Below are positions 1 through 64,000 of a stretch of 64,000 nt of DNA, in pieces. This DNA comes from a virus (taxonomy: Duplodnaviria; Caudoviricetes): IMG/VR virus record IMGVR_UViG_3300042691_031247. One strand, given 5' to 3'. Numbering within the stretch: the first letter of the stretch is position 1; every line of letters starts with the position of its first letter. The notes under the pieces were generated by a model, which was not told where the DNA came from, did not search any database, and saw nothing but the letters and a program-made list of their open reading frames with translations. Both the position numbers and the translations under genes were made by a program.

Positions 1-2
1 AC

Positions 3-551
3 GGTGTTAATCGGATTGCGAATCATGGCGTTCATGGTCGACTTCACCGGATTCATCGGCAGCGACATCGGGCCCACAGACTTCCAGCTGGTCTGCGCCA
101 ACGGAATATGCCTCTGAATACCCTGCGACATCGCCGTATTAATGCCGGTAGCCGTGCGATTCGCGTTCACCATGCCGCGACTGAGCGATGCTGCGCCGTC
201 CGCAGCGGCACCTAAGCCTTTGCCCACGGTCTGCGCCACGCGTCCGCCGCCAGCTAGTGCGCGGCTTCCACGCAGCAGGCCCTTAGCAGCGCCGCTGACA
301 AGCCCAGCGCCCGGAATGAGACCCAGCGCCATCATGCCCGCAGAACCCAGCGAGCCGAGCACATTGCCCTGACTGACGTTGTGATACAGGTCTTGGCCGG
401 CTTGAATCGAGCTTAAGCCCGGCGTGAAGTAACCGAGCGTGCGGGCCATTGTGTTTTCTTGATGCAGCGGATTAAACCCGCCCCAGCTACCGCCGAGCGC
501 TTGCTTCTCCAGCCGCGCGCCGACACTGTAGCCAAACTCGTACGGGCGCAT
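3..551 (-). CDS. Gly/Ala-rich hypothetical protein, truncated by the window edge (MRPYEFGYSVGARLEKQALGG...)
   Basis: Translated by hand because it is absent from the ORF track. ATG at 551 follows GGAG and the frame stays open to the window start; carries an EKQA motif. Confidence 0.75.
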   Translation of the reverse strand, partial: MRPYEFGYSVGARLEKQALGGSWGGFNPLHQENTMARTLGYFTPGLSSIQAGQDLYHNVSQGNVLGSLGSAGMMALGLIPGAGLVSGAAKGLLRGSRALAGGGRVAQTVGKGLGAAADGAASLSRGMVNANRTATGINTAMSQGIQRHIPLAQTSWKSVGPMSLPMNPVKSTMNAMIRNPINT

Positions 552-582
552 ATGTAACTCCAGCAGTTAACAATAGTTTAGT

Positions 583-1122
583 TTATTGCTTTGTCGCGCA
601 TTCCCGACTGCACCGAAATACCAGCGAGTAACGTGTATCAGCGACCGGGAGGATTTCATGGTTCCAATTGTAGCGAATTTCGTCGCGCAGTTGTACAAGA
701 CTTCGCGGCGGCAACTCGACGGAAAACGCGCGCTTCTGCAGCGTAAACACCATGGTGGCCGGCGTAAGTAAGCTTAATACCGTGATTACCGCGCCGCCTT
801 CGGGCAGATCCACGTGAGGTTTGATCACCTGTTTTTCCAGATATTGATTCAACGTAATAGAGTCTGGGCGGTGGTCTACGAGGTTTTGCGCCACAAGCCG
901 GTCCAGCAAAAACTGAAAATGTTCTGGAATTGTGTCCGACAAAATATTATTGGGATACGGCACGGATGATCCCCAGCGCTGAATCACATTTCGGGTCTTC
1001 ACGTGCCGGCGGGTGTGCCCCGTGGGAATACCGGCCTCGATGTGCGCGAGTAGTGTCTGCTCTTCCGCGGGCGACAAAAACTCGTCTTGTAGTGCAAGTG
1101 TGCTGACATCGAGTGGAATCAT
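583..1122 (-). CDS. AlkB-like 2OG-Fe(II) dioxygenase
   Basis: TLNQY...IKPHVD (HxD), WNHEI (distal His) and RYSLVFR (2OG-binding Arg). Confidence 0.85.
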   Translation of the reverse strand: MIPLDVSTLALQDEFLSPAEEQTLLAHIEAGIPTGHTRRHVKTRNVIQRWGSSVPYPNNILSDTIPEHFQFLLDRLVAQNLVDHRPDSITLNQYLEKQVIKPHVDLPEGGAVITVLSLLTPATMVFTLQKRAFSVELPPRSLVQLRDEIRYNWNHEILPVADTRYSLVFRCSRECATKQ

Positions 1123-1137
1123 GTCGGGCTCTGCCGT

Positions 1138-1512
1138 TTATTTATTCGGCTTGCGCGGGCACCGACGATGGGTGCGCATTTCCCGGCGAAACGCGGCCGC
1201 CATTTTGCGCACATCGCGGTTGTAGCAATGATAATTAAAGAAGTGCCCAAACATGAAATGGCACGATGTTTCACAGAGCGTGATGAGATTGCTTTCGGTG
1301 AGTTCCAGATCTGGTGCGACGCTGACGGGAAAAATATGATGCACAGCGAGATTCTTCGTCCGGCCGCAGACTTCACAGGCCGGATGCTTGGCTAAGTGTT
1401 CTGCCCGGACTCGTCGCCACTCTCCTGCGCGCTGTCGCTGGTCGAGGATGTATCTGGGGCGCAGCCAGAGCGGCAGCCAACTGACGACGAGGGCGCACAG
1501 TTTTGTAAACAT
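1138..1512 (-). CDS. HNH endonuclease
   Basis: CEVCG...VHHI...NLITLCETSCH motif. Confidence 0.85.
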   Translation of the reverse strand: MFTKLCALVVSWLPLWLRPRYILDQRQRAGEWRRVRAEHLAKHPACEVCGRTKNLAVHHIFPVSVAPDLELTESNLITLCETSCHFMFGHFFNYHCYNRDVRKMAAAFRREMRTHRRCPRKPNK

Positions 1513-1634
1513 GGCCGGACTTTCGTGCTGCCGCGAACATACGGCGGGTCATACGGACAGTTTTTACATTTTTTGCCGCAACACTTTTGCTGCGCCAGTA
1601 GGACGTCACGGGACAAAGGCGGATACTTACTCAC
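1392..1634 (-). CDS. small Cys-rich protein (DUF5522-like)
   Basis: LLAQQKCCGKKCKNCPY pattern; the 3' part overlaps the HNH gene. Confidence 0.55.
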   Translation of the reverse strand: MSKYPPLSRDVLLAQQKCCGKKCKNCPYDPPYVRGSTKVRPCLQNCAPSSSVGCRSGCAPDTSSTSDSAQESGDESGQNT

Positions 1635-1884
1635 ACTCGTTGTACTTCACGACTAAATACGTCCCGATAAAGGCGCCAATAGCCAGCGGGACCACATATA
1701 GTGGATTCTTGGAGTACGAGATCACGCCATACGCGCCCAAGCTATACAAGAACGAACTCACGATCGCGGCGTTGATCGGCTGGCGCTTGCTGACGCAGAT
1801 CACATACATGGCGTACAAGATATCAATGACCACATAGGTCACGAAGATGACGCCGGCCGTGCCCCAATGAAAGTCCTGCCACAT
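1627..1884 (-). CDS. small membrane protein
   Basis: three hydrophobic segments; coupled to neighbouring genes. Confidence 0.7.
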   Translation of the reverse strand: MWQDFHWGTAGVIFVTYVVIDILYAMYVICVSKRQPINAAIVSSFLYSLGAYGVISYSKNPLYVVPLAIGAFIGTYLVVKYNECE

Positions 1885-1892
1885 GGGTCACC

Positions 1893-2246
1893 TCACAGAA
1901 CCGTCGAGGCTTGCGTAAACTTCTTCTCGTAATGCGAATAGATCTCCGCAAACGCCACACCCCACGCGGCGTCATGGGCGAGCTTGTTAAACGCGGCATC
2001 GTCCACTGCTGTATCCAGACGGTGGTTCCACGCCCGCGCATGCGCCCACTCGTGGATCAAGACGTCCATGGCGCGCGATTCATCCAGACTCTTGTCAATC
2101 TGAATGTGGAACTTCTTGCCCTGTTTCCAGCAGCGGCCCTCTAATTTAGATAGCTTTACCCGGCGTACGCTCACGGGAAAAGCCGCAGGACACTCGTCTT
2201 TGAGCATCCGCAGGAGGGCTTGGTAATACTTAAAACGAGCCGCCAT
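1893..2246 (-). CDS. SprT-like / zincin metallopeptidase-like protein
   Basis: DVLIHEWAHA (HExxH); GGAGG before ATG at 2246. Confidence 0.7.
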   Translation of the reverse strand: MAARFKYYQALLRMLKDECPAAFPVSVRRVKLSKLEGRCWKQGKKFHIQIDKSLDESRAMDVLIHEWAHARAWNHRLDTAVDDAAFNKLAHDAAWGVAFAEIYSHYEKKFTQASTVL

Positions 2247-2325
2247 GCTCCGTCCTCCTGAAGGGCGTCCTTGCCACAACAGGGTGATTATACTTGAGCT
2301 GGCGGAGTTTGGCGGCAGTGATTTA

Positions 2326-3300
2326 TTAAGCGTTTTTCTGCAGCTGCGCTAACACGGCCGCGGCGCTTTTCTTAACTTCCTCGTCACCCGAATCTTCCGA
2401 CTTTTCCTCGGACTTCTCTTCTTTTTCTTCGCTTTCGGGCGCTTCTTTCTTTTTGCTAAAGCTCCGCCCGATGTCGGCGCCGATGTTGCCGCCCATGTGA
2501 GCGCCAGCGCCAAGACCAGCAGCACCGCCAGCCAGTAAGCCCAATCCAGCGCCCGGGCCGCCACCGAGAGCACCACCGCCCAGCGCGCCCAGAATCCCGC
2601 CGCCTGCGCCGCCAGCAAGGCCGCCTAAACCACCGCCGGTCAGGCCGCCGAGCACCGACAGCACAGACGCTTCTTTCTTTTCCCACGACGGCGCACCAAG
2701 AGCCGATTCAGTAAGCGCGCCGCCGCCGAGCCCGCCACCGATCAGGCCGGCAACACCGCCGCGCGTCGTAGCATTACGCAGCATGGCATCTGTATACGGC
2801 GATATGTGCCCACTACCGCGAATCGGAACTTTTTTGCCGCTGCGCATCATGGTTCGACCGCCGCGCGCAAGAAACCGTTTCATCGCCTCAACGAGCTGCG
2901 CCTTATTCGGTCCGAACAGCGCTTTGCCCGCACGAGGATTTAACAGTCCCAGCGCCGCAGCACCAACAGCGCCCAGCGCCCCGCCAACGCCCATGCCGGC
3001 GCTGGTACCCGCACCGATCGTGGCGCCACGGCCGGCGCCTTCCATGCGATGACCAGACGGCGACGTAATCGCGCCAAAGCCTGCGCCAAGCCCGGCTGTG
3101 GCAGGAAGTGTAACAAACGCTTTCTTCGCTTGCTGACCGATTTGCATACCGAATTGTGCGGGCGTAACACTCATGCGATCACCTGTGGCTGTAATGTGGT
3201 TTTGAATCTTCCGTGTGGCAACGTGCTGCATGATCTTTTCAAACAGCTTGCGCCGGGATAGCGCCAACTCCATCAATTTATTTGGCGGAATCGGCGGCAT
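2326..3300 (-). CDS. glycine-zipper-rich hypothetical protein, possibly virion/membrane associated
   Basis: several GxxxG-rich hydrophobic blocks and an acidic tail; KKEA and KKSA motifs. Confidence 0.75.
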   Translation of the reverse strand: MPPIPPNKLMELALSRRKLFEKIMQHVATRKIQNHITATGDRMSVTPAQFGMQIGQQAKKAFVTLPATAGLGAGFGAITSPSGHRMEGAGRGATIGAGTSAGMGVGGALGAVGAAALGLLNPRAGKALFGPNKAQLVEAMKRFLARGGRTMMRSGKKVPIRGSGHISPYTDAMLRNATTRGGVAGLIGGGLGGGALTESALGAPSWEKKEASVLSVLGGLTGGGLGGLAGGAGGGILGALGGGALGGGPGAGLGLLAGGAAGLGAGAHMGGNIGADIGRSFSKKKEAPESEEKEEKSEEKSEDSGDEEVKKSAAAVLAQLQKNA

Positions 3301-5410
3301 CGTCTTCGTCCAGAATGCTTTTGCTGGGCTGGGGCTTGGCGTCTGGATATTTTAACAGCCGGCGCTTCTTCTTTGAAAGCGGTCGTTTCGGTGTGCTGGT
3401 GGTGAGCGTGAGCGGCTGAAACACGCTGCTTTTTTCCTGCGGCGCTTCTTTTGTTAACTCTCCGCGCCGGCGCTTGAGATACTTCTGTAACTCCTGCTCC
3501 TGATACGCTTCCAGCATGGTCTTTACTCTGTCCGACTTGGCCGGCGAGACTAACTTTGTCGGATCAATCGCCCAGTTGCGCAGCGCCCAGCCACGACGAG
3601 GTGTCGGTTTGGCCATGAACGGCCCACCATGACGCGCCTTGAAGCTCGCCCAGCGCTTGATCTGGCGCGTGTCTTCCTCGGGAATTCTGCGGCCAGAGTT
3701 ATAGTTCTGATACCACTCCAGCCAGCCCTTTGGGTCATGCTCAGTCACCCATTCAGGCTTCCATTCGCCCAAGCTGGCTAATCTCGGCCCTTCTTTCTCA
3801 TAAAGCGATTTATACACACCCATGCGATGCAGCTGGCCGGGCGTAAAGTCAGGCTGGAACTCAGGAAGCTCCGCGCTCTGCTTCTCTTGCTCGCGCTGCT
3901 TGCGGTATTTATCTCCCTCGTCTTTGAGTATCTTGCGGAAGATCTCATTGAGCTGCTCTTTCTCAGCGGTGAGGTGTTCGAGCACTTCGTCACCTGTACG
4001 CTCGCGCTTGTACCCCATGAGCTTGCCCAAGAAGCTCGGGTCTTGGCTGGCGCTTAGATATCTTTGGACTTGGACGTTCTTGAGTTCTTCAGGGAGATCT
4101 CTGTGCGAGTCAAAACGTAAGCCACGGCCACGAGCTTGCTGGCTGCGCGACTCATGCCAGTGCGGATCTAAGAGCTGGATGAGACTGGTGCCCTTAGTCG
4201 ACAAGCCCTCAGCGCCAGCAGGGCCAATTAAGAGCGCGCGCAGCTTGCCTGTGTTGTATGCGTCCACAGCGGCTTGGCGCGCCTTTGAGCTGACGCCGCC
4301 ATGGAAAAACGCATGCGGGATCTTGGCTTTCTCTAGGCCAGCCGCGTAGGGCGCCAAGCCAGAGTCAATAAAGTTGGAGTAGATAATCGCCTTCTTGCGC
4401 TTGTCTTCGCCCAGTGTTTTCTGCAGGTTCTGGAACGCTGTCTGGAGCTTGGCGCTCTGCTGAAAAGCTTTGCCGGGATCTTTGTCAGCACGGAACGGCT
4501 GTGTACTGAGACTTACTTGGCGCAGGCCCGTCAAGAAGCTATTTAACTTGGCCAGCTCGTCTTTACTTAGCGGAAACTCTTGGTCGAGCTTCCAGAGAAA
4601 TCCCGGCGGAATCTTCGTGCGGATAGCCTTCTGAATCTTGTCCTGCGCTGGCGATAACGGCACACGCACGACTTCTTCTTTGACGTCGACGCCTTCAGGA
4701 GTCTTGCTGGGCTGATAGTCAACTTTGCCCTGCAGTAACTGGCGTAGCTCTTGCTCGTTCTTGACGACTGGTTTGACGCCGGGCTTCACGCCACGCAGCC
4801 AGCCAAACAAACCCGGGCGCACAGTCTTGTAATCTATGTAGCGCTTTTCAAACTCTTCGGGCGTGATCTGTTTATTGTTCAGCATCGACAACAAGTTCGC
4901 CAAGTCCGTGGGCGAGTTTGTGATCGGCGAGCCTGTGAGCAGCATCAGCCGTTTGGCTTGGGCAGCAGCTTCAGCAGCGCCTGTCGAGCTTGCGCTGCCG
5001 GGATTCCGTAATCTATGCGCCTCGTCCATGATGAGTGTCTTAGGCGGCGTCTGGAACTTCTTGCCCAGCGCCAGCCCCGTGTAGCTCATGATCTCAGGAT
5101 TCGAGTTGCGCGTGAACTTCTTGACTTCTTTGTCGAAGTTTCCCCTGAGACTAGCCGGGACCACCACGCCATACTCTTCGCCGTCTTGTTCTTTGGCAGC
5201 TTCGGCGGCAGCGAGCGATGAGAGCGACTTGCCCGACCCTAAGCCGTGATAGACCAGCAATCTGGGGTCAGGGCCGGCAATGCGATCGGCGATGCGTTGC
5301 TGATGCTCTTGCAGCTGGATCTCGGGCAAAAGCTCAGCGATTTTGTGCCACAGCCCAGCCGGCAACGCAGATTTTTTCATCGGCTGGTCATCGTCGAGAA
5401 TGCTGTTCAT
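3278..5410 (-). CDS. SNF2-like SF2 helicase with an extra C-terminal domain
   Basis: Walker A HGLGSGKS, DEAH, LLTGSP, and motif VI QQARGRGLR; C-terminal DPKGWLEWY..Y..GRR...D.RQIKRW domain. Confidence 0.9.
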   Translation of the reverse strand: MNSILDDDQPMKKSALPAGLWHKIAELLPEIQLQEHQQRIADRIAGPDPRLLVYHGLGSGKSLSSLAAAEAAKEQDGEEYGVVVPASLRGNFDKEVKKFTRNSNPEIMSYTGLALGKKFQTPPKTLIMDEAHRLRNPGSASSTGAAEAAAQAKRLMLLTGSPITNSPTDLANLLSMLNNKQITPEEFEKRYIDYKTVRPGLFGWLRGVKPGVKPVVKNEQELRQLLQGKVDYQPSKTPEGVDVKEEVVRVPLSPAQDKIQKAIRTKIPPGFLWKLDQEFPLSKDELAKLNSFLTGLRQVSLSTQPFRADKDPGKAFQQSAKLQTAFQNLQKTLGEDKRKKAIIYSNFIDSGLAPYAAGLEKAKIPHAFFHGGVSSKARQAAVDAYNTGKLRALLIGPAGAEGLSTKGTSLIQLLDPHWHESRSQQARGRGLRFDSHRDLPEELKNVQVQRYLSASQDPSFLGKLMGYKRERTGDEVLEHLTAEKEQLNEIFRKILKDEGDKYRKQREQEKQSAELPEFQPDFTPGQLHRMGVYKSLYEKEGPRLASLGEWKPEWVTEHDPKGWLEWYQNYNSGRRIPEEDTRQIKRWASFKARHGGPFMAKPTPRRGWALRNWAIDPTKLVSPAKSDRVKTMLEAYQEQELQKYLKRRRGELTKEAPQEKSSVFQPLTLTTSTPKRPLSKKKRRLLKYPDAKPQPSKSILDEDDAADSAK

Positions 5411-5424
5411 AGCGGACCGGTGAC

Positions 5425-6270
5425 CTATTTTGACGCATTAATATCTAAATCAGCCACGGGATTCGGTCCCAATGTGGCCTGCGCCGCCAACTCACGCTCG
5501 TGCTTCTGAATTTCAGATTCTACCCAATCTTTGTACAAACTCACACGGGTAAACGCGCTGTCGTCGCCGTACGTGCCGTCTGGTTTCCCGTCGGAGTGCG
5601 CTAGAAATGAGTTAATTCCCGCTAATTGATTGCCAATGAACATTCCGCCGCCAGAATCTCCGGGGGCGATCATGAACTCTAACGGCAGCCGCCCTTCTTT
5701 TCTGGGCGAGCACAAAACTGTTGCCAGATGCGCGGACAAAAGCTTGTTGTGTCCCGCCCGGCGTTGATTATCTGTTTTTGTGGCGCCCGTAATAAAGTTT
5801 CCAGTTGAGCCCCAGCCCGCAATCGTCACGGCTTGGCCTATTTCATCTGTGTTGCTGTACAGCGGCACATAGAAAGCTAGTTTGAAGTCTTCGGCTACGT
5901 AGCACAGCGCAATATCGTGCAGCCCAATTTTGTCTGCGTTGTAATCTTTGTGCTGCACTTTGTAGACAACGCGATGTTTCTTCTCGCCCACATGAATCAC
6001 GTTGTTATTCGATTCGTTGATGACGTGCGCGGCGGTTAACGCCCAGTGCGGCCGGATGATCACAGCCGAGGCAAGCTGTTCGTGGTGTTCGTTGCACTTC
6101 GTGCAGTCAATGTCGTTGGTGATCCGCACGACAAAGGGAAACTGCTTGCCAAACTCGACATACTTGGCGTCTGGTGTGCTGGGGTCGATCGTGCCGGCCA
6201 TCGCTGCGCGCGCGGCCAAGAGAATAATCACGAAGCGTAGCAGGCGGGCAAAGAATTCTTGCGCGTTCAT
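5425..6270 (-). CDS. secreted S1 (trypsin/chymotrypsin-fold) serine protease
   Basis: signal peptide, LTAAH, HDIAL and GDSGGG catalytic motifs. Confidence 0.9.
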   Translation of the reverse strand: MNAQEFFARLLRFVIILLAARAAMAGTIDPSTPDAKYVEFGKQFPFVVRITNDIDCTKCNEHHEQLASAVIIRPHWALTAAHVINESNNNVIHVGEKKHRVVYKVQHKDYNADKIGLHDIALCYVAEDFKLAFYVPLYSNTDEIGQAVTIAGWGSTGNFITGATKTDNQRRAGHNKLLSAHLATVLCSPRKEGRLPLEFMIAPGDSGGGMFIGNQLAGINSFLAHSDGKPDGTYGDDSAFTRVSLYKDWVESEIQKHERELAAQATLGPNPVADLDINASK

Positions 6271-6311
6271 GGCAAGCCCCCAATGGAAATATGTGTGTGT
6301 GTTGTGCTATC

Positions 6312-8126
6312 TCATGCTCGTTGTTGTGGCTGTAAGAGTTTCATCGCGTTGGCAAACATGTGCGGATCGAGTTTGGGCGGTAATGGTTTCGCGGGCGGCG
6401 CTTTCAGTGTGTTCCCCAGTGCGCCGGCGCCGTAGCCAGCCGCGCCCATTAAACCTGTGGCCCCCAGTCCCAAGAGCGTGCGGTTGCGGGCCATGAGCTT
6501 CAGGCCCTTCTGCACGATTGGTTTATTCGTAATACCTAATATCTTAGCGCCCGGGCGTGTGAGCAGCGTACTGGGCAGCACGTCCATGTGGGAAAGTTGC
6601 GGTTTTACGGCGCCGATATCGCTCAGTACGGCAGACGGCATCGAACCGCAATGATTGCCCCAGCATCGCGTTCCGATGCCGCGGCCGCCAATAAACGGGA
6701 TCTTCTGCAGCCACGGAAACCGCCGGCGCAGCATGTTCAGGCCCATCACCTCTTTCGTGCCGGCACCGATGGCGGCTGAACTGGCGTAACCCTTGTTGGT
6801 TTCTACATTGAGCGACTTGGCCAGCTGCGACTCGTCGATATTGTCAGCCATGCGGGCGTAAATCGTGCCGCGCGGCTGCTCTGCGTAATAACCCTTGGGG
6901 AAGAGCTGCGACCTGTCTTTCATCGCGTCGTCGTACACATTGTCGATGCCCATGTGGGGATCGCCAGAATTAAACTTCCACGGGCGCTTCTTGGCGTCGA
7001 GCCGGCCTGCAGCCATGGCTTTTTGATTCTCACGCACACGCTGCCGCAAGATATTTAAACTCACGCCGTTGCGCCCAGCGATTTCGCGCTGGGCGGCTTC
7101 CGGCAGCGTTTCAAACAGATGGAACAGCGGATCATGCACCTGATCGAGCATCGCGCCGCCGTGATGCAGCGTGGGAATCAACCGCTCGAATGCTTTGGGT
7201 TTAAATAACTTTGAGCGGGCCAGATGTCCCTGCGGCATGCCCACTTCGTCAACGGCTTTGGTGATCGCGTCAGCCAGTGCGGGCGAGGATTTGGTCCCTC
7301 TGCGCCGAAATAAATCAGCCAGCGCTTTGAGTCTTTCTTTCTTGGCTAGGCTCTCGGGCGAGGCTGGATTGTCTGCCAGTGCGCGCACATTCGTCTCGAC
7401 TCGGCGCATCTTGGCCTGCGGTGTCCCCTCGAAGAACTCGCGCAGGCCGCCTTTCGCTGCATATGTCCCGCCCGTCGGTGTCGTGCGCTCAGTGGTCAGA
7501 AAGTTCTTAAAGTTCTTGACTAACTTATCGCGCCGGGCAACTAACTTACTGGCATCTGCACCCGTGGTCTTGGCCTCTTGAATCTGCCGAGACAGCGCGT
7601 TCAGCCGGGCTTTCATCAGGCCGTATTTATCACCGCCGCCTTCGAACGCCATGTAGCGCTCGGCGTTCGGCGCATTGCTGATGAATCCCTTGCGGTTCGT
7701 GGCCAGACCCGGGCTGTAGACTTCGCCGGCGTCGTTTACCAAGAACGATAGCGGCGGTGGTTTGCCGCCTTCGGGTGTGTTTGTGAGTGCGTGCGGCGCT
7801 TGAATATACGGCCCGACCATCTGGCCGTGCATGCCCGGACCGCCAGACGCTGCACCCGAGCCCTGAATCAGAAAGTTAACGAGATTACCGTCGCGACTCT
7901 GCTGTAGCCCAGACAAACCGAGGTCGCCGGGCTTGAGGGTCTTGAGCGCCTGCGCGACGTCCACGTTCCCGTTGGCCAGCGTCCAGTCCGGGGCGTCGTT
8001 GATGAGCTTTTTATATTTGGGCAGCGTGACGAGGAGATATTCGAGCAGGCTGGCTGCTGGAAGCGCTGCGCCCGCGGTTGCACCAATGGGGCGTAAATCT
8101 ACGCCATTGTCTTCAGGTGCGGGCAT
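6312..8126 (-). CDS. large protein with a putative split, permuted papain-like (YiiX/YaeF-type) amidase domain
   Basis: LKPGDLGL and His100 near the N-terminus; Cys493 in CGSMPSAVLSDIG...DVLPSTLL near the C-terminus. Confidence 0.55.
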   Translation of the reverse strand: MPAPEDNGVDLRPIGATAGAALPAASLLEYLLVTLPKYKKLINDAPDWTLANGNVDVAQALKTLKPGDLGLSGLQQSRDGNLVNFLIQGSGAASGGPGMHGQMVGPYIQAPHALTNTPEGGKPPPLSFLVNDAGEVYSPGLATNRKGFISNAPNAERYMAFEGGGDKYGLMKARLNALSRQIQEAKTTGADASKLVARRDKLVKNFKNFLTTERTTPTGGTYAAKGGLREFFEGTPQAKMRRVETNVRALADNPASPESLAKKERLKALADLFRRRGTKSSPALADAITKAVDEVGMPQGHLARSKLFKPKAFERLIPTLHHGGAMLDQVHDPLFHLFETLPEAAQREIAGRNGVSLNILRQRVRENQKAMAAGRLDAKKRPWKFNSGDPHMGIDNVYDDAMKDRSQLFPKGYYAEQPRGTIYARMADNIDESQLAKSLNVETNKGYASSAAIGAGTKEVMGLNMLRRRFPWLQKIPFIGGRGIGTRCWGNHCGSMPSAVLSDIGAVKPQLSHMDVLPSTLLTRPGAKILGITNKPIVQKGLKLMARNRTLLGLGATGLMGAAGYGAGALGNTLKAPPAKPLPPKLDPHMFANAMKLLQPQQRA

Positions 8127-8220
8127 AGTCTGTCTACCGGTTTTGATAACAATGGCGCAATTTTACCTGCTCTCATTCTAATACAAAAGCGAGGCCGGCC
8201 GAAAAACTAGTTACCAGAGC

Positions 8221-8279
8221 GCTGATAGTTAAAAAAACGCTTACGCGTGCGGAGCCGTCGCCTCCGCTGCCGATAAGTT
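8221..8279 (-). terminator. intrinsic terminator followed by a variant of the conserved 13-mer
   Basis: gcggag/ctccgc stem, then T7 and AACTATCAGC on the minus strand. Confidence 0.6.
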
Positions 8280-8603
8280 TTACTCGCCGTCGTACACCTC
8301 AAACCGCTCCCAGACACCGTTGCGGCAGCAATCGACCACCCAGTACGACCGGTCTACTTCGACCGTATCGTCACTAAGGACGCAGGCGTGCCGCTCGGTG
8401 TGGTAGCAGTAATCCGCGGAGAGCGTATCCGTACCGTCGCCGATGTCCACAACGTGCGCCGTGCAGTAGTTGGGGTTGGTGATCCGGTCGCGGCGGGCCG
8501 CAAACAGCGCCGCCCGGAGATCGCACTGATTGTTGAACAGCTTGTCCACATAGCGCTCCGCATCGCCCATGTGCTCAAAGAACGTAACAGTATTCGGGGT
8601 CAT
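8280..8603 (-). CDS. hypothetical protein (cassette gene)
   Basis: AAGGAG before ATG at 8603; high GC3 coding pattern. Confidence 0.7.
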   Translation of the reverse strand: MTPNTVTFFEHMGDAERYVDKLFNNQCDLRAALFAARRDRITNPNYCTAHVVDIGDGTDTLSADYCYHTERHACVLSDDTVEVDRSYWVVDCCRNGVWERFEVYDGE

Positions 8604-8668
8604 GACAAACTCCTTCGGAAAACCAGAACCCGCAACCACGCAACACACGCAGTGCTATAGGCCCTCAA

Positions 8669-8700
8669 TAGATATGACCGCTTTTTGCCCGATATTTAGC
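8669..8700 (-). promoter_or_regulatory. conserved promoter-like motif, copy 1 (GCTAAATA-N16-CATATCTA)
   Basis: one of 7 copies with an invariant 16-nt spacer, upstream of a gene start. Confidence 0.75.
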
Positions 8701-8707
8701 TCGGGTT

Positions 8708-8753
8708 CTGATAGCTAAAAAAAGGCGCCCAAGACAACGAGTCAGGGGCGCCT
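8708..8753 (-). terminator. intrinsic terminator plus conserved 13-mer
   Basis: aaggcgccc/gggcgcctt stem, T7, then AGCTATCAG. Confidence 0.75.
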
Positions 8754-8788
8754 TCAAACCGTTCCGAGGAGGACGGTTTAAGACAACG

Positions 8789-9502
8789 TTAGGCGGCAGC
8801 GACCGCGGCCTTGTTGGCGCGCATCGCCTTCACCTTCGCCTCGACGGCGGGCAGGATCTTGGCCAGCGTGCTCTCCTGCACGCCGCCCTCGAACAGCCCG
8901 AACAGCGCGGCCGACGTGCAGCCACCGGAGACCGCAGCGAACAGGATCGCCGTGACCTTGGTGATCGTCACGCCCGCGCCAGCCGCGGCAGCAAGGCCGC
9001 CGGTCGTGACGCCGACAGCGACACCGACCGTGGTGCCCACGCCAATCGCCGCGGCTGCCGCGACCAGCTTGAGCATGCCGGCGTTCACGTCCGAGATGTT
9101 CATGGAGCTGACCAGCGCATGAACTGCGGTCAGAGCCTTCTTGGCCTGACCGTAGGCGTTGTTCGCCATCTCCTTGATCCACGCCACCACCGCCGCCGTG
9201 GCCTCCTCGATCGCGCTGTACACGCGGCCGAGGAAGGACCAGACGCCCGAGGCGATCTTCTTGATCGCATCGGCGATGGTCTCGCAGACCGTCAACACGG
9301 CGCCACCGAGGGCGGAGACCGTGTCGACGACGAGACTGCCGGTGCGGGCCAGCAGGCTCTGCTCGGCCAGCGTCTGCTGCACGAGCTGGTCGATCTGCTC
9401 GTCGGTCAGCTCCGGCTTCGTGGCCGTGCGCGTGACCTTGCCGACCTTGACCTTCGCCTTGACGCCGCGGGTCTTCACGGGGATCTTCTTCGTTGCAGCC
9501 AT
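8789..9502 (-). CDS. hypothetical protein with amphipathic helices and a hydrophobic hairpin
   Basis: AGGA RBS, very high GC3, flanked by promoter and terminator motifs. Confidence 0.8.
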   Translation of the reverse strand: MAATKKIPVKTRGVKAKVKVGKVTRTATKPELTDEQIDQLVQQTLAEQSLLARTGSLVVDTVSALGGAVLTVCETIADAIKKIASGVWSFLGRVYSAIEEATAAVVAWIKEMANNAYGQAKKALTAVHALVSSMNISDVNAGMLKLVAAAAAIGVGTTVGVAVGVTTGGLAAAAGAGVTITKVTAILFAAVSGGCTSAALFGLFEGGVQESTLAKILPAVEAKVKAMRANKAAVAAA

Positions 9503-9588
9503 CTGAACAGTTCCTTAAACATGAGGACATCGATTGCGCAGAAGCCCATGCAATCCGTCTGGGGACGCCAATAACACATTGGCATCAT

Positions 9589-9620
9589 TAGATATACCCG
9601 GCTTTTCGGCTTTATTTAGC
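9589..9620 (-). promoter_or_regulatory. conserved promoter-like motif, copy 2
   Basis: GCTAAATA-N16-TATATCTA, directly fused to GCTGATA. Confidence 0.7.
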
Positions 9621-9622
9621 TA

Positions 9623-10702
9623 TCAGCCGTTATTCCGGGTTTTCACCGCCATCTGCTCCCGCGCAGGCCACAACACCATCTGTTGCATTGTGTCCTCGTC
9701 GGTTGCGTCGCCGAGTAACTGCAGAGCTGTTACTGGACGCTGCGCAATGCTTTCTTTACGCTCGTCGGTCAAGCTGTCGCGCAGCACAGCCTTGAGCGCG
9801 TCATACCGGGGATACGTCACCCATCCTTCAGCTTTGTCCGGGTTGTACTTTTCGTACTTCCTGTGGACATAGTGATTGGTTTGCACCAGTCCGTTGCGTC
9901 TGGTGCGAATGGCGTCGTCATCTCCGACATGCGTCACAACAGTGTGTTCATGGGCTTTGGTGCCAACCACGTGCGCAAAGAACGGCACGATGGTTTCATA
10001 GCTCCGTAGCCCGAGAACCAGACTGTTGTAACTCTTTGGCAGTAGGTCGCAGGCGGCTCGGACCCGCTGTAACACGGGCCACTTAAAGAGCAGCTTAGGC
10101 GCCGACAGCCAGCCAAACAAGCTATTCAGTTTATTTACAACTGGAGCTTGATTGACAGTGACAGCCCATGAATCACCCATGGCAGAGATCACGCCCACCA
10201 TGCCCGCCACGCCTACAGATGTATAAGCTTGGCGACCACGATGAAAGCGAAAGATCCGCGTGTGCCGGCCAGTACTGCGCGGCACCACCCAGTCCATGTT
10301 ACGGACCAGCACGGGGGACTTCTCAACATCAAAGCTGATACTGGAGCACCCACAACCGTACATCTCGGCTAAAGATGTGAAGTCGTAGATGAGGTTTCCC
10401 AGCATGAGCTTCCCCACAGGAACGTCGGCGTGCCGGGCAATGCACGCTAGTTCCTGTGTGTAATCTTCGCCAAACATGTCCACGATTTGGCGAAGTAACC
10501 AGCCGCCACCATTGGCCAGCGTATGCACAGCCGCCATGAGCGGACCGGGCAGGCTAGGCGCCACTGTCTCCTCGATTTCTGTTTCCACATCAGCGAGGAG
10601 CGACTGAATAGCATCTCCGTTTTGGATAGCAAAATCAGTCCAGCGCTCGTCAGCGGGGGCGTCCAGATCGATGTCCCAGACCTTGCCCGTGTAGAGCTTC
10701 AT
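9623..10702 (-). CDS. acid ceramidase / NAAA-like Ntn hydrolase
   Basis: N-terminal DIDLDAPADERW, nucleophile context GC-C119-SSI, RNMDW and VQTNH. Confidence 0.8.
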   Translation of the reverse strand: MKLYTGKVWDIDLDAPADERWTDFAIQNGDAIQSLLADVETEIEETVAPSLPGPLMAAVHTLANGGGWLLRQIVDMFGEDYTQELACIARHADVPVGKLMLGNLIYDFTSLAEMYGCGCSSISFDVEKSPVLVRNMDWVVPRSTGRHTRIFRFHRGRQAYTSVGVAGMVGVISAMGDSWAVTVNQAPVVNKLNSLFGWLSAPKLLFKWPVLQRVRAACDLLPKSYNSLVLGLRSYETIVPFFAHVVGTKAHEHTVVTHVGDDDAIRTRRNGLVQTNHYVHRKYEKYNPDKAEGWVTYPRYDALKAVLRDSLTDERKESIAQRPVTALQLLGDATDEDTMQQMVLWPAREQMAVKTRNNG

Positions 10703-10890
10703 GACGGGTCACGCCCTTTCTTCCGTTTAAACAAGCACACCAGCAGCGGCAATTCGTTGTGAATTGGCACGGCTGGCTGTGCAGGGCGTTTAAATAGAAA
10801 AACCGCCGGTACCGAATAGTGGAAGCTATTCGCGGGTACGGTGCCGCAGGAACGACGATCAGCCCGGCTACGCGTTTGCATAATCGGCAT
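10699..10890 (-). CDS. small hypothetical protein
   Basis: ATG at 10890 with a purine-rich upstream region; ATGA overlap with the next gene. Confidence 0.35.
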   Translation of the reverse strand: MPIMQTRSRADRRSCGTVPANSFHYSVPAVFLFKRPAQPAVPIHNELPLLVCLFKRKKGRDPS

Positions 10891-10892
10891 GA

Positions 10893-11285
10893 CTAGTTCC
10901 CTCCCTTCTTCGGCTTTGGCGCCAAGCCAAAGTCGCTGTTTTGGCCCGGGAACGGCACCGGGATGTTGAGCTTGTCGCAGCACTTGGTGACCAGATCTTC
11001 CAGTCGCTCGATGTACGCCAGCTGCAGGGCAGCCCGTGCGTCCACGATCTCTTGGAATCGCTTTTCCGTCAACTGTCTCGCAATCGCCAGCTCTTGGGCT
11101 GAGACGAGGTTGAGACGCAGCCGGTTGGTGGCTTCTTCAGCCTGCTCAATTCGCTCGAAGGCTTTGTTCAGCGTGACGGTCAAGAATCCGACCACCCTGC
11201 CCAGCTCTTCAACCCTGTCTTCCGCTGGCTTCGAAACATCGTCAGGAAGCCACTTGTTGATGTCCGTTTCAAACATCTGGCTCAT
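10893..11285 (-). CDS. coiled-coil hypothetical protein
   Basis: heptad-like pattern; sits downstream of promoter copy 3. Confidence 0.7.
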   Translation of the reverse strand: MSQMFETDINKWLPDDVSKPAEDRVEELGRVVGFLTVTLNKAFERIEQAEEATNRLRLNLVSAQELAIARQLTEKRFQEIVDARAALQLAYIERLEDLVTKCCDKLNIPVPFPGQNSDFGLAPKPKKGGN

Positions 11286-11353
11286 CGGTCATTCTCCTTA
11301 GCCGCGCAGAAGCGGCAGGACACAGATCCGCCCAATACACTACTGGGCGTCAC

Positions 11354-11385
11354 TGAATATGACCGGAATCGGGCTTTTATTTAGC
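11354..11385 (-). promoter_or_regulatory. conserved promoter-like motif, copy 3
   Basis: GCTAAATA-N16-CATATTCA; overlaps the stop codon of the upstream gene. Confidence 0.75.
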
Positions 11386-12582
11386 TATCAGCGGCTGGCT
11401 CTGCGTCGCCCGAAAGTTGCGCAACGCGGCGGCTAAAAACTTCTGATAGCTCGCGCCGACGCCGCCACGATTAGGAAGTCGGGCGCCGGTATTGAGCGCG
11501 CCGGACGTAATTCTGGGTGGGACAAAGTTGCTTAAACCGCTCACCTGCAAGCGCGGCAGGAGTTTTAATAACATGTCTCCGCGGCCCGCTTCTTTCCCAA
11601 ACGCATACGCGCTGGAGCACTTGCAGTTCCATTTGCGCAGGGATTTGTTAATACGCGAGTCAGGGTCGGACTTGGTTTTACTACCTGTGTTTACACGCTT
11701 CATGCCGCACATCCGCGAGCAGAAAGAGTCCTGACGCTTCTTGGCTTTTCCCTTGGGATTCTTCTCAGTGACCGGGGCTTTTAAGTTCCCGCCCGTCTCC
11801 CGTTCGTAGCTTTTGCGCCCCTTTTCATTGAGCCCGCCTTCAGGATTCTTACCCGAAGAGCGCTGCCACGCCGGCGTACTGCCCAACTTCTCACCCCCTA
11901 CCGAATTAGCCGTCCCAAACGCTGCGTTCCCTGTGATATCGCCCGTGGAAGACAGCGCGCCGTAAGAGTTAATGGGGTTGGCATTGGGAGAAGAGCCGCC
12001 GCCAACAGGGGGAAGCTGGCCAGACGGCGCCGGGGAGCCCATGTTCGCCGGTTGGGCGGCGGGAGCCTGTGGTTGAGCCTGCGGCGCCTGTGGTTGCATC
12101 CCCATCGGCAGGGGAGTACCGGCTGCAGGCATGGCGTAGCGCTTTATACCGGCGTTTGCAGGCATGCGGGCAGCCTCTCGGGCCTCTAGCTCAGCCCTTT
12201 CGTTCTCTATCGCCTGCATTATGGGCTGCGACAAGACAGCAGAAATCTTCGCCATCAGCTTGTTTACACCATAATTTGGCTTTATTTCTGAATTACACCG
12301 TTCGCCCTTGGTCTTCACTACCTTGGGTGGATTTTCACCTGCAACCGTGGGCTTAGCACTGGCCGGCTGCTCGATATAGACCTCTTTGGTGTCCGCTTTC
12401 TTGGATAATTTTCTGTAAATATCGAGGGCTACAGAGTTTACAGCCGATTGTTTATGAGTTGTCTCTTTATTAGCGTACATAGGGAGTTTCTTTTTGGTTG
12501 GATACTCGTGTGCCCAGCGTTTGGCGATGTCTGGATGCGCTGCCCAGAGAAATCTACGCTGTTTTTCAGACTTAAACGGCAT
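11377..12582 (-). CDS. modular phage protein containing a DUF6321-like domain
   Basis: N-terminal MPFKSEKQRRFLWAAHPDIAKRW; AWQRSSGKNPEGGLNEKGRKSY...SFCSRM...DSRINKSLRKWNC. Confidence 0.75.
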   Translation of the reverse strand: MPFKSEKQRRFLWAAHPDIAKRWAHEYPTKKKLPMYANKETTHKQSAVNSVALDIYRKLSKKADTKEVYIEQPASAKPTVAGENPPKVVKTKGERCNSEIKPNYGVNKLMAKISAVLSQPIMQAIENERAELEAREAARMPANAGIKRYAMPAAGTPLPMGMQPQAPQAQPQAPAAQPANMGSPAPSGQLPPVGGGSSPNANPINSYGALSSTGDITGNAAFGTANSVGGEKLGSTPAWQRSSGKNPEGGLNEKGRKSYERETGGNLKAPVTEKNPKGKAKKRQDSFCSRMCGMKRVNTGSKTKSDPDSRINKSLRKWNCKCSSAYAFGKEAGRGDMLLKLLPRLQVSGLSNFVPPRITSGALNTGARLPNRGGVGASYQKFLAAALRNFRATQSQPLIAK

Positions 12583-12796
12583 GGCGTAGCTCGAAAGATA
12601 GTGAACTCAGAGGGATTCCCGGAGTTAGGGTGCGAACTAGTCGGAAAAACCTATAAGTTGGTCGGCGCGGCTGTTCCCAAGCTGAATACGCCTCATTTTG
12701 GCATACGGGGGCTGAGAAGAAAAGGGCGAAGAGGCGTCTGGTACACTGGAAAGATAGTTGGGGAATGGATTCAGGCGTTTCGACAAGGAGGCCGCC

Positions 12797-13126
12797 ATGA
12801 GATCTCTAAGAATTCTAGTGTTTAGCCTGCTGTGCGTGATGGGAATGGGAAAAGTGTGCGCCGATACGGTATTAATGTTCTCCGCTGACTGGTGTAAGTA
12901 CTGCAAGATCGCTAAGGCGGACTTATTGGAGAACAAAGACGAGGTGAATGGCTGGGGGTTAGAGGTAGTGGACACCGATGTGAGCCGGGAACTGGTCAAG
13001 CAGTACGGAGTGAAGAGCCTGCCGACGTTTATCTATCTAAATGACGCCGGGGAAGAGCTGGATAGAGTGGCAGGCTATAAGGGATATAACCGGCTACGGC
13101 GTTGGGTCGAAAAGAGCGCGCGCTGA
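12797..13126 (+). CDS. thioredoxin-like protein with a signal/anchor peptide
   Basis: WCKYC, GVKSLPT cis-Pro motif; AAGGAG before ATG at 12797. Confidence 0.85.
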   Translation: MRSLRILVFSLLCVMGMGKVCADTVLMFSADWCKYCKIAKADLLENKDEVNGWGLEVVDTDVSRELVKQYGVKSLPTFIYLNDAGEELDRVAGYKGYNRLRRWVEKSAR

Positions 13127-13152
13127 TAGCTAAAAAAAGGGGCCGAAGCCCC
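13122..13152 (-). terminator. terminator between convergent genes, with the conserved 13-mer
   Basis: GCTGATAGCTAAAAAAA followed by a ggggc-cgaa-gcccc hairpin. Confidence 0.7.
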
Positions 13153-13181
13153 GAGAAACAACACGAGAGAGGCGGCGTAGT

Positions 13182-13505
13182 TTACGCGCCACAGGCCGAT
13201 AGCCCGCGGCAGCCGCAAGGCTGGCCCTTCTCGTCGCGCACCAGTTCGCCCGGAGCGAACACGTCAGTACGGTTGATGCGCGCAGCAACCATACCCGACA
13301 CCACATACACCGTGTCGGCGGCGGGAGCCGGGAGGTCTTCCACCTCGCCAAACTCCACAGCAAATGTGTCGATGCCGTCGACACTCGGGCCGGGAACCCG
13401 GCGGGTGGCCACGCGCGCCACCTTGCCCGACGGGGGCACTTCCCGAACAGAGCCATTGGAAGCATGGATGTTCAGCGCGTGGGGGGTGAGGTTAACAATG
13501 GTCAT
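13182..13505 (-). CDS. conserved phage hypothetical protein (NLTPH family)
   Basis: MTIVNLTPH...PPSGKVARV; GGAG before ATG at 13505. Confidence 0.8.
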   Translation of the reverse strand: MTIVNLTPHALNIHASNGSVREVPPSGKVARVATRRVPGPSVDGIDTFAVEFGEVEDLPAPAADTVYVVSGMVAARINRTDVFAPGELVRDEKGQPCGCRGLSACGA

Positions 13506-13603
13506 GGTTGCTCTCCTTGAGGCAAAGTCCGCTACCCTTGGACTCTGGGGAGTAATGCCGGATTGACGTACAACACGCACGTCAATAACACCGGGGTTCT
13601 CAC

Positions 13604-13635
13604 TAGATATGCCCGGATTTTGATAGATATTTAGC
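13604..13635 (-). promoter_or_regulatory. conserved promoter-like motif, copy 4
   Basis: GCTAAATA-N16-CATATCTA. Confidence 0.75.
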
Positions 13636-13640
13636 CGGGC

Positions 13641-13686
13641 GCTGATAGCTAAAAAAAGCGCCCGCACGGTTTAGATGCGGGCGCTT
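13641..13686 (-). terminator. intrinsic terminator plus conserved 13-mer
   Basis: agcgcccgca/tgcgggcgct stem, T7, AGCTATCAGC. Confidence 0.8.
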
Positions 13687-13690
13687 CTGC

Positions 13691-13912
13691 CTACGGGGCC
13701 GAGAGGGTTGTCCACTCGCCGGCGTAGGTCTGTTCCAGCGGATTGATGATCCGTGGCTTTTGCTCTGGAGCGGGGCGTGGAGCCGGGAGAGTTACGCCGG
13801 TTGGTTGCTGCCAACGCGCCGTGAACTCGTCCCAGCCTTTCGGGGCCTGAGCTTTATCCGAAACCCACCCAATGAGCGCCAGACCACCGACAATCATAAG
13901 CAGCGTGGTCAT
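13691..13912 (-). CDS. small membrane-anchored protein
   Basis: N-terminal transmembrane segment; between promoter copy 5 and a terminator. Confidence 0.65.
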   Translation of the reverse strand: MTTLLMIVGGLALIGWVSDKAQAPKGWDEFTARWQQPTGVTLPAPRPAPEQKPRIINPLEQTYAGEWTTLSAP

Positions 13913-13979
13913 AAGGCTATTTCCTTTCTATACATCGTGCCGGGCAAAGCGTAATTTTTGGCTTACGCCTATCCGTCAC

Positions 13980-14011
13980 TAAATATGACCGGAAATAATG
14001 GGTTATTTAGC
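13980..14011 (-). promoter_or_regulatory. conserved promoter-like motif, copy 5
   Basis: GCTAAATA-N16-CATATTTA. Confidence 0.75.
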
Positions 14012-14095
14012 CCGTAGCCAGACCATGATATCTAAACCCATGTCCTCGTCTTCGTCGTCGTCTGTGGTAAAGATATCCATACTGTGCGCGCGCAT
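14003..14095 (-). CDS. 30-aa acidic microprotein (MRAHSMDIFTTDDDEDEDMGLDIMVWLRAK)
   Basis: translated by hand; GGAGG 5 nt before the ATG. Confidence 0.45.
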   Translation of the reverse strand: MRAHSMDIFTTDDDEDEDMGLDIMVWLRAK

Positions 14096-14201
14096 ATGTA
14101 CCTCCAGACGACGGGTGGGTAAAACGTGGCGCAATTATACGGTTTTGATAACATGTCCCGAAGCATAAAGAAGTCCGTATGCGTTTTTCTTACAGCTATT
14201 T

Positions 14202-14286
14202 GACGTAACATGTTGATATACAAAGACTTAGCGCGTGCGGGTTTTTCCTGCTTGGCGTAAGTCTTTGCGCGACAATATGTTACGTC
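14202..14286. repeat. pair of inverted imperfect palindromes (TAAS-N3-TTG-N5-CAA-N3-STTA) forming a long hairpin
   Basis: cgtaacatgttgatatacaaagacttag (14204-14231) and cgtaagtctttgcgcgacaatatgttacg (14256-14284). Confidence 0.65.
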
Positions 14287-14287
14287 T

Positions 14288-14334
14288 AATAGCTAAGAAA
14301 AAGCGCGGTCAGGGTCCGAAGACCACTGCCGCGC
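14288..14334 (-). terminator. intrinsic terminator plus 13-mer variant
   Basis: gcgcgg...ccgcgc stem, T-rich tail, AGCTATT. Confidence 0.65.
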
Positions 14335-14341
14335 GTAGGGG

Positions 14342-14569
14342 TTAGACAGTCTCGAACTCGGCGTCGATCACCGTGTAGCTGTCGAACTCGTCGTTCAGGA
14401 TCGCTGCTTCCGCCGGGATGCACTCGCAGACGCCCAGTTCAAGGCCGCAGTGCAGGCAGTGCTCGATGTCGACGTCCGCTGGGGCGATTGCCACGGCGAA
14501 CACGAACAGCATGTCCCGGTAGTCGTCCACATTGACCTTCACCGCCGGGTTGTTGCGAAGCTGAGCCAT
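14342..14569 (-). CDS. small hypothetical protein with CxxC-x5-CxC
   Basis: AAGGAGG upstream of ATG at 14569; HCLHCGLELGVCEC. Confidence 0.7.
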   Translation of the reverse strand: MAQLRNNPAVKVNVDDYRDMLFVFAVAIAPADVDIEHCLHCGLELGVCECIPAEAAILNDEFDSYTVIDAEFETV

Positions 14570-14754
14570 TATCTCGTCCTCCTTGAAGAGAAAATAAAAC
14601 AACCGCCGTCTCGTGGCGGCACAACGCTAATGGTCTCTCGCCATTAGACGGCCCCACCTATCACCGGGCAGGGGGTACGGCGAGGAAGTGCTATAGCTTC
14701 ATGCGTAAGGCCAGTGCAATACACACTGCCGCGGCAAGAGATATAGGTCCTCAA

Positions 14755-14786
14755 TAGATATGCCGTGTTTTTGGCAGATATTTAGC
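14755..14786 (-). promoter_or_regulatory. conserved promoter-like motif, copy 6
   Basis: GCTAAATA-N16-CATATCTA. Confidence 0.75.
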
Positions 14787-14794
14787 TAGGCCCG

Positions 14795-14841
14795 AATAGC
14801 TAAAAAAAAGCCGGCAGGGAAGCGCATCCCCACCGGCTTTT
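14795..14841 (-). terminator. intrinsic terminator plus 13-mer variant
   Basis: aaagccgg/ccggcttt stem, T8, AGCTATT. Confidence 0.75.
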
Positions 14842-15274
14842 ACGGAGTTAACGAGATCCGCGCTCGTGCCGAAGCGACCAATCGGTCGCCAAAAGAATCG
14901 TTAGCACAAGAAACGCTCGTGAGGACAGGTATCACTACCCGCCTACGCCCTGCAGCCGTTTGTTAGGTCACGGACAGTCTCGCGTTGTACGGACGCAAAA
15001 CTATGTTATTTAAAACTAGTCCGGCAGGTCTTTCACCTGCACCACCCGCTCCCCTAGCCATAATGTAGTGTAGTCGAGTGGAGTCACTTGGAATAGCCAA
15101 CGAGGCCCGGGCGGGGCATGCCCGCTATTCCGCCATCTACCCTAACGGTTCCTGCAAAACATTTCACGAAAGCTGCTCGCCCAGCCCTCTGCATGCACCT
15201 AGAGATAGGTTCATAACACATGCTTCTCACGAGCGCTTCTTGTGCCAACGTACGGATTCTAGCGGCCGTGTTGG
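14842..15274 (-). ncRNA. putative structured ncRNA of unknown class, closed by a 24-bp stem
   Basis: arms 14900-14923 and 15226-15249 pair with two G-U wobbles on the minus strand; several internal helices; no credible ORF. Confidence 0.6.
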
Positions 15275-15562
15275 CTACGTCAACGTGTCAATATAGTGCT
15301 GTGTAGAGCACACATAACGCGTGACGATATCTTCGGCTTCGCTCCCGGGGCAGCGCTGGTCTAACTCTTGGACCAGCGCGCCCATCGACCTGCGGATGTT
15401 TCCCAGAGCGCGGCGGAGCTGCTTTACTTCAACCTCCGCGTCTGTTTTATATCTCGTCCCGCTTTTCGTGTTCACTGTCGGAGCCAACGCTGCCTTCTCC
15501 TTGTGTACTACTTCGGTCCACCACTGGTTGTTCCACTTCGTCGCCGTCCTCGTCGCTGGCAT
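15275..15562 (-). CDS. hypothetical protein
   Basis: open frame with plausible composition; overlaps the upstream ORF. Confidence 0.5.
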   Translation of the reverse strand: MPATRTATKWNNQWWTEVVHKEKAALAPTVNTKSGTRYKTDAEVEVKQLRRALGNIRRSMGALVQELDQRCPGSEAEDIVTRYVCSTQHYIDTLT

Positions 15563-15746
15563 CTTGACTCACTACTATTAGTAGCGCTTCCTTGAGGGTG
15601 TCGATCAGGGTGTTGGCACAATCATCCACGACTTTACGCAGATGATCCATTCTGTCAATCGTTTCGCGCATCTCGTCTCTGGTTTTCACCAACGTTTCTG
15701 CAAGCTTGAGCAAAGCCTGCGCCATCGCTATCGACAAGTTATCCAC
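15447..15746 (-). CDS. coiled-coil hypothetical protein
   Basis: AAGGAG with GTG start. Confidence 0.55.
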   Translation of the reverse strand: MDNLSIAMAQALLKLAETLVKTRDEMRETIDRMDHLRKVVDDCANTLIDTLKEALLIVVSQDASDEDGDEVEQPVVDRSSTQGEGSVGSDSEHEKRDEI

Positions 15747-15766
15747 GGGTTCTCCTTTTTTAGATA

Positions 15767-16054
15767 TCAGGACGCCACCTTTTCAGCGGGCTTAGCGCTA
15801 TCAGCAATCTGATCGCGCAGCTGGCCCTCAGCCTCGGCCCACTTGTCGAGGATGAGGTTAGCGAGTGGGCTGTTGACCTTCAGCAAAAACTCCTCGATCT
15901 CCGGGGCCAACGCCGCCAGCGCCAGCAGCTTCGGCTCGCACTCACAGGTGTTGCCGATCTCCAGCACGAAGTGCCCAGCCTCGTCCGCGATGGAGCCGCG
16001 GATATGGTGATGCGAGGGCATTGAGCCCAGCGCGCGCAGTGCAGCAAAAAGCAT
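15767..16054 (-). CDS. hypothetical protein
   Basis: AAGGAG before ATG at 16054. Confidence 0.7.
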   Translation of the reverse strand: MLFAALRALGSMPSHHHIRGSIADEAGHFVLEIGNTCECEPKLLALAALAPEIEEFLLKVNSPLANLILDKWAEAEGQLRDQIADSAKPAEKVAS

Positions 16055-16070
16055 ACTGTTCTCCTTTTCG

Positions 16071-16685
16071 TTAGTCCCACAGGGCTTGGTAGTACTTACC
16101 GAAGAGCGTCGTACCACGGCAGATACGCTCCTCGTGCGCTTTCAACCCATCAAAGTCACACTTCACCCGCTTCATGTGCTCGGTGATGTTATCAATATCG
16201 GCCAAATCATCCCGTCCCTGCCAGAACTGATCGTCGTGATCCGGGTCGTTCAACTGCTCGAACGCCCAGATCATCTCGTTCATGATCCATTCCCAGCGCT
16301 TTTCGTGGAGCTGGTCAGGCGCGCCACAATTCTTTTCTTCTTCGGTCAACGCCGGCGCAGCGCTGGACCGAAGCTCTTCCGGGACGTCTTCGTCGTCGGT
16401 GAAGGGATACCCGTGCTGGGTTTCCTTCAACTGTTTGAGCAGCGGAAGAATAATTGGCGCGAGCGTGTCGTCCACGCTCCACGTGTCGTAATAATGAATC
16501 TTGACCGATACTTTCCGCGTACGTAACCGGCTGTGAAACCACTCGCAGAACGGGCCGAACCACGTCTTGTTCAGCCATTCTCCAATCTTCTGGCAGCGAT
16601 CTTCAGATACACCAACCCATTGCAGCAGGTCGGCGATCTGATACGGACCCCACCACTTCGGCGCCTTGCCAATGTAAACCTTCAT
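16071..16685 (-). CDS. conserved hypothetical protein of a type seen in T4-like myoviruses
   Basis: MKVYIGK...DTWS.D.TLA.II.P.L.QLK...HG.P...W.WIMNEMIWAF...LFGKYY..LWD pattern. Confidence 0.75.
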   Translation of the reverse strand: MKVYIGKAPKWWGPYQIADLLQWVGVSEDRCQKIGEWLNKTWFGPFCEWFHSRLRTRKVSVKIHYYDTWSVDDTLAPIILPLLKQLKETQHGYPFTDDEDVPEELRSSAAPALTEEEKNCGAPDQLHEKRWEWIMNEMIWAFEQLNDPDHDDQFWQGRDDLADIDNITEHMKRVKCDFDGLKAHEERICRGTTLFGKYYQALWD

Positions 16686-16695
16686 AGAATCCTTT

Positions 16696-16986
16696 CTAGT
16701 CGTTAAACCTCTGCCACTGATGCTGACAATCCGGGCACTCCCAATACGACACGCCGTCGTAGTGCTTGGGGTGGCTGTACGGCAGCTGGACGCCGATCAG
16801 CCTACTGAACTTGTACGGCGGCGAATAGCACTGCGCAATATATTCACGCAGGTCTTCGTCGCTCTTGTCTTTACACCAGTCCTGCCCGCGCAAGACCGTA
16901 AAAATATCTCCAGCACACCAATCAGCCTCACACTCCGGGCAATGCCCAAAGTGATCAAGCGTGGCTGTTTTTTCATTCAGCAACAT
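16696..16986 (-). CDS. Zn-finger-like conserved phage hypothetical protein
   Basis: CPEC...YDGVSYWECPDC. Confidence 0.75.
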   Translation of the reverse strand: MLLNEKTATLDHFGHCPECEADWCAGDIFTVLRGQDWCKDKSDEDLREYIAQCYSPPYKFSRLIGVQLPYSHPKHYDGVSYWECPDCQHQWQRFND

Positions 16987-17218
16987 TGGTCAACTCCTGT
17001 GGCTTACAGACGACAAATTTATCAACGCCGGGCAGAATGTTTAATGTTCTGCCGTTGTCCCACTTGACGCCAATTTGGTGCCATTCTGCCGGACCCTCCA
17101 GCGAGAGATATACGATTGTCCCTTTCAATCCTGCCGGCATACCCTCTTCAACCGGAATTATTTTCGAGTCCGGGTTTGTCATGGGCGCCAGCAATTCGAT
17201 TCGATCGCCGATTTTCAA
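16973..17218 (-). CDS. DUF4314-like protein
   Basis: GDRIEL..M..P.....G.KGTI......QIGVKWDNGRTLNIL.G.D. Confidence 0.7.
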   Translation of the reverse strand: MKIGDRIELLAPMTNPDSKIIPVEEGMPAGLKGTIVYLSLEGPAEWHQIGVKWDNGRTLNILPGVDKFVVCKPQELTNVAE

Positions 17219-17239
17219 CGGATGTGCCTTTCAAAAAAA

Positions 17240-17530
17240 AGAAAAACCGGGCGGGTCGATTTACGCCCCCGACCCTATAGCCCAAGACTAGCTGCAGCTC
17301 TTCTTGGAACTCCCCCACGTCGGCAGCACGCCACGAGATTCCCCGCAGCGGTATCCGAAGGCAAGGAGTACCCGGTTAGACAACGGCGCGCTCAGGTATG
17401 CTAGCTGGCGCTGGATATAGGACTTTGGGCTCGGGCATACCAATCCACCCTAGTTTCCCGGAGTTCTTGGCCGGCAAGTGACGGCTGTTACTCCTTCGTC
17501 CCCGTTGTTGTTCGAGACCCGGCTGTTAAT
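17240..17530 (-). ncRNA. putative structured ncRNA of unknown class, downstream of the tmRNA
   Basis: no credible ORF; several 6-8 bp long-range helices, including crossing pairs; ends in a U-rich tract. Confidence 0.55.
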
Positions 17531-17621
17531 TCAGCAATCTTACCCGTTGAAAGATAAGACGCGGACGCAATGCCGCGGTGTTAATTCACTTCACTACCCG
17601 ATGAAGGATAGTTCCGGGCTA

Positions 17622-17966
17622 TGGAGGCGGCGGGAGTCGAACCCGCGTCCAGAGATATCTCCAGAAAGAACGTCTACGTGTGTAGGCAGTTGTTGTTTAC
17701 ACTCCTGCCAAAGTTAGCCGATTATCGGCGTCAGGTGGGCTACCACCATCTTGCCCTTTCTCGCCGGGCCAGATCAGCCGATTATCGGCGTCAACCTGAT
17801 TGGGCAATAAGGCTCAGGTCGCCTCACCCACTGGCCTATTAACTAGGCAGCGAGGGCCGGAGCAAAAGCGCCAGCTAGAAACGTAATCGGCTTTTAACGT
17901 GGCCAACCGATCAACCACGACACGCAGTCCTAACCTTCCTTATCCTGTCGAAACCAGTACGCCCCC
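17622..17966 (-). ncRNA. ssrA: tmRNA; tag (A)GAFAPALAA
   Basis: 5' GGGGGCG...TTCGAC, 3' GGTTCGACTCCCGCCGCCTCCA with G3-U70, PK1, and tag ORF at 17843-17872. Confidence 0.95.
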
Positions 17967-18078
17967 GAACTCTCGCCGCAAGGATGTGGTGATCACACGT
18001 AATATACGCTCCCACGCACATTAAGGCTCATAACTTCCCCTTGCATTTCGCAACGCTGTACACACGCTGCCGAGAGAA

Positions 18079-18152
18079 TAACCCGGGTGGGAGTCGAACC
18101 CACAACAAGTAGATCCTAAGTCTACCGCCTCTGCCAGTTGGGCTACCGAGTT
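18079..18152 (-). tRNA. tRNA-Leu(UAG) with an atypically short variable loop
   Basis: cloverleaf folded by hand; anticodon loop CT-TAG-GA; no encoded CCA. Confidence 0.85.
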
Positions 18153-18158
18153 GCGCAT

Positions 18159-18231
18159 TGACCCCACGGGGATTCGAACCCCGGTAAACGGAACGAAAAT
18201 CCGTTGTCCTAGGCCACTAGACGATGGGGCC
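18159..18231 (-). tRNA. tRNA-Glu(UUC)
   Basis: cloverleaf; anticodon loop TT-TTC-GT. Confidence 0.9.
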
Positions 18232-18240
18232 ATTGTCGTC

Positions 18241-18462
18241 TCAGTCTACCTTCTCGACGTTTAGCGCGATAAGAAAACCACACATCTGGGCAAATGTGAT
18301 CAGCTGCTTCTCTTTGAGTTTGAAGAAATCTGCAAAGTGAGTAAACAGATCACAAGGCGACAGATCTGTCGGGTTTTGCGTTTCACGCAATTTAGATATC
18401 AATTCGGCTGCTCGTTCTAGAGTCATCTTGCTATTCCTTCGTGTAAAGATAACAGAACTCAT
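18241..18462 (-). CDS. small hypothetical protein
   Basis: fills the gap between tRNAs; start could be the internal MTLERA after AAGGA. Confidence 0.55.
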   Translation of the reverse strand: MSSVIFTRRNSKMTLERAAELISKLRETQNPTDLSPCDLFTHFADFFKLKEKQLITFAQMCGFLIALNVEKVD

Positions 18463-18487
18463 TGGGCCGCCAAGGAGTCGAATCTTG
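18463..18487 (-). pseudogene. tRNA 3'-half remnant (T arm plus acceptor strand)
   Basis: CAAGA-TTCGACT-CCTTG-GCGGCCC-A with no matching 5' half nearby. Confidence 0.5.
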
Positions 18488-18536
18488 CGTTTTTGTTGTC
18501 TTCCAACTACACTGCGTTATTCCAAACGGAGGTTTT

Positions 18537-19031
18537 ATGCGCTGCGTCAATTGCAACATAGAGACAACAAATCCGCGTTTTTGTGGTCGCTCGTGTTCGG
18601 TTAGTTACAACAATCGCCGCGCGCCAAAAAGAAAAAAACAAACACAAGCGTGTCCAAATTGTTTAACCCAATTTTTTAAACGCGTAAACAGCAATCAAAC
18701 GTTCTGCAGCGTTCAATGCCGCAAAACAAATTACTGCGCAAAAATTACTGCGGCTGGTCGTTTTGATATTAACGGCCAACCCAGCAGCGTAACTGTGCGC
18801 AAGTTTTTAATTGTTACGTCCGGCAATATCTGCACTGTTTGCGGTCAAACCGGTAACAACTGGCGCGGTCAGCCATTGACGCTAATTGTTGACCACATGG
18901 ACGGAAACGCCCGCAACTGGAAAATTGAAAACATTCGACTTGTGTGTCCAAATTGCGACAGCCAGCTACCCACGTTTAAAGGTAGAAACAAAGGTAAAAG
19001 CACACGCAAATACACAATCATTCAACGCTAG
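18537..19031 (+). CDS. HNH homing-endonuclease-like protein with N-terminal Zn fingers
   Basis: CTVCG...LIVDHMDGN..N..IENIRLVCPNCDSQ; GGAGG before ATG at 18537; antisense to the tRNA array. Confidence 0.9.
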   Translation: MRCVNCNIETTNPRFCGRSCSVSYNNRRAPKRKKQTQACPNCLTQFFKRVNSNQTFCSVQCRKTNYCAKITAAGRFDINGQPSSVTVRKFLIVTSGNICTVCGQTGNNWRGQPLTLIVDHMDGNARNWKIENIRLVCPNCDSQLPTFKGRNKGKSTRKYTIIQR

Positions 19032-19132
19032 TACGCCCGCAGGGAATCGAACCCCGACCTACAGGTAATCAGCCTGTATCCTTTCGGACCGAGAATATAA
19101 GTCTCGTGTGCTAACCGTTACACCACGGGCGC
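19032..19132 (-). tRNA. tRNA-Ile(UAU), 101 nt, with a second anticodon-like arm (GAU) in the variable region
   Basis: canonical acceptor, D and T arms; arm 1 CGAGA-CTTATAT-TCTCG; extra GTCC-GAAA-GGAT and ACAGG-CTGATTA-CCTGT. Confidence 0.8.
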
Positions 19133-19202
19133 ATATCTCGCGTGGGCGGGGCGCCAGCAGCTTGGGCTACTGCCAGCGCCCCGCCGTCAGCGAGTCTACG
19201 CT

Positions 19203-19565
19203 TCAGCGGTAGCGTTTGCACGCGTACCACCGGCCATCCCTGCCACGCGCGACCCCTTGGTCTACAACCGCTCTGCCGCTATTGCTATAGCAGCAGTTTC
19301 CCAGCGCCTGCTCGGGCGTTGAGCCCATGCCGACGCCTTCGTAACCGGCGTTGCCGCCGTGATGTCCCATGCGGCCATTGCTAGCCTGCAGCTCAGCTAC
19401 GCCCTGTGCCGTAGACGTATGCCCGGCGTAAGAACTAGCGTAGGAATAGGACTTCACTGGAACCTGCGCCTGAGACGGCGTGTAAGACCGACGGTGCCGC
19501 GGGGCAGCATGCGCAACGCTGACCAGCGAAAGAGCGACGGCTACACACATGAGAAAACGGAACAT
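19203..19565 (-). CDS. secreted small Cys-containing protein (planctomycete-type)
   Basis: signal peptide; EGVGMG.T...A..NCC...QGVA.G.DGRWYACKRY; GGAGG RBS. Confidence 0.75.
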   Translation of the reverse strand: MFRFLMCVAVALSLVSVAHAAPRHRRSYTPSQAQVPVKSYSYASSYAGHTSTAQGVAELQASNGRMGHHGGNAGYEGVGMGSTPEQALGNCCYSNSGRAVVDQGVARGRDGRWYACKRYR

Positions 19566-19632
19566 AACGATCCTCCGTGACCCCGCTGCTGGTGTGCGCA
19601 GCGTGAAAACAAACAAGCCCCACACCGGGCAG

Positions 19633-19706
19633 TAGGCGCAAAGGGACTCGAACCCCTAACCCCCTGCGTGTAAAACAGGTGCTCTGACCAATTGAGCTAT
19701 GCGCCT
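19633..19706 (-). tRNA. tRNA-Val(UAC)
   Basis: cloverleaf; anticodon loop TT-TAC-AC. Confidence 0.92.
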
Positions 19707-19712
19707 GCGAGA

Positions 19713-20069
19713 CTACGCCGCGCGCTCTCGCTCGCGGCGTTGACGCCGACGAGCCCACGGAGACCGGTTCCAGTACCAGCCCCGCCAGCGATTGCAATAC
19801 GCACGCCAGCGCCGACGCAACTTGTGATACCACTTGTTGCGGCCGATGCCGGTGAGGTAATGCTGCGTCCAGAATTCCATCGACTCGTCTGACGTACCAT
19901 CCACGTAGCTTTCGCTGCAGTCGAAGCAACGGTTTGCCGGCACACGATACATAGGAACTTTGTGCATTGTTCCATCAATGCGCATCGTCACGACGTCGTT
20001 GAACTCAACCGCTTCGATACGACCGCCGCAGTGAATGCACTTTAACGACTTGTAAACCGGATTACCCAT
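19713..20069 (-). CDS. YgiT/MqsA-type zinc-finger protein
   Basis: CIHCGG...VPANRCFDCSESY; GGAGG RBS. Confidence 0.7.
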   Translation of the reverse strand: MGNPVYKSLKCIHCGGRIEAVEFNDVVTMRIDGTMHKVPMYRVPANRCFDCSESYVDGTSDESMEFWTQHYLTGIGRNKWYHKLRRRWRAYCNRWRGWYWNRSPWARRRQRRERERAA

Positions 20070-20081
20070 ACAGCCCTCCAA

Positions 20082-20167
20082 TGGCCAAGGCGGGACTCGA
20101 ACCCGCACGGGAAATTACTCCCAGCGGATTTTAAGTCCGCTGCGTCTGCCAATTTCGCCACTTAGCC
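20082..20167 (-). tRNA. tRNA-Leu(UAA)
   Basis: cloverleaf with a long variable arm; anticodon loop CT-TAA-AA. Confidence 0.93.
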
Positions 20168-20176
20168 AGCCGCCCG

Positions 20177-20488
20177 CTAGACCAGTGCGGGCTCTTGCGG
20201 AGCCGGATACTGCTCGGGATGCGCTATGTGACGAAAACGATCCTTTCCCGTCTTACTGTGCGTCCCGAACATGTCACGGCGGTGCATCGTCTGTTCAACC
20301 GCCTCAAACGCTTGCTTCAATCGCAGAAACTGCGAGTAAGTCATTGAAAAAGCGTCTGGTTTTTGCGGACTCTCCATATTCCACGGCATACTGTTGAGCA
20401 CTTCGGCCAGCTTTCGCAGCTCAATTGGCAACCGGTCGTTGTAGTACTCCGCCATGCTCTCGAATTCATCGCGTTCTTGTGTCGCCAT
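20177..20488 (-). CDS. hypothetical protein
   Basis: GAGG upstream of MATQERDEF. Confidence 0.6.
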   Translation of the reverse strand: MATQERDEFESMAEYYNDRLPIELRKLAEVLNSMPWNMESPQKPDAFSMTYSQFLRLKQAFEAVEQTMHRRDMFGTHSKTGKDRFRHIAHPEQYPAPQEPALV

Positions 20489-20699
20489 TCCAGACGTACC
20501 TCTTGTCACCAATTTGACACCACCACCGCTGCCCATCGTTCCAGTAGACGGGAGTCACAGACGGAGATGGGGGCTGCAGCGTTGTCGGCGCGGGATGCGC
20601 CTTCTGATACTCTTCATAGCTCTGCCAAGCGATCCCCGCAAGCATCAGCAACGCCGTCACCAAACCAATCACGTTTCCCTTGATCTCGATACCCTTCAT
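20466..20699 (-). CDS. small membrane-anchored protein
   Basis: AAGGAGG RBS; N-terminal transmembrane segment. Confidence 0.65.
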   Translation of the reverse strand: MKGIEIKGNVIGLVTALLMLAGIAWQSYEEYQKAHPAPTTLQPPSPSVTPVYWNDGQRWWCQIGDKRYVWNGDTRTR

Positions 20700-20748
20700 T
20701 TCAAAACCTCCTTGTTTGGAAATGACCTTTGAACAACCAATCGAACAA

Positions 20749-20821
20749 TGGGCCCTGTGGGACTCGAACCCACGACCAAAGGATTAAAAGTCCCTTGCTC
20801 TACCAACTGAGCTAAAGGCCC
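20749..20821 (-). tRNA. tRNA-Lys(UUU)
   Basis: cloverleaf; anticodon loop CT-TTT-AA. Confidence 0.93.
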
Positions 20822-20854
20822 GCTGCGTTTTTACCGTACGCTAACGGGGACCAC

Positions 20855-21556
20855 TTACTTTTTCATCGGGGTCATACGCGGCCGAACATGTGGCGTGGCC
20901 GGCCACTGGTTTGGGCAGGTGCCGTCCGGGCAGTCGCCCTTGGCGTTGCTTGCCTGCGCTTCTGGTGCGGGCTTTGCTGCCCGCGCTTCCTGCCGCACCT
21001 CCTGCCGCTTTGCTGGCGCACGGCCTGCCGGCCAGAACGCCTCAGACATTCCGCCGTTGATGACGTGAGCTTTCCACTGCCCCTTTTCAACACGGGCATA
21101 CAGCTGGTACTCGCACAGCTCCCACTTGGGCAGCAGGCCAGACCGGTGGCGGTACTCTGTGTAATCCACGTCATCATCTTTGGCCATGGTCCACTGTGTG
21201 ATTTGCACAGCAGCCCACAAGCCCTTCGTATCGCGCCAGCTCGTAATCCACCGGCAGTCTACGAGCCGGATGTAAACGTCCGTATCGTCGAACATCTTCT
21301 GGCATTCCACCATGAAGTTCTCGCGATCCGGGCAGTTTGACGTCATGGTAGTCATCACAGCCTTGAGGTCTTCAGTCGTGCACGCCCTGAAGTTTTCTTC
21401 CATGACTTCCCGAATCGCCGCGGTAGCCGCATCGACATACTCGTGGTTGTAGGGATCGGTGACGCGATCCCATTTACCACTGCGTGCGTTTTGCTGCGCT
21501 TCGGCGGCAGTACACACAAACAACACAAAAAGAACCGAGGTCATGAACTTAATCAT
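20855..21556 (-). CDS. secreted protein, possibly NTF2/SnoaL-like fold
   Basis: signal peptide ending AEA; helix-then-strand pattern; AAGGAG RBS. Confidence 0.6.
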   Translation of the reverse strand: MIKFMTSVLFVLFVCTAAEAQQNARSGKWDRVTDPYNHEYVDAATAAIREVMEENFRACTTEDLKAVMTTMTSNCPDRENFMVECQKMFDDTDVYIRLVDCRWITSWRDTKGLWAAVQITQWTMAKDDDVDYTEYRHRSGLLPKWELCEYQLYARVEKGQWKAHVINGGMSEAFWPAGRAPAKRQEVRQEARAAKPAPEAQASNAKGDCPDGTCPNQWPATPHVRPRMTPMKK

Positions 21557-21801
21557 CTCGCTGACTCCTTTAAGCATGCCTCAGCAAGGCCGCCTAAAAC
21601 GACCCAGCCAAGAAATGCGCCTATTAGGTTTACTGCTTCTCCCATCTGGAAGGACCGCGCCGCAAATAGCCCAAGTGCGGTGCCGGCCACAGTACACATA
21701 ACAACCAAGATCTCACGCATAATCGGGTATGGCATGGCATCCTCCTTGCGTAGCCCGAATGTGTGCGCCCAAATCCGCAAACACGTATTTGCGGGGCACA
21801 C
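21553..21801 (-). CDS. small two-TM membrane protein (start probably the internal MPYP)
   Basis: two hydrophobic segments; ATGA overlap with the next gene. Confidence 0.6.
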   Translation of the reverse strand: MCPANTCLRIWAHTFGLRKEDAMPYPIMREILVVMCTVAGTALGLFAARSFQMGEAVNLIGAFLGWVVLGGLAEACLKESAR

Positions 21802-21836
21802 GAAATATGCCCGGATATTGCCAAAAATTTAGGCAA

Positions 21837-22979
21837 TCAGGCGGGGGCACAAACAGGCCCGTCACAGCGTTTTTGCTCTACCCATTCTGGCGGCAAAGTG
21901 TACCAGCCCTTGTCGTACAGCTGGTAGATCTTCTGAAACGCTTCATCGTACAGCGCGCCGCACGCTTCAAGGCTGTACGTGCGCCGGGCGGCCTGCGCAA
22001 TAGCTACGCGGTCGAGATCATGGACTTTGCTGAGCGCCTGCATCCAGTCAGCCAGCGTCTTGCAGCGGAAACCGTTGAAACCCTGCTGCACGGTCTCGGT
22101 AAACGCGCCGTAGTCTGTTGAGATGAGCGGCGTGCCACACAGCAGACCTTCGACACCAGATCCGCCGAACGGCTCAATGAAGTTTGTGGGCATGAGCGAG
22201 CAGATCGCATTGCGCATAAATTCGCTGCGCTCTCGACCGGCAATCGGGCCGCGGTACACGATGTTCGGGTGCGCCCAGCGTGTGTGATCGCCCTGCCCGC
22301 ACAGCACGATCTTGGCGCTGCGATCTATGTTGGGTAAAAACTTGGCAATTTCATATAGCGTGTCGAGCCCTTTGCAGGCGTCGATGCGGCCGAGAAACGC
22401 ATAGTACGCACCGGGCGCAAAACGAGGTTGCCAGTCCTCGATATCAAAATAGTTCGGGATCACGAACTCGTAGTGCGCGCCTTGCCGCCCGTCTTTACCG
22501 GCGTGATAGTGCCGCCACGCGTAGCTCTCAAATATCTTAATCGTGCCGTCTACCAGCGTCGGGTAACCAATGCCGGTTTCGACGTGGCTGTTTTCAGGGA
22601 AGTCGTGCAGCAGCCGCGAGTGCGCGTGCCCGAACGGGTGACAGATAATGTCGCGCGGCTTAACCCGCTGCTTCATCGCCGGGACAAGGCGCTCTTCAAA
22701 CAAATTATGATGGGGCGCGCCGACTGTGGCGTTGTCTCCATGAAACGCTTTCTTGTCACGATTGCCCAGCATGTTTTCAAATTCGTCATGCGTGAGCATT
22801 TCTACTTTCTCGTCAGCCAGACTTTCACTGCCGGCGTTCGCGTACTCAATGACGCGATACCCGTACATGCGCAGCATTTTGGAGAAGCGCAGAGCTTTTC
22901 CGGTGAACGCGCAATGGGAGTATGCTGCCGTATGCTTGGTGTGAAAGATACCAACGAGATGCAGTGTCGGCCGTGACAT
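21837..22979 (-). CDS. GT-B fold (GT4-like) glycosyltransferase
   Basis: FLGRIDACKG and PTNFIEPFGGSGVEGLLCGTPLI (E-x7-E) motifs. Confidence 0.88.
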   Translation of the reverse strand: MSRPTLHLVGIFHTKHTAAYSHCAFTGKALRFSKMLRMYGYRVIEYANAGSESLADEKVEMLTHDEFENMLGNRDKKAFHGDNATVGAPHHNLFEERLVPAMKQRVKPRDIICHPFGHAHSRLLHDFPENSHVETGIGYPTLVDGTIKIFESYAWRHYHAGKDGRQGAHYEFVIPNYFDIEDWQPRFAPGAYYAFLGRIDACKGLDTLYEIAKFLPNIDRSAKIVLCGQGDHTRWAHPNIVYRGPIAGRERSEFMRNAICSLMPTNFIEPFGGSGVEGLLCGTPLISTDYGAFTETVQQGFNGFRCKTLADWMQALSKVHDLDRVAIAQAARRTYSLEACGALYDEAFQKIYQLYDKGWYTLPPEWVEQKRCDGPVCAPA

Positions 22980-22988
22980 GTGTGTTCC

Positions 22989-23423
22989 TTACTGGTCGAA
23001 CGAGAATTCTTGCTGACGCGGATCTGGCGTAGCCTTTTTCTGCTTTAATTGCATCGCGGTGGCGGTGAGACTGGCCGCGATTTTTTGCCGTGCGTCGTCA
23101 GTCACAGCCGGAATAAATAATGTGTACGCGTTGCCCGGCCCAAACATAATCGTGACGCCATTTTCGTTTACTTGTGTTTTGCTGGGGTGAAAAATACCTA
23201 GCAAACCTTTAAGATAATTATTCTCCGCCACAATCGCTGAAATCGTAGCGGCCAGCTCATTCACCCGATCGTTTTTGAAGCCGACAAAGCGAATGCCGCT
23301 CTTTGCGATTTCGAGCAGCTTTGTAACCGCCCATGAGCTGTCTTCGAGTAACGAGATCACGGCTTCCGGGCTCAGCATCTCTTCTTTCGGCCGATCGCAT
23401 TTTTTGTTGGCGCAGCAACCCAT
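22989..23423 (-). CDS. hypothetical protein
   Basis: AAAGGA before MGCCANKK. Confidence 0.65.
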   Translation of the reverse strand: MGCCANKKCDRPKEEMLSPEAVISLLEDSSWAVTKLLEIAKSGIRFVGFKNDRVNELAATISAIVAENNYLKGLLGIFHPSKTQVNENGVTIMFGPGNAYTLFIPAVTDDARQKIAASLTATAMQLKQKKATPDPRQQEFSFDQ

Positions 23424-23527
23424 GTCGTTTCCTTTGGTGGTAGCGGGTATCACGATACGCGACGTACAAAATCAAACTGCCCCATATCAGCATGACGCTG
23501 ATAAAAATAACCCATTTAGCAAGCATG

Positions 23528-23737
23528 TCAATTCAACCGCATGATTCGGCGTGACGAGCTAAACTCGGCACGACAGGGGCAGCGGTCAGTAAAAACTTCT
23601 TCTGAAACTGGTACGTAAACAACTTTTGTTTTATACGCACACCGCCGTTCTGTTTCCCTAGGCGACCAGCCGCGCCGTATTTCTCGTGCGCGTTGAGCAA
23701 TTTCTTCTTCTGTCGGCGGCGGCACACGGGCGGCCAT
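23528..23737 (-). CDS. small hypothetical protein (planctomycete-type PTxEEI...W motif)
   Basis: PPPTEEEIAQRAREIRRGWSPRETERR; AGGAG RBS. Confidence 0.65.
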   Translation of the reverse strand: MAARVPPPTEEEIAQRAREIRRGWSPRETERRCAYKTKVVYVPVSEEVFTDRCPCRAEFSSSRRIMRLN

Positions 23738-23746
23738 ATTTTCTCC

Positions 23747-24142
23747 TTAGCCGTAAAGTTTGAAAATCTTGCGCTGCTTCGGTGTCGCGTCAACTGGTGT
23801 TTTGGTAACTGCGGGAGCTGTTGCAGACGGAATAACGCGCGTTACGTGCGCCGCCAACCGCTCGCGAAACTGCAGACTCACTAGCTCGTCGTGACGCCTG
23901 CGAGCCTCCGCGCGAAAATACTCCATGCGCGTTTTTCGTTCGGCCAACCACACACGTTCACGCATGAAATCAAATCGCAACCAGAGCAAAAACAATACGC
24001 CAATGACAAGCGCACCAATAGCTCCGGTTGGATCAGATTTGAACGCGCGACCCGTGACAGGTTGCTCAACACGTACGACTGTTGTTGAGTCCGTGTTTAG
24101 TTGCATAACACGCGGCACAAGCCGGGAGATACTTTTCTTCAC
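23747..24142 (-). CDS. single-TM hypothetical protein
   Basis: hydrophobic segment AIGALVIGVLFLLWL. Confidence 0.55.
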   Translation of the reverse strand: MKKSISRLVPRVMQLNTDSTTVVRVEQPVTGRAFKSDPTGAIGALVIGVLFLLWLRFDFMRERVWLAERKTRMEYFRAEARRRHDELVSLQFRERLAAHVTRVIPSATAPAVTKTPVDATPKQRKIFKLYG

Positions 24143-24647
24143 AGCCGAGTTCTACAGATGGGCCGTCCAGCGTGGGGCAGCCGTCGCACAGCTTAAGGTT
24201 AAACACAGCTTTGCGCAAGCAGAATGTGCACGTTGTTTTGACTTCTTCAATCGAGTCCGCAAGTTCGAGCAGGCGCTGTGAAGCTGGGAAGAGTTGCCGA
24301 CGAAAATCTGTCCGCAGGCCGTAACAAATCACCGGAACACCAGCATCCGCGGCAGAACGAAATTGGTCAATATCAGCTGCACATAAAAACTGCGCTTCAT
24401 CGACGAGGATGCACGCGACATCTGTAAGCGCCGGAAGAACAAGCTGGTCAGATGCTGGTACGACAATGTCTGCCGGCATTTCAAGCCCGGCGCGCGTTTT
24501 TATGATATCTGCGCCAAACCTAGTATCGACGGCGGGTTTGACGAGTACGACTTTTTTGCCCTGCTGCCGGTAGTTGTGCGCGACAGCAAGAAGATTTAGT
24601 GTTTTAGCGCTGCCGACAGTACCGTACCGAAAATAAAGTTTAGCCAT
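24066..24647 (-). CDS. tdk: thymidine kinase
   Basis: LYFRYGTVGSAKT, ILVDEAQF, YGLRTDF and Zn-binding Cys pairs. Confidence 0.95.
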   Translation of the reverse strand: MAKLYFRYGTVGSAKTLNLLAVAHNYRQQGKKVVLVKPAVDTRFGADIIKTRAGLEMPADIVVPASDQLVLPALTDVACILVDEAQFLCAADIDQFRSAADAGVPVICYGLRTDFRRQLFPASQRLLELADSIEEVKTTCTFCLRKAVFNLKLCDGCPTLDGPSVELGCEEKYLPACAACYATKHGLNNSRTC

Positions 24648-24658
24648 TTTTATGCGGG

Positions 24659-25111
24659 TCACTGGCAGAAACGAATCTTAAAGTCAGCGCTCATACCGAA
24701 ACCGTAATTGTCTTTAGTGGCCAGCGTAAACGTGCGGCTTTCGGCTGTAAAGCAATATTCCATGTCGTGTGCGCCGTTGCACGGATTACCACCAAACGGG
24801 AATTCGTTTGGCCGCACGACCTCGCCGTTCAAAACAAGATCGTCGTTGACCGAGCCTTGCAGGTGCACGGTAACCGGCAGCGGAATACTAGACGGAATGG
24901 TAAATGTTTCCTCGCCGCGGATGTACGTAAACGAACAAAACGGCCCAAGATAGTCGGTCGATTCTTGGTATTTGTACTCCAGCTCTTCTGAATAAAATGC
25001 GGAGCACTCGCAGGGCGGGCAACAACACGGCTCCGAGCTAGAAACGACGAGTGGGCCGCCACAACCCGCGACGCGCAAGAGGCCGTTGATAACCGTGAGT
25101 TCTGGCGCCAC
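24659..25111 (-). CDS. Cys-rich hypothetical protein, probably tail associated
   Basis: CCCPPCEC cluster; lies at the edge of the fibre module. Confidence 0.65.
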   Translation of the reverse strand: MAPELTVINGLLRVAGCGGPLVVSSSEPCCCPPCECSAFYSEELEYKYQESTDYLGPFCSFTYIRGEETFTIPSSIPLPVTVHLQGSVNDDLVLNGEVVRPNEFPFGGNPCNGAHDMEYCFTAESRTFTLATKDNYGFGMSADFKIRFCQ

Positions 25112-25117
25112 AGCAAA

Positions 25118-26152
25118 TTACGCGTGTTCAAGGAGAATAGCGTCAACTAACGCCGCACCGTGCCCGCACAAAATGTAGCCAATAACGGTCGTGCCGCTGG
25201 TTAAACGCTGCCCTAATTGCGCGTCAGAGAACGCGTAAATATCACGCAACCGCCCGATAATGTTATCGGACGATAAACTACGGTACAGAATTGGTACACG
25301 AGCAAACTGCCCAGACCGCGTTTTTAGAGTTGTAGCCGTCGGCGTGACGGCAAATTGAAACGTGGTATTCAAAAGCATAACTGTTGATGTGTTCGGCGCG
25401 AACACGGCTGCGCATGCGTTTTCGTCGTACGTGGTCGAGACGCCGTTCCAGTTACTGGATAAAAAGCGATTACAGCCGTTCACGTTATTGCATGTCGGAT
25501 TGTAACCGTCGGTCCAAAACGTGTGGCTGATCGTTCGCGACCTGCCGGAGCGAATAACGCCGTACAACTTACCGTCGGATTCTGAGTCTACAACCGTGTC
25601 GGTCGACTCCGAGTCAAGGATCGCACCGGCGATAAACCCATACGTTGTAGTACTGGTAGCGTTTGTTGCGACGACTGCGATCGCGTCTTTTGCTTCCCAT
25701 AGATATACAACGCCGCTACCGTTTGCGGTCAACCACCATTTACCCCAGCCAAACACTTGCCCGCCGGCAAAAGGATCAACACTGTTCCATGTTGTACCCG
25801 TCGGTGTGCCGGCGCCAGCGTTTTTCACGAGATTTACCATCATCGTGTTTGTTGTATAGCTTTCGCCGCCTTGCATAGTAATTGACGGCGTTGAATCAGT
25901 GCCCGCAATCATAATGCGCTGATTGAGCGTGTTTGTCGGCGTTGCGCAATACAAGCACTCTGTTTGGCCGCGCGTAACTTTCGTCCATGTACCTGCCGAC
26001 GCAGAGCCTGCGGTGCGTATTGTGCCGTCGTTGTATGTTGTACGCGTGGCCAGATCAAAAATAGCGTCGAGCAACTGCGCACATGTCGCCGTGCTACCGG
26101 AACCAAATCCGACAGAACCAACATAACGCCAATTGATATGTTCTACACTCAT
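25118..26152 (-). CDS. putative virion structural protein
   Basis: Thr/Gly/Ser-rich beta composition within the fibre module. Confidence 0.65.
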   Translation of the reverse strand: MSVEHINWRYVGSVGFGSGSTATCAQLLDAIFDLATRTTYNDGTIRTAGSASAGTWTKVTRGQTECLYCATPTNTLNQRIMIAGTDSTPSITMQGGESYTTNTMMVNLVKNAGAGTPTGTTWNSVDPFAGGQVFGWGKWWLTANGSGVVYLWEAKDAIAVVATNATSTTTYGFIAGAILDSESTDTVVDSESDGKLYGVIRSGRSRTISHTFWTDGYNPTCNNVNGCNRFLSSNWNGVSTTYDENACAAVFAPNTSTVMLLNTTFQFAVTPTATTLKTRSGQFARVPILYRSLSSDNIIGRLRDIYAFSDAQLGQRLTSGTTVIGYILCGHGAALVDAILLEHA

Positions 26153-26490
26153 GAGAGACTTCCTCCGCTTAGTTTGTACGAATTAAATTTTATACTTGTC
26201 CGATTAAGTTCTAGTGTAGTACCTGTTGTTGGTATTTTTACTGCCGGTTCAAATTTGATGTAATTACACGCGTGTATCGTATGCGCACCAAACCGAATAT
26301 GCGCGCCGTTTATTTCAATAATCGTGTCGGCCGGCATCAAGTTTAACGTAGATTGTCCGCCATTCAATTCCAGCGGCCATAACCGAAAACGCCGCGCGTC
26401 ATACAACTCACTTAGCCGCCAAATACCGGCAGCTTTACCTTCTGTAGGGTATAGGTCTGAGCCAATCCGGCCGCCAGTTCTGCCAAGCAT
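26149..26490 (-). CDS. small tail-associated protein
   Basis: GGRIG...AAGIWRLSE motif typical of phage fibre accessory proteins. Confidence 0.6.
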   Translation of the reverse strand: MLGRTGGRIGSDLYPTEGKAAGIWRLSELYDARRFRLWPLELNGGQSTLNLMPADTIIEINGAHIRFGAHTIHACNYIKFEPAVKIPTTGTTLELNRTSIKFNSYKLSGGSLS

Positions 26491-26846
26491 TAGCCGACCT
26501 CTTCAAAACTACAGACGGCGTCGAGCGCCGAATTTGCAGAAGCCGTTAATCTTAGCGCGTCGCCCTCGACGATGTAGAAGGGGTTTTCTTTCGCGATAAC
26601 TACAAGTGAAGATTGCGGCGGGACTGGAATCAACCGCGCGATGTGCGCCGCCGTGCCAGAGCGAAAAATATCCGCCGTGATGTTCGCCACGTTATTTGAC
26701 ACGTTTGTGACGATTAGTGCGTTGATTTTTAAAACTTTGTTGCTGTTAGCGGCGTTACTGGCAATCGCGGTAGGCGTGGTTGTCACTTGTTGCAACGTTG
26801 TGCGACCGTAAACAGACGCTGCGGTAACAATATTTGGGTTAGCCAT
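26490..26846 (-). CDS. conserved small virion protein (MANPNI... family)
   Basis: MANPNIV...KINALIVTNV...EGDALRLTASANS.LD..CSFEE. Confidence 0.75.
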   Translation of the reverse strand: MANPNIVTAASVYGRTTLQQVTTTPTAIASNAANSNKVLKINALIVTNVSNNVANITADIFRSGTAAHIARLIPVPPQSSLVVIAKENPFYIVEGDALRLTASANSALDAVCSFEEVG

Positions 26847-26922
26847 ATGACACCTACAAGTCGCTCATAATAATCGGTAATGTTGAGTTACGCAATACGC
26901 GATATTTGACTAATGCCGCGCA

Positions 26923-29463
26923 TTAACTAAATAAAATTGACGGCCAAATAGCCACTGGGCCTGTGGGGCCTGTAGGGCCAGATGGGCCGCCGGATGGCCC
27001 TGTTGGACCAACCGGTCCGGTTGCGCCTGTTTCACCAAACGGACCTGTTGGCCCGCTCGCGCCTGTCGGACCGGTGACGCCAGTCGGTCCAGTTGTTCCC
27101 TGCGGACCTGTTGGTCCAGTTGGGCCTTCAACACCTGTCGCGCCATCTGGTCCAATGGGCCCAGTCGCGCCCTCGGGGCCGTCTGGTCCGGTTGCGCCTT
27201 GTGCCGCTAACACCGGCACGCCACCGATTAAAATAACATCTTGGTACTCAGTCGATTCAACGGTTGGCGCTGGACCTGTCGGGCCTGTTGGGCCATCCGG
27301 GCCAGAGGCGCCCGTCGGTCCTGTTGCGCCCTGTGCCGCAGCAACAGGAACGCCGCCGATTAAAATAACATCAGGTTCTTCTGTTGCTTCTACAGTAGGC
27401 GCGGGGCCGGTAGGTCCGCTTGGCCCGCGCGGGCCAACTTGTCCGCGAAGTCCTGTAGGTCCTTCTGGTCCTGACGGCCCGGACGGACCGACGGGCCCCG
27501 TTGGTCCGGTCGCGCCTTGTGCAGCAACAACAGGGACGCCGCCGATTAACAAAACGTCCGGCTCTTCAGTCGCTTCAACCAGCGGAGCCGGCCCTGTCGG
27601 GCCAGTTGCGCCGTCCGCGCCAGTTGGACCATCGGCACCCGTTGCGCCGGCTTCGCCGTTTGGTCCTTGTACGCCGTTTAAACCGCGCTGGCCTGTTAAA
27701 CCTCTGGGGCCAGTCGAACCAGTCGCGCCCTGTACAGCGACAATCGGCACGCCGCCAATTAAAACAACTTCAGGAAACTCTGTCGGCTCTACAAGCGGCG
27801 GCGGACCGGCCGGGCCGGTTGGACCTGACGGCCCGGATGGCCCGCTCGGGCCGAGAGGGCCTTGTATACCCTGCGGGCCTTGCAACCCAATAACACCCTG
27901 TATACCGGTCGCGCCTTGTGGTCCGGGCGTGCCTTGTATGCCTTGTATACCTGTCGCGCCCGTCGCGCCAAGCGAGCCAGTAACACCTGTCGCACCTTGC
28001 GGGCCGCTTGCGCCTGTTGGACCCTGAATACCGGTTGGGCCGGTGGGGCCTTCTGGTCCAGTAGGCCCTATTACACCAGTTGCGCCAATCTCTCCTTGCG
28101 GTCCCGTTGGTCCGGTAGCACCCGGCGGGCCGACAACACGACCAATGTTTTGCCACGTTGTTCCGGTCCACGTATACGCAACGCCTTCAGCGGCGTTCAC
28201 AGGGAGATCTTCGTCTGTTAACGCGTCTACGCCGATGATCCACGTATCGCCGATCACGGGCGTCCCAGCAGGCGGCCAGCTTTGCGTCGTTCCGTAAAAC
28301 CGAACACCTACACCTGTTGCGCCGGTTGTACCAACCGGACCCGTCGCGCCCGTTGCGCCCGGATCGCCTTGCGGCCCGTCGTCGCCAACGTCGCCCTGCG
28401 GCCCTTGCGGTCCAGTCGCGCCCTGCGGACCAGTTGCGCCGTCAATACCGTTTATTCCGTTTGTGCCGGCGACGCCCGTCGCACCTTGCGGCCCGCTCGC
28501 GCCTGTAGGGCCGGCAATGCCTGTGGCGCCAAGTTCGCCTTGTGGTCCTGTCGGACCTTGCGTGCCTGTGGCACCAGTCGGGCCTGCGTCTCCAGTTAGA
28601 CCGACGTTACCCTGCGGGCCAGTGGCACCTTGTATTCCTGTAGCGCCAGTCGGCCCCTCGACACCAGTCGCTCCGACGGTGCCTTGTAAACCCTGCGGCC
28701 CTGACAGACCTTGTATACCTTGTGGCCCTTGCGGACCCGATAAACCTTGTAAGCCCTGTGGGCCTGTCGGACCCGGCAAACCCGTCGCACCAGTCGCGCC
28801 AGCGGGTCCTGTTAAACCCTGTGTGCCTGTCGGGCCGGGCTCGCCAGTCAAACCAGTCGCACCAGTCGCACCGAGCGATCCAGTCGCACCAGTAGCTCCG
28901 AAAGCGCCCGTCGGGCCTTGTATACCAGCTGAGCCGGCGAACCCGCGCGGGCCTGTCTCACCTTGCGGCCCCGTCGCGCCTGTTGCACCGCTGCTGCCTT
29001 GTGCGCCGCTAGCGCCAGTCGCGCCGGCCGGACCTGTGGCGCCAGTCGGGCCGCGAATACCAGTTGCGCCCGTCGCGCCACTGATGCCAGAGACACCAGC
29101 AGCGCCTTGCAGGCCAGTAGCGCCTGTGGGGCCTGCCGCGCCGGCTAGACCCGGCACACCAGTGGCGCCGGATTCGCCGGCAGGGCCAGCGACACCCGTT
29201 GCGCCGCGAGCCCCAGTTGGACCCATGGCGCCCACCATACCCGCGGAACCTTGCGGGCCGGTAGCGCCCGCAGGGCCGGTCACGCCGGTAGCGCCCCGAA
29301 CACCAGTTGCACCTTGCGAGACGAGATTCAGCGCGGCCAGCAGATTGCCGACCGTTGTCTTTTTAGTGGTAGGAAGATCTGCCTGCTGATCAACGATTGC
29401 TATTAAATCGTCGGGGCCCGGTATTGGTTTACTGGGCAGGTCAGATATGCGCTTTTTAGCCAT
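26923..29463 (-). CDS. collagen-like fibre protein
   Basis: hundreds of Gly-X-Y triplets, one globular interruption and four IGGVP interruptions. Confidence 0.92.
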
Positions 29464-29518
29464 CGTGCTATCCCTGCAGACAGAATGCCTGCCCTATAAA
29501 ATAGCATATTTCGGCTAA

Positions 29519-29782
29519 TCAGTCGTTGTCCCGCGACTCAATCTTTTCGAACAATTTGTTTAGCCGATAATCGCTGGAATAACCCGAGTAAGTGCCGCGT
29601 AAAACACGCGACAGACTCGGGCTGCGCCGCGGATGAAACCGATAGCGACGAAACCGCAGGATCGATTTGTGCCGATAGGGCATTTTCGGAAGTTTGTTAT
29701 ACCAGTAGATTTTCCGCGCCGCCCAATAACCAATAGCGCCGACAACGCAACCAGATAAAAAACAGGCAATCAGCGGAGTCAT
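29519..29782 (-). CDS. small membrane-anchored basic protein
   Basis: GAGG RBS; N-terminal transmembrane segment. Confidence 0.55.
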   Translation of the reverse strand: MTPLIACFLSGCVVGAIGYWAARKIYWYNKLPKMPYRHKSILRFRRYRFHPRRSPSLSRVLRGTYSGYSSDYRLNKLFEKIESRDND

Positions 29783-29802
29783 GGTTTCCCTCGACGGTTT
29801 AG

Positions 29803-29949
29803 TTATTTAGCCGATAACTGGTACATAGCCACATTGCTGACGGCGTAACAGAAGAACGCCAACCCGAGCCACGGATTATTTTTCCAACACTGCTCGGCGG
29901 CGGCATATGCGTAAATCGCCGACACCACTAGAAGCAACCAGCCGCTCAT
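29803..29949 (-). CDS. 48-aa membrane protein (MSGWLLLVVSAIYAYAAEQCWKNNPWLGLAFFCYAVSNVAMYQLSAK)
   Basis: translated by hand; below the ORF-track cutoff; two hydrophobic helices. Confidence 0.65.
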   Translation of the reverse strand: MSGWLLLVVSAIYAYAAAEQCWKNNPWLGLAFFCYAVSNVAMYQLSAK

Positions 29950-29959
29950 ATCACCACTT

Positions 29960-30004
29960 AAAAAAAGACCCGCCGAGTGAGCATCGTTGAGAGGCCCGGC
30001 GGGT
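29960..30004 (-). terminator. intrinsic terminator ending the fibre operon
   Basis: acccgccg/cggcgggt stem followed by T7 on the minus strand. Confidence 0.7.
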
Positions 30005-30028
30005 TTGCTGCGTTAAATTCAAAGCAAC

Positions 30029-30403
30029 TCAGGCAGTCGGCGGTGTCGGCTGTACGGACGGGGGAATAGCCGGGGCCGGAGGCGGTGTGATTGTCACAGT
30101 ACCGTCAGCGTTGTACGTGAACTGCCCAACCATAGCTGCGCCTTCTTGAATCGCTTCGGGCCGAACTTCAGCGATTAAGGCGCCGAGCTTTGCGTGCAAC
30201 TGAAACACTTCAACCGCGTCTGTACCAAGCGCGGCCGCGATTTGCGAGGGGGACGCCTGCGGGTTACGCCAAAACTGCTTGGCGCCCTGATTAAACGCCG
30301 TCACCATGCTTTGAAACGTGGTGCGCGCTTGCTGCTTGATCTGGTTCGCTTGGCGTTGAGCCGGCGTGAGTTCGTTGACGACTGGGGTATCGAGAATGCT
30401 CAT
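30029..30403 (-). CDS. hypothetical protein
   Basis: GGAG RBS; Pro-rich tail. Confidence 0.75.
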   Translation of the reverse strand: MSILDTPVVNELTPAQRQANQIKQQARTTFQSMVTAFNQGAKQFWRNPQASPSQIAAALGTDAVEVFQLHAKLGALIAEVRPEAIQEGAAMVGQFTYNADGTVTITPPPAPAIPPSVQPTPPTA

Positions 30404-30459
30404 GAGTTTGCTCCATTAGGTGTTATCAGTATACCTGCCAACACAAGTTTGCTCAACCG

Positions 30460-32733
30460 CTACACAATGGTTGGGACGCGCCCGGCAGTAGTGCGCAAAT
30501 AATTGAGATTGAAGAAATCTGGTCGAACCTTTATGGCGCGATACCACACGTTTGGTAGTTGCATTTCAAATACAACACCCTGATTCACGCCAGTCGTCGA
30601 AAAGTTAAATTCTACGGTATTTGGGTTGTCCCCGTGTAAAAGCAACGTACCTGAATACGTTGTGTCATTCGCTTTCAAAAACGTATACGACCCGCAACAA
30701 TCAGTGTTGCCGTACGGCGATGCTCCGTGCGCCCGAACAATCGCCAGAGAATTCGCAAGATCTATTTCGTATACAACGCCCCGGTGCGGCCTACCAGAGC
30801 ACGATTGGTTGTCTGAAATAGAGACAATATCGTTGCCGGGTGTCAGCGGCGGGAAATCTACGTGCCAGCGGGCGTCGTGTTGGGAATCTGTACCGTTATA
30901 CGGACTACCGGAAACACTAGGCTCACCTTGCGGTGTCAGCCACTTCGTGTTCTGCGTCATATTCGCTTTGATAACTGGCGCGAGTTCGCCGCCGTAGCAA
31001 TAGCCGGAACCAGATATAATCCAAATAATATCTTTTGTCTCGTAGTCAATAGCGAACACTGCGCCGTTGTGCCGGCAGCTGACCACGATATTGCCGGTCA
31101 CAGGATTGACGTCTACAGAGTTGAGGTGGAAGTAGTCCGAATAAGTGGTGTTAAAGTAATCGTCGCTCCACCATTCCCATACGATCTGGCCCTGCGGGCT
31201 TTGCTCTTGGATATAAAAACCCGTGCTGTCGTAAGACTCATATATGACATTACCTTTGCGCGTGCCGGGTCCTTTTACGGCGTGAGACTCGTGAATTTCC
31301 CACGTGTGATAGCCGCCACGCGTGTCGGGATTAATCATCGTATAAGGCTTGGCCGTTAAATCGTTCAAGCCAATATTAATGTCCCAGCGTGGTGCGCTGT
31401 TTGTAGTGCCGTTGGTCATCAGTTTGTTTTTGTCCCACCCGGCGTGCAAACTGACGACCTCTTCCAGTGAACTGTCGTTGTATGTATACCAAACAGGCAC
31501 GGCGTTTGAATCGTAAACTGCCATATACGCACCAACTGGCGCCGCAATGTAGTAGCCCGGAACATGCGCGTTTGTTTTTGTGGAGATGACGGGCAAATCC
31601 GGAAAGTCGCTCGGGAGAATGCGTACGAAATAACTCTGCGCGCCAGCTTTAATCCGCAGGGCTTTGTTAACATTAGCAGAACCCGTCACCGCAGTTCCGC
31701 CGTTGATAGTCACGGAGTAATCGCGCAGTGAGGAACTGTAAAAATCTGTATCCGACCAGACCACGTAATCGCGAATTGCGGGATTGAACGCCGGCTGCAT
31801 GCTATTGCCATCTACTGTCACGGCAAGGTTCGTGACGGCGGCGTTCGACAGAATTTCAACAAACATGTCAGAAAACAGCGGCTCTTCAGAAATAAGCTCT
31901 GTCGAAAGAACGGTGGCCGCCCACTGCACCTGATGCGCAGCTGGACCCGTCACGGTAACGGCCAGTGCTTTGTTTACACTGTCGGCGGTAACTTCGACAC
32001 CCGAATCTTCCGGCCAATCCGCCGAGATCACTTCGACAACTGGCACGCCCGAAAGGCTAATGTTGTTCGCATAGTCACGATAGATACTGCCGCGAATTGT
32101 CCACGCGCCCGACATCGTGGCGGAGATGTCATAAGCCGAAACTTTGACTTCAAACGCCCACGCCGCTCCGGGCGCTAACGTCAAATGGCTCGTCATGCCG
32201 TTAATAAACATGCGTGTCGGTGTATCAGTCTCGGTTGAGGCGCGCAGGGTGTACACAGAAAACTGCGCGTCGCCCGGAACGAAAAAACTACCAGACGCCA
32301 GCGCCAGCTGCGATTCTTTAGCCGCAACAGCGTGCTTCCCGCCAGCAACGCTATTTAAACCGCTGGCTGTGTTGTTCGTACCGCCCAGCACAACAGAATT
32401 GACGCCGCTAGCTGTGTTGTCTTGTCCGCCCACAACCGCTGACTTCGCGCCAGACGCCGTATTATCGCCGCCGCCAAGAGTAGCCGCGTTTACGGCGCTA
32501 ACGGTGTTGTTCGCGCCGCCACCAGCAAAACCGTCTGTGCCGGTGACATCGTTATTGGTGCCGGGGAGTTCGGCGCCGGTCGCGGAGTAGGCCAGTTGGT
32601 TCCACGGCGTGATACCGTCGCCATACTTGATCTTGCCCGTGTCGATCTCAAGACACGGTTCGCCCGCCGCAAGAACTTCGTTTTGACCAGCAAGATAACT
32701 TGCCGTTCCTCTTTTAATCCTTATTTCTATCAT
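30460..32733 (-). CDS. fibre-like protein: Mtd-N-like anchor, adhesin-like repeats and aryl-sulfotransferase-like beta-propeller
   Basis: IRIKRGT...LAAGEPCLEIDTGKIKYGDG..W..L.Y; DYFHLNSV, SCRH, QHDARW. Confidence 0.8.
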   Translation of the reverse strand: MIEIRIKRGTASYLAGQNEVLAAGEPCLEIDTGKIKYGDGITPWNQLAYSATGAELPGTNNDVTGTDGFAGGGANNTVSAVNAATLGGGDNTASGAKSAVVGGQDNTASGVNSVVLGGTNNTASGLNSVAGGKHAVAAKESQLALASGSFFVPGDAQFSVYTLRASTETDTPTRMFINGMTSHLTLAPGAAWAFEVKVSAYDISATMSGAWTIRGSIYRDYANNISLSGVPVVEVISADWPEDSGVEVTADSVNKALAVTVTGPAAHQVQWAATVLSTELISEEPLFSDMFVEILSNAAVTNLAVTVDGNSMQPAFNPAIRDYVVWSDTDFYSSSLRDYSVTINGGTAVTGSANVNKALRIKAGAQSYFVRILPSDFPDLPVISTKTNAHVPGYYIAAPVGAYMAVYDSNAVPVWYTYNDSSLEEVVSLHAGWDKNKLMTNGTTNSAPRWDINIGLNDLTAKPYTMINPDTRGGYHTWEIHESHAVKGPGTRKGNVIYESYDSTGFYIQEQSPQGQIVWEWWSDDYFNTTYSDYFHLNSVDVNPVTGNIVVSCRHNGAVFAIDYETKDIIWIISGSGYCYGGELAPVIKANMTQNTKWLTPQGEPSVSGSPYNGTDSQHDARWHVDFPPLTPGNDIVSISDNQSCSGRPHRGVVYEIDLANSLAIVRAHGASPYGNTDCCGSYTFLKANDTTYSGTLLLHGDNPNTVEFNFSTTGVNQGVVFEMQLPNVWYRAIKVRPDFFNLNYLRTTAGRVPTIV

Positions 32734-32739
32734 GTTTTA

Positions 32740-35700
32740 TTATGTGTTAAAGGGTGTTGTTGGGGGTGTGAAATTTGCGGTATAGGCAGCATAACCCTTA
32801 ATAATGCGCAGCTCGTCTATGTACATTTCGGATGTGAAACCGATGTTGTTGGGTTGCATGGCCCCAATCAGCAATCGGTACGGGCCTGCCTGCGGCGCAA
32901 CCGCGGACGAACCAACGCTCGTGCCGTTCACGTAAATCGTGACGGTGCCGTTCGCTCTTGCCGCCGCGACATGAACCCACTGCTCTCGCGGAACCACGCC
33001 GCCTATGGCGCATTGCTGTGTCCCTTCGTCCCACCTTAAGGCATCGTCAGATCCGATCCAAAAATGTAATCCGAAAGGAACATTGATGGCATTAGAAAGA
33101 TTCAAGACCGTAGCGTTGTCAATGGATGACGGACGCCAAACCCACGCTTCAAGCGTCCAATCCCCTTCGGACATGTCCTCGAAGTCCGAAAAATCTCCGC
33201 TGTCCAGATAGCCGTTGCCCAAAGACAACGAGGAGCCGCCGAACTTGCTCTGTGCGGTTGAAATAGCAGCACTACCGTTTGAGGCTACAGTCACCGCGTT
33301 CGGGCCGCTGTCGGTGAACGTCGTACTACCGTTAGCGCCGTCCATGTGAAGAAGCAGCGCCGGGGTCACACCAAACGGCAGCGACGGCGGAGTGAAATTA
33401 CCCGTATAAACCGCCGCGCCCTTCGTGATGCGGAGTTCGTCGATGTAGCCGTTAAACGCGTACGTGTCTGTGTGCGAGTAACCGCCGATCGTCGGCAAGT
33501 ATGTGAGATTGTTGAAATCAAAATCGCTATTTACAGGGTCTCCGCCAACACCGTCCAGATACAACCGCATGACGCCGTTGTGCCGACACAGCGCAAAGTG
33601 CTGCCAAGTATTATTCGATACGGCCGGTCCCCACACATATGTGCCGGGATTTGTCAGACCGTGATCGAGAAACAGATTGCCGTCAGAGATTTGCAACGCC
33701 AGATAGTTAAAACCGCTTTCGGTTTGGCTGTAAATTGTGGTGCCCGGGTCTGGAGCAGTAGGGTAAATCCAACCCTCGATTGTAAAATCTCCCGTACCAT
33801 ACGCGAACATTTCAGGATCTGTCGGTGTCACTTGAACGTTGTCGCCGTAACCCGTGAAATCGCCGCTTGCGCCGCCAAACTTGCTTTCCGTCGTGCTGAT
33901 GGCTGCGTTGCCGTTTGACGTTACCGTGTGCTCGTTCGCGCTGCTGTCGGTAAACGTAGTACTACCGTTCGCGCCATCCATGTGAAGAAGCAGCACTGTG
34001 TCGCCGGCCGGTACGGGTGAAAGCCCGGCGCCACTGTTATACAGCGCTGAAATTTCCGCGCCTGTAAGCGCGCGACTCCAAATACCGGCCTCGTCGATCG
34101 TACCGTAGAACGGCGAGTTCCAAAGACCTTCGCGGTACCCGACAGTCATCTTGGCGTACTGGCCGCCAACGTCAGAAAACGCAATTTCGCCCTTTTTCAC
34201 TCCGTCGACCCAGAGCGCGCTCGTATTGTTATCTTTGTCAATAACGAGCGTGACCATATGCCACTGCCCGTCGGTATAGTTATTGTTTGAAGAAATCCAC
34301 AGACCGTTCGAGGCGCCGCGAACATCTGCGTAAAGGCAGCCGGGGTTCTCTGGCGGCCAACCACCGTCAGCCCAACAAATAGTCCAGCCGTAATATGGGC
34401 CAACTTCGGGTGTGGTGCTCATCAGGTGCGGACGGCCGGTGACAGGGCCGTACGCGGCGTCAGTCTTAAACCATAGATTTACCGTGACCGAGTAATCGTT
34501 TCCGGCCGGGTTAAACGCGGAGTTGCTCGGATAATAGTAACCGCCGCCAGAACACACGAGGCCGCCGCTGATTTTGCCCGCGTCAAAACTCGACGAGCCT
34601 TCGGCGGTCAGGTCGTAGTTGTTGGCAGTAAAATCATTTGAGTTACCGTTGAGTGTCCAGTAACCCAACAGGCCGTCGAGCAGGTTGAATGGCGGCGGCG
34701 GCAAGCAGCGATTGATCAGACCACGCTCTAACGCAATTAGCGCAGCATCGCCGAGCGCGTGGTCAAAGATAACTATTTCTGCGATGTCGCCGCGAAGCGC
34801 TGACGCTTGAGTAAAATCGCCGCCAAAACCAAGTAAAAGTTCGGCGCCGGCTTTGTTTGCCAGCGACGAGAACGTTGCGGTTTCTTCGTCGACGCCATTG
34901 CGCCGAAACCGAACGTTACCGGCGCCGTCAATTACATAACTAAATACGGTCCACTCCATCGGGCAGTTGACGCTGTACGGCACGGACGTTCCGGTGTTGT
35001 ACAAATCAACGGCGTGCAAACCGGAGCCGGCGTTGTTCTGGTTATGGTGAAAAACCATGGCGTCGTTTTGCTGCCAGTCGAAACCGTTTGCAGGCTGGAA
35101 CGACAGTATGCGCTCAGGGCGAGACGTGCTGCAATCTTCTGGCGCCACCGTCTGGCCGACGACGACAAACCCAGAAGAGTTCTTGAGGTTGAACTGATAA
35201 CCCACGTCCAGCACGTTCGGGTCGCCACTGAAGCGCACGACGTTCTGCCCCTTTGGCCCTTCGCCGGCAGCCACAAACGGAGCCGGCGCGTAGTCAGCCG
35301 GAGTCGCGGTACGGCCGTTTCCGCTCTTGTCAGCCCACGTGACAATCGTGCCGTTAACCTCGCCGATGTCGCCGGTCGAATCGAGCCACAGATCACAACC
35401 AAGAACGTCAGTCGGTGTGACGTCGGAAACAGCCCTGAACGGTGCGGTAGGCGGTGTGAAGTCCGCGGTGTAAAGCGCGACGCCCCTGACGACACGAAAT
35501 TCGTCGACGTAGCCGGGGAAATACTGCCCGGCAAATCCTCCAGCGCCGATCGTGCAGTCTGAGTTAATTTCTAATAAAGGCGCACTGTAATCGAAATTAG
35601 AAACTAATACGCCGTTTATGAAAACTCGCCATGTCGCCATTTCTCGCGTTATTGCAACATGCTGCCACACATTTTCCAGTATTGATGCGTTATTGTTTTG

Positions 35701-38700
35701 AACTTCAGTGATATTCCAAGCATTTCCAGCCGAAGAAATTAACAGGCGCAGCTGACCGGAAAAAAGATCAATAACAAAACCGTAATTTCCTTCAAAATTA
35801 ATACGCTGCCCAAAAAGGCCCGCTGTGCCGGCTAAAGCTCCCGCTGTCGGATAGATCCAAAACTCTATTGTAAAATCGTCAGCGCCAAGCTGCCCAACTG
35901 TCGCCGGTGTACGCAACAATGACTGGCCGTCAAAATAAACGCTCGCCCCGCCGAACTTGCTCTGCGCCGTAGAGATAGCTGCACTACCATTTGCCGTTAC
36001 GGTCAGCGCGTTCACTGACGAATCCGTAAACGTCGTGCTGCCGTTTGCGCCATCAAAATGAAGGAGCAGGTCAGCGGTCGGCCCGGGAACAAACGGATTC
36101 GGGAACGGAACCGTGGGCGGCGTGAAGTTGGCGGTGTAGCGCGCGACGCCCTTCGTAATGCGAAGATCGTCGATATAACCGAACCATGTAGACCCGTTTC
36201 CGCCGAACGAGTGCCGCCCGATCGTCAACGGTTCGTTAGTGGTGCTTTCGATGACCGCCGAATCGTTCGCCGAAGCCTCCTGTACGCCGTTCACGAACAA
36301 ACGAATGACGCCCGCATTCCTAGAAACGGCGACGTGAGACCACTGATTCGGTTGAATCTGTGATGTGCTTGTTATGGATGAAGACCCGTTCCACCAAAAA
36401 CGAACGCGGTTGTCGCCGTAAACAAAACTAATCAAAAGCGGGTATGAACCATTTCCGTAGACGCCCACAATAGCCATTCCATCGGCAACAGAGGACGGGT
36501 TTACCCACGCCTCCATCGTGAAATCCCCGTCGAAAGAAAAGCCGTCGTTGTACGGGACAGACAAGTAAGAACCCGAAACCGACTGATAAAGACTTGCCCC
36601 GCCGAACTTGCTTTGCGCCGTTGAAATAGCGGCATTACCTTCCGCCGTCACGGTGTTCTGCAAGTACGAGTTGTCTGTAAACGTCGTGCTGCCGTCGGAT
36701 CCGTTCATGTGGAGTAGCAGCGTGACATATTCCGCGTACGGATCGCCCGTTGGTTGCGTAGACGGCGGGATGGCCGGATCAGGGAGCGCCTTGGTCGGCG
36801 GATTGAACTCGGCGATGTAACGCGCCACACCCTTCGTGATCCTGAAGTCGTCGATCAGGCCGTCGAGGTAGTAGTCATCTTCATTCGTCCAACGCCGGCC
36901 AATCACGGCGGTTGTCTGCGTGCCGCCGTCCAGATTGATATTTGTATTCGCGGTCGCAACTTCGGCGCCGTTGATGTACATCTTCAACACGCCGGAAGCG
37001 CGCACGAATGCGTAGTGCGCCCACGTGTTGTAGTACTCTGCGATGTTAGCCGACACGAATGTGAAATTATCCATGTCGTAGCAGAAGCCAAACATGTTGG
37101 TGTCGTCGCTGAAACCGATCAGATATGTGCCGGCCTCCTCTGCTGTCGACGCCGTGGAGAACACTGCAGAGTACTGCACGTAGCTTAGCTTGCCCCAGAA
37201 CTCGACGGTAAAGTCGCCGTCGTCGAACGCGAACTCAGGTGACATCGCGATTTCGCAGTGTCCGCCCGCAAACTCGCCGCTGGCGTTGCCGTACTTGATA
37301 TCTTCAAGATTCAGGTAGGCGCTGCCCGTCGCCGTGACCTCGTGGTTGTGTTTGGACGTGTCGATGAACGTCGTGATCGGGCCGGTCCCGCCACCACCAC
37401 CGCCGCCTGCGGGATCTGGAAAGGCCGCCGTGGGGGGCGTAAAGTTATCAGTGTAGCGCGCGACGCCTACCGTGAGCCGCAGGTCGTCCAGATAGTAGTT
37501 AGTTCCGTCAAAACTGTTGTCGTACTGCTGGCCGATCTGCACGGCATCGCGCTGTACCATAGGCGGAATGGCGACGCGCGAGAAAACGCGTACGCCGTCG
37601 ACGTACATTGAAAAGTTGTTCGTTTCAGCGTTGTTCACAAATGCCAGATGAGCCCAAGTGCCGGGCACGTACGGGGCGTGAGTGGGAATTGGCATCAGAT
37701 TTGAGTTGTCAGCCGGGTACAGGCTGGTGGAGTGGACAACATTATTTTCCGTTAAAATGCGCGGATAAATGCTTCCATCATCTACTATAAAATCTATCGT
37801 AAGACGGCTGGGGAACTGGTTGTTGTTAGTCGTCAAAATATTGAACGAGAGGTCGCAGCAGGTCGGCGCTGCGTTTACCCAACACTCCAACGTCCAACTG
37901 TCAGACGCCAAGTTGAAGTCGCACGGCACATCCAGATAATTGCCCGGCGTGTGAACAACCTGAAGACTTGCGCTACCAAACTTGCTTTCTGTCGTGCTGA
38001 TCTGGACGTCGTAATTCGGCGTTGCTGTTAACGCGTTAGTCGACGAGTCAGTAAAGACATCACTGCCGTCTGCACCATCAAAATGGAACAGCATAAAAAC
38101 GTTGTTGAAGTACGGATCGTCGCCCGGCGGCGGAATGAGCGTGATCGTCGGGTTTAAGAACGGCGCGGCCGGCGGATTGAAGTTCTCCGTGTACAGCGCT
38201 GTGCCTTTGATGATGCGGAGTTCGTCGATGTAGCCGCCGAACGAATTAACGGGTGCGCCGTTTAGGCTGGCACCAATTTGAATACTATTGTCAGGCGGAT
38301 TAAACGAAACGATACGATTTTCCGCAGAACCGATAACACCGTTGACAAAAATCTTGAAAGCGTTTCCAGCCCGTGTAAACGCTAAATGAGTCCACTGCCC
38401 CGGCGTAATTGTTTCGGAGGTAATTGGGAAAGCACCGTTGCCGCCGTCGGGGCCGAACCAAGCCCAAGAAATCCAGTTTCCGTTGCGCTCACCGACCGCA
38501 AAAAGTAAACCGCCACTACCCAAACCGGAGTGCGAACCAATTTCACACACGCACCCACTGTCAGGATTGCACGTGGTTGCGTCAATCCAAACCCACGCCT
38601 CAATCGTAAAATCCTCTGTGTCGAAATTGGTGTTTGCAGGAATTACTAGTTTGCTCGCGCTTTGCCCGTCAAAATATCCACTCGCCCCGCCGAACCTGCT

Positions 38701-41700
38701 TTGTGCCGTACTAATTACCACGGCGCCATTTGCCGTCACCGACAACTGATTCTTGCCGCTGTCCGTAAACGTCGTGCTGCCGTTTGCGCCGTCAAAGTGC
38801 AGGAGAAGATCGGGCGCCGGGTTAGTAGATGTCGAGAAGGGCGTCGTCGGCGGCGTGAAATTCGCCGTGTACAACGCTTGGCCCTTGACGATGCGGAGTT
38901 CGTCGAGATAACCGTCAATCGAAACGCCGTATTGCGCGCCATAGATCTGCGTAGACAGCAACGGATCACAAATTCGCATGCCATATGTTTGCTGCGTGAG
39001 GTAGTTCTGCGTCGACGTGCCGGTGCCCATCAGCACGCCGTTTTGGAAGAAATAAACAGTGCTACCTTGCCGAGTCACCGCCAGATGATGCCACTCGTTA
39101 GTCGTTAGGGCAATTGTGGCAGCAGCATCAAAAGGATTGCAGTTGCGCCCGAGACCAAATGTTGTGCCGTAATCGTTAATACCGACAAAGAGCGTGTTTA
39201 CTGGAGTACACCAATCGCCGCCGGGATCGTCGGGGTTACCGCCGCCCTGAATGACGCTAGAACCGAGCGCGAAAAGCGATAGCGGGTAATACCAGAACTC
39301 AATCGTGAAATCCCCTGTGCCGAGATCCAAATCAGGGCTGTAAGGAATCATTACGCTGCCGCCAGATTGCGGTTGGTACAGTGCTGCGCCACCAAACTTG
39401 CTGAACGCCGTGCTGATTTCTACGTCGCCCTCGTAAGTCAACGTTTGAGCTGGCTTGGCGTTGTTTTTAAACGTCGTGCTGCCATTTGCGCCATCAAAGT
39501 GCATGAGCAGTGACGCGTTAGTCGTCGGGGCAAACGACGCAGACGGAGGCGCAAAGTTGGCCGTGTACAGCGCGTAGCCTGTGACAATTCGCAGATCGTC
39601 GATGTAGCCGTTGAAGAATGCGCCAACACTTGAGCCGTCTTGCCGCCCGCCGATAGCGAGCGTGTCGGCAATCGTGTATGACGCCGTGTTGCTCAGCGTG
39701 TCGGCAACCAACGTACCGTCGACAAATAAACGCAGCGCAGCGCCCTGCCGTGTTACAGCGACGTGATACCACTGGTTGGCGTTGAAGGAGAACGCGCCAA
39801 GCAAATCCCACGAAAGACCGCTTTGACCAAAACCAATGCCGACAAAATTGGGATTGATTGCGAACATCCAATCCCCAGTCGTTCGCCCGCCAGCAATAGA
39901 CTGGTCAGCGCTGCCGTTGCTAGTGTAAACCCACGCTTCAATAGTGAAATCTAAGTTTCCAAAAGACAGCGCAGAATTCGCGGTTAGCTCTAAGTGACTG
40001 CTGCCGTCAAAAGAACCGCTTGATGTGCCGAACTTACTTTGCGCTGTAGAAATTGTGGGCGTACCAACAGGCGTCAACGCAAAGTTGTTCGCCGACAAAT
40101 CAGTAAAAGCTGCGCTGCCGTTTGCGCCTTCAAAAGGCAACAGAAGTGACGCGTTTAGTGGCGGATGCGGAAATGCTGGTGGCGTGAAGTCGGCGGTGTA
40201 GAGGGCCGCGCCTTTGACGATGCGGAGTTCGTCTATGTAGCCGTCGAATGAATTGTGACGCGAGGATCCGTTTTCAAACAGAGTTCCAACGGCTACAGTG
40301 TCTCCGACAATCAGATTGATGCCCGAATTGGCTTCGTAGTCGATAACTCCGTTCAAGAAAACCCTAATCTGACCGGCAGATCTGGCAACAGCCACATGAA
40401 CCCACGCATCGCGAGGCACTGGCGTGGGGCACTGCATTATCAATGACCAAGTGAATGGCGTTGTGCTTTCAGCAAGGAACCACAATGTAGTTGGGTTCAA
40501 TCCAAACGCCCATTTCGCAAATGGGCTTGCAGAGCCGGCCTCGTCATATGACGATACAACCCATCGTGGAGCATCGCCGTTGTTTGGGACATAAATCCAC
40601 GCCTCAATCGTAAAATCTTCGGTGCCGAAGGCAAAGTTGTTGCTGCCATCCAGTGAAACCCAATCATTTTCACTATTATCAAGCAACAGGCTGCTTCCGC
40701 CGAACTTGCTTTGTGTAGTGCTGATCTGCGCGGCGCCATGAACCGTCACAGTCAGCCCGTTCTCGCCACTGTCCGTGAACGTCGTGCTGCCGTTCGCGCC
40801 GTCGAAGTGAAGAAGCAACACAGTCTCGCCCGCAGGCGGCATCGTGACGACTTTGGTGTAGCCGAGCGGAAACGATGCTGTCGGCGGCGTGAAGTTGGCG
40901 GTGTAGCGGGCGAGACCTTTCGTGATGCGTAGGTCGTCGATGTAGCCGTTCATGTACGACGCAAAAGCGCCGCCGGCACCGCCGTCAAAACCTATAGCCG
41001 TTACGCCGGTATAAGCTGCTAACGAGCCGCCATAAGAAAATGACAAAATTTGTACACCATCAATAAACAACGTAAAAGTATTGCCGGCGCGTGTTGCCGC
41101 AACATGATACCACTGCCCGATTGAATATGTGCCCGCCAGAGTTGTATTAATCCAACCAGAGCCGGCATCGCACAATAACCGAAACGCGCTAGCTGAAGGA
41201 TAGGCAGACACGCGCACCTGAGCCCCGCCTACGTTATCTGTTCCGACAGCAAACAGCGTATGATCACCGCTGTCGTCTTCCGCTCTCCACCATGTTTCCA
41301 CAGTCCAGTCGCCGTCTTTAAGATCCAGCACTGACGTGTATTCAAGTGTGGCTGTGCCGCCTGAAAAATAACCGCTCGCACCTCCGAACTTGCTCTGCGC
41401 GGTACTGATCACAGCATCACCTTCCACCGTCACCGTCAGCGCGTTAGGACTGCTGTCGGTAAACGTCGTGCTGCCGTTCGCGCCATCCATCTTGAGGAGC
41501 AGCGAGACCTTGTCGAAGTCGGGGTCGAGGAGCGACTGGCCGGCTTGATCAGGAAACTCGGCTGTCGGTGGCGTGAAGTTTGCTGTGTAGCGCGCGACGC
41601 CTTTGGTGATGCGGAGGTCGTCGATGTAGCCGTTGAAGCCCGCGTCTAAAGACCCGTTTGAACCGCAGTATCTGCCGCCGATAGTAATGTCAGTGACGCC

Positions 41701-43896
41701 AACCAGCGGATTTATGGGAACACTGGATTCCGCCGTCGCCCCAATTTGAACCCCGTTCCAGAAGCAGCGAACAGAGTTTCCTTCGCGTGTCACGGCTAAA
41801 TGCGTCCATTTATTCGTCACATCGGCGTCCGGTACCGGGAAAAGTCCGTTCAAGTGACCCGGACCGTAGCCTATGCCCGGGCCGTCACCAAAAAACACGC
41901 GTACATTCCGGCCGGGAAACGCGCCGTCGAGATCTAGGGCAATTTCATAGCCGAATTGCGGCGTGCTGCAAATTTGATGCGCGAATAAACTTTTGTAACC
42001 GCTGTTAGCGAGCGGATACAACCACATTTCAACAGTCCAGTTTGTTGCGGCGAGCGTAAGATTTTCGGGTATTGTAGTCAGACAAGAACTGCCGTCGAAG
42101 TACCCACTTGCACCGCCAAACTTACTCTGCGTCGTACTGATTTCTGGATTGCCGTTTGCCGTAACAGTCAGCCCGCCCGCCGACGAATCCGTAAAGCCCG
42201 GGCCGTTCATGTGAAGAAGCAGCGACACGTCGTTGAAATACGGGTCACCATTACCACCATCAGTGCCGACCACTGCGTTCGCGGGTTTGTCCATATGGAG
42301 CAAGAGCGAGACGTTGTCGCCGTACAGATCGGCCGTAAAGTCTTCCTTGCCGAGTTCGTAGTTGTAGAGCATCTGGACGTCCTGCAACGACAAGACGCGA
42401 TCCCAGATACCTAGCTGGTCTACCACACACGCAAGGTCGTTCTGCGTCGCCGTCTGGTCGCCAATACCGACGCGCAGCGGAATGTTTCCCGCACTGAACG
42501 ACCCGAGCGTGGCGACCTGCGCGGCCTGTAAACCGTTGAGATACAACGTAAGCGTGTTGGCGGTGGCGCTGTATACCAGCACAACGTGATGCCAGAGGTT
42601 GGCTTCTAGATCCGGCACGACAACGGTGTAAATATCGTCGTCTGTGGCGATACGACCAAACACGGCGTTGGTGTCAGACCCGTCGTCGCCGAAGCCAAGT
42701 TCGACCTGCCCGGAAGCGTTGCCGGCTGCCCAGTTCTGCACGAGCACAGACCGGCCCCCAGCCATGGACGCTGCTTTAAACCACGCCGAGATAGCGAACG
42801 AACCGTCGAGCGCAAAATCGCTGGGCGCCTGTAGGTAGTTGTTTCCGCCAGTAAACTCCGCGGCGTTTTCAATGACACCCGAGTCAAAACCAACGGTGCC
42901 GGTCTGGGTCAGCGGGACTTCTGCGTCAGTGATATCTAAACGATTGCCGCTTTCTTCGTTCAGCGGCCAGAACGCTTTCATGCCCTCACGCAGCGGATGC
43001 ACAGCGCTTACAACAGACCAGCGCTCCATCATGTAATTTTCCGCGTCCAACAAATCAGCCGCGGACAAGACGCTGTCGTACAAGACAATCTCTGCAATGT
43101 CGCCGCTGTAGTTGTCATCGGCAAAGTCACTGCGCGAGCCGCCGAGCGAAAGGTGCGTCATCGGCGGGACGGTAAACCCCTCGACTGACACCGTGTTTAA
43201 ACCATTTAACCGCGTAGACAAACCGGCCAGACTAAACTGCAATGTGTAGACAACCGGTACAAGATTATCGACTGCCTGTGTTGCGCTATATTCACCGTCA
43301 AAAAATACGCCAAACTCTCCGCCTGTTTCTGTACCGCACAACACAAGCTCTGTGTTGTTGTTAGCCGTATATGCCGCAATAACTTTACCGTCGGCGCTCG
43401 CGCCGCGGCGGCGTAGCGCAACGAGCAGCGTAAACTCCTCGGGCAGGTCCAGCTTGCCGATCATCGCGTCGTTCTCGCCGTCGAACGTCACGACATCTTG
43501 ATTTGCAAGTTGATTGGCGACAGACGGGCGATTCACTTTGTTAGATTGCACAAACTTTGCGTCAGAGTCGGAAGCGTCCTCCCACAGCGACACGCGGTTG
43601 GCAACGCGATGTACGTAGTCCGCATTGTCGGCGTCGAGCCACAGCTTCAGGCCGGGTAACGTAGGTGGACTGAACGTACCGGGTACGGCCGGAATGGCGC
43701 CGGCAGTGAATTCGCCGCCGTCAACAACTTCCAGCGCAGGATTCGAATATGGTAGGTCGCGCCACGGAGTTACACCGTTGCCGTACTTCACCTTATTTGT
43801 GTCAATCTCAAGACCCGGCTCGCCGCGGAGCAGAACGGGGTTGAGAGCGTACAGAGCCGCAGCAGTACCGCGCTTAAATTGAATATTTGATGGCAT
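32740..43896 (-). CDS. giant (3718 aa) fibre/adhesin with Mtd-N-like anchor and about 16 LamG/ConA-like modules
   Basis: IQFKRGT...GEPGLEIDTNKVKYGNG; repeated LLLHxDG...SKFGG...FTIEAW...IDxLRITKG. Confidence 0.9.
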   Translation of the reverse strand: MPSNIQFKRGTAAALYALNPVLLRGEPGLEIDTNKVKYGNGVTPWRDLPYSNPALEVVDGGEFTAGAIPAVPGTFSPPTLPGLKLWLDADNADYVHRVANRVSLWEDASDSDAKFVQSNKVNRPSVANQLANQDVVTFDGENDAMIGKLDLPEEFTLLVALRRRGASADGKVIAAYTANNNTELVLCGTETGGEFGVFFDGEYSATQAVDNLVPVVYTLQFSLAGLSTRLNGLNTVSVEGFTVPPMTHLSLGGSRSDFADDNYSGDIAEIVLYDSVLSAADLLDAENYMMERWSVVSAVHPLREGMKAFWPLNEESGNRLDITDAEVPLTQTGTVGFDSGVIENAAEFTGGNNYLQAPSDFALDGSFAISAWFKAASMAGGRSVLVQNWAAGNASGQVELGFGDDGSDTNAVFGRIATDDDIYTVVVPDLEANLWHHVVLVYSATANTLTLYLNGLQAAQVATLGSFSAGNIPLRVGIGDQTATQNDLACVVDQLGIWDRVLSLQDVQMLYNYELGKEDFTADLYGDNVSLLLHMDKPANAVVGTDGGNGDPYFNDVSLLLHMNGPGFTDSSAGGLTVTANGNPEISTTQSKFGGASGYFDGSSCLTTIPENLTLAATNWTVEMWLYPLANSGYKSLFAHQICSTPQFGYEIALDLDGAFPGRNVRVFFGDGPGIGYGPGHLNGLFPVPDADVTNKWTHLAVTREGNSVRCFWNGVQIGATAESSVPINPLVGVTDITIGGRYCGSNGSLDAGFNGYIDDLRITKGVARYTANFTPPTAEFPDQAGQSLLDPDFDKVSLLLKMDGANGSTTFTDSSPNALTVTVEGDAVISTAQSKFGGASGYFSGGTATLEYTSVLDLKDGDWTVETWWRAEDDSGDHTLFAVGTDNVGGAQVRVSAYPSASAFRLLCDAGSGWINTTLAGTYSIGQWYHVAATRAGNTFTLFIDGVQILSFSYGGSLAAYTGVTAIGFDGGAGGAFASYMNGYIDDLRITKGLARYTANFTPPTASFPLGYTKVVTMPPAGETVLLLHFDGANGSTTFTDSGENGLTVTVHGAAQISTTQSKFGGSSLLLDNSENDWVSLDGSNNFAFGTEDFTIEAWIYVPNNGDAPRWVVSSYDEAGSASPFAKWAFGLNPTTLWFLAESTTPFTWSLIMQCPTPVPRDAWVHVAVARSAGQIRVFLNGVIDYEANSGINLIVGDTVAVGTLFENGSSRHNSFDGYIDELRIVKGAALYTADFTPPAFPHPPLNASLLLPFEGANGSAAFTDLSANNFALTPVGTPTISTAQSKFGTSSGSFDGSSHLELTANSALSFGNLDFTIEAWVYTSNGSADQSIAGGRTTGDWMFAINPNFVGIGFGQSGLSWDLLGAFSFNANQWYHVAVTRQGAALRLFVDGTLVADTLSNTASYTIADTLAIGGRQDGSSVGAFFNGYIDDLRIVTGYALYTANFAPPSASFAPTTNASLLMHFDGANGSTTFKNNAKPAQTLTYEGDVEISTAFSKFGGAALYQPQSGGSVMIPYSPDLDLGTGDFTIEFWYYPLSLFALGSSVIQGGGNPDDPGGDWCTPVNTLFVGINDYGTTFGLGRNCNPFDAAATIALTTNEWHHLAVTRQGSTVYFFQNGVLMGTGTSTQNYLTQQTYGMRICDPLLSTQIYGAQYGVSIDGYLDELRIVKGQALYTANFTPPTTPFSTSTNPAPDLLLHFDGANGSTTFTDSGKNQLSVTANGAVVISTAQSRFGGASGYFDGQSASKLVIPANTNFDTEDFTIEAWVWIDATTCNPDSGCVCEIGSHSGLGSGGLLFAVGERNGNWISWAWFGPDGGNGAFPITSETITPGQWTHLAFTRAGNAFKIFVNGVIGSAENRIVSFNPPDNSIQIGASLNGAPVNSFGGYIDELRIIKGTALYTENFNPPAAPFLNPTITLIPPPGDDPYFNNVFMLFHFDGADGSDVFTDSSTNALTATPNYDVQISTTESKFGSASLQVVHTPGNYLDVPCDFNLASDSWTLECWVNAAPTCCDLSFNILTTNNNQFPSRLTIDFIVDDGSIYPRILTENNVVHSTSLYPADNSNLMPIPTHAPYVPGTWAHLAFVNNAETNNFSMYVDGVRVFSRVAIPPMVQRDAVQIGQQYDNSFDGTNYYLDDLRLTVGVARYTDNFTPPTAAFPDPAGGGGGGGTGPITTFIDTSKHNHEVTATGSAYLNLEDIKYGNASGEFAGGHCEIAMSPEFAFDDGDFTVEFWGKLSYVQYSAVFSTASTAEEAGTYLIGFSDDTNMFGFCYDMDNFTFVSANIAEYYNTWAHYAFVRASGVLKMYINGAEVATANTNINLDGGTQTTAVIGRRWTNEDDYYLDGLIDDFRITKGVARYIAEFNPPTKALPDPAIPPSTQPTGDPYAEYVTLLLHMNGSDGSTTFTDNSYLQNTVTAEGNAAISTAQSKFGGASLYQSVSGSYLSVPYNDGFSFDGDFTMEAWVNPSSVADGMAIVGVYGNGSYPLLISFVYGDNRVRFWWNGSSSITSTSQIQPNQWSHVAVSRNAGVIRLFVNGVQEASANDSAVIESTTNEPLTIGRHSFGGNGSTWFGYIDDLRITKGVARYTANFTPPTVPFPNPFVPGPTADLLLHFDGANGSTTFTDSSVNALTVTANGSAAISTAQSKFGGASVYFDGQSLLRTPATVGQLGADDFTIEFWIYPTAGALAGTAGLFGQRINFEGNYGFVIDLFSGQLRLLISSAGNAWNITEVQNNNASILENVWQHVAITREMATWRVFINGVLVSNFDYSAPLLEINSDCTIGAGGFAGQYFPGYVDEFRVVRGVALYTADFTPPTAPFRAVSDVTPTDVLGCDLWLDSTGDIGEVNGTIVTWADKSGNGRTATPADYAPAPFVAAGEGPKGQNVVRFSGDPNVLDVGYQFNLKNSSGFVVVGQTVAPEDCSTSRPERILSFQPANGFDWQQNDAMVFHHNQNNAGSGLHAVDLYNTGTSVPYSVNCPMEWTVFSYVIDGAGNVRFRRNGVDEETATFSSLANKAGAELLLGFGGDFTQASALRGDIAEIVIFDHALGDAALIALERGLINRCLPPPPFNLLDGLLGYWTLNGNSNDFTANNYDLTAEGSSSFDAGKISGGLVCSGGGYYYPSNSAFNPAGNDYSVTVNLWFKTDAAYGPVTGRPHLMSTTPEVGPYYGWTICWADGGWPPENPGCLYADVRGASNGLWISSNNNYTDGQWHMVTLVIDKDNNTSALWVDGVKKGEIAFSDVGGQYAKMTVGYREGLWNSPFYGTIDEAGIWSRALTGAEISALYNSGAGLSPVPAGDTVLLLHMDGANGSTTFTDSSANEHTVTSNGNAAISTTESKFGGASGDFTGYGDNVQVTPTDPEMFAYGTGDFTIEGWIYPTAPDPGTTIYSQTESGFNYLALQISDGNLFLDHGLTNPGTYVWGPAVSNNTWQHFALCRHNGVMRLYLDGVGGDPVNSDFDFNNLTYLPTIGGYSHTDTYAFNGYIDELRITKGAAVYTGNFTPPSLPFGVTPALLLHMDGANGSTTFTDSGPNAVTVASNGSAAISTAQSKFGGSSLSLGNGYLDSGDFSDFEDMSEGDWTLEAWVWRPSSIDNATVLNLSNAINVPFGLHFWIGSDDALRWDEGTQQCAIGGVVPREQWVHVAAARANGTVTIYVNGTSVGSSAVAPQAGPYRLLIGAMQPNNIGFTSEMYIDELRIIKGYAAYTANFTPPTTPFNT

Positions 43897-43910
43897 GATG
43901 TGCTACTGAG

Positions 43911-46634
43911 TTAGGATACGACTGTTATGGGCAAACCAGCGGTGGCACGCAGGTAATTGATATCAAAATAGTTTTTTGAGACTTTCGTGATCCTATAGAG
44001 ATCGCCGGGAAAGTCTACCGCAAAAATGACACCTGTGGGAGAGGCACCGTCGCCTTCGTCACCATATTCGACAAGCGGCGGGTGTTGCTGCGTGAAATTT
44101 AACACGTGGCTGTAAGACCCGTTATCGTGCAGCGCGATTTGATAGCTACCGAGATAGCCAGACGTCCCGTTTGGCGCAAAGACGCTCGCGCGATGAATCG
44201 CCGTATTGTTGACTAAATCAATTTCGTAAATTACGCCACGTGCGGCAGGCGAGTTTGCGCTATGGGGCCAGTAAGTCAACGCGCGGACGGCCGTAATTGC
44301 CGTACCAGTCGCTGTCGCCGTACCGCTCTCCGCAACGGTGTAGGTGAACGTGCTGGAGTTAACAACAGTGACCTGAAAAATACCATTAAACACCGCCTCG
44401 TTAGCGCCGACAACTTTAACGTACGACCCGGTTGTAAAGCCGTGCGCTGTCGCTGTACCGGTAACAGTCGTGCCATCTTGTACAAGTGCCGTTACAGTTT
44501 TTGGCGAGTTTGTGCTTCCCGGAAAGAAACCGGCTTGATTATCGAAAATCGCCACGACGGCATTTCCGGGCGTCAACGGATCTACATTCACAGCCCAGCG
44601 CGCATGATGTTGACCTTCTGGGCCGAGATACTGGTAACCCTCTAATTCGGGTTCGCCCTCAAGTGTCAACCATTTCGCGTTATCTAGTGTGTATTGGTTC
44701 GCGGTCTGTTGAATACCGCCCCACGGTTGCGATTCGCCTTGAATAACCCACTTGACATCTTTCGTAGCGCGATCGACGCACACAATAGCGGAGCACTGCC
44801 GACAACTCAGTAACATGTCGCCGGTCACAGGGTGAATGTCCACAGAATTCATGTGAAAGAAAGAGGCGTTGCGCGCAAGCGTCGTTTGATCGAAGCGGTC
44901 GCTCGTCCACCACTCCCAGCCGATAGTATTTTGGGGTGTTTGCTCTTGGATATACACGCCGTACGCTTTGTCGGTAAGAGCCTGCGAGCCGTTCGCGGGT
45001 TGTGCCACGAATGTGTTGTAAATAACATTTCCCCGCGCGCTTGGCGGACTTTTAACTTCTAAAAATTCGTGGTTGCCGAAGTTGTATTGATATGTATTGC
45101 CATTGCGTTGGGTCGGCAGAAAACTGAATTCTTTTGTTTCGATCGCGTCTTCGGTGAGCGTCATCGAGAAACGAGTGCCGGTACCGTTGCGGCTGACGCC
45201 AATCTTGTTGCGGTCATTGCCGTGTTGCGCTAAATGCGGTGTGCCGGCATTTTGCACATACCACACCGGAACGCCGTTTTCGTCGTACACAATGTTGTAG
45301 TTATTGACATTGATATCGCGGCGGCTCGTGGTGATGTAATACCCGGGCACGTAACCAGCTTGCGGCGCCGTGGTCACGGTACCCAACGGCATGTCAGACG
45401 GGAGCAAGCGAACGTAGTAATTCTCGGTGCCGTTGGTGATGCGAATTAGCTTGCCGACCACGCTGGCGCCCGGATACGCAACGCCGTTAATCGTCACTGT
45501 GTATGTGACAGCCGTCCCCGCAGATACAGAAGACGTCAGAATACCGTAGTCGCGAATCGCGGAATTAAACGCGGGGTATAATGTGTTTGTATTACCGGAG
45601 ATCGTCGCCGTAATTGTGTTGATGGCACCGGCGATATTCAGCGTCACAAACTCTTCGTAATTAATGTCAGCCGGCGGAATAGCTGGAATCACGTACGCGT
45701 TTGAACCGCCGCCATAAAGAGTTTGCACTTCGGCTGCGCTTAACGCACGGCTCCAGACGCCAAAGCAGTCAATATCAACAGCCACAACGTTTGACCACCC
45801 AAGCATAAACTTAGCCGCCGCGTCACTTGGCGCCGCGCCGCTGACACTAACCGCAACGGTCTGCGCGCCGTTTTCATATACGCGTAGATAGTTTTGCGCG
45901 GCGTCATACACAAACGCAACGTGACGCCACGCGGCGTACGGCAGCTCTGTAGCAGTCGCGGCCGTGACATTCGTCGTGCCGATTTTCGGCAACCACGTGA
46001 GTTTGCCGTCGGGCGCAAAGTAAATGCGCGCCTGATTTGCTGCGCCAAAGTTCGCCACGCTGAGTAGCGGATACTCACTTGCCGCCGCGCCAAGCAGTGT
46101 CCAGTGCGCCGGTTCTGGCATGTACCCAGCTGCGCCAATAAACGTGTGCATCCGCCACAGTTGCCCGCTAATCGCGACCATGTCACCCGGATTGTATGTA
46201 ATACCCTCGTTGTACGCGCCCTTGAAGCGCGTATCAGTTTTCACCCAAAACGCCAATGTTTTATGGCCAACAAACGCGTTATTAGCGTAATAAAAATTTC
46301 GCTTTGCTAGACGCAGCGCGCCGTCGAAGCCGGACACCGTTTGTTCCGAAAAACCCTCATACAGTGTGACATTATTACCTGACACGTCGTCAACACGCAT
46401 GCTGTTCTGATCAAACAACCAGAACGCCATTAAACCTTGGCGTAATTGATCGTACTGTAGCTCTCCGCCGTCAACACCGCCGGTTGTAGTAAGGTCGACC
46501 ACAGACCCGTCTGTTTTTTTCGTGAATAGCCGACCGTCGGTTGTGTTAATCGCTAGCTCACCTAGCGCTAAATCCGCCGGTGTGGGAACGGCGCCAGTTG
46601 CGCTGCTGCGCTTATGTTTAATGATATTTGCCAT
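43911..46634 (-). CDS. fibre-like protein: Mtd-N-like anchor, LamG, CBM-like insert and aryl-sulfotransferase-like beta-propeller
   Basis: MANIIKHKRS...LALGELAINTTDG; FFHMNSV, SCRQ, QHHARW; start reassigned to 46634. Confidence 0.8.
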   Translation of the reverse strand: MANIIKHKRSSATGAVPTPADLALGELAINTTDGRLFTKKTDGSVVDLTTTGGVDGGELQYDQLRQGLMAFWLFDQNSMRVDDVSGNNVTLYEGFSEQTVSGFDGALRLAKRNFYYANNAFVGHKTLAFWVKTDTRFKGAYNEGITYNPGDMVAISGQLWRMHTFIGAAGYMPEPAHWTLLGAAASEYPLLSVANFGAANQARIYFAPDGKLTWLPKIGTTNVTAATATELPYAAWRHVAFVYDAAQNYLRVYENGAQTVAVSVSGAAPSDAAAKFMLGWSNVVAVDIDCFGVWSRALSAAEVQTLYGGGSNAYVIPAIPPADINYEEFVTLNIAGAINTITATISGNTNTLYPAFNSAIRDYGILTSSVSAGTAVTYTVTINGVAYPGASVVGKLIRITNGTENYYVRLLPSDMPLGTVTTAPQAGYVPGYYITTSRRDINVNNYNIVYDENGVPVWYVQNAGTPHLAQHGNDRNKIGVSRNGTGTRFSMTLTEDAIETKEFSFLPTQRNGNTYQYNFGNHEFLEVKSPPSARGNVIYNTFVAQPANGSQALTDKAYGVYIQEQTPQNTIGWEWWTSDRFDQTTLARNASFFHMNSVDIHPVTGDMLLSCRQCSAIVCVDRATKDVKWVIQGESQPWGGIQQTANQYTLDNAKWLTLEGEPELEGYQYLGPEGQHHARWAVNVDPLTPGNAVVAIFDNQAGFFPGSTNSPKTVTALVQDGTTVTGTATAHGFTTGSYVKVVGANEAVFNGIFQVTVVNSSTFTYTVAESGTATATGTAITAVRALTYWPHSANSPAARGVIYEIDLVNNTAIHRASVFAPNGTSGYLGSYQIALHDNGSYSHVLNFTQQHPPLVEYGDEGDGASPTGVIFAVDFPGDLYRITKVSKNYFDINYLRATAGLPITVVS

Positions 46635-46644
46635 GTGCTGCTCG

Positions 46645-47490
46645 CTAGTATGCGCCGCCGTCGATAATAGAGTTGTTGTAAATAACGGTACCGCCGCCAC
46701 CAAAATTAATTGGGGCATCATCGGCGGCCGAAAAAGTCATCGTGTTAGATACGGTTAATGTTTTTGTCGCGGCAACAACTACGCCGGTTGCGTTTTCACC
46801 GGCAGGACCTTGCGGACCGGTCGGGCCTTGTGCGCCAGTTGCACCAATCGCCCCTGTTTGCCCGTCGTTCCCCGCTGGGCCCGCAGGGCCTTGTGGCCCA
46901 GTCGCACCTTCTACGCCGGCCGGACCTGTGCTGCCCTGCGGTCCGCGAATCGGGCCGACGTTGACCCAACTTGTGCCTGTCCAAACAACGCCGTCGCCGG
47001 GTAACGTGCCGACTGGCGCGTCGTTTGGCGCCGGATCGGCGATCAGCCACATATCACCTACATCTGGATTTTGCGCTGGCGGCCACGTAAGCGCCGTACC
47101 TTCAATCGTCACACCGGAACCGGCAGGACCTTGCGGGCCGGTGGCGCCAACAAGTCCTTGCGCACCAGTCGCGCCGGCGTCTCCAGCAGGTCCTTGCGGT
47201 CCCGTTGCCCCCTGTGCGCCAGCAGCGCCCTGTGCGCCGGGCTCGCCTTGAGGACCAGTAGCGCCCGTGTCGCCAGCAGGGCCTTGCGGGCCTGTAGCGC
47301 CGCGCGGGCCAGTCGGCCCTGTGGCGCCAGCTCCGCCCCCGCCACCGCCGTCTGTCAAACCGAGAATGGCCCCAATCGTTGTGCGCTTTGTCGCCAGATT
47401 GTTTGGGTTTTGCGTATCAACAATTGGGACAATGTCGTTCAGCGTTGGTGTTTGTTTTTCAGGTAACGCTGAAATACGTTTATTCGACAT
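46645..47490 (-). CDS. short collagen-like protein, paralog of 26923-29463
   Basis: shared MxxKRISxLP N-terminus and WPP..P..GD.W...WTG..W.N.G interruption; Gly-X-Y repeats. Confidence 0.88.
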
Positions 47491-47502
47491 TGTGCACCTG
47501 CG

Positions 47503-47832
47503 TCAGTAAGGGTCGTCGTCTTCTTCTGGCCGCTGGCGGTGCTTGCGTTTTTTCTCGTGCTTTACGCCTTCGAGATCATCTGCCGCGCGCACCAGCCATT
47601 TGGCTAGTTTGCGGGCATCGACAGGCGATAAAAGAGGTAGCTGTGCGCCAAAAACATCGATAACAATTCCTGCTTCGGTGTAGTTTTCAGCGTCCCATTC
47701 GCCAGCTTGAAACCGCGCGGTCGGCGTGTCTTCTTGCGATTTGGCCGCGTTTACGTTTCTAAATTCTATGTGATCGGGGTTGTTAACAACAACTGTGGCC
47801 ACGAAATTATTCCTCCTGAAGATCATCAACAA
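47503..47832 (-). CDS. hypothetical protein
   Basis: operon packing; start uncertain. Confidence 0.6.
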   Translation of the reverse strand: MLMIFRRNNFVATVVVNNPDHIEFRNVNAAKSQEDTPTARFQAGEWDAENYTEAGIVIDVFGAQLPLLSPVDARKLAKWLVRAADDLEGVKHEKKRKHRQRPEEDDDPY

Positions 47833-48079
47833 TTACAGGCGTCAAATCACCAGCGCGAACGGCCACAAATTTGCCGGCGTAATATTCGTCGGCATCTTCG
47901 CGAGAAAAACCATCCGATAAAAGTTTGGCATACATTTTTGCGCGACTGTACACAGCAACCGGTTCTTTGTCGGCGATGTACCCAACACCAATAAGCGCGG
48001 CGTCCATATTGTCAAACAATACGGCTTCGGGGTTCAGATCCGATAATTCGGCAAGAATGCGGTGTACTTGTGCTGTCAT
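47807..48079 (-). CDS. conserved phage hypothetical protein
   Basis: FDNMDAALIG.....VAVYS..KM...L...G...EDA.EY pattern. Confidence 0.75.
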   Translation of the reverse strand: MTAQVHRILAELSDLNPEAVLFDNMDAALIGVGYIADKEPVAVYSRAKMYAKLLSDGFSREDADEYYAGKFVAVRAGDLTPVIVDDLQEE

Positions 48080-48573
48080 TTCCTAACTCCGATCTGGAGA
48101 TCTTCTAGAAATAAGATAGCAATATCGCTCGCGCGGCGGTAGCCTTCGCGCACACCTTTTTGATATTCAGGGTGCCCCGGCGGCGTATTTTTTTCGGGCA
48201 TGTCGGCGATTGTGGCAAGAGCGGCCACAAACCGATTTTGTAACCGACGATATTCTGGCGAGTTTAATACCACTGATGTTTCAACCGCAGCGGCGGGCGC
48301 AGCTACTTCTGCCGCCACCATTGGTTTAAGCCCCATCTTTTGCATAGCCCGTGTAGCGCGCGTAAGTGAGTCAAAATCGCGAAATGTCTGCGCGGACTTC
48401 GGCACGTACTTTTGCGCCAGCTGATGTAGCGTTAAGCACAGGTGCGTCAACTCTTCTCTGGCAGTTTTTTGCTGCTGTTTGATTTCACGCCGGGCAGCCG
48501 TTTCCCGCGTAATACGAACAAACTTTTCGCGATCGGCTTTTTTCTGCGCAACTTCCGGCGACAAAACTAGCAT
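48076..48573 (-). CDS. hypothetical protein
   Basis: AAAGGA before MLVLSPEV; ATGA overlap downstream. Confidence 0.65.
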   Translation of the reverse strand: MLVLSPEVAQKKADREKFVRITRETAARREIKQQQKTAREELTHLCLTLHQLAQKYVPKSAQTFRDFDSLTRATRAMQKMGLKPMVAAEVAAPAAAVETSVVLNSPEYRRLQNRFVAALATIADMPEKNTPPGHPEYQKGVREGYRRASDIAILFLEDLQIGVRK

Positions 48574-48583
48574 GTGAATCCTT

Positions 48584-49213
48584 TCATGTATGCAGAGCTG
48601 TCTTACGCGAAACGGAAGAAAACAACCGATAAATTTCGGCGTGCGTTGCGTCGGCGGGCGAGTCAGCATTGATGTGATGCACAATGCTGGCGTGCGGTCT
48701 ATGCGCCGCGTGTGTCTTATACGCCGCACGCATCCTATGCTGATCCTCGATACACCGGCGCTCGTACCGGTCGGGTTGTGTGTGACCGACTGGGCGCCGC
48801 TTCCTGACGTTCTCCGGCGCTATGTCCATGAGAAACAGAATGTCGGGGCAAATATATGACGTCTCGCGAAAAATGTTAACGATCAGGTCAGTCGATATGT
48901 TATTTATTTCGCCCTGATACACAAGCGTCGACAACAACCACCGGTCACAAATAACTACCTGCTCTTGCGCGAGTAGTTCGCGAATATGCTCGGATAGCTC
49001 TGCGCGGGCGGCAGAGAAAAGCAGCATTTGCGCCGCGGGCGTAATAGGCGCGTCATTGTGCAAAAGGATTTGCCGAATAGCAGTACCAATGCGCGTTGTT
49101 CCCGGATCTGCTACCTGCGTTGCGGCTACGCCTTCTTTATGCAACCGCTGCAACAACATGCGCGCCTGCGTAGTTTTACCGGCGCCATCGATTCCTTCGA
49201 AACAAACGAACAC
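48584..49213 (-). CDS. tmk: thymidylate kinase
   Basis: FEGIDGAGKTTQ, LLFSAARA and ICDRW...YQG motifs. Confidence 0.93.
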   Translation of the reverse strand: MFVCFEGIDGAGKTTQARMLLQRLHKEGVAATQVADPGTTRIGTAIRQILLHNDAPITPAAQMLLFSAARAELSEHIRELLAQEQVVICDRWLLSTLVYQGEINNISTDLIVNIFRETSYICPDILFLMDIAPENVRKRRPVGHTQPDRYERRCIEDQHRMRAAYKTHAAHRPHASIVHHINADSPADATHAEIYRLFSSVSRKTALHT

Positions 49214-49227
49214 GAGGTTCCTTTCGC

Positions 49228-49542
49228 TTAGCGACCTGTGATCTGAAAACTGGGAGACTCGCCGGCAATTGGCTTGGTAATTTTGCTCTGACTACCTGTG
49301 ATTCCGACATCACCGGGAACAGCAATCACAAGCTCAGCAATTGGTTCAAATAACAATAACTCACGCCCGTCGGCAAACCGCAAAGCGAGCCCGTTTGGCG
49401 TATGCCCGACCCCGACAACGCTATTTGTGGCAAGCCATGTGGCCGCATACTCACAAAACGCTTTGAGCTGGTCGCTAACGAGTTCTGGTTTGTTAGACGT
49501 AAAATCAGCAAGGATGTTATTCAACACTTCGCTTGCGGGCAT
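49228..49542 (-). CDS. hypothetical protein
   Basis: GAGG RBS; operon packing. Confidence 0.65.
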   Translation of the reverse strand: MPASEVLNNILADFTSNKPELVSDQLKAFCEYAATWLATNSVVGVGHTPNGLALRFADGRELLLFEPIAELVIAVPGDVGITGSQSKITKPIAGESPSFQITGR

Positions 49543-50278
49543 ATCGAACCTCTCTTTTCTTTTTAACGGGCGCTGGTTTCGCTATTTCTGCTTCGGCTGA
49601 CTTGGCGCGTATCCCGGTTGTATGTTGTGCAACCATTTTGTCAAGTTTGGCTTTTTGACGACACTCTTTAATTGCCCGGCTGACGTCACTCAAAAGGTTA
49701 CGCGCGGCGTGAGAGAACAAGCGAAGCACATAAAACCGCTCGGCGGCGCGCAACGCTAATAGATCGCCGTCAAGCTGGGTAAGAATCTTCTTTGCTTTTG
49801 GCGCGGCCGCTGTGCCATTCGCCGCGACCAGCGCTAGCAAATCTTTAGCGGTACAAATAATGTCGGAAAGCACGATGATTTGCGCGCCTACCGGACTGCC
49901 GCTGACGCGACCACGAAACTCCATATCACGCTTTGTCTCGACCATGCGAAAATCGCGGCTGATGTCCGCAACCATGGCGGCCACCTGTACCGTCGAGATC
50001 TCAGCTATGTTCTCAAACGCGCAAGCACTTATGTTTAGAACATCGTGCAGCAGTGCGCCCTGAATAATCGCCGCAATACTGTCTTTCGTATCGTCGGGTA
50101 GATAATCGGCGCGGACGTCTTGATACAGTTTATGCGCAATTGTCTCCGCCTGTCGGGCTACCTGTTTGCTGTGCTCTACAAGACTAATTCCGGCGGTTGT
50201 ACGTAAATCTCGATAGTGCTGCTCGGCGAAAGCCAGTATTTGCCGTAACGGCACTACTGGGCTGTCAGATTTTTTCAT
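49517..50278 (-). CDS. HD-domain protein resembling a SpoT/Mesh1 hydrolase, degenerate
   Basis: LVEHSKQVA...ALLHDVL...VAAMVADIS...IIVLSD; lacks the ED motif. Confidence 0.6.
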   Translation of the reverse strand: MKKSDSPVVPLRQILAFAEQHYRDLRTTAGISLVEHSKQVARQAETIAHKLYQDVRADYLPDDTKDSIAAIIQGALLHDVLNISACAFENIAEISTVQVAAMVADISRDFRMVETKRDMEFRGRVSGSPVGAQIIVLSDIICTAKDLLALVAANGTAAAPKAKKILTQLDGDLLALRAAERFYVLRLFSHAARNLLSDVSRAIKECRQKAKLDKMVAQHTTGIRAKSAEAEIAKPAPVKKKREVRYARKRSVE

Positions 50279-50295
50279 GGCATCTCCATATGCCG

Positions 50296-51339
50296 TCACA
50301 CAAGTTTGAGCAGCGTTTGCCAGCCTAACTCAAACGATTTGCGGCGCGTTGATAAGTTGTAATTCACCCGGCGATTCAAGTTGTCGATGTGCATTGGTTC
50401 TGCAATAAGCGTTTGCAAGCCAGTGATCAACCGTTCATAGTCTGGCGCTGCGTGAGGAACGCCATTTTCGTCGTAGTCTACTCGTGTTTTTACAAGTACG
50501 CCATTCGCATCTTGATATACAAAGTCAATCTGCGGGGACAGCGCAAAAGACAACACCGGCGTCCCGCAATTAATCGACGTCAGGCTGCAAAAGCCGTAGT
50601 TGTCGCACTCAGCAGGGAAAAGCGTCAGGTCGTGCGCCGTGTACATGGCTGGGCGTTTTGCAAGCGGCGTGTTCCGCACGAGCTTGACGCGCCCGTTTGT
50701 TTTGCGCCCCAGTGTTTGAAAAAACTTGGCCACAGAGGGTGCAAACCGACACGACGTAATAGCGACTGTTAGCTGCGCGTCTGGCATGCGTTCGAGAAGG
50801 TAGCCCAGCAGCCCTAGAAATTGGCTGTTGGCGCAGCGGGCGTTGCGGTCGAACCACGGTAAAAATATCTTTACCTGCCGCCCGTTCGCCGGTTTCGTTT
50901 TCTTTGTCGCGGGCAAGCCAACGTCGAACGGGATGTACGTGACGTTCTTGAATTTATAGACCTTGGCGAACAGCTCGCGCGCCTCTGAATTCATCGCGAC
51001 AACATGATCAGCACGCTGCATCACCTTACGAAACGGCCTGATGAGTTCTTGCCACATGGGCACAATAATTGTCCGCACCTCAAAACGCCGCGTAAAATTT
51101 AGCGTATCAAGCTTGGGCGGCTGGGTGTAAATGATTGTGTGACATGTTTTTGCCCAGTGGGTAAACGGACATTTCTTTTTATGCACTACCGCGCGGTCGT
51201 GGTGCGTGCACAATTTGGCCGGCGTGGCGTCTGAGTAGATTGTGTACTCTACGCCCTGTGTGCGTAAAAAATCAGCAAGCCGCACAGCAAAGTACGCTTC
51301 GTCGCAGTGGGCGTAGTGTGTATAGATACCAATACGCAT
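50296..51339 (-). CDS. GT-B fold glycosyltransferase-like protein
   Basis: ADHVVAMN; HDLTLFPAECDNYGFCSLTSINCGTPVL. Confidence 0.7.
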   Translation of the reverse strand: MRIGIYTHYAHCDEAYFAVRLADFLRTQGVEYTIYSDATPAKLCTHHDRAVVHKKKCPFTHWAKTCHTIIYTQPPKLDTLNFTRRFEVRTIIVPMWQELIRPFRKVMQRADHVVAMNSEARELFAKVYKFKNVTYIPFDVGLPATKKTKPANGRQVKIFLPWFDRNARCANSQFLGLLGYLLERMPDAQLTVAITSCRFAPSVAKFFQTLGRKTNGRVKLVRNTPLAKRPAMYTAHDLTLFPAECDNYGFCSLTSINCGTPVLSFALSPQIDFVYQDANGVLVKTRVDYDENGVPHAAPDYERLITGLQTLIAEPMHIDNLNRRVNYNLSTRRKSFELGWQTLLKLV

Positions 51340-51342
51340 GGG

Positions 51343-53241
51343 TTATTGAGCTGGAGCGCCTTGGCCAAACTGCTGCGCCATAACCATCGCGCCGCCCTGA
51401 GAACGCGCCTGCTGCCGAATGTCGTCGATAATGCTGGTTACAAGCGCGTGCATCGTTGAATCCGAGCGCTTGAGTTTAATCAGCTCAGAATCCTTTAGAG
51501 ATTCAGGCATAGATAGTAATTGATTCGCAATAAGCTGCGCTTGTTGTTGCAGCTCTTCGGGCGTCCGCGGCACGTTCGGCGAGTTTTGCCGCTGCATAAG
51601 AAACTGATCGACGGGGCTGGGCGCCTGCCCCGGCATTGCGCCGGCGGGAGCTGGCGCTGGCGCGGCGCCGGCTTGCGGCATACCAGTCGCGCCGGCACCA
51701 GTGTTGCCGACACCTGCCATCATGTCGGGCGCCTGACTCATGTCCTTCATTTGCTGCGCTTGCTGCATCTCGGCCTGCATGCGCTCCTGCTCTTCCGCGT
51801 AGATCTTCTCTTCTTCGAGCATCTGTTTGATCTCGTCGCGGTAGTCCAGACCCACGCTCGACAGGCCAGTGCTCTTGCTGATCTGCTGCCCTTGCATGAG
51901 CTGGAGCTTGGCCATCTGCCTATTGAGATCGTCGGCATGCGTGACGCGCGTCAGCTTGGCGTTAACCGGCTCCCACGACATAACACGGGAAATAGACGAC
52001 ACAAGCTCGTTTAAGAACAAGTTCATGTTGTGCGGTAAGTGGCTCCAGTTCGCCTCAAATAGCCGCAGCGCTGCCGGGGCAGCCTGCAGGGTAAGCGTGC
52101 CGTTAAACAGCTCGACCGGCATGCCGATGCACTTCAGCAGCGTCTCTAGGCCCTGATCTAGCAAGTCTCGTGGTGCAAGTTGAGACGCGTCGCCGCCGAG
52201 TGCCTGATACTGCACCGGGAACGGAAGAATGTTCCAGCGGGCCGGGTCGGTGCGGCGAGCACGAATCATCGAATTTACACGCGCCGTAAAGCTTGACAGG
52301 TTAATCGTGTGAACAGGATCGGACGACTGCGCGTCGCCGCCGCGGGGCATCGGCGTGATCACGCGGAACGGGATAACATAATCGAGCGCCACGGCTTCGT
52401 TGTAGCGCTTGAGGATCTGGTAATACCAAGCCTCGCGAAAATTCGACAGCACGCGCGAAATACCCCAACCGCGATTTCGCATGCCAGAAAGTGCGTCTTC
52501 TTTCAAATGAAAAATCACACCCTTATCAAACATCAAATTCTGGCCGCTCTTGATCGCCTGAATAACTTCCCAGCTGGCGCGCTCAAGATGATGTAAATGT
52601 CCCTGTTTGATTAGCGTTCGATAGTCTTCTGGGATCTTCCAAACATATGAGCATTCGCCGGTGTACGGATCCCATAAGATATCAATTTCGTGCGGACTCC
52701 AGCGCTTGACCGTGATATGACTTGTATCGCCGCTGCGCCGATCCACGTGTTTCCACGCGCCGACATATTTGCATTTTGGGCAGCTGGCGTGAAACTGGAA
52801 GTTCTGCCACGAAAACGCGCACTGGTCTGAGTTCATTACCCGATCAAGCGGCATTTCAAGTCCGCATTTTGGGCAGAACAGATAGCGCCGAAAAGGTACC
52901 AGCAGGCTAGTAAATGAATTTCCGTAGGTCATGTAATCCATGCCTACAGAGTGCAATACGTTTTTAATGCTTAGCGTGTCGGCTAAAAACGTTTCGTATT
53001 TTTCTTTCTCTTCGCGGCCCGTCTTGTTTTCGCCGACGTCCCGAATTTCAACGTCAGTAATAAAATAGGATACGACGCGGTCAATGGCCTGCCTGTACGG
53101 GCCATTCGCGTTCATGATGTATTCCGTCCACCGAAGTGCCGTCTGGATGCTCTCAGGCATCGACAGGCTGGCTACGTCGCAAAACGGATCTGGAAAGCGC
53201 TCGTCGGCCTGTACGCCGCGGCCGAGCGAGTTATATCCCAT
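51343..53241 (-). CDS. putative portal protein with a Zn-ribbon insertion
   Basis: size, helical composition, Gln/Pro-rich tail and genomic context; CPKC x2; no diagnostic motif match, so the call is tentative. Confidence 0.45.
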   Translation of the reverse strand: MGYNSLGRGVQADERFPDPFCDVASLSMPESIQTALRWTEYIMNANGPYRQAIDRVVSYFITDVEIRDVGENKTGREEKEKYETFLADTLSIKNVLHSVGMDYMTYGNSFTSLLVPFRRYLFCPKCGLEMPLDRVMNSDQCAFSWQNFQFHASCPKCKYVGAWKHVDRRSGDTSHITVKRWSPHEIDILWDPYTGECSYVWKIPEDYRTLIKQGHLHHLERASWEVIQAIKSGQNLMFDKGVIFHLKEDALSGMRNRGWGISRVLSNFREAWYYQILKRYNEAVALDYVIPFRVITPMPRGGDAQSSDPVHTINLSSFTARVNSMIRARRTDPARWNILPFPVQYQALGGDASQLAPRDLLDQGLETLLKCIGMPVELFNGTLTLQAAPAALRLFEANWSHLPHNMNLFLNELVSSISRVMSWEPVNAKLTRVTHADDLNRQMAKLQLMQGQQISKSTGLSSVGLDYRDEIKQMLEEEKIYAEEQERMQAEMQQAQQMKDMSQAPDMMAGVGNTGAGATGMPQAGAAPAPAPAGAMPGQAPSPVDQFLMQRQNSPNVPRTPEELQQQAQLIANQLLSMPESLKDSELIKLKRSDSTMHALVTSIIDDIRQQARSQGGAMVMAQQFGQGAPAQ

Positions 53242-53277
53242 AGAAGCAGTTGGTTGGAGCGACACAGGCGCCTCGCG

Positions 53278-53427
53278 CTATTTAGACGTGTTATGCACAG
53301 TGTCCGCAGCTCTCTTGCGGAAATCACTATCAAGCGCCTGAACTTGCGCTTTCTTCTCTGTGGGCTGCGCCGCGTCTTCATGTTCCGGGGGCGTGACGCC
53401 GGCTTTTATCACTCCGCACTTTTCCAT
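53278..53427 (-). CDS. 49-aa protein (MEKCGVIKAGVTPP...EKKAQ...)
   Basis: translated by hand; GAGG upstream; fills the gap before the putative portal. Confidence 0.55.
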   Translation of the reverse strand: MEKCGVIKAGVTPPEHEDAAQPTEKKAQVQALDSDFRKRAADTVHNTSK

Positions 53428-53430
53428 GAT

Positions 53431-54348
53431 TTAAACCTCGTCGTAATTTGCCCGCAGGGCGCGCTCAACGAGTAAAACACAGTACTCGCGGTTATCATAA
53501 ACATACTGAAATCCCGTCGTATGGACAAGGTATAACCGCCGATCGTCGTTAATTTGCACGGCCCACGGACGCTGATACGGATCGTTTGACGGCGGAAACC
53601 AACGGGCGGCGTTTTGCTCAAAACGTAAGTCGTAAATTAATACGATAAAGCCGTGCTCTTCAACACTCTCGGGCGATACCTGCGCAACGGACACAATTAC
53701 GTCGTGAAAAAACGCGGGCACTGTGCCAATGCCCTCTTTTTCAAAATACAGCAGTTTCTGCGGCGGGCCTGCTTTGTGCGCTGTAGCTGTTGCCGTCGGG
53801 ACGGGATTGTTTGATTGTTTCTTCAAACCAAACGCGGCCATTGGACTGTAGTTTCGATCAATTTTTTCAAGCGGCGGCATCGCTGGCGCGGGCTGGTCTA
53901 ACTCAGCCACCAAATTTGCTTCTAACTCTTCTTCAGTATCTACAGGTTGCGGGACTGGCGGTGGTACGGGTTTTTTCGCGCGCACACTCGGTACCCGCTG
54001 TACACCGGCTTTTTCCATTTTTGCCAACTCTTCAAAAACCATAGCCGCGCGCTCCCTGATCGAGTCGATATCATTACCCGGAATAGCTGCCTGCGCAGAC
54101 GACAACGCCTGCTCAACCGCCGGACCGGTCATCTGGTCAAGCGTCAACCCACCGACATTTGAACCGTTGGGGTCGACGACGTTAATTTTGATCTTTGTCC
54201 GATCGTGCGGATTGAAGTTGATCGGGATCCCGCCCGGTGTTGCGGGGGCGACGATTACACCTTTGAGGCCCTTGCTGCCGCGCATAACGTCGAGCATAGT
54301 GCGGCCGTTTTCCATACGCTCGCTTGCCGGGTCTCGGTAGTCGGCCAT
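53431..54348 (-). CDS. hypothetical protein
   Basis: GGAG RBS; long open frame. Confidence 0.75.
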   Translation of the reverse strand: MADYRDPASERMENGRTMLDVMRGSKGLKGVIVAPATPGGIPINFNPHDRTKIKINVVDPNGSNVGGLTLDQMTGPAVEQALSSAQAAIPGNDIDSIRERAAMVFEELAKMEKAGVQRVPSVRAKKPVPPPVPQPVDTEEELEANLVAELDQPAPAMPPLEKIDRNYSPMAAFGLKKQSNNPVPTATATAHKAGPPQKLLYFEKEGIGTVPAFFHDVIVSVAQVSPESVEEHGFIVLIYDLRFEQNAARWFPPSNDPYQRPWAVQINDDRRLYLVHTTGFQYVYDNREYCVLLVERALRANYDEV

Positions 54349-54357
54349 AAAAGCTCC

Positions 54358-54408
54358 AATAGCTAAAAAAAGGGGGCAACGAGTGGCCGAAGCCTAAACG
54401 TTGCCCCC
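54358..54408 (-). terminator. intrinsic terminator plus 13-mer variant
   Basis: gggggcaacg/cgttgccccc stem, T7, AGCTATT. Confidence 0.75.
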
Positions 54409-54729
54409 GAAAGATTCTGAACTCAACTCAGGGCACACTGAATACAGCCGCGTTTTCGGAACATGAAAATACAGCCGACCCAGCGGAACCCCACCACCAC
54501 AAACCAGTTTGACGTGCTCTTCTGTCGGCAGTACCTCAGCGAGGACTTTGCCGGAGATGAGCTGCGCAACCACCAAACCCGTTCCATTATCGTCTGGAAA
54601 GAACGGTAACGTACTCGGCGCGGCGTCGATGTTTAACAACCACGCTAACGTCGAGTCGTCGGGTTTGATGAAATAACGCATGTCAGTAATTACACACCAG
54701 CAATGCGCATACGAACACTTTCTGCGCAC
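54394..54729 (-). CDS. hypothetical protein (start probably MRYFIKP)
   Basis: open frame; operon packing. Confidence 0.55.
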   Translation of the reverse strand: MRRKCSYAHCWCVITDMRYFIKPDDSTLAWLLNIDAAPSTLPFFPDDNGTGLVVAQLISGKVLAEVLPTEEHVKLVCGGGVPLGRLYFHVPKTRLYSVCPELSSESFGGNV

Positions 54730-55928
54730 TCAACTGCTTCTGCGGAACTAACGTGTTCCGAAGGCTGGTAACTAGACCGCTTCGGAACAAACTCGACCGG
54801 CGCTAGCAACTCGCCGCGATACGGAAATGGCGTGTTCTGCCATTCCGCCGCCCAGTTAACCTGAATAGCGCTGAGGCGACTCAACACTAAAGGTTTAGCC
54901 GGAAACATCGCGGCTGTAAATAGCTCCTCGTCGGTCGCTTCCCGCTGCGCCCGCTTAGGAGCGCAGAGCCGCAAATAATTTGCGGCCGCAGACGGCATCT
55001 GCTCGATAGCCGTTTTGATATCAATCGTTACTTCCAGCGGCTGATCGGGCGACAACAACGCGTCACACATTTCGCTTTCGGTGGGCTTGATATCGCCTAC
55101 CTCGGCATACATTCCGCGCAGAATGTCGTCCAAAATCCACTGGGGCATCCCTTCAGCCGTCTCCAGCCCGTGCCGAGCCAGAATCTTACCGGCCGGGTTC
55201 GGTAACGACACGGTCATGTCGCTCACCGAACCAAAAGGATTTCGATCCATATCGCCTAACACAGGCGAAAAATCTTCGAGCGCAGCGTCGTGCTTAATCG
55301 CCTTGGTGACATCCTTAGCCGACTCTTCAGTGAGCGCAGCAACGTTAATGTACGGCTTATTGCCGAACTCACGAATCATGCTGTCGCGCAGCTTGCGCCG
55401 GTAAGTCTCTACCAACTCCGACGGAGCATTCTGGATGGCCAATGCGGTCAACTTATCCTCGTCAATCCGCATGTGGTCACGAACCGGAATATACACCGTC
55501 GGCCAACGGCAGGGCTCAAACGTTACCGTCTCGCCCCGTTTATCGGCATATCCGTAGTTGCAGATGTTATGAAGCATGTCACAGCCACGCTTTGCGTTGA
55601 GCCTGTGCTTCTGCTTATTCATATTCAACTGCGATCCGAAACCCTTGGGCGAGATCGGGGCTCGAAAGTCCCACTTGCCAAGCGTCTCTAGAAATACGTT
55701 GCCAGACCGATCTGCCAGCGCCATCGCCGGGGACAGAGTCAGACCAGCATGCCGAGTTACTTCAAGCACTAACGCTGACGGCCGAACTTTATCGCCGAAA
55801 CGCCGCGTGGGCGAGTCGAACTTTTTACCTTCGCCGGCCAGCCAGCTGACCGCTACGAACTCTTCGCAGCGCGCCGCTACCCGATCGAAAGCCGCGATAA
55901 TCGTTGCCTGTGTCTTCGCGATATCCAC
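54690..55928 (-). CDS. hypothetical protein
   Basis: AAGGAG with GTG start; downstream of promoter copy 7. Confidence 0.75.
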   Translation of the reverse strand: MDIAKTQATIIAAFDRVAARCEEFVAVSWLAGEGKKFDSPTRRFGDKVRPSALVLEVTRHAGLTLSPAMALADRSGNVFLETLGKWDFRAPISPKGFGSQLNMNKQKHRLNAKRGCDMLHNICNYGYADKRGETVTFEPCRWPTVYIPVRDHMRIDEDKLTALAIQNAPSELVETYRRKLRDSMIREFGNKPYINVAALTEESAKDVTKAIKHDAALEDFSPVLGDMDRNPFGSVSDMTVSLPNPAGKILARHGLETAEGMPQWILDDILRGMYAEVGDIKPTESEMCDALLSPDQPLEVTIDIKTAIEQMPSAAANYLRLCAPKRAQREATDEELFTAAMFPAKPLVLSRLSAIQVNWAAEWQNTPFPYRGELLAPVEFVPKRSSYQPSEHVSSAEAVECAESVRMRIAGV

Positions 55929-56211
55929 TATCTACTCCTTTATTCAAGTTACCATCCTTGACGGATTGAGTTCCAAAGTGTTTCGACGAATATAAGGCCC
56001 ACTCATTCGGAGTTACGACAATCTCTTCATAGTCTCCACTAGAAGTCTTGTCGTAAAACTGAACAAGCGTCCGAGTTACATCGAGAACTTCCTGTCTTCG
56101 CACAGGACGTCCTTGGAATCTCACAACATCACGCAAACACGAGTCCCCCCTTACAGCAATAGAGCTGCGGTTATTGATGCTGCCCGCGCTCAACGATAAA
56201 GCGCAGTACAA

Positions 56212-56243
56212 TAAATATGCCAGCTTATGCTGAAAAATTTAGT
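56212..56243 (-). promoter_or_regulatory. conserved promoter-like motif, copy 7 (variant)
   Basis: ACTAAATT-N16-CATATTTA. Confidence 0.55.
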
Positions 56244-56696
56244 TCAGCTGTCTGGGTCGGGCAGCACGCCGTCGAAGACGTTTAGAGCGCCGTCGTCTTC
56301 GTCAGAAAAGAAGTCACCTGAGTTTACAGATGATTTTGGCGCATTAGGCGCCTTGATTGCGGGGGGCGCTTCAAGGTGCACAGGGTCGACGCCAAGGTAA
56401 CCGGTTTCATCTGGTTCAAGGTTGTCTGTCGCCATATCAAACAGAGGCATGTTTCCCCACGGCGTCAGCAAATACCGCAACGGCGGTTTAGATATGTTTA
56501 ACCGCACACCAGCAAAGCTAAACACGCTGACGTCACGATTAACCAACTCTTTCAGGCGCGCGGTCAGTTTCTCTAGCGCGTCAAACTCCTCGACTTTGAA
56601 ATCGCCTTCCGGGCTAAGAATAACAGCATAGTAGTGCCCGGGAGCTTCAGCGCCTTCGGGTGTGATTTTGACTTCGGGGTTCGGTGCGTCGTCCAT
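56244..56696 (-). CDS. acidic hypothetical protein
   Basis: operon packing. Confidence 0.7.
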   Translation of the reverse strand: MDDAPNPEVKITPEGAEAPGHYYAVILSPEGDFKVEEFDALEKLTARLKELVNRDVSVFSFAGVRLNISKPPLRYLLTPWGNMPLFDMATDNLEPDETGYLGVDPVHLEAPPAIKAPNAPKSSVNSGDFFSDEDDGALNVFDGVLPDPDS

Positions 56697-56697
56697 G

Positions 56698-57339
56698 TTA
56701 CTCTCTCATGTCTAGCGGATCTTTGCCGTTAAACCCGGCCATCAGCCCAGCTTTGTAAATGCTTGGCGGGATAAGGTGTGGTTGGGTTGTGCTCACGCAT
56801 CGCACAATCGCGGGCCCGTTAAACTGCGGGTCAACATACGCGACAAATTTGTTTGACATCACGCCAACCACGTTTACTTCAAGCGTCTGGCCTGTGCGCG
56901 ACGTCGGGTCGAGGATGATCGCCGTCTGCATAAACGAACTGGCAAACAAGTTAGTGTTTTGATTCGAGTATGCGATGCCGCCAAGAAATTCAAAGCATTC
57001 TTCTTTGCGCCGATGGTCGATGCAGTAAAGCCGTTTATCCCAGTTGACTGCTCTCGACCGGCCGGGTGCGGGCGTGACACCAAACCCAGAAAAAAACCGC
57101 TCACGATCACGCGCTAAGTCGATAAAAAACGGCCGCAGCTCTTTCGACTCCGCGGGGAAGCGGGCGTCAAACTCAATCACCGGGTCTCGGTCAAAGCCGC
57201 CGCGCGTAAAGAGCAGCGCGGCTGTAAACAACACCAACGGGTGCTCACGCTGGCTGAACGCGTCGGCGCACGAGAGCGGCGCGATGGCGTCAGCGCCCGT
57301 GACTTCATCAATTTTAACAAACGTGTCCGGCCGATTCAT
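56698..57339 (-). CDS. hypothetical protein
   Basis: operon packing. Confidence 0.7.
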   Translation of the reverse strand: MNRPDTFVKIDEVTGADAIAPLSCADAFSQREHPLVLFTAALLFTRGGFDRDPVIEFDARFPAESKELRPFFIDLARDRERFFSGFGVTPAPGRSRAVNWDKRLYCIDHRRKEECFEFLGGIAYSNQNTNLFASSFMQTAIILDPTSRTGQTLEVNVVGVMSNKFVAYVDPQFNGPAIVRCVSTTQPHLIPPSIYKAGLMAGFNGKDPLDMRE

Positions 57340-57345
57340 TCCGCA

Positions 57346-57972
57346 TCACTGTTTTTTTGCGTTCGTTAATCCTGCATTTGTTGTCTGTATCAGCAGCAGC
57401 AAAACAAACGCTGCGTCCACAACGTTATCGATGCCGGTTGATTTGTACTTTGCCGAATCAAAAGCCGCTCCCAGAGATTTGTTTGCCGCGGCGATCATAT
57501 CTTCTTTACTTGCTTTGCCGTTACCAGTTGCGAACTTTTTAATTGTACTAATCGCAAAGCCGGTGGAGATCAAATCAGCTTCTTCAGCCCACGTGGCGAC
57601 AGTGACCTTCATGCCGCCCAAAACCTCAGATGCTGTCGCGACCCGGGAAAGCACGGCCGGAATGCCGAACTTTTTGTTGACAAAGAACTCGCGCGGCGGC
57701 GTGTACTTGACGTCTTCGTAGCCAACGACGTCCGGCGCTACAGTGTTTAGAAAAGCACGCAGGCGTACAAACCGGGAAGCGCCGGATTCGAGGCCCTGTA
57801 CCGACAGGTCCCACTGAAAAAGCTGCAGTTTTTCCTGCAGCATTTTCTTGCCGGGAATGAAGTCGTAAACCGCGACACCGCAGTTACTACCCAAATCGAG
57901 CCCAAGGAACCGAATCGCGTCCGCCGGCTTTTTATCCAGCTTTGCCCCAAATTGCTTGGGGTCTTTGTACAT
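57346..57972 (-). CDS. RuvC-like Holliday junction resolvase
   Basis: FLGLDLGSNCG, VGYEDV, IKKFATGNGKASKEDM, DNVVDA. Confidence 0.85.
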   Translation of the reverse strand: MYKDPKQFGAKLDKKPADAIRFLGLDLGSNCGVAVYDFIPGKKMLQEKLQLFQWDLSVQGLESGASRFVRLRAFLNTVAPDVVGYEDVKYTPPREFFVNKKFGIPAVLSRVATASEVLGGMKVTVATWAEEADLISTGFAISTIKKFATGNGKASKEDMIAAANKSLGAAFDSAKYKSTGIDNVVDAAFVLLLLIQTTNAGLTNAKKQ

Positions 57973-58000
57973 CCTGTACTTGGGCACGAAACGCTCCTGA

Positions 58001-58675
58001 CTATTTTGGGCCGGGGTAATCGGTTTGCTGAGACGACCAAGCAACGAACCGCTGCCACAACGACGGTTTAGTTTGTTTAGCCGCAGCAAACGCCGCGGAG
58101 CACTCGCTGAGTTTTGCTTGCGTGTCTTGCAGCTCCTTATACACCACGTTGAGCCGAGTCTGCAATACGTCGTTCATCATTTTCAGATGCTCAGCCATGA
58201 AGTTGGCATTGTAAGTCGGCGTGCCGTTGCGTGCGGCAAATTCAACAACCGTCGCCGCGAAGCGCGCCATACCGCTAGCGGCCGGCGACTCTTCACCAAT
58301 CACAGATACTTCGCGCACACCCTTGAACCACGCGGCACAAAACACTTCGCCAATCGCCGCGAACAGCGCCAACCGTACTGGATATCTAAACGCGAAAAAG
58401 TCGCGCCTGTTCAACGCCTGATCAAACGTGCGCACCGGGTCAGCGCCGTTGACAAAATCGCGCTGCGCCGCCGCCAGCGCCTCGGCAATTTTTACAATCT
58501 CGTCCTGCGATATGTTGTGCTCGATATACCAGTTTGCCGCCTCATCTGTGCGGGCCGCGGCGTCGAGATTTTCAATAGCGCGAACCATGAGCGTCGGAGT
58601 GATGTACGCGTAGTCGCGTTCCGGGTTATACAGCGGTCCGCTGTCACCTTTCTGCCTGTAACCAATGCTGCTCAT
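58001..58675 (-). CDS. hypothetical protein with C-terminal coiled coil
   Basis: AAAGGA before MSSIG. Confidence 0.7.
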   Translation of the reverse strand: MSSIGYRQKGDSGPLYNPERDYAYITPTLMVRAIENLDAAARTDEAANWYIEHNISQDEIVKIAEALAAAQRDFVNGADPVRTFDQALNRRDFFAFRYPVRLALFAAIGEVFCAAWFKGVREVSVIGEESPAASGMARFAATVVEFAARNGTPTYNANFMAEHLKMMNDVLQTRLNVVYKELQDTQAKLSECSAAFAAAKQTKPSLWQRFVAWSSQQTDYPGPK

Positions 58676-58685
58676 AAAATCCTTT

Positions 58686-59537
58686 CTATGATGCGGACTC
58701 AACCTGCCGCGCTGCGCTTTGCCGGCACCGTACGCACAACAAACTAGAATCCTTGGGATCAAAAAACGCGTCTGTCCGACACGCGTCGCAATAACGCGTT
58801 TCGTATGTACGCTGGTGCGTCGCAAACATGCACTGGTCGGCACCAAGCCAACAATGCAGGCACGAGTGCTCGTACCCGTCAGGGCACGGGCGGGCGCGAG
58901 TTCGGACCTCGATAAGTCCGCGGTTGTCGCGCTGCATGCTGCTGCTTACGCTCACTTTTGAAAACGCCGGCTGCTCTCGACTGCGCTCGGCTTCAACGTG
59001 GGCGAAGAACAACAGGTTTAAAAAGTGCGCCGCTGTTGTATACGGATACGCACCCCACGGCGCAGAGAAACCCAGCGTCTGCGAAATCGCTCTACAGCTG
59101 TTCTGCGAGAAAAACTGCGTAACTAACATTGCCGCAGGAGAACCGCCGACAGCGCGACATTCAAGCATATAACCTGAAACAGTTTTACGCTTATATGGCC
59201 GCACGCCTTCTACGCACACGGGCACCAGCTCATCCTCCAGTTGCCGCGTCCACGGCAACACCGGGAGCCCGGCTTTGAGTGTTTCAACGTTGCCCGCGAG
59301 GCGCCACGCCAGCTCGTAAGCGGCGCGCTTCGACAGCCGCGTGCCAGCCAGCGCGCGTACAGAATCAAACACCGCCGGCTGCGAAACTGCGGCCGGCAAC
59401 TCCGCAAGTACGTCACGACAAATGTCGCGCAACGTCTCTCCGGCTACATTCGCATCTATGTATGGCCGAAGCGCGCGTTCCGCAAGTTTGTCGCGATACT
59501 GGCGCAGACGCACATAACTAAACGGAGGGCGTTTCAT
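58686..59537 (-). CDS. hypothetical protein with C-terminal Cys clusters
   Basis: CPDG..HSCLHC...C; CDAC...CVRC. Confidence 0.72.
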   Translation of the reverse strand: MKRPPFSYVRLRQYRDKLAERALRPYIDANVAGETLRDICRDVLAELPAAVSQPAVFDSVRALAGTRLSKRAAYELAWRLAGNVETLKAGLPVLPWTRQLEDELVPVCVEGVRPYKRKTVSGYMLECRAVGGSPAAMLVTQFFSQNSCRAISQTLGFSAPWGAYPYTTAAHFLNLLFFAHVEAERSREQPAFSKVSVSSSMQRDNRGLIEVRTRARPCPDGYEHSCLHCWLGADQCMFATHQRTYETRYCDACRTDAFFDPKDSSLLCVRCRQSAARQVESAS

Positions 59538-60180
59538 CAGCGCCCCGCAACGTTACGTCTGATGGAGTTGGCAGCTGGCCGGGATCTACAGCAACAGTGT
59601 TTTGAGACGTGACACCCCGTACAGCGTCGCCGCTACGCGCCACGACCTTACGATCGGGGTTATTGGCCTCCCACTGTTGCCGCGCTTTGTTACACGTTTC
59701 TTCGGCGCTCGTGGCCGTTTCTTTGACCGCCAGCGCTTCTTGCTCTAGCGCCAGAATAATCGTGCCCAGCTCGCTCGACAGCAGGTTGGCAATGTCGCCG
59801 ACGCAAATAACGTTCTTGACGTGAGCAGTAACGGGCTCCGATTCCTTACCGTCTTTAACCGACCGAAACGTAATTGCAATGTCTTCGAGCTTGATGGTTT
59901 CAGGCAGCGGGTCGCTGAGCGTCTTGCCGTGCAATTCTGCGCCAATCTGCCGCAGGGCATTAAACCGCGTATACATCTCTTCCATGCGCGTGGCGGCGTC
60001 CTTGATCAACGTAGACGGATTCACTTTTACCGTCTGCGGCTGCGAGGCCGCCGTCTGCAGGGCCTTTGCCAGCGCCGACGCGTCCATCTTAATCGGCACC
60101 GTAACGTTGGTAGTTCCGCCGGTGCTCTGGGCTGCGGGAGTTTCAGACTTGACTGCGTCTACAATCGTCGTTTTTGCCAT
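59518..60180 (-). CDS. hypothetical protein
   Basis: AAGGA before MAKTT. Confidence 0.7.
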   Translation of the reverse strand: MAKTTIVDAVKSETPAAQSTGGTTNVTVPIKMDASALAKALQTAASQPQTVKVNPSTLIKDAATRMEEMYTRFNALRQIGAELHGKTLSDPLPETIKLEDIAITFRSVKDGKESEPVTAHVKNVICVGDIANLLSSELGTIILALEQEALAVKETATSAEETCNKARQQWEANNPDRKVVARSGDAVRGVTSQNTVAVDPGQLPTPSDVTLRGADETPSV

Positions 60181-60190
60181 TGTTTCGTCC

Positions 60191-60595
60191 TTAAATTGTT
60201 TTAACTGCAAACCCAAACCAATAACGTAACCCGCTATTCAATCCTGTGTCGGGATCATACAACAACTCCACCGGATTTCCAGTCGCCACATAAAAGTGGC
60301 TGACGGGCCGTGGTAGGTAAGCTGCGCAAGATAACCCGCACTGCAACAGAAACGCCATCGCGAGATCTGCCGCCGGATTTAGATCGTACGAAAAAAGCGG
60401 AATTCGTAAATACTCGTCGTGCTCGGAAAAAGCCCATACTGGCTGCTCGCCGGGAGTATGCGCGGCATCCAGAATATGCCACTTAGACCCGCCTACCTCG
60501 TCAATCGGCTTTATCAACGCTGGCTCAAAAGGCACGCCCTCCGGCCAGCGCTCCCGAGTCTTTTTCATATCTAAACGGGCGACGGAAACTTTCAT
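60191..60595 (-). CDS. hypothetical protein
   Basis: ATGA overlap with the upstream gene. Confidence 0.65.
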   Translation of the reverse strand: MKVSVARLDMKKTRERWPEGVPFEPALIKPIDEVGGSKWHILDAAHTPGEQPVWAFSEHDEYLRIPLFSYDLNPAADLAMAFLLQCGLSCAAYLPRPVSHFYVATGNPVELLYDPDTGLNSGLRYWFGFAVKTI

Positions 60596-61302
60596 GTCGT
60601 CATCGTCCTCGGTTCTGCGGTCTCGACCCCTGAGTCGTTGACGTTGATTTTCACGCCCTCTCGAAAATGGCAGAAGCGAATGTCTTGGTGTTTAAACGCC
60701 GCGCCAAGCACACGCTCACCATATTTCTGCTGGAACCCGGAAGGAGGAAAATCGAATTGGTACAGCAGCTCCGTTTTAATCGCCCACCATCCGCCGATAA
60801 CGTACGGCAAATATATTTTTTCATATTCAGGGTTAAACCACGGCTGCTGCTTCATCCACCACAGCTGCTCTTCGGGTAGTTTAGCGCGCTCGACTGATCC
60901 CACAAGATTACAGCCGTTCACATTTGTTGTTACGCGTGCAAACCAGTTGTGCACGTCGTCCATCGGCTCTAAATACGAGTCGTGGTCAAACCACATAGTG
61001 ATTGGCGCCGTAATCGGCGGCTCGTAGAACATGCGCCGCATCATCGGATACTTCATCAAATTTTCAGCGCTGTGAAAAATCGTCGCCGAATGAAAATGAT
61101 CGGCAATCTGCTGTACAAGAAACTGAGTCGTGTCTGGTCCCACAGCGTTACAACCAAAACGAAAAGAAACGTTCTGGGTGGCCAACTCGCGCATCGGGCC
61201 ATTGAGCACACGCTGCGCCAGCTTGAAGTGCTTGTCTTCTGCGCCGTAAAACAACACGCAGATACAAACAGATGCGGCTCCATCCGCCATACACGACTCC
61301 AT
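60592..61302 (-). CDS. GT-A fold glycosyltransferase-like protein
   Basis: ITMWFDHDSYL (DxD); YVIGGWWAI; ERVLG. Confidence 0.6.
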   Translation of the reverse strand: MESCMADGAASVCICVLFYGAEDKHFKLAQRVLNGPMRELATQNVSFRFGCNAVGPDTTQFLVQQIADHFHSATIFHSAENLMKYPMMRRMFYEPPITAPITMWFDHDSYLEPMDDVHNWFARVTTNVNGCNLVGSVERAKLPEEQLWWMKQQPWFNPEYEKIYLPYVIGGWWAIKTELLYQFDFPPSGFQQKYGERVLGAAFKHQDIRFCHFREGVKINVNDSGVETAEPRTMTT

Positions 61303-61314
61303 TCAATTAACGTG

Positions 61315-61863
61315 TTACAGCTTAATCGGTGCCATTGCGGCCCGGGCCACGGCAACCGGCATAACTACCGGCGGAACACGCGACCTGCCCAGAATCTTCA
61401 GCACACGCATCACGTCTTGTGGCGCGGGGTCCGAACCCTTCTTGGCGTCTTTGACCATCTTATCGACCAACTCAAGAAACGTCGTGCGCTCTTTTACTGT
61501 CGGGAAGTTAAACCTGACAGAAAACTGCGTCACCGTTTTACCGGCATGCTCATCGGCAACGTCGCACCGATCCCACGCCGACTTCTCGTCGCCTCGTGTA
61601 TACACGCAGGCAATCCGGCCAAGAAAGTCATAGACCACAATCACAGCCGACTTATCAACATCCCCGAGTAAAGAGAAAGCGTGAGGAAATTGAGTTGCCG
61701 GAATAAACGGCAACTTCTCCACCATGCTCTCGTTTAGTTCGAGGCGCTGTAGCTGCAGCGGAAATGTGCGATGTCCGCGGGCATCGTCTTTGATAAAGAA
61801 TTCAGCCTCAAGCGCACCAACGCCGGGCTCAATCACAACTGGAACATTACGTACAGAAAACAT
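61315..61863 (-). CDS. hypothetical protein
   Basis: AGGAGG RBS. Confidence 0.72.
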   Translation of the reverse strand: MFSVRNVPVVIEPGVGALEAEFFIKDDARGHRTFPLQLQRLELNESMVEKLPFIPATQFPHAFSLLGDVDKSAVIVVYDFLGRIACVYTRGDEKSAWDRCDVADEHAGKTVTQFSVRFNFPTVKERTTFLELVDKMVKDAKKGSDPAPQDVMRVLKILGRSRVPPVVMPVAVARAAMAPIKL

Positions 61864-61871
61864 AAAACCTC

Positions 61872-62759
61872 CTAACGCGTCATATCGGACCGGCGACGCG
61901 GCGAGGCTTCCTGCTCTTCCGTATCGTCATCAACCTCTTCGCGCTTGTCCAGTTCTTCCCGAACCTTAGCGCACATCGCACGGTGATCCGCTACAATGTC
62001 AGACATCTTCTCAAAGTTTTCGACGATCTCGGCGAAGTAGCCTTGAACAGTTGCGTCAAACTTTGACGGTGCAGCATTTACGATATCGTCGTAAATGTTG
62101 TCACGCTTTTCGCTCAACCAGAGCGAATCAGATCGCGAAATCCAGCGCCGCTGGTGTTGCAGCAAATCGTGCAGCTGCTGCTTGAGCCCCTTGGGCGACT
62201 GATGCGTGCGCCCACTGGTCTTCTGCTTGCCGCGCATCTCCTGCAACTCGGTAGCCAACGTGCGTGCCGTGTACGCTTCCTCGACGCACTTCTCCTCGAC
62301 GGCAGCGCGCTGCTGATCGTCGGGAATCTGCGTGAGCAGCTGCACGTGCGAAGTCGTCAGCCGCCACCGCGGGCGGTCGGGACAACGCAGGCTGAGCAAC
62401 CGAATAATCTCGGCCTCGCTCGGGTACTTCTCAAAGAAGTTCACGGCACCACGCATCTGCTCGACGGTATAAACGGGCGCAAAAATCGCCATGAGCAACG
62501 AGGCTCCGTCGACGTGCTGCGTCTGCTGTTCCGGCGTCAGATAGCGTTCTGGATCTCCCTTTACCTCCGAAATAAGCTTTCCGATCCGCCAGTACGCACG
62601 CAGACTAGCTTCCTGCGCGTCACTGAACAGACCGTCGATTTCGGAAACGACGTCCTGCAACTCAGGCGTCAAATTCTCCATTGCTACTAAGAGCGGCGAA
62701 TTACGAGAATCAACCATGTCGGCCTGAATCATCGCTGCCGCCTTAGACTTCCTACCCAT
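61872..62759 (-). CDS. helical hypothetical protein (DUF1016-N/DUF3102-like N-terminal part)
   Basis: YWRIGKLI...LTTSHVQLLT pattern; tentative. Confidence 0.5.
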   Translation of the reverse strand: MGRKSKAAAMIQADMVDSRNSPLLVAMENLTPELQDVVSEIDGLFSDAQEASLRAYWRIGKLISEVKGDPERYLTPEQQTQHVDGASLLMAIFAPVYTVEQMRGAVNFFEKYPSEAEIIRLLSLRCPDRPRWRLTTSHVQLLTQIPDDQQRAAVEEKCVEEAYTARTLATELQEMRGKQKTSGRTHQSPKGLKQQLHDLLQHQRRWISRSDSLWLSEKRDNIYDDIVNAAPSKFDATVQGYFAEIVENFEKMSDIVADHRAMCAKVREELDKREEVDDDTEEQEASPRRRSDMTR

Positions 62760-62786
62760 TGAATCTCTCCCTATATGTGAGGTTAA

Positions 62787-63953
62787 CTATTTTCGCTTTC
62801 TGCCTTTGGGGGCAGGAAGCAGCAATTCAAGCGCGGTTGTTTGCAGTAGATCGCGCAGGGTGTGGTAGTGCCCGCGCGAACACCGCAACATAGAACAAAA
62901 TAAGTCATAGGCGTTGCGCTGCCTAAGCACTTCTTTTGTGTAAACGTCAATGGCGTCGCGCGGCTCGATATCCGCGCCAACCATTGCTGTGTTTCGAATA
63001 ATCTGTTTAGCGTCTTCGCGCGTAATCTTGAACTTCATCAAATACGAAGTCCATTTATCGTTCGCGGCGTCCATGGTTGTCTTGTCTGGTGAAAACTCCA
63101 GCGACAATCCCATCATCGCCGAAACCCGCGCTGCAACGGCCGTCATATCAATGCCGCGCTCGGCAACATTAGACGCCAGAATCGCCGTGCGCCCGACAAG
63201 GTCTGCGCCCGTGTGGTTTAACCGCCCGCCTTTGCCTGCCGGAGACAACGCAGCGCCAAACTTCGTATACAGACAGGTAGACGCCCGGATAGCGTTTCCA
63301 GTGTCTTCGCGATTCGAGAAATACCAGCCGGCCGCAAATGTGTGTCGCGGATCGGTATAGATATCTGTACGCCGCGATTTGGGATCTATGAAATACAGCC
63401 GCAGCTCTCGCCCCAAAAGCTCCGCCCGAAAAAACTCGGCTTGCGGTTGCTTGTCGTACAGCTCGTTGCTGACGGTTTCCATGAACAAACTGTTGTCCAG
63501 CATGCGGTGATCGAGGCCCAGAAATCCTTCGACTGCCCGCTCGCGATGGTTCACCAGCAACGTGCGCTCGCGCAACGCATCAAACCTAACACGAAGCGTC
63601 GTGTTGTAAATACTAACCGCCGCGGCAATGTCGTTTGCGCGAGTGGTCGTACGAACCTGCCGAACGTTCTCGCCCGACAACTCGTTAAACAGTTGCGCCA
63701 GTCCCGCAGACAAAACTGACGACAGCGCTCGGAAACCGATGGCGTTAAACCGATAACCGTTTTCGACAATGCTGCCGTTGGGTCCCATAATTAACTGGGA
63801 CTCCTCAACGACAGGGACCGACTCCGTGCTGGCGGAGCGCATCTCCAGAAACTTTCGGCACTCCTCTAGCTGGCTTGCCGAGAACGAGAACGCCGGCACG
63901 GGCGCAAACACACTGCGCACAGTTGTTGTTGCCGACAACATTCGGGCCTCCAT
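62787..63953 (-). CDS. hypothetical protein, possibly DUF932-like
   Basis: long ORF; FLGLDHRMLDN and YFSNREDTG resemble DUF932 motifs; tentative. Confidence 0.5.
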   Translation of the reverse strand: MEARMLSATTTVRSVFAPVPAFSFSASQLEECRKFLEMRSASTESVPVVEESQLIMGPNGSIVENGYRFNAIGFRALSSVLSAGLAQLFNELSGENVRQVRTTTRANDIAAAVSIYNTTLRVRFDALRERTLLVNHRERAVEGFLGLDHRMLDNSLFMETVSNELYDKQPQAEFFRAELLGRELRLYFIDPKSRRTDIYTDPRHTFAAGWYFSNREDTGNAIRASTCLYTKFGAALSPAGKGGRLNHTGADLVGRTAILASNVAERGIDMTAVAARVSAMMGLSLEFSPDKTTMDAANDKWTSYLMKFKITREDAKQIIRNTAMVGADIEPRDAIDVYTKEVLRQRNAYDLFCSMLRCSRGHYHTLRDLLQTTALELLLPAPKGRKRK

Positions 63954-64000
63954 GCCACACTAGTCGTAATACCAGTCTGAGCCGATCGCGTTAAAGAGCG

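Follow-up and report, generated by a model that had tools for sequence, protein, structure and literature searches.

A phage tRNA-Ile(UAU) with a second, GAU-bearing arm that may present the host IleRS with its anticodon determinant

A 101-nt gene in the tRNA cluster of a phage combines within a single tRNA-Ile two arms of the anticodon type, the first bearing the triplet UAU and the second the triplet GAU, with a short GAAA hairpin placed between them. The gene lies in a stretch of 64,000 nucleotides, hereafter called the window, which belongs to a phage genome of 198,101 bp that is 97% complete according to CheckV. From its conservation and structure we conclude that it is very probably a real and selected AUA tRNA, and that it belongs to a family of phage UAU tRNAs that carry an additional GAU arm. 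More tentatively, and somewhat short of being convinced, we propose that it is an AUA decoder of a family in which the GAU arm gives the host IleRS its determinant.

The gene is read on the minus strand, so that position p of the tRNA corresponds to window coordinate 19133 minus p, and it comprises six helices in the 5′-3′ order acceptor, D arm, arm 1, GAAA hairpin, arm 2 and T arm (Table 1). Its core has the composition of a canonical cloverleaf, with an acceptor stem of 7 bp followed by U8, a D arm of normal build (A14, GG in its loop), A26, a 5-bp/7-nt arm with U33 and a purine at position 37, a T loop of the UUCRA type, and A73 as the discriminator. CCA is not encoded. In arm 1 the anticodon UAU occupies 19099..19097 and is accompanied by C32, U33 and A37; together with A73 this is the equipment of an AUA-type tRNA-Ile(UAU). 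Hairpin 1 abuts arm 1 on one side and arm 2 on the other without any linker, and the stem of arm 2, whose GAU is located at 19070..19068, measures 5 bp, or 6 bp if a U–A pair is counted. With 101 nt and two extra hairpins the molecule lies outside the canonical range of 72–95 nt with at most one extra arm. The Rfam tRNA model RF00005 matches all 101 nt with 53.9 bits (gathering score 29; window-wide E 8.3e-9), whereby the alignment spans the full model from 1 to 71, assigns the role of the anticodon arm to arm 1 and places a 30-nt insertion ahead of it at the T arm. In folding by minimum free energy the six-helix structure likewise comes out as the optimum (−39.3 kcal/mol, z −2.5). The original prediction, which had been made from the letters alone, had parsed the gene into a UAU and a GAU arm: this parse is exact to the letter. 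ARAGORN missed the gene in its default run and, with introns allowed, called an Ile(GAU) with a 30-nt “intron”. When either of the two 29-nt blocks was removed in silico, the program returned Ile(UAU) or Ile(GAU), which bears out the earlier claim that each deletion leaves a normal tRNA. A repeated mobile hairpin was excluded, as the 29-nt block and each of its parts are single-copy in the 198-kb genome.

Table 1. Features of the two-arm tRNA gene and its surroundings (window coordinates).
Feature	Position	Strand	Description and basis
140-aa ORF	19203..19625	−	upstream of the tRNA; synteny anchor
GC-rich 16-bp hairpin	19145..19185	−	invariant 9-nt loop UAGCCCAAG; between the 140-aa ORF and the tRNA
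101-nt tRNA-Ile gene	19032..19132	−	six helices; Rfam RF00005, fold, covariation in alignment A2
Arm 1	19090..19106	−	5-bp stem CGAGA/UCUCG, loop CUUAUAU; aligned as anticodon arm by Rfam
Hairpin 1 (GAAA tetraloop)	19078..19089	−	GUCC-GAAA-GGAU; fold, covariation
Arm 2	19061..19077	−	stem ACAGG/CCUGU, loop CUGAUUA; covariation, invariant GAU in family
Linker, arm 2 to T stem	19057..19060	−	AGGU; like a class I variable loop in size and sequence
T arm	19040..19056	−	5 bp, loop UUCGAUU; Rfam alignment, covariation
HNH endonuclease ORF	18462..19031	+	PHROG HNH families, E 3.7e-21; convergent with the tRNA
Remnant, 3′ half of a UAU tRNA-like gene	18463..18490	−	blastn 94% to L016 10452–10786, starting inside the gene

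An assembly chimera, which the prediction had named as a possible undoing of the two-arm reading, is excluded: contigs from three independent runs of three studies bridge 19032–19132 without a difference and without a joint. The stretch is present in 20 runs of 14 studies, most of them from freshwater. The gene recurs identically in the IMG/VR contig 3300032308_002010 and with a single changed nucleotide in 3300012000_000039; while the neighbouring ORF is 62% identical between phages, the tRNA differs at only one of its 101 nt. A comparison of the tRNA cluster region with 50,697 GenBank phage records gave generic tRNA matches only, without close relatives, and one metatranscriptome contained contigs of a relative’s tmRNA region only, none of which covers the 101-nt gene.

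Whereas our first, narrow sequence patterns returned only near-identical copies and chance matches, a pattern composed of UAU, GAAA and GAU retrieved L222 in IMG/VR as well as 17 metagenome matches, 13 of which are true tRNAs. A pattern without the GAU requirement added L242, L244 and L257, and all true members still carry GAU. L244, which is short, stems from a Lysobacterales MAG, and L257 is likewise a contig of a MAG and has a gene of the window type; for bacteria, one pattern scan yielded two short MAG contigs only. The two-hairpin form recurs in at least 12 lineages beyond the window. In an alignment of 14 sequences (A2) 94% of the cells are paired, as against 64% after shuffling and 37–47% in slid controls; 24 of the 30 pairs have changed on both sides, and all six helices covary, including hairpin 1 with three of four pairs and arm 2 with four of five. 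Because GAAA and GAU were fixed by the pattern in the first set of A2, the evidence from that set is confined to the stems and the tRNA context. The prediction had looked to metagenomes for homologues with covarying second arms, and this is where they were found. A73 is the discriminator in 13 of the 14 members. L233 is a phage of the same lineage, and its two-arm gene differs from that of the window at seven positions; its hairpin 1 shows a compensated change from U–A to C–G. In L233 and L234 the loop of arm 2 reads CUGAUAA, which is the exact loop of bacterial tRNA-Ile(GAU). Throughout the window clade, arm 1, hairpin 1 and arm 2 abut and form a four-way junction with the D stem. Hairpin 1 also occurs alone, without the GAU arm, in L026 (1894–1973), L137, L159 and L160. 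These genes encode tRNA-Ile(UAU) of about 80 nt whose variable region is a UCC-GAAA-GG(G) hairpin, and the one in L026 stands beside an HNH homologue. Since the GAAA hairpin is found by itself in four UAU tRNAs, we consider it a module of its own.

The GAU arm extends far beyond this subfamily. We scanned IMG/VR for UAU tRNAs by the loop CUUAUAA and an excessive distance from it to the T loop, leaving the intervening sequence unconstrained, and obtained at least 119 loci. Among the matches listed there are 72 distinct tRNA-Ile(UAU) genes with a variable region of at least 13 nt; 68 of these 72 form a hairpin with three or more base pairs and a loop of 7 nt, and in 65 of the 72 it is a hairpin of 3–5 bp whose 7-nt loop is centred on an invariant GAU. 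By the same measure, the same loci hold no GAU-centred hairpin in any of 38 Leu, 57 Ser and 15 Tyr tRNAs or in any of 13 other long class I tRNAs, and the Ile(GAU) and CAU tRNAs in the matches listed are of ordinary length. The 65 GAU-arm sequences listed fall into 31 clusters at 80% identity and display 22 stem variants. Their loop consensus is CAGAUUA: the first base is C or U, the position equivalent to 33 is A in 58, U in five and C in two members, the position equivalent to 37 is U in 44, A in ten, C in six and G in five, and the last base is A in 45, G in 13 and U in seven. With its UAU arm, its 5-bp arm 2 closed by the 7-nt loop CUGAUUA and its linker AGGU, the window gene fits the pattern of this family. 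Consequently, the U at position 37 of arm 2, to which the prediction had rightly drawn attention as a blemish, represents the family norm (44 of the 65 members listed), and the possibility it had raised against itself, namely that the second loop varies freely among homologues, did not materialize: GAU is invariant and the stems covary. In about 730 kb of phage tRNA clusters, which had been chosen by homologues of the HNH protein or of the 140-aa ORF irrespective of anticodons, hairpins with a GAU loop ahead of the T arm are of two sorts: some are the anticodon arms of ordinary Ile(GAU) tRNAs, and the others are the second arms of UAU tRNAs. The reversed order, a GAU arm followed by UAU, is absent from the loci examined, which were mostly picked by patterns that place UAU first. 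GenBank contributes one-hairpin members from S-SKS1 (HQ633071/NC_020851, 178484–178593) and S-SRM01 (MW015081/NC_070963, 32943–33033); both are isolated Synechococcus phages (cyanophages), and the family members are unannotated in the records. A related loop form is seen in L044 (5813–5886), where a 74-nt tRNA has CCGAUUA, with a base other than U at position 33 and U at position 37, as its sole anticodon loop, the same form as in the GAU arms of the family; on this contig many class I isotypes (Asn, Gln, Met, Ile-GAU) have long extra arms. The prediction had known of no precedent for such a tRNA. This holds for the searchable literature, in which we found no account of a tRNA-Ile with a GAU-bearing extra arm (subscription-only papers lay outside the search), and it does not hold for nature, where a large phage family exists.

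The spacing of the GAU arm sets it apart from the extra arms of other tRNAs. In the family members listed the arm has a stem of 4–5 bp and a 7-nt loop, is mostly preceded by 2 nt and is followed by a linker of 5 nt in 44 and of 6 nt in 19 cases (4 nt in the window gene), whereas the Leu, Ser and Tyr arms in the same loci mostly have loops of 3–4 nt and 0–3 nt before the T stem. As a variable loop of normal size links the GAU arm to the T arm, we interpret it as a tandem arm of the anticodon type and not as a class II arm. An assignment of the gene to class II (Leu, Ser, Tyr or Sec) was accordingly rejected, as a 7-nt loop with a 4–6-nt linker stands against a 3–5-nt loop with 0–3 nt. We also rejected an architecture like that of allo-tRNA or tRNA-Sec with 8/4 or 9/3 stems: the single-sequence fold hints at 8/4, but alignment A2 does not support it. 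In A2 the first T-stem pair covaries (CG in nine, GC in five sequences) and the acceptor has seven covarying pairs.

To assign the decoding function to one of the two arms, we compared the locus with its relatives, using the 140-aa ORF as an anchor. This ORF has no match among Pfam or PHROG families, and 15 related loci with 54–95% identity are found in viral contigs. Between it and the tRNA lies the 16-bp hairpin, which is kept in all relatives (L008–L016, around 10430–10470), is not followed by a run of U, and shows compensatory stem changes in L010 and L011 (alignment A1): may it be a processing site or a protein-binding site? The syntenic position behind it is occupied by a series of different genes. 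In L011 it holds a canonical 73-nt tRNA(CAU) that has the same acceptor stem as the window gene and whose body is close to E. coli tRNA-Ile2. In L013–L015 it holds a 77-nt tRNA-Ile(UAU) without a GAU arm, and in L008, L010 and L016 a degenerate, tRNA-like gene of 72 nt with the loop CUUAUUA. Genes of the latter type (L008, about 10481–10552; L016, 10409–10480) are devoid of a proper D arm, and the L016 type reaches only 20 bits, on the tRNA-Sec model. The loop CUUAUUA, and hence U at position 37, is also present in the tRNA-Ile(UAU) genes beside HNH genes in L024, L025, L027 and L028; in nearly all tRNAs this position is a purine. Given that the relatives hold a CAU tRNA, a UAU tRNA or a UAU tRNA-like gene at this site, we regard it as an AUA-reader locus. 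Moreover, the anticodon stem CGAGU/ACUCG of the L008 type matches the stem of arm 1 in the window. The remaining tRNAs of the phage (Thr-UGU, Leu-UAG, Leu-UAA, Glu-UUC, Val-UAC, Lys-UUU, Gln-UUG, Asn-GUU and one CAU) mostly carry U34 and serve codons that end in A, a set into which UAU fits and GAU does not. AUA accounts for 8% of the Ile codons, with 211 occurrences in 157 long ORFs. On the strength of the AUA-reader locus, the stem match with the L008 type and the mostly U34 tRNA set, we conclude from sequence comparison that arm 1 is the putative decoding arm and orthologous to the anticodon arm of the relatives.

Several observations were made alongside. L233 contains both kinds of gene, a two-arm gene of 101 nt (4122–4222, 4 nt after a tRNA-Val) and a plain 75-nt tRNA-Ile(UAU) (5198–5272) at the syntenic site after the homologue of the 140-aa ORF. 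The single CAU tRNA of the phage (78 nt, genome positions 174071–174148, outside the window) could be a Met, an initiator or an Ile2 tRNA; it has a mismatch at the top of the acceptor stem (C opposite U in the ARAGORN drawing) and no G–C run in the anticodon stem. The window further encodes a tmRNA (17622–17966, minus strand; 129 bits in Rfam), for which ARAGORN gives a tag of 25 residues, compared with GAYAPALAA or GAHAPALAA in the near-identical genes of L009 and L013; the long tag is probably the result of a mis-set resume codon. An abiF RNA is matched in Rfam at 29968–30003 on the minus strand (44.6 against a gathering score of 37). Matches to the Pistol ribozyme (58 bits; gathering score 34.5) sit just upstream of tRNA-Lys in relatives (L013 and L014, 7664–7734; L015, 5273–5343), and there are none in the window.

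On its 3′ side the tRNA meets an HNH endonuclease gene, the stop codon of which (19029–19031) directly abuts the end of the tRNA, while its true start may lie downstream of 18462. With Pfam HNH_3 the ORF scores 22.9 bits, just below the cut-off of 24.8. All eight of its closest homologues (49–54% identity) have a convergent tRNA-Ile(UAU) within 5 nt, and tRNA genes are present in 57 of 80 HNH homologue loci. At the far end of the HNH gene lies the remnant listed in Table 1, which comprises the variable loop, the T arm (GGUUCGA changed to GAUUCGA), the 3′ acceptor strand and A73 of a gene whose type is intact in L008, L010 and L016. Identity between the window and L008 stands at 97% as far as 19139, a point seven bases short of the tRNA, and their homology resumes at 18491. 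L009 has the same cassette, there in an L010-like backbone, whereas the backbone of the window is L016-like; each has its own type of remnant. The tRNA and the HNH gene thus form a cassette, which has displaced the 5′ part of the UAU tRNA-like gene that resided at this site; the pattern is that of a putative homing-type cassette with its own tRNA allele, for which cleavage by the HNH enzyme is predicted. In L012 the two-arm tRNA occurs without the HNH gene and without the remnant. Because most family members have no HNH neighbour, the two-arm design is older than its association with the endonuclease, and the cassette shows how such a tRNA spreads between phage genomes.

A possible reason why an AUA tRNA might profit from a second anticodon-type arm lies in the properties of IleRS. 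For the E. coli enzyme, a UAU variant is a substrate about 360-fold poorer than the lysidine form, and E. coli ribosomes cannot tell AUA from AUG with an unmodified UAU tRNA (PMC3575796). The transfer step depends on anticodon recognition (a 1000-fold effect), and in S. aureus it is by way of U33 that IleRS1 reads U36 (PMC13752280). The anticodon and A73 are strong IleRS determinants, as is t6A37 for the bacterial enzyme (PMC9976931). The phage genome encodes no IleRS, TilS, RtcB, RNA ligase or splicing endonuclease. In the mechanism that we propose, arm 1 would read the rare Ile codon AUA with its UAU, and the GAU arm would supply the determinant of G34, A35 and U36 that the host IleRS needs and that UAU does not offer. 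Charging with Ile would thereby be achieved without lysidine and without a phage enzyme. For this purpose arm 2 would reach the anticodon-binding domain of IleRS by stacking under the D stem: as four helices meet without linkers at the GAAA hairpin junction, either arm could stack there, and such an alternative stacking must be assumed because a side arm is off the site of the anticodon-binding domain. This junction, together with the variable loop of normal size behind arm 2, makes such a route conceivable. Taken further, this leads to a two-state adaptor, a single molecule that would hold its identity in one anticodon arm and its decoding in the other. With the GAU arm under the D stem, IleRS would read GAU and charge the tRNA; with the UAU arm in this place, the ribosome would read AUA. 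We consider the full two-state adaptor unlikely; that the GAU arm acts through IleRS is a possibility to which we give serious, if not quite even, weight. Besides the need for this alternative stacking, two observations speak against a reading by IleRS: most loops in the family members listed have A at position 33 and U at position 37, in contrast to the t6A37 and the U33 that count for the bacterial enzymes named above, and relatives make do with arm-less UAU tRNAs (L013–L015, L024–L031) or, as L233, use both kinds. Among the four roles that the prediction had put forward (a switchable tRNA, a spliceable tRNA, a decoy and an IleRS-recruiting appendage), the appendage fits the evidence best, and the switch is possible in the form of a stacking switch at the helical junction.

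The alternative with the greatest weight is that the GAU arm serves some other partner than IleRS as a handle, with the tRNA still reading AUA: this partner might be an enzyme whose modification of U34 prevents the tRNA from reading AUG, or a factor of the phage, and the arm might also make a contact within the tRNA itself. Several of the above findings would find a natural place here, namely the departure of the consensus CAGAUUA from a true Ile anticodon loop at positions 33 and 37, the AUUA that the GAU-arm loops share with the CUUAUUA of arm-less UAU tRNAs, the 74-nt tRNA of L044 with CCGAUUA as its sole anticodon loop, and the confusion of AUA with AUG by the unmodified UAU tRNA described above. 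What such a handle leaves unaccounted for is that the invariant part is exactly G-A-U, i.e., the IleRS determinant, and that the arm is tied to the very Ile anticodon that IleRS accepts poorly; in addition, no candidate gene for a partner was found. We therefore judge it somewhat unlikely.

A dual decoder, in which both loops would act as ribosomal anticodons for AUA and for AUC/AUU by switching at the L tip, is improbable. It would agree with the canonical tRNA-Ile that results from either 29-nt deletion, with the U at position 33 of arm 2 in the window clade and the CUGAUAA of L233 and L234, and with the direct abutment of arm 1, hairpin 1 and arm 2; however, the A at position 33 in 58 of the 65 family members listed would break the U-turn, the extra helices would add bulk in the ribosomal A site, and no need for it is evident, because hosts have abundant tRNA-Ile(GAU). 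Equally slim are the chances that the arm serves as a decoy or shield, be it against an anticodon nuclease of the host or against some other defence directed at tRNAs. Phages are known to overcome defences that cleave tRNAs with tRNAs of their own, and the gene resides in a phage tRNA cluster together with a tmRNA, but a decoy would not have to be fused to a tRNA, and this role, which the prediction had also considered, does not explain why the arm is confined to UAU tRNAs. Moreover, we know of no nuclease that targets tRNA-Ile(GAU).

Still less probable is a non-functional by-product, be it a chimera of two tRNA-Ile genes or a leftover of HNH recombination in a decaying gene. The fast turnover of the locus with its degenerate versions (L016 type, 20 bits), the tRNA remnant adjoining the HNH gene, and the resemblance of arm 2, AGGUC and T arm to the 3′ two-thirds of a tRNA-Ile(GAU) might suggest such an origin, but every helix covaries across at least 13 lineages with GAU invariant, the tRNA differs at one nucleotide in 101 where its neighbours are 62% identical, and most members of the family have no HNH neighbour. 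Least credible of all is an intron, i.e., the removal of the extra 29–30 nt to give a 72-nt tRNA and thus the spliceable role of the prediction: either block is cleanly removable and ARAGORN reports a 30-nt intron, but this call is an artefact that relies on a hybrid stem with a mismatch, the phage encodes neither RtcB nor an RNA ligase nor a splicing endonuclease (the genome, 97% complete, lacks PF01974, PF01139 and PF09414), the conserved and covarying hairpins would lie inside the intron and outside the anticodon loop, and the block is too short for a self-splicing intron, as bacterial tRNA introns are group I introns of more than 200 nt within the anticodon loop.

If the GAU arm is indeed read by IleRS, the roles of an anticodon would be split, with one arm addressed to the enzyme and the other to the ribosome. 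In every tRNA known to us that has an anticodon-reading synthetase, a single triplet determines both the amino acid and the codon, and we know of no tRNA in which the two are re-coupled by two anticodon arms. Such a split would constitute a natural route to codon reassignment or rescue without any change in a protein, would provide orthogonal tRNAs with a design that already exists, and would account for the way in which phages furnish a tRNA for AUA without lysidine. Because these genes are overlooked or mislabelled by standard tRNA finders, AUA decoding is undercounted in phage tRNA sets and in analyses of codon usage. New in this work are the subfamily with two hairpins, in which both extra stems covary, the linker statistics that separate the GAU arm from class II arms, the allele series of CAU, plain UAU and UAU with a GAU arm at one syntenic locus, and the HNH cassette with its tRNA remnant.

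With regard to known systems, the cassette resembles the type represented by SegB of phage T4, a free-standing homing endonuclease in a phage tRNA cluster: in both, an endonuclease stands beside tRNAs, is polymorphic in its presence or absence, and is associated with co-conversion of the flanking tRNA. They differ in that the window enzyme is of the HNH and SegB of the GIY-YIG type, and the two-arm tRNA also occurs without HNH (L012, L233). The decoding problem itself is shared with the TilS-independent tRNA-Ile2(UAU) of Mycoplasma mobile (Taniguchi et al. 2013, PMC3575796), where AUA is likewise read by an unmodified-type UAU that an ordinary IleRS accepts poorly. However, M. mobile has its fix in the enzyme (Arg865 of IleRS) and a tRNA with a normal cloverleaf (PMC3575796), whereas the phage tRNA faces the enzyme of its host and carries the extra GAU arm on the tRNA. 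An extra helix between the anticodon and T arms is likewise found in nematode nev-tRNA-Ile(UAU) (PMC3333845) and in bacterial allo-tRNA(UAU) (PMC5389517). Their arms are identity elements of the Leu/Ser type, and nev-tRNAs are charged with leucine (PMC3333845, PMC5389517); furthermore, allo-tRNAs have 8/4 or 9/3 acceptor/T stems (PMC5389517) in place of the 7/5 of the phage tRNA. Unlike these arms, the GAU arm of the phage tRNA has a 7-nt loop with an invariant GAU, which is then followed by a linker of 4–6 nt. A further parallel is offered by anticodon-arm mimics in mRNA leaders such as the operator of E. coli thrS, in which a hairpin that copies an anticodon loop, away from the usual anticodon site of a tRNA, is read by the anticodon-binding domain of the cognate synthetase (PMC9976931): while mimics of the thrS type regulate the translation of the enzyme’s own mRNA (PMC9976931), the mimic of the phage lies inside the tRNA and would serve its charging.
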